The notes below the pieces were generated by a model that was not told the DNA's origin, did not search any database, and was given only the letters and a program-made list of their open reading frames with translations. This document shows, piece by piece, positions 1 through 14,817 of a stretch of 14,817 nucleotides of DNA (positions within the stretch are counted from its first letter, which is position 1; each line of letters opens with the position of its first letter). Source of the DNA: Promethearchaeota archaeon (GTDB taxonomy: Archaea > Asgardarchaeota > Thorarchaeia > Thorarchaeales > Thorarchaeaceae); the NCBI GenBank assembly GCA_027031765.1, contig JALVPN010000086.1, positions 1 through 14,817 of the forward strand. The letters run 5' to 3'. A program made the translations under genes and the position numbers.

Positions 1-1
1 G

Positions 2-556
2 GTCCGGGAGGAACTGTTGTGGAGCGTCCTCGGCCAGCCGTCTGTACGTGTCCCGTGCCTCCTTGTAGCACTCCTCTGCGTCGTGTGGCCGTCCGGTGTC
101 GGCGTAGAGGGCGCCGAGGTTGTTGAGGGTCCCGGCCAGGTCTGGGAGGAACTGTTGTGGAGCGTCCTCGGCCAGCCGTCTGTACGTGTCCAGTGCCTCC
201 TTGTAGCACTCCTCTGCGTCGTGTGGCCGTCCGGTCCTTGCGTAGAGGTTGGCGAGGTTGTTGAGGGTCGTGGCCAGGTCTGGGAGGAACTGTTGTGGTG
301 CGACCTCGGCCAGCCGTCTGTACGTGTCCCGTGCCTCTCTGTAGGAGGCCTCTGCGTCCTGTGGCCGGCCGGTGTCGGCGTAGAGGGCGCCGAGGTTGTT
401 GAGGGCCATGGCCACGTAGTGGAGGAACTGTCGTGGTGCGTCCTTGGCCAGTTGTCTGTAGATTTGCAGTGCCTCTTTGTAGCATTTCTCGGCCCTCGTG
501 TTGTCGTGCAGTGCTGCATGCTTGAGGCCCAGCACGGAGTAGAGGGTGGCCCTCGT
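2..556 (-). repeat. 138-bp (46-aa) tandem TPR-coding repeats, about 4 copies visible, continuing off the window
   Basis: The anchor gaactgt(t/c)gt recurs at 11, 149, 287 and 425 (spacing 138). Example unit: DAEECYKEALDTYRRLAEDAPQQFLPDLAGTLNNLGALYADTGRPH. Confidence 0.95.
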
Positions 557-2506
557 ACTGGGCGCCAGTGCACTCTGTCTGTTCCCCTGTGTTAGGCCGT
601 GTACGTGTCGGTCGATGCACTCCAGCAGTCCCGGGTTCTCCGCCTCCGTGGTCAGCTCCAGCATCCTGAACAGCAGCGTCACGATGTCTGGCGGGCTGGT
701 GTCGAGGTACTGGCACATCAGAGTCGCCGTTGCCTCCTTGATGTCCCTAGTCCGTGCTGCTTCTTCTAGGTATTCTCCGGCACCGGGGTATTCTAGAAGG
801 AGCCGGGCGACGGAGCGGTGTGGCAGCTGGTAGAGTGGCCTGCCGCCATGTAGCCGCGTCAGGAGGTGCCCACTGCGGAGCACCCTTCCGAAGACTTCCC
901 TTTCGCTGTCTGATGCGCTGGGACTGTTCGGCTGCACCACTCTGCATAGGAAGTCGTGTTTCACCGGACAGTCGGCCTGTGAGAAGACCGCCACCACGAG
1001 GAGTGTTTTGATTGCCAGCTGACTTGAGATGATGTCGCTGCGTCCACTCTCGGTCATGACGGTCACACGCCGGTGCATGGCGTACTGGGCCAGCCGTGCC
1101 CTGTTGACCTCGTTGTTGTCTCGCCACTGGCGCACCAGCTCTGCGAGCAGCGGCAGATCCTCTGCAGTATTTGTCAGTTGCTCGACAGTTGATTCGTCCT
1201 CATCTGGGAAACAGTGCCTTACGAGCTGCTCCATGAAGTTTCTGTCCAAGCGCATGTCCACCGCTGGCACGGTTCTGAGGAGCTCGTCCAGGTCCTGCGA
1301 GTATATCCGTCTCTCGTCCTCCGTGCCGGCTACAGGTGGCCTTACGACGGCCAGCAGTCGGATCTGCGTCCTCTCGGCGTTGTCAGCTCCATCCCCGGAG
1401 GACTCCTGCCTGTCGTGCACTCCTCGGGCCCACGCCCTGAACCCGCGGATGACACTGAGCACCTGCATTGGTGCGTCCTGTGCCTCGTCGACTATGATGA
1501 GGAGGGGCCCGTCCATCTCCACGACCCTATTGATGAGGGCCTGCGCGTTACCAACCAGCTGTGCCCCCTCTGTGTACATGACATGCCAGCCAGCCCTCGT
1601 TAGATTATATCCGACGTGGAGTGCCACGGTGGTCTTGCCGGTACCTGACGGCCCGCTGACCACCACAGCGCCGAACGGCTCATCAGAAGAGGGGTCTAGG
1701 GCCTCGGTTGCCTGTCTGGTCTCCTCCCGCATGAGCACCTCGTCGGCAAGGAAATCCACCAGTGCGGGCCCGCCTTCGCGCAACGGTACTGCCTCCTCCG
1801 GCTCGGTCGGCACTACTTCATGGAACGGTATCATGAACGTGGCGAGCTCGCACTCGACAAGTCGACGGGTGGCCTGCGTTTCCAGCTCCTCAATGTATTT
1901 TTGGAGCTCGGCTGCTGTGTATTCTTGGAGCTCCTTGGCTGCTGTGTATTCTTGGAGCTCCTTGGCTGCTGTGCTTGTGGCGTCTCGTTGCGCCCCTGTG
2001 GCGGATGCCTGTTCATTGAGAGTATGGTTTTCGTACACTGCCATGAGAATGAACATTTCCGGGTGTTCGTTGGCGAGTGCACCAACTCTTGTGAGGAGGG
2101 CGTCCACAGCTCTGGTCGCCATGTCGTCAGGTAACCCCTGTGTGACGAGGAACTCCTTGAGGCCGTCCCTGACAGACCTCTTATCGACCACGGCCTGTAT
2201 GACCTCCTCGTCCCAGTCCAGGATTCTCTCTAGGGCAGCTCTTGTTGTGTCAGGCATGCCTGTGGCGTTCAGGACAGCTTCGAGGATTCTATTGCGTCTG
2301 CCCCGCCTGTCCAACCACTGCCTGAGGGCCCTGACCCCGTGGAGTGAAGCAATCCCAAGACTGACGACCGGGTCTGCAGTGGCAACCACTGTCTGTATCA
2401 GTCCCGACTTCCAGGCCACGGCTCCAAGTCTTGCCACTCTACTGAGGCCCTCGCACAGCCACGCCCTGACCCTCTGTAGTGTACTGCCGTCAACTGTCGA
2501 ACTCAC
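2..2506 (-). CDS. STAND-class P-loop NTPase with C-terminal TPR repeats (NLR-like), 3'-truncated by window edge, >=835 aa
   Basis: Manual translation: the minus frame is open from 2557 to 2 with no stop. Motifs: Walker A GPSGTGKTT (1654-1628), Walker B LLIIVDE (1504-1484), sensor-1-like IRLLAVVR, GLPL-like AEDLPLLA (1165-1142), winged-helix-end YQLPHRSVAR, then TLNNLGALY-type TPRs. Start is uncertain: GTG 2506 chosen because GGAG lies 9 nt upstream; alternatives are GTG 2524/2437 and first ATG 2257. Confidence 0.88.
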   Translation of the reverse strand, partial: MSSTVDGSTLQRVRAWLCEGLSRVARLGAVAWKSGLIQTVVATADPVVSLGIASLHGVRALRQWLDRRGRRNRILEAVLNATGMPDTTRAALERILDWDEEVIQAVVDKRSVRDGLKEFLVTQGLPDDMATRAVDALLTRVGALANEHPEMFILMAVYENHTLNEQASATGAQRDATSTAAKELQEYTAAKELQEYTAAELQKYIEELETQATRRLVECELATFMIPFHEVVPTEPEEAVPLREGGPALVDFLADEVLMREETRQATEALDPSSDEPFGAVVVSGPSGTGKTTVALHVGYNLTRAGWHVMYTEGAQLVGNAQALINRVVEMDGPLLIIVDEAQDAPMQVLSVIRGFRAWARGVHDRQESSGDGADNAERTQIRLLAVVRPPVAGTEDERRIYSQDLDELLRTVPAVDMRLDRNFMEQLVRHCFPDEDESTVEQLTNTAEDLPLLAELVRQWRDNNEVNRARLAQYAMHRRVTVMTESGRSDIISSQLAIKTLLVVAVFSQADCPVKHDFLCRVVQPNSPSASDSEREVFGRVLRSGHLLTRLHGGRPLYQLPHRSVARLLLEYPGAGEYLEEAARTRDIKEATATLMCQYLDTSPPDIVTLLFRMLELTTEAENPGLLECIDRHVHGLTQGNRQSALAPSTRATLYSVLGLKHAALHDNTRAEKCYKEALQIYRQLAKDAPRQFLHYVAMALNNLGALYADTGRPQDAEASYREARDTYRRLAEVAPQQFLPDLATTLNNLANLYARTGRPHDAEECYKEALDTYRRLAEDAPQQFLPDLAGTLNNLGALYADTGRPHDAEECYKEARDTYRRLAEDAPQQFLPD
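1895..1972 (-). repeat. In-frame 27-bp tandem repeat (2 exact copies plus one 24-bp variant) encoding TAAKELQEY-TAAKELQEY-TAAELQKY
   Basis: gtattcttggagctccttggctgctgt at 1919-1945 and 1946-1972; variant gtatttttggagctcggctgctgt at 1895-1918. Confidence 0.95.
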
Positions 2507-2600
2507 GGTAGACTTCTCCCACACGGGACTCCCCGCAGGTCTGCAGAGGTTTCGACCTCAGGAAGGTTTCGTCCCTTTCATCTGTCCTGAGAGTGAGTTA

Positions 2601-2620
2601 GAAAGGAGGGAAAAAAAGTT
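2601..2620 (-). terminator. Candidate archaeal oligo-T terminator
   Basis: Minus strand reads AACTTTTTTTCCCTCCTTTC (T7 at 2617-2611), about 155 nt downstream of the 2774-3112 ORF. It stands out in a GC-rich background. Confidence 0.35.
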
Positions 2621-2773
2621 GTCGCCCCGTTGCTGGCCCGTGGCGTTGCTCGCCACAGAGGACCGGCCCCGGACTGCAATAGGCTGCAGCACATGCTGAA
2701 GTCCCACATGTAGTGTAGTAGTGACCCTATCACCAGCCTTCGCAACGACCACGGCTGCTACGCGTGGGCTCCC

Positions 2774-3112
2774 TCATGACCCGGCGCCATCGTCTGCATC
2801 ACTATCAGGGCCGCTGCTCCCGTGAAGCACCCACCGGAGCTCCTCTAGGGTCTCCTCCACCGTCATGCCAGCACACTCCTCCAGCAGCTGTGCTCTCCTC
2901 TCCTCCAGCTCGTCAGGCCCACAGTGCTCCAGTCCCATCGGTGCCCTGTCCAACCACTCCAGCTCACCGACAGAAGAGGCAAGGGTTGCCATGACCGGAC
3001 GAGGGCACCGACCAGCTTGACGTACCATCGGTGCCCTGTCTGACCCCTTTAGCTCATCGAGTTTCGGCAGGTGTCCTGACACTGGCGTAGGGCGGGCGCT
3101 GTCCTGAAACAT
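2774..3112 (-). CDS. Hypothetical acidic protein, 112 aa
   Basis: ATG-started ORF filling an otherwise non-coding gap. The C-terminal half looks protein-like, helical and acidic (PDELEERRAQLLEECAGMTVEETLEELRWVLH). No family recognised. Confidence 0.45.
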   Translation of the reverse strand: MFQDSARPTPVSGHLPKLDELKGSDRAPMVRQAGRCPRPVMATLASSVGELEWLDRAPMGLEHCGPDELEERRAQLLEECAGMTVEETLEELRWVLHGSSGPDSDADDGAGS

Positions 3113-3456
3113 CTGGGCGCAATGTCCGGCCGGTCAAGACCGGGGTAGACTCAGACCACGGACATTGCCGGTATCGTACTCTGCGTTGGCACTATGCGAG
3201 GCCCATGGCATGGCAGTCCAGTCACACACGCCTCTGTGCCATGACATCTCTCCTCCACACTGGGCCACATCATCGATAGGCATAAGTGCTGTCCTTCCAA
3301 GTCGGGAGTTGGCCAGTCCTCTGTGGGCTGCGCGACCCCTCGTATGACCGGGCGACCAACTGACTTATTGCGCGAGCGCAGCCTGATGGCATGTGCCCGA
3401 GTGAGCGCACGGGCGGGTTGACGAGCGAGCGACTGGGCCAGCGAGGTCTGAGAGAG

Positions 3457-4830
3457 ATGAAGGTCCGCCTGAAGATAGACCCCCAGTGGCTGGAGCTGGA
3501 ACGACAGAGCATGGACAAGCTCAGACGGGACTATGAGCGGTGGGCAGCCGAGGTGCTCAGGAAGGCGAAGGAGGCCGGCGACCTGCGCACGCTCCGGAAG
3601 GTGGTCTACGAGCTCGGTGACCGGTGGGAGTGGAGCCAGGCGACTGGTGACTGGCTGAGTTCTGGCGAGCCCCTCGAAGCGGTGGGACTGGTGCTCAGGA
3701 TGCCGGGCCTGGAGCCGGGCAAGGAGCGCTACGTCGTCTATGCCATCATGGCGTACAGCAAGGGTGCCACCGACCAGTTCGACCACCTCGGCGACAAGGA
3801 ACGCGTGATAATCGAGCATGACACTGAGACCGGCGAGTTCGTCTGCTGGTCGACCACCGGCCACGGCTGTATGGACCTCAGGCCCACCCGGCTCCAAGGC
3901 TTCAGCTCCCTGGACGAAATCCTCTCCTCGGTCTACTTCATCGCCCAGCCCGGCGACCACGCCTTGCGGCTGGAGGTACCACGCACTGAGGGCCGGCCGT
4001 GGATTTTCGTCCAGGCGCTCTGGCAGATAGCGACCGGCAGCAGGGGCTTCACCCTCAAGGCAATCGACCTGCTGCGTGCAGAGGACATCGAGGAACACCT
4101 CGACTTCCACTTCGCCCCATACCCTGCGGCCGTGATTGCACTGGAACGCAAGTGGGAGGAGCTCCGGACATCGCTGCTGGGGCGTGTCCGCGAGGGCATC
4201 GTTGACGAGATACCCGATGATGTCCAGGCCCGGGACGAGCGCACACTCCAGCTGGTCGGGGCACTGCTCCACCGCATCTGGAACTCGCCACCTGCAACTC
4301 AGGTCGTACCCATCAGGAGGGTGCTGGACGAGCTGTCGTCTGCCCGGCCGGCCACCGAGGTACAGGCTGCCCTCGTCCCACTGCTGGAAGACCTCCTCCG
4401 GGCCCTCAACGACGTGCTTGAGAGGGCCGAGTACCTCAAGTGGAAGAGCGTCATTGACGAGCGCCGCTTTGAACAGAGCGACATCTTCCGCGGCCTATCG
4501 ATCTCAAGGCTGGCAAAGGACGCCCTCGCCGTGGCCTTCGACGACATCCTCAGAGAGCACACCCTCGCATACATCGGTTACCCTGAGCGTACCACCGCTG
4601 TCGGACGTGCCATGCGGGTGCTCTTCGGCGTCGCCGTCCTGCCAGCAAGGCTCATCGTCACCTTCCTCGAACGCGCCCGTCTTACCCTCTCGCGCCTCGC
4701 ATCACGGTTCTCACGCAAGTCCACCGGCAACGGTGAGCAGGACGCCGACGACACGGGTGCGGGTGCTGCTGGTGCGCAGGACACGGGGGACAACGACAAC
4801 GGGACGGCCACCCACCCCGACGGGTCATAG
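3457..4830 (+). CDS. Hypothetical protein, ~457 aa; N-terminal beta-rich region with Vps62/NPP1-like motifs, helical C-terminal half, acidic tail
   Basis: Long ORF with protein-like composition. ATG 3457 is preceded by GAGGT (3443-3447); alternative start is ATG 3391. The family assignment rests on motif resemblance only. Confidence 0.85.
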   Translation: MKVRLKIDPQWLELERQSMDKLRRDYERWAAEVLRKAKEAGDLRTLRKVVYELGDRWEWSQATGDWLSSGEPLEAVGLVLRMPGLEPGKERYVVYAIMAYSKGATDQFDHLGDKERVIIEHDTETGEFVCWSTTGHGCMDLRPTRLQGFSSLDEILSSVYFIAQPGDHALRLEVPRTEGRPWIFVQALWQIATGSRGFTLKAIDLLRAEDIEEHLDFHFAPYPAAVIALERKWEELRTSLLGRVREGIVDEIPDDVQARDERTLQLVGALLHRIWNSPPATQVVPIRRVLDELSSARPATEVQAALVPLLEDLLRALNDVLERAEYLKWKSVIDERRFEQSDIFRGLSISRLAKDALAVAFDDILREHTLAYIGYPERTTAVGRAMRVLFGVAVLPARLIVTFLERARLTLSRLASRFSRKSTGNGEQDADDTGAGAAGAQDTGDNDNGTATHPDGS

Positions 4831-4847
4831 AGAAATCGCTATATATC
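4831..4847 (+). promoter_or_regulatory. Archaeal BRE/TATA-like promoter for the TSUP gene
   Basis: agaaatcgc followed by TATATAT (4840-4846), about 30 nt upstream of ATG 4875, consistent with a nearly leaderless transcript. Confidence 0.6.
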
Positions 4848-4874
4848 GATATGCGTGCCTGAAACATGTGAATT

Positions 4875-5729
4875 ATGATGCAGCTGTTCTTCGGACTGAC
4901 CCCTGAACTGGTACTGCTGCTCCTCATCGTGGGGGCTGCAGTGGGCTTTGTCAGTGCCTTCTTTGGTGTGGGTGGCTGCTTCCTGATGGTGCCCGTGATG
5001 ATAGTCGTGTTCACAGATGTCATGGGCGTCGATGTAGGGGTGGCCACGAAGCTCGCGTTCGGCACGAACATGGGCGTGGTCGTGCCAACAGCACTGAGCG
5101 GTGCATACCGGCACTACCGGGAGGCGGGCTTCCCGTGGACGCACTACTGGCGGTTCGCCATCCCGGTGGGTATCGGCTCTGTCCTGGGCTCCATTGCCGC
5201 GTTCTTCGCGCCCGGGTACCTCCTCAAGGTGCTCTTCGGGATCATGTGCATTATTGGGGCCTACAGGTTCATGACGGCGCGGCCGAAGCCGGTCGATGCG
5301 TTGCCAGACCCTGACCCCAAGAAGTTCGGTGCTGCCGGGACGTCTGCCGGTGCCCTCGCACACTTCATGGGCATTGGCGGTGGCCTCGTGTATGTACCTG
5401 TCCTGAACACGGTCCTATCGGTGCCGGCGCGGGCAGCAGTGGCAATCAGCGTTGCGACGATGGTCATTGGTTCGGGTGTCGGCGCCATCTCGTTCGCCCT
5501 GCTCGGCTCGCTGGCCCCGGGTGGGACGCTGCCACCGGGTAGTATCGGCTGGTTCAGTATCCCACTGTTCCTCCTGCTGGCGACCTCGAGTGTTGTGTTC
5601 GCCCAGCTCGGTGGGAAGGCGACCCACAGGATCAGTCCCAAGAGGCTCAAGGTCCTGATGGCCGTCCTGTACGTCTACATTGGCCTCCGCCTTGTGGGCA
5701 TCCTTGCGCTCCTGGGCTGGCCATACTAG
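4875..5729 (+). CDS. Sulfite exporter TauE/SafE (TSUP) family membrane protein
   Basis: Very hydrophobic 284-aa protein with two internal repeats carrying the family motif (FGVGGCFLMVP; MGIGGGLVYVP) followed by A-x-[GA]-T/IS segments. Confidence 0.9.
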   Translation: MMQLFFGLTPELVLLLLIVGAAVGFVSAFFGVGGCFLMVPVMIVVFTDVMGVDVGVATKLAFGTNMGVVVPTALSGAYRHYREAGFPWTHYWRFAIPVGIGSVLGSIAAFFAPGYLLKVLFGIMCIIGAYRFMTARPKPVDALPDPDPKKFGAAGTSAGALAHFMGIGGGLVYVPVLNTVLSVPARAAVAISVATMVIGSGVGAISFALLGSLAPGGTLPPGSIGWFSIPLFLLLATSSVVFAQLGGKATHRISPKRLKVLMAVLYVYIGLRLVGILALLGWPY

Positions 5730-5752
5730 TCGGTGGTACACGTACTCCCTGG

Positions 5753-6505
5753 TCACTGTGTGTCTGTGGCATGTCCGTGTCCGAGGGCCTTGAGCTGCCG
5801 GATGGCGCCGCCGGGGGCCACTCCCTTCGGGCATGCCCGCACACAGTTCATTATCAGTTCGCACATCGGTGCTGCGTTGGGTGCGAGTGCAGCGTCAAGG
5901 AACCGCTGTCTGTCTGTCACTCTACTGTCAGCATAGAACCTGAGGGCCTTTGCCAGCGCTGCCGGGCCCACGTAGTCGCTGTGCTCGGCGTTCACCGGAC
6001 AGGAGCCGTAGCATATGGCACACATGATGCAGTCAAGGTACCTCTGTATCCGGGCACGTCCCTCCGGGCCCTGCGTCCTCGGCTCCTGTGCGGGCGCTGC
6101 CCAGAGCTCCATGTCGCGCAGTGCCCTGAAGAACGGCCGCATGTCGACCACGAGGTCTTTCAGTACCGGCAGGTTTGGCAGCGGCTCCACGAGGACTCCC
6201 TGCGCGGGGCTCCACTCTGGTGGCACGGTCTCGATGGCGGGGAACGGTCTCAGGTGCATGTCCTTCTCACCGAGGCCCATGACCTGCGTCCTACACGCCA
6301 GTTGTGGCTGCTTGTTTATCAGCATGGCACAGCTCCCACAGACCGCACCACGACACGAGTACCTGAAGGCCAGTGACGGGTCATGCTCGTCCTGGATACG
6401 GAACAGCACGTCGAGCACAGTGTCCCCCTTCTTGACCTCGACCTCGAATGTGTCGTAGTGGGTTTCCCCGGCTCTCCCATGTGACCTTGCTATGAGGAAC
6501 CTCAT
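5753..6505 (-). CDS. sdhB: Succinate dehydrogenase/fumarate reductase iron-sulfur subunit
   Basis: [2Fe-2S] motif SCRGAVCGSC...LAC, [4Fe-4S] motif CIMCAICYGSCP, [3Fe-4S]-type CELIMNCVRACP. Start overlaps the sdhA stop (TGATG). Could equally be frdB. Confidence 0.93.
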   Translation of the reverse strand: MRFLIARSHGRAGETHYDTFEVEVKKGDTVLDVLFRIQDEHDPSLAFRYSCRGAVCGSCAMLINKQPQLACRTQVMGLGEKDMHLRPFPAIETVPPEWSPAQGVLVEPLPNLPVLKDLVVDMRPFFRALRDMELWAAPAQEPRTQGPEGRARIQRYLDCIMCAICYGSCPVNAEHSDYVGPAALAKALRFYADSRVTDRQRFLDAALAPNAAPMCELIMNCVRACPKGVAPGGAIRQLKALGHGHATDTQ

Positions 6506-8184
6506 CAGTACTTCCTCTCCTTCACCTCGAACCGTCCCAGGTGCACGTCCGTGTACTGTACCGCAAGTGCCCCGGGTGCGCCTGTCACAAGTGTGTGTTT
6601 CAGGAACTCCTCATCGTTCCTCTGGGGGTAGTCTGTCCGCCAGTGCGCACCACGGCTCTCGCGCCTCATCAGCGCCCCCAGCGTGATTGCCTCGGCCAGC
6701 AGCAGCATGTTCTCCAGTTCCAGGGCCCGGACGAGGGCGTAGTTGAACTCGCGGTCGGTCTCTCCAAGGGAGGCCCTCTGGGCCTGTCCCTGGAGCCCCC
6801 TGACCCTGCCAAGTGCCTCTGTCAGGCCCGTCTCATTGCGGAACACGCCGACGAGCCTGTCCATGACGGGCCCCAGCTCACGTCTGATGTCTGTAGGCCG
6901 GGAACCTGTCTTCCGGAGCAGGAGTCCCTGCAGCCGCTCCCGCTCCCTGAAAGCTGCGTCCTCCACGGCTGTGACATCTGGCTCACCTGTGCTGGCGAGG
7001 TCCTTGGCCACTGTCCTTGCTGTGACCGCGCCGAACACGAGGGTCTCGAGGAGCGAGTTGCCACCGAGCCTGTTCGCACCGTGGACGCTCATGCACGAGG
7101 TCTCGCCGACTGCGTACAGCCCCTTGACTGGCGTCTTGCCGGTCCAGTCACAGTGCACTCCGCCCATCGAGTAGTGTTGCCCCGGCTGTACCGGGATGGG
7201 CTCGTCCACCGGGTCAACGCCACCAAAGTGCATGCAGATCTCCCTTATGCCTGGCAGACGCTCCTTTATCCTCGATGCGCCGAGGTGACGGAGGTCGAGC
7301 CACACGTACTGGCCGTCGACACCGCGTCCACTGTCAATCTCTGTCTGGATGGCCCTGGCAACAATGTCCCGTGGTGCCAGCTCCATCTGGTCTGGTGCGT
7401 ACTCGCCCATGAACCTATGGCCCTCGCTGTTGGTGAGCACACCACCCTCCCCACGCGCCCCCTCTGTGATGAGGATGTTGCTGCCGTACAGGGTCGTCGG
7501 GTGGAACTGTACGAACTCCATGTCCTTGAGTGGGGCGCCCGCCCGGAGGGCCATTGCGCACCCGTCACCAGTGTTGATGAGCGCGTTCGTCGAGCGGCCG
7601 TACACGCGTCCGAAACCGCCCGTTGCCAGGACGACGGCCCTTGAGGCAAGCCCGAGCACGTCGCCACTGGAGAGCTCCAGTGCTACGAGTCCCGTGACCC
7701 GTCCCCCTGAGACCACAAGCGATGTTGCAAACCACTCCTCGTAGACCGTCACGCCGAGCCGCAGGGCCTGCTCATAGACCGTGTGCAGGAGGTTGTGGCC
7801 GGTCCTGTCTGCCGCGTAGCACGTCCTCGGGAACGAGGCACCGCCGAAGGGCCTCTGGGCAATCGTGCCATCATCGTTGCGTGAGAACGCCGTCCCCCAC
7901 CGTTCGCACTCGTACACTGCAGCGGCGGCGTTCTTTGTCAGCACCTCCACGGCGTCCTGGTCGGCCAGGTAGTCGGAGCCCTTGACCGTGTCGAAGGCGT
8001 GCCGTTCCCACGAGTCGTCCTTGCCAAGGGCTGCGTTGATCCCACCCTGTGCAGCCACCGAGTGGGAACGGAGTGGGTGGGTCTTTGTGACTACTGCCAC
8101 GTCACAGTGCTCGGCCAGACCAATGGCGGTCCTCAGACCTGCAAGGCCTGCGCCCACAATAAGCACATCATGCCTGATGGTCAT
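6505..8184 (-). CDS. sdhA: Succinate dehydrogenase/fumarate reductase flavoprotein subunit, 559 aa
   Basis: GAGLAG FAD-binding motif, RSHSVAAQGG (covalent-FAD His), QFHPT, LITEGARGEGG, APRDIVARAI, HYSMGG, HGANRLGGNSL, RRESRGAH. ATG 8184 is preceded by GGGAGTGA. Reaction direction (Sdh vs Frd) cannot be determined from sequence. Confidence 0.95.
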   Translation of the reverse strand: MTIRHDVLIVGAGLAGLRTAIGLAEHCDVAVVTKTHPLRSHSVAAQGGINAALGKDDSWERHAFDTVKGSDYLADQDAVEVLTKNAAAAVYECERWGTAFSRNDDGTIAQRPFGGASFPRTCYAADRTGHNLLHTVYEQALRLGVTVYEEWFATSLVVSGGRVTGLVALELSSGDVLGLASRAVVLATGGFGRVYGRSTNALINTGDGCAMALRAGAPLKDMEFVQFHPTTLYGSNILITEGARGEGGVLTNSEGHRFMGEYAPDQMELAPRDIVARAIQTEIDSGRGVDGQYVWLDLRHLGASRIKERLPGIREICMHFGGVDPVDEPIPVQPGQHYSMGGVHCDWTGKTPVKGLYAVGETSCMSVHGANRLGGNSLLETLVFGAVTARTVAKDLASTGEPDVTAVEDAAFRERERLQGLLLRKTGSRPTDIRRELGPVMDRLVGVFRNETGLTEALGRVRGLQGQAQRASLGETDREFNYALVRALELENMLLLAEAITLGALMRRESRGAHWRTDYPQRNDEEFLKHTLVTGAPGALAVQYTDVHLGRFEVKERKY

Positions 8185-8354
8185 CTGTTCACTCCCAGTG
8201 CGGACACACAAATCTCCCTGTCATGTCCTCCTCCGATTTATCCGTTTGGTTGGCGGCGCGGGTGCTCACGTGAGGGCCCATCTCATCGTACCCGTGTGGT
8301 CTGCTCCCCCTGGCCGGCACCACATGCCACTCGCCCGAGTCCTACACCAGCCGG

Positions 8355-8402
8355 CCACCTGGTCACCTGCTCACCTGGTCACCTGCTCACCTGCTCACCG
8401 GT
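8355..8402. repeat. Intergenic 8-bp tandem array, 6 units
   Basis: ccacctgg tcacctgc tcacctgg tcacctgc tcacctgc tcaccggt (8355-8402). Confidence 0.9.
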
Positions 8403-8416
8403 GCCCTATCAGAGCG

Positions 8417-9166
8417 CTATCCCCGGTCAGCACGCTGTGATGCAGCAATGTCGAGGAGCTCGGTCAGCCGGTCAATCACGGTGACGCCCTCTATCTCTAC
8501 GCCACGCAGGTCAGGCTCGGCCCACGTCGTGAGTACGGGCTGCATCCCGGCCCTCCTTGCTGCGCCGACATCCGCCTCGATGTTGTTGCCGACATATGCG
8601 CACGCCATGGGGTTGCAGCCGAGGTCAGCAGCTGCGAGTATCAGGGTATAGGGGCTGGGCTTTGCGTAGCCCACCACGTTCGTCCAGTACACCGTGTCCA
8701 CGACGTCCCCAATCCCGGTGCGCTGGAGCAGTGGTGTCGGGTCTATCGTCCGGCGTGTGCAGATGGCAAGGTAGAACCCCATGTCACGGAGCCCACGCAG
8801 GACCGGCAGGGCATCATCGCATGCGACCTCGTAGTCCGGCGCTGTTATCTCTGCACGGAATGCCCTCTGGATGCGACGCAGGAGCTCCCGGTCCAGGTCG
8901 GGGTGTCCCAGCTCCGTCATGACGACCCCCATGCACTCGGTCCAGTCATCAGGGTCGTTGCCCCAGTGGATGTCCACATCGTTCGCTTCCTGGAACTCGG
9001 CCACCCACCTGTCGCCCACAGCCACAGCATGCATGAGTTCGCTGTCCTCCCTGTCAGAGAGGTCGATGCCACAGCTCATGGCCGCCCTGCGGATGATGTC
9101 GGGCAGTCGTCGTGTCCAGTGCGTCAGGGTGTTGTGGAGGTCGAAGATGAATGCCTTGATGCGCAT
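8417..9166 (-). CDS. HAD-superfamily hydrolase, 249 aa
   Basis: Motif I FIFDLHNTL, motif II ICT, motif III YAKPSP, motif IV YVGNNIEADVGAA. ATG 9166 is preceded by GGGGGT. Confidence 0.9.
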   Translation of the reverse strand: MRIKAFIFDLHNTLTHWTRRLPDIIRRAAMSCGIDLSDREDSELMHAVAVGDRWVAEFQEANDVDIHWGNDPDDWTECMGVVMTELGHPDLDRELLRRIQRAFRAEITAPDYEVACDDALPVLRGLRDMGFYLAICTRRTIDPTPLLQRTGIGDVVDTVYWTNVVGYAKPSPYTLILAAADLGCNPMACAYVGNNIEADVGAARRAGMQPVLTTWAEPDLRGVEIEGVTVIDRLTELLDIAASQRADRG

Positions 9167-9485
9167 GCCGGTACCCCCTGCGCGGCGTCCTTTTGAACCG
9201 TGCGATATGTGTCCCGTGCACCGCATGACCACTCGTGTGTGTCGCTGTCGACAGCTATCGCTGGTGCTCGGTGGCTGGCCGTTGCACTGTACGTCACTAC
9301 ACCCACGGGACTGTGGTGGAGGGGCCTGCTGGGATGGCCTCTAGGGCGGAGACCGTGGACCGCCCTGCACACAGCGCCGTGCACACCTGCCAGGCGTGGT
9401 CATGTCCGTATTGCAGTGCTGTTGTTGCCGGCGCTGTGCCCCGTCCACGGGTGAGCCGCTGGGTTGGCCGTCATGTGCGAGGTCT

Positions 9486-10862
9486 TCAAGTGTTGGTACC
9501 TGTACTCTGTCCACTGTCCGCTGTACTACCACCCTGTTCTATCACTGTGACTTCTGGCTGGCGTCCCTTGCCCTTGGGCTGGAGCCTTATCACGTACTGG
9601 GCAGCCTCTTCCAGCTCCTGCATGTGCGTGACAATGAGCACCTGCCGTACTTCCCTGAGCGATGCGATGGCCTCCGGCAACCACCGCCGCCGCTCCGAGT
9701 CGAGACCGGCGCCGGGCTCGTCCAGCACGAGCAGGTCTGGTGGTGCCCTCGTGAGGTTGTGGTGTTGTAGGGCCAGGTTGACGGCCACACGCAGCGAGAA
9801 GTTGACACAGACGTCCTCGCCACCGGAGGCGTCTGTCAGTGGCACCTCGTTGCCCCGGAGGTCGTACAGTGTTGCATTGTAGTTGTCGTCCACCCGCAGG
9901 TCGCCGTACCTGTCGCCGAATATGCCACAGAACAATGTGCGTGCGTGCTCCCGGATTGTCGGGCGCAACTGGTACTCCGCGACCTCGGGGATGTGCCGTA
10001 CTATCTCCTCCAGGGTGCTCAGTATCCCACGGTCTTCTTCGAGTGCGCTCAGCCGGCCCTGGACCTTGTCAGAACGGAGTTCTGCCTCCACCTCCTGGAC
10101 GGACTCGAACACCTTCTCCACCACGGCCCGCAGTGGTGTGAGGTCGAGAGTGGTCTGTCCGGCCAGGGTGTCCAGGAGCCCGAGTGCCCTGTCTATCTCA
10201 TCGTGGGTCGGCAGGCGCCTGAGGATGTCCTCCAAGCGCTCCCGAGTTTCTCGTATCCCCGCAATCTCTCTCTCGACACTGCGCCTTTCGCTACGGATTT
10301 TGCTGTCCACACTGTCATAGGCCCGAAGGCCCATCATCGCGTAGAGTGTGTCCCTCCTGTTCTTTGGGGACTGACGGGACAGCCGGTTGATCTCCCCCTG
10401 GCGCACGTATATCAGGGCCGAGAACGCAGCACGGTCCATACCGAGGAGCTGCTGCACCTCCCTTGTGACCTTCTCCGCACCACTGGCCACTGCGGTTCTC
10501 TTTGGGTGGCCCTCAGCTGCTCCCCTGCTGGCCCGTGTCTGGCCCTCTTCAAGGAGGTACAGTTCGGCAGTGGTCCTCCCGGGGTGGAGGGTCCGTACGA
10601 CCCTGTATGTCTTCCCGTTGGCCGGGGCCACAAAGTCCAGTTCCACCCGGCCCCGTTCCTTGCCGAACTTGATGAGCCGCTGCAGCTTGGTGACAGTCTT
10701 CTCCTTACGCGACACGCTCTTGAAGAGCGCGAACTCGATGGCCTCAAGGATTGAGGTCTTTCCCGAGCCGTTGGGGCCCACTATCGCAATGAGCCCGTCC
10801 GGGAACTTGAACTCATATCTGTCGAAGACCTTGAAGTTCTCCACGTACAGCCGCCTTATCAT
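9486..10862 (-). CDS. rad50: Rad50/SbcC-like SMC-family ATPase, unusually short (458 aa), no zinc hook
   Basis: MIRRLYVENFK N-terminus, Walker A GPNGSGKTS, Q-loop YVRQGEI, signature ASGGE, Walker B/D-loop LLVLDEPGAGLD, H-loop IVTH. ATG lies 1 nt after the mre11 stop, behind GGGGAG. Symbol reflects family, not proven orthology. Confidence 0.9.
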   Translation of the reverse strand: MIRRLYVENFKVFDRYEFKFPDGLIAIVGPNGSGKTSILEAIEFALFKSVSRKEKTVTKLQRLIKFGKERGRVELDFVAPANGKTYRVVRTLHPGRTTAELYLLEEGQTRASRGAAEGHPKRTAVASGAEKVTREVQQLLGMDRAAFSALIYVRQGEINRLSRQSPKNRRDTLYAMMGLRAYDSVDSKIRSERRSVEREIAGIRETRERLEDILRRLPTHDEIDRALGLLDTLAGQTTLDLTPLRAVVEKVFESVQEVEAELRSDKVQGRLSALEEDRGILSTLEEIVRHIPEVAEYQLRPTIREHARTLFCGIFGDRYGDLRVDDNYNATLYDLRGNEVPLTDASGGEDVCVNFSLRVAVNLALQHHNLTRAPPDLLVLDEPGAGLDSERRRWLPEAIASLREVRQVLIVTHMQELEEAAQYVIRLQPKGKGRQPEVTVIEQGGSTADSGQSTGTNT

Positions 10863-10863
10863 G

Positions 10864-11952
10864 TCACTCCCCTCCCCCCTCGATGACCCTGCGGAGTCGT
10901 TCCAACAGCTGTTCGGGCTCACCGGTACGGGTCTGCTCAAGGTATTCCCGCACTGAGTGCATGACATCCAGCGGTCTGGTCAGTCGGATGTCCCTGGGCC
11001 CGTAGCACTCCCAGCGCACGTCCAGGTGGACCAGCAGTGCGCCGGTCTTCTCCTCCACCTCCTGTATCACCTCGTTCCGTTTCAGTGACCCCTCGACCTC
11101 CCCGTCTACGGCACCGGTGAGGCGCACGAGTACTATTGCACCATTGGCGTTCTTCTTCCTCTTCATCACCGAGTCGACTACCTCCTGCTTGATCTCCGTT
11201 GCCGAGCGGCCCGTCACATCGAGTTTGACCTGGATGAAGCGGCGGGTGTCTGATATCGGGGGGGTCTCGAACTTGACCTCGTCGCCATCTATCTCGACAA
11301 TGATGACACGCTTCGTCCCGTACAACTCGTTCTCCGGTTTCACAATGCACGTGGAGCCCGGGATGCCCACACAGTTCTCCGTGTCAAGTGCAAACGTATG
11401 TTTGTGCCCGAAGCCGTAGTACTGGAACGTGTCGGGTATCGTGTCGTACTCAACATCCAGGTGGTGCGCGAAGAAGAGGGCCACATCGCTGTTACTCTCC
11501 GTCACTGCATTTCTAAGGTATCTCCGGGCCCTCTGCTGCCTCGTCCACGCTAGGAGGTGGAGCTCAACGTCCTGGTGCTCCACGCTGAGGGACACCCTGC
11601 GGTACTCCTGTCCCTTAGTGCCGACCACCACGTTGCTGGCCTCAAGGCTCCTCAGTGGGCTCTGGTCATACATGAACCCGTAGGGCACGTCGTGGTTCCC
11701 GTCGACCAGTATGGGGATGACTCCCTTCCGCCTGACCCGACGGAACACTCCTATCGCAAACGTGAGGTCCTTGATACTGTTGAGGCCGTTGATGTCGAAC
11801 AGGTCACCCGTGTGCACCAGGATGTGGGGTCTGTACTCCAGGGCGGTGTCCACAGCCCTCTTGAAGGACCGCCTGACGTCCTCGCGCCGTTCCTCCAGCT
11901 GGAACACAGCACAGCCGAGGTGTGAGTCTGAGATGTGGGCTATCCTGATCAT
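10864..11952 (-). CDS. mre11: Mre11/SbcD-family DNA repair metallophosphoesterase nuclease, 362 aa
   Basis: Phosphoesterase motifs DSHLG, GDLFD, GNHD, AHH, GHKH, PGS; capping-domain-like region; C-terminal helix-loop-helix resembling the Rad50-binding domain; directly upstream of the Rad50-like gene. Confidence 0.92.
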   Translation of the reverse strand: MIRIAHISDSHLGCAVFQLEERREDVRRSFKRAVDTALEYRPHILVHTGDLFDINGLNSIKDLTFAIGVFRRVRRKGVIPILVDGNHDVPYGFMYDQSPLRSLEASNVVVGTKGQEYRRVSLSVEHQDVELHLLAWTRQQRARRYLRNAVTESNSDVALFFAHHLDVEYDTIPDTFQYYGFGHKHTFALDTENCVGIPGSTCIVKPENELYGTKRVIIVEIDGDEVKFETPPISDTRRFIQVKLDVTGRSATEIKQEVVDSVMKRKKNANGAIVLVRLTGAVDGEVEGSLKRNEVIQEVEEKTGALLVHLDVRWECYGPRDIRLTRPLDVMHSVREYLEQTRTGEPEQLLERLRRVIEGGGE

Positions 11953-11970
11953 TCCAACCTACCACTCATT

Positions 11971-12014
11971 GGTGTTGCCCATCGTGACAGCAGGCCATCA
12001 TGACGGCCAACACC
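11971..12014 (-). promoter_or_regulatory. 44-nt imperfect hairpin in the predicted mre11 5'-UTR
   Basis: Minus strand: GGTGTTG-G-CCGTC-A-TGA-[TGGCCTGCTG]-TCA-C-GATGG-G-CAACACC. It ends 18 nt before the mre11 ATG. Confidence 0.6.
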
Positions 12015-12040
12015 CCCAGTGCCCTACAACAATGATATGA

Positions 12041-12056
12041 TGATATTAAGGGTTGC
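12041..12056 (-). promoter_or_regulatory. TATA-like promoter of the mre11-rad50 unit
   Basis: Minus strand CAACCCTTAATATCA with TTAATAT at 12049-12043. It is an AT-rich island in GC-rich DNA and implies a TSS near 12021. Confidence 0.55.
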
Positions 12057-12234
12057 GCAGACATGGTCTACCGCACACTCGCCCGTTGCCGCTGGCGGTC
12101 GTCGTCATACCGCATATTGGCCCGGGGGCCGCCTCCCTCGACCAGTGTGCATGCTGCTCACACCGCCCTCCACCGGCGCCCCCGGAGTGCGACGCCTGTA
12201 CCATGCAGTGGCCTGTGGGCGTGGTCTGGCGGTC

Positions 12235-12256
12235 AGAGAAAAGAGAGAAAAGAGAG
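12235..12256 (-). terminator. Pyrimidine/oligo-T terminator candidate of rubrerythrin
   Basis: Minus strand CTCT-CTTTTCTCT-CTTTTCTCT (9-bp unit x2), about 60 nt downstream of the rbr stop. Confidence 0.5.
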
Positions 12257-12315
12257 GGGTGACGGGCCGGCGGCTGCGTGTTGGTGCGCCGCCCCGGCCA
12301 GTCCTCCGTCCACTG

Positions 12316-12900
12316 CTAGAACACTGCACTATGGATCATGAAGTACCCGCGGTCGTGGTCGCATGCCGGACACTTTGCTGGTGGCTCGGTCCCCTCGTGG
12401 ATGTAACCGCAGTTCTGGCACCGCCACAGGATTTTCTTCTCACGCTTGAAGACACGGCCGTTCGCTATGTTGTCGGCCAGTGCTATGTACCGGTCATGGT
12501 GCCACTGTTCGGCCCTGGCAATCGACCTGAGGGCAACTGCAATCTCCATGAAGCCCTCTTCCTCGGCCACCTTGGCGAACTCGGGGTACATCTCCGTGTA
12601 CTCGTACTTCTCCCCGGCGGCTGCCGCCCGGAGGTTCTCCTCGGTCGAGGCCAGTGGCCCCGCAGGGTACGACGCCTGGATCTCAAGCTCGCCGGTGATG
12701 CCACCAGCCCTCAGGAACTTGAACAGGCGCTCTGCGTGCTCCTTCTCCTGGTCGGCGGTCTCCTGGAAGACCTTTGATACCTGGACGTATCCCTCCTTCT
12801 TGGCAACGCTCGCGTAGAACGTGTACCTCATCCTTGCCTGCGACTCGCCTGCAAATGCTGTGAGCAGGTTCTTCGCGGTCTTTGTTCCTTTGAGGTCCAT
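12316..12900 (-). CDS. rbr: Rubrerythrin, 194 aa
   Basis: NLLTAFAGESQARMRY, EKEH and EQWH di-iron ligands, GEKYE; C-terminal rubredoxin-like CQNC...CPAC; GAGGAG upstream. Confidence 0.97.
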   Translation of the reverse strand: MDLKGTKTAKNLLTAFAGESQARMRYTFYASVAKKEGYVQVSKVFQETADQEKEHAERLFKFLRAGGITGELEIQASYPAGPLASTEENLRAAAAGEKYEYTEMYPEFAKVAEEEGFMEIAVALRSIARAEQWHHDRYIALADNIANGRVFKREKKILWRCQNCGYIHEGTEPPAKCPACDHDRGYFMIHSAVF

Positions 12901-13091
12901 CGGTTCTCATCTCCTCTGGTCTTGTCTGTCACCCGCACCATGCGGGCTCAGCACAGTATAGTCTTCCGCCTTATGTGGCTTTGGTTAGACCAAGCTAATG
13001 CCGCCGCCGGGCCCTCACATGGTGCACACGGACCGGCCTGTGCTGTGCATGACGCCAGGGACGTGAGTCCCCCCTCGGACACACGTGGACC

Positions 13092-14276
13092 TCAGCGGAG
13101 CCGTGCGGCAATCTCCCGTGCCAGTTGCCTGCATGCTCCTATCTCTTCGTCCGTGAGGCGGCCGTGCACCCTTACGACAGGCTCGAGTATCTCGTAGCGC
13201 GCGTCCTCAAGCTGTTTCCTGAGCTTCTTGACGCCGCCACCGCCCCAGCCATAGGTGCCGAACAGTCCTATGGGCCTCTTCGGGAACCGCTTGCCCACAA
13301 TCTCGTTGGCGAAGGCCCAGACCTTTGGGAACGGGAACGCGTCGTATGTCGGTGTGCCCAGTACCAGGACGCCCGCCCTCACGGCATCGGTTATGACATG
13401 GCTCGGCTCGCTGTACGAGAGGTTGTGGGCCGTCACGCTGACACCGAGGGCCTCGAGTTCGCGCTTCAGCAACATGGCAGTCCTCTGGGTGAAACCGTAC
13501 ATCGAGCCGTATGCAATGACCACCCTCTTCTCAAGTTCCGGGCTGCTCCACTCCAGGTACTTCTTCACTATCCACATCGGGTCTTTCCTGTACACGGGCC
13601 CGTGGCTCGGTGCAATGACCCTGATGTCAATGCCAAGGTCCTGCACCTTCTTGATGCCCCTCTGTACGAACTTCAGGTAGCTCGTGATGATCGCTGACAC
13701 GTAGCGCCGGCTCTCTGCCTCCACCCTCTCCAGGTCGGCCTCGTCGTCGAACAGCCGGCCGTTCAGGGCCCCGAAGGCACCGAAGGCGTCGCACGTGAAG
13801 AGCACCCCGTCCTCGACCAGGTACGTGAACATGGTCTCCGGCCAGTGCAGGAACTGCGCATGGATGAACCTCAGGGTCTTCGACCCCAGCGAGATCTCCT
13901 CAAGGTCGTCCACAGTGCGCTCCTTCAGGCCCACATCATAGAACGCCCTCTGCATCGGTGCTGCTCGCGGCGTGTAGACAAGCGTCGCGTCCCGTGCAAT
14001 CTCTGCAATCCTGGGCAGGGCGCCGGTGTGGTCTGGCTCCATGTGGTTGAGGACGATATAGTCAATCTCCGCAGGGTCCACGACCTCGCGTATATTGTCC
14101 AACCACTCGTCATCCCACGCCCCTTTGACACACTCGACCAGCGCGACCTTCTCGTCCACTACCAGGTAGCTGTTGTACGACACGCCGAAGGGCAGTTCCC
14201 ACAGTCCCTCGAACAGGTGTGTGTGGTGGTCGTCCACTCCGACATAGTACACTCCTGGGGCTATCTCACGGTGCAT
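13092..14276 (-). CDS. fprA: Flavodiiron protein (FprA/type-A flavoprotein; O2/NO reductase family), 394 aa
   Basis: GVSYNSYLV, NHMEPDH, HWPE, TCDAFG and PSHG metallo-beta-lactamase-fold ligands; flavodoxin YGSMYGFT and FGTYGWGGG. ATG 14276 is preceded by GGTGA. Confidence 0.96.
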   Translation of the reverse strand: MHREIAPGVYYVGVDDHHTHLFEGLWELPFGVSYNSYLVVDEKVALVECVKGAWDDEWLDNIREVVDPAEIDYIVLNHMEPDHTGALPRIAEIARDATLVYTPRAAPMQRAFYDVGLKERTVDDLEEISLGSKTLRFIHAQFLHWPETMFTYLVEDGVLFTCDAFGAFGALNGRLFDDEADLERVEAESRRYVSAIITSYLKFVQRGIKKVQDLGIDIRVIAPSHGPVYRKDPMWIVKKYLEWSSPELEKRVVIAYGSMYGFTQRTAMLLKRELEALGVSVTAHNLSYSEPSHVITDAVRAGVLVLGTPTYDAFPFPKVWAFANEIVGKRFPKRPIGLFGTYGWGGGGVKKLRKQLEDARYEILEPVVRVHGRLTDEEIGACRQLAREIAARLR

Positions 14277-14310
14277 ACTCTCTCTCACCTGTCGCACCAG
14301 TCACTCCCCA

Positions 14311-14325
14311 TTGATAAAAGCACTT
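14311..14325 (-). promoter_or_regulatory. TATA-like promoter of fprA
   Basis: Minus strand AAGTGCTTTTATCAA, about 35-45 nt upstream of the fprA ATG. Confidence 0.5.
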
Positions 14326-14496
14326 AGATACGGCCGGTGGGCCATGAGGTGAGACCTGGCACGGCCCCGTCATCACAGAGTCATCTGGGAGTAGCAGGCA
14401 TGTCCGTGTACACCCCCACATCCTCCTAGGTCACGGCGACGCAGCCCGCCGCCTGACCGCTATGGGCCTCCACCTGACCCCTGCGCGGGCACGGCA

Positions 14497-14817
14497 TCAT
14501 GACGTACCGTCAGCAGGCGCCCGCTCCACGGTCCTGTCTGTGGCAGTCCCTGTTGGCGTCCCCGTCGTGGTCCTGACAGACCACGGGTAGCGCTCGACCA
14601 TCCGGTCTATCAGTCTGTGCACCTTCCGCTCTTCGGAGGTGCCGGTGTAGACGAGGAAGACCACCTCACCACCACGTGTCCGCTTGACCCTCTGGTACAT
14701 CGTCTTGACGGTACTGACAGTGTCCAGGACGACCAGTCTGCTGGCAGTCCTGAGGTCGATGTCCCGTTCGCCCACACCTGACATCAGCAGTGCAGCGTTT
14801 CCAGCCCACTCCTCAAA
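14497..14817 (-). CDS. C-terminal end of a Hef/FANCM-like SF2 helicase (5'-truncated by window edge)
   Basis: The frame stays open to the window edge: FEEWAGNAALLMSGVGERDIDLRTASRLVVLDTVSTVKTMYQRVKRTRGGEVVFLVYTGTSEE. By eye it aligns with the Hef-type pattern LVATSVGEEGLD...IQRRGRTGR...GRVIIL...GTRDE (motifs V-VI). The track's ATG 14784 is internal. Confidence 0.75.
   Translation of the reverse strand, partial: FEEWAGNAALLMSGVGERDIDLRTASRLVVLDTVSTVKTMYQRVKRTRGGEVVFLVYTGTSEERKVHRLIDRMVERYPWSVRTTTGTPTGTATDRTVERAPADGTS

Follow-up and report, generated by a model that had tools for sequence, protein, structure and literature searches.

A hook-less Mre11–Rad50-type gene pair in Thorarchaeaceae keeps each catalytic residue but lacks the zinc hook and nearly the whole Rad50 arm, and versions of it are conserved in over 100 assemblies of Asgard archaea. 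We analysed one copy in a stretch of 14,817 nucleotides (hereafter, the window) and consider it probable that the pair is a lineage-specific ‘mini’ Mre11–Rad50 that acts as an accessory, hook-independent, ATP-gated nuclease. The features of the pair are as follows.

10864–11952, minus strand: gene for the Mre11-like nuclease, 362 aa, with a phosphoesterase domain, a capping domain and a C-terminal helix pair.
10882–10965, minus strand: C-terminal helix–loop–helix (residues 330–357 of the Mre11-like protein), likely the Rad50-binding domain on the basis of the model and a conserved motif.
9486–10862, minus strand: gene for the hook-less Rad50-like ABC ATPase, 458 aa, with Pfam matches to SMC_N and AAA_23 and 120 homologue clusters.
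10755–10778, minus strand: Walker A GPNGSGKT (residues 29–36), invariant in the alignment.
9963–10322, minus strand: arm (residues 181–300), defined by AlphaFold2 blocks with pLDDT values of 87–96 and by the alignment; no Cys and no hook.
9816–9827, minus strand: ABC signature SGGE (residues 346–349), followed by invariant D350-V351-C352.
9714–9734, minus strand: Walker B LLVLDEP (residues 377–383), with the D-loop GAGLD next.
9621–9632, minus strand: H-loop VTHM (residues 411–414), with H413 invariant.

The ATPase gene begins 1 nt past the stop codon of the Mre11-like gene, and the coordinates, lengths and spacing of the original prediction, as well as its reading of a 458-residue ATPase with complete ABC motifs, all hold. 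A longer open reading frame (9486–10967) offers an upstream ATG; because all homologues begin at the MI(R/K)RL methionine, we assign the gene to 9486–10862. The protein has a Rad50-type ABC head split by an inserted arm, and every motif, including the Q-loop (residues 152–157) and the D-loop (residues 384–388), is invariant in an alignment of 24 homologues. The AlphaFold2 model has a mean pLDDT of 88; an insertion at residues 111–121 (pLDDT <50) and the tail at residues 446–458 are both missing in relatives. The head of Methanocaldococcus jannaschii Rad50 (MjRad50) ranks first in a PDB profile search (1.4e-53), and a Foldseek search with the model places 5DNY, 3AUY and 3AV0 first, matching the head folds of both MjRad50 and PfRad50. 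NCBIfam Rad50 models match both halves of the head at 1e-44, far under cut-off (152 bits against 700 for the best model).

The outgoing helix of the arm spans residues 181–216 (36 residues) and is followed by a two-helix cap (220–236 and 242–262) and a return helix (265–315); the short arm, Pro-bounded apex and return arm that had been read from the letters thus agree with the AlphaFold2 helices, and the L217-P218 turn after the outgoing helix is invariant among homologues. The only two Cys in the ATPase, C312 and C352, both sit in the C-terminal lobe, separated by 40 aa, as had been noted, and C352, directly past the signature motif, is invariant. CxxC occurs in none of the 120 homologue clusters, and in 117 of them residues 171–300 are free of Cys. 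The long antiparallel coiled coil of tens of nanometres is likewise absent from the short clade, in which all ATPases are 417–458 aa in length. With no CxxC anywhere and an arm of around 5–8 nm, a hook-closed ring is excluded, in line with what had been proposed. Known Rad50 arms span 18–60 nm, those of phages and bacteria being around 18–20 nm, and the coiled coil and zinc hook are described as kept from phages to humans (reviewed in PMC10418313). Yeast genetics shows the coiled coil and the hook to be required for what the head does, and shortening the coiled coil compromises the activities of the globular domain (PMC10418313), so a stub-armed complex might be a weak nuclease or might act differently.

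The partner carries the hallmarks of Mre11. Its eight metal or catalytic ligands (D9, H11, D50, N86, H87, H163, H183 and H185) are invariant across 22 homologues, and its AlphaFold2 model (pLDDT 85) ends in two helices, at residues 330–341 and 346–357; intact ligands and a C-terminal helix pair had both been predicted. A conserved PLDV..S..EY motif lies at residues 327–337, and the helix pair is, judging from the model, likely to be the Rad50-binding domain. M. jannaschii Mre11 (3AV0, 4TUG) comes first in both the Foldseek and the PDB sequence search, with the full-length protein (3AV0_A) aligned to the model across 388 columns. Pfam Metallophos and NCBIfam Mre11 models match, all under their cut-offs (86 bits against 500 for the best NCBIfam Mre11 model). 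The wide miss of the NCBIfam equivalog cut-offs for both Rad50 and Mre11 counts against reading the pair as an accessory Mre11–Rad50 nuclease; nevertheless, MjRad50 and MjMre11 are the nearest to it in sequence and fold, which bears out the claim that it is a genuine Mre11–Rad50-type pair.

The ATPase also gives weak matches to the ASRP (5.6e-15) and arcadin-4 (4.7e-20) models, and its short arm is ill-suited to canonical Mre11–Rad50 tasks. Both points would suit an SMC-like pair with a structural or regulatory role and no nuclease activity, involved for example in organising the chromosome as archaea-specific SMC-related proteins (ASRP) are, with a phosphoesterase that acts on a non-DNA substrate. 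We regard this as improbable, given that active site, capping domain and helix pair of the Mre11-like protein are all conserved, the fold is Mre11-specific and the ASRP model is far outscored by the Rad50 models.

Relative to the solved archaeal Mre11–Rad50 complexes (M. jannaschii 3AV0, 5DNY and 5F3W; Pyrococcus furiosus 3QKU and 3QKT), the short pair shares the complete set of ABC motifs, the Mre11 ligands, the capping domain, the C-terminal helix pair and the position of mre11 immediately 5′ of rad50. It differs in lacking the zinc hook, in having an arm of around 36 residues plus a two-helix cap where those proteins have hundreds of residues, in having no adjoining herA or nurA, in scoring far under the equivalog cut-offs and in forming its own branch in a tree of head domains. 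The natural short ATPase is approximately the size of the head-plus-stub constructs of archaeal Rad50 that were engineered for crystallography (chains of 339–372 aa). T4 gp46, which we take to be the classic short Rad50, and its partner gp47 are, like SbcCD, ATP-dependent nucleases of the Mre11–Rad50 type; unlike the short pair, both systems have kept a CxxC hook as well as a genuine coiled coil. The models for SbcC (TIGR00618, 106 bits against a cut-off of 478.5) and SbcD (TIGR00619, 31 bits against 77.65) are both missed.

The homologues (120 clusters of 417–458 aa) derive from over 100 independent assemblies. Their hook-less length, roughly 430–460 aa, is kept as a clade, a point that the original prediction had proposed to check. 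The clade is present in 41 of the 76 genomes of the window’s family, Thorarchaeaceae (public copies are mostly labelled Thorarchaeota), and in one genome of a sister family; it is absent from every other Asgard family sampled. Identity among homologues is around 50% within the one family. The pair is missing from roughly one-third to one-half of the genomes in the family, some of them 96–99% complete, and in one such genome other genes fill the same chromosomal slot. The role of the pair is thus dispensable, a pattern that fits defence as well as it fits specialised repair.

An unusual length, together with an insertion and a tail that relatives lack, could also point to an artefact of assembly, a normal rad50 that has suffered a local deletion, or a pseudogene in decay. 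We give this explanation practically no credence, and deletion or misassembly can be excluded: the length recurs in many independent assemblies, the motifs are all invariant and, in the head tree, the short clade stands apart from the two long types of Thorarchaeota Rad50. None of the 14 loci read in relatives holds a long, hook-bearing version at the same place. The source sample, from a hydrothermal vent, is the only data set listed as containing the stretch, and no RNA data set is among the holders. When this sample was assembled a second time, a single 3,368-base Logan contig covered 9396–12100 without a difference, although this check is not independent because it uses the same sample.

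The pair does not stand in for the canonical machinery. A search of the window’s genome for a second, full-length locus found a hook-bearing herA–mre11–rad50 locus on contig C3, a nurA–herA pair on contig C40 (NurA identified by PF09376) and an additional pAgo-linked Mre11-like set. The short pair is therefore an extra system and not a replacement; it is a second system of Mre11–Rad50 type beside the canonical genes and the third in this genome. The statement that herA and nurA are missing holds for the window, and neither gene occurs in the short-pair loci read in relatives, but it does not hold for the genome as a whole. The hook-bearing Rad50 of the family is around 695 aa in length, with CxxC near residue 345, and was found in 40 of the 40 family genomes searched; some genomes encode a further Rad50 of 930 aa, with CxxC near residues 490–496. 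The short ATPase and the hook-bearing protein share genomes, superfamily and mre11–rad50 gene order; they differ in that the former is patchy and the latter occurs in every genome searched, and in that they fall into different clades.

The tree of head domains places the short clade (SH-aLRT 97) outside both hook-bearing Thorarchaeota Rad50 types and gives it a sister (SH-aLRT 91), a rare clade of Rad50-like proteins whose arm tip carries a membrane hairpin. Similarity to the canonical proteins of the same genome is weak (8e-10 for the N-terminal half of the ATPase, 4e-6 for Mre11); the Mre11-like nuclease matches the partner of the sister clade at 2e-29. On these sequence relationships the short ATPase is a separate branch, and the idea that it is a shortened copy of the lineage’s own Rad50 does not survive. 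The sister clade comprises only five clusters among those found (P0128, P0129 and P0345–P0347; 596–679 aa). Its members share the SGGED signature variant, likewise lack the CxxC hook and have a 379–380-aa Mre11-like gene 5′ of the ATPase gene, which is the nearest relative found of the short pair’s nuclease. Unlike the short ATPase, they have a longer arm with two hydrophobic apex helices, and their H-loop histidine is substituted (ISTN). One member adjoins an MmeI/Eco57I-like restriction–modification gene.

Whether the two proteins would form a complex was addressed by gene order and structure prediction. The nuclease gene lies immediately 5′ of the ATPase gene, abutting or overlapping it, in 14 of the 14 loci read in relatives. 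A predicted heterodimer (no interface was reported) lends weak support, with an ipSAE of 0.49, compared with 0.01 for the best control. This passes a mark that 58 of 80 solved complexes attain, as do 2 of 110 mismatched pairs; among scores of ≤0.60, only 7 of those 80 complexes pass it, along with both mismatches. At least 74% of contacts were common to three runs, and the pLDDT of the partner did not fall below 83. As Mre11–Rad50 complexes have already been solved, the pass may mirror likeness only.

By analogy with the solved archaeal head complexes, two ATPase subunits would join head to head around two ATP molecules, one subunit contributing Walker A and Walker B and the other the signature and the D-loop. 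An Mre11-like dimer would attach through its C-terminal helix pair, which may clasp the 36-residue coiled-coil stub close to the head, where a conserved IP(D/E)VAExQLRP stretch sits at the proposed clasp region. Binding of ATP would clamp DNA on the closed heads; hydrolysis would open them and allow the di-metal Mre11 site to reach a DNA end, a hairpin or a blocked end. With an arm of this length and no zinc hook, a long ring around DNA and hook bridging of ends are not to be expected, and the complex would act locally as an ATP-gated end or hairpin nuclease.

The setting of the pair bears on what such a nuclease might do. Its flanks are ordinary chromosomal genes that are conserved and syntenic among relatives (a rubrerythrin, a HAD hydrolase and an NAD(P)H oxidoreductase), and in the sister family the copy is surrounded by different genes, which encode a PIN-domain protein, a KaiC-like ATPase and an amidohydrolase. 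As the syntenic loci all come from a single family, their common gene order is accounted for by shared descent; a functional tie to the oxidative-stress flanks (rubrerythrin, flavodiiron protein and NAD(P)H oxidoreductase) was set aside as evidence. A 123-aa open reading frame 5′ of the pair was rejected as a conserved third gene, being seen in one relative (L018), with no Pfam match and no counterpart in the window. Known defence genes were absent from the contexts read.

The main rival to specialised DNA-end processing is defence against mobile elements, in which a short SMC/ABC-type ATPase would sense foreign ends or hairpins and license the nuclease, as in OLD, Gabija, PARIS, MADS MAD3–MAD4 and Lamassu. 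The patchiness of the pair within genera, its dispensability, the other genes that occupy its slot in a pair-less genome and the restriction–modification gene beside a sister-clade member would all suit such a role. So would the top PADLOC matches of the ATPase, which are mad3 (2.8e-38, full length) and LmuB (6.9e-26, partial), and the precedent of MAD3–MAD4 from Pseudomonas MADS defence, in which a short ABC ATPase and a nuclease assemble 2:2, MAD4 being proposed to be an OLD-related nuclease (PMC13662399). The short pair shares with MAD3–MAD4, OLD, Gabija GajA, PARIS AriA and Septu PtuA the combination of a short SMC/ABC-type ATPase and a nuclease. Unlike in MAD3–MAD4, its partner is an Mre11-fold phosphoesterase without a PADLOC match, and Rad50 models fit its ATPase better; unlike in Lamassu (LmuA–LmuB–LmuC), the LmuB match is only partial, the partner has no PADLOC match to an effector such as LmuA and no conserved third gene was seen. 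Further points weigh against defence: PADLOC is silent for every neighbour as well as for the nuclease, the matches to the ATPase are generic to ABC heads and weaker than those to Rad50 models, the conserved ordinary flanks do not resemble a variable island, and around 50% identity inside one family agrees with vertical descent. We consider a defence role rather unlikely; a syntenic location in the chromosome speaks somewhat more for a specialised processing of DNA ends.

Taken with its membrane-hairpin sister, the short pair could possibly represent an old, separate Mre11–Rad50 lineage with a freely evolving apex (here a helical cap, there a membrane hairpin), a hook-independent, ATP-gated nuclease whose task is other than end resection in homologous recombination; we hold this broader proposal tentatively. 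Such a task might be, for example, the destruction of linear or hairpin-ended foreign DNA or the processing of special damaged ends.

A literature search returned no description of a natural hook-less or short Rad50 or of Asgard Rad50 paralogues, and no paper that already describes this family. Sulfolobus Rad50 serves merely as a ubiquitylation substrate in one study (PMC5654768), and a NurA review does not mention the short pair. The principle itself is not new, because many short SMC-like ATPases with nuclease partners are already known. At around 820 residues per heterodimer, the pair offers a compact system for the structure and biochemistry of the Mre11–Rad50 head alone, and it lends itself to testing whether the arm and the hook are needed for anything beyond tethering or ring formation. 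Seen alongside the sister clade with its membrane hairpin, it shows that evolution can replace the apex of Rad50. If the two clades do form a separate lineage that works as a hook-independent nuclease, the zinc hook and long arm would be dispensable for core Mre11–Rad50 chemistry in vivo.

The window, which is an entire 14.8-kb contig in a 2.95-Mb metagenome-assembled genome (229 contigs, 95% complete) from a hydrothermal-vent sample, encodes an Mre11-like nuclease and a short Rad50-like ABC ATPase:

Positions 10864-11952, minus strand: Mre11-like nuclease gene, a 362-aa open reading frame (ORF)
Positions 9486-10862, minus strand: Rad50-like ATPase gene, 458 aa, beginning 1 nt past the nuclease stop

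The ATPase reading frame is open from 10967, yet every homologue starts at an internal MI(R/K)RL methionine, and we therefore place the gene at 9486-10862. In profile searches, the 362-aa protein matched the Metallophos domain and archaeal Mre11 models; the 458-aa protein matched SMC_N and AAA_23, and each of its halves matched archaeal Rad50 models (around 1e-44). The Mre11 and Rad50 model scores of both proteins are far below the curated equivalog cut-offs.

The six ATPase motifs are intact.

Motifs of the window ATPase, each invariant across 24 aligned homologues
Residues 29-36: Walker A
Residues 152-157: Q-loop
Residues 346-349: signature, SGGE
Residues 377-383: Walker B
Residues 384-388: D-loop
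Residues 411-414: H-loop

C312 and C352 are the only cysteines of the protein. Among the matches listed, none of 120 homologue clusters has a CxxC motif, and 117 of the 120 lack any cysteine in the arm region. The AlphaFold2 model derived from the family alignment (mean pLDDT of 88) predicts an outgoing helix (181-216), an invariant L217-P218 turn, short helices (220-236 and 242-262) and a return helix that starts at 265 and continues into the C-terminal lobe. The paired arm stub would be about 5 nm long at 0.15 nm per residue, or up to about 8 nm if the cap lengthens it; known Rad50 arms span 18–60 nm (PMC10418313). With no hook and a predicted arm of only 5–8 nm, a complex of the two proteins could neither close into a ring around DNA nor form bridges through hooks. 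An insertion at residues 111-121 (pLDDT below 50) and a Ser/Thr/Gly-rich tail (446-458) are both missing from relatives. The best matches in sequence and fold searches are engineered Rad50 head constructs from M. jannaschii and P. furiosus which, at 339–372 aa, are modestly shorter than this natural protein.

In the nuclease, D9, H11, D50, N86, H87, H163, H183 and H185 are invariant across 22 homologues. Its model (pLDDT of 85) comprises a phosphoesterase domain, a capping domain and a C-terminal helix pair (330-341 and 346-357), and its best match by both fold and sequence is M. jannaschii Mre11 (3AV0, 5DNY and 4TUG).

The short ATPase is genuine rather than an artefact. The original prediction raised the concern of an assembly deletion, which is dispelled by homologues from many assemblies; the source sample has also been assembled a second time, and one contig of that assembly spans 9396-12100 with zero differences. 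The proposal that the hook-less length is kept as a clade was borne out: among the matches listed, homologues from NCBI, JGI, ENA and Logan assemblies form 120 clusters of 417–458 aa (median of 429 aa; 49–54% identity), and most named copies carry the label Candidatus Thorarchaeota. When library proteins are clustered at 50% identity, the clade shrinks to a handful of representatives, and the next matches are proteins of 596–679 aa, followed by canonical Rad50s of around 800–930 aa.

Of 76 genomes from the window's own family, protein queries recovered the short form in 41; they also recovered it in the single genome sampled from a sister family that belongs to the same taxonomic order (35% identity); in all other families of the phylum sampled, only long Rad50s were matched, and weakly. 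Around two thirds of the 40 family genomes that are at least 90% complete carry short-type matches, by a count of listed matches, and the short form was not found in several family genomes of 96–99% completeness. One genome has a 165-aa fragment of the short ATPase with two in-frame TAA stops (G140:C26:12654-13157), which for that reason may be a decaying copy. The sister-family copy (L033:8066-14261, GC content of 35%) is the most distant, with 36% and 26% identity; it is divergent from a gene for a 598-aa PIN-domain protein and is followed by KaiC-like ATPase and TackOD1-domain genes.

In a quick-search maximum-likelihood tree of head domains (88 rows, 348 columns), rooted on the SMC of the same genome—a single long branch—and with representatives picked by query similarity, the short clade was recovered with an SH-aLRT of 97. 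It is separate from a clade of the 695-aa Thorarchaeota Rad50 and Rad50s of around 800 aa (SH-aLRT of 97), and from a clade of the 930-aa type and Rad50s of around 900 aa (SH-aLRT of 95). Its sister (SH-aLRT of 91) consists of two Rad50-like proteins of 596–679 aa, in which two hydrophobic helices at the arm apex form a membrane hairpin in place of the zinc hook, and the H-loop histidine is replaced (ISTN). This clade is rare, with five clusters found (P0128 and P0345-P0347 among them; for example, locus L046:2913-5882), and an Mre11-like gene of 379–380 aa precedes the Rad50-like gene in each copy checked. The window nuclease matches this partner at 2e-29, and the canonical Mre11 of its own genome at 4e-6.

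Heterodimer prediction gave an ipSAE of 0.49 (best control, 0.01), with at least 74% of contacts common to three runs and a partner pLDDT of at least 83. Of 80 solved complexes, 58 reached the mark, as did 2 of 110 mismatched pairs; at scores of ≤0.60, only 7 of the 80 and both mismatches reached it. The pass may also reflect likeness to solved MR complexes; the prediction tentatively suggests a nuclease–ATPase heterodimer. After solved archaeal head complexes, we propose an M2R2 assembly in which ATP-engaged heads would clamp DNA, the Mre11 helix pair would hold the nuclease on the coiled-coil stub, and ATP hydrolysis would open the heads so that the nuclease could reach the DNA.

The Mre11-like gene lies immediately upstream of the short ATPase gene, abutting or overlapping it, in all 14 relatives' loci read. 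Family members also share the flanks seen in the window, where the pair is bounded by a rubrerythrin gene and, on the opposite side, a HAD hydrolase gene; some loci have an NAD(P)H oxidoreductase gene in between as well. One genome that lacks the pair (L050:10680-13695, G037) has a 177-aa ORF and a gene for a multi-pass membrane protein of 527 aa in the same slot between the HAD and rubrerythrin/flavodiiron genes. PADLOC defence models matched neither the nuclease nor any neighbour in the window, including a STAND-type NTPase of at least 841 aa with C-terminal TPR repeats, cut by the contig end (2-2524, minus strand); the ATPase matches (mad3, LmuB, PbeC and AriA) are ABC-head matches, weaker than those to Rad50 models. 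Because the setting is chromosomal and syntenic, with no defence neighbours, we lean towards a role in specialised end or hairpin processing. The same setting speaks against the pair being a defence system, an alternative that we keep alive given its patchy, dispensable distribution and a sister-clade copy that adjoins an MmeI/Eco57I-like restriction–modification gene.

Elsewhere in the window, a 479-aa protein without a Pfam match (3391-4830, plus strand) is 47–58% identical in relatives; a minus-strand ORF that overlaps its gene (3151-4272) is probably spurious. In relatives this gene adjoins the HAD hydrolase gene, so the intervening TauE-type exporter, succinate dehydrogenase/fumarate reductase flavoprotein and iron–sulfur subunit genes (4875-8211) resemble a local insertion or rearrangement.

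The pair descends from Mre11–Rad50 and would work in the same manner, but lacks two of its defining structural features, the long coiled coil and the zinc hook. MAD3–MAD4 and other short ABC-ATPase/nuclease defence modules are alike in architecture but have a different nuclease (PMC13662399). In our literature search, we found no description of a natural Rad50 that lacks the hook and is paired with Mre11.

The absence of herA and nurA noted in the original prediction holds beside the pair but not for the genome. On contig C3, a DUF87/HerA-like gene is accompanied by genes for a 446-aa Mre11 and for a Rad50 with a CPTC hook; this Rad50 runs past the contig end (L003:1-2398), and its C-terminal half was not found in the assembly; NurA and HerA-like genes lie together on contig C40. 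Family orthologues of the C3 Rad50 (L040-L045) bear a hook, with CxxC near residue 345, are only around 695 aa long and belong to a herA-like/mre11/rad50 locus; the loci read keep the order ~590-aa gene, mre11, rad50, 510–656-aa gene. A Rad50-like match of this size class was present in 40 of 40 family genomes searched; some genomes additionally have a 930-aa Rad50 (CxxC near 490-496). A third Mre11-like/ATPase set, with no sequence relationship to the window pair, lies on contig C6 (L052:1846-7743), where it is divergent from the gene for a Piwi-domain Argonaute of 697 aa; it comprises a 362-aa Metallophos protein, a 306-aa AAA_27/AAA_23 head fragment and a 371-aa ORF. Because the canonical genes lie elsewhere in the same genome, the window pair is an additional system and no substitute for the canonical one.
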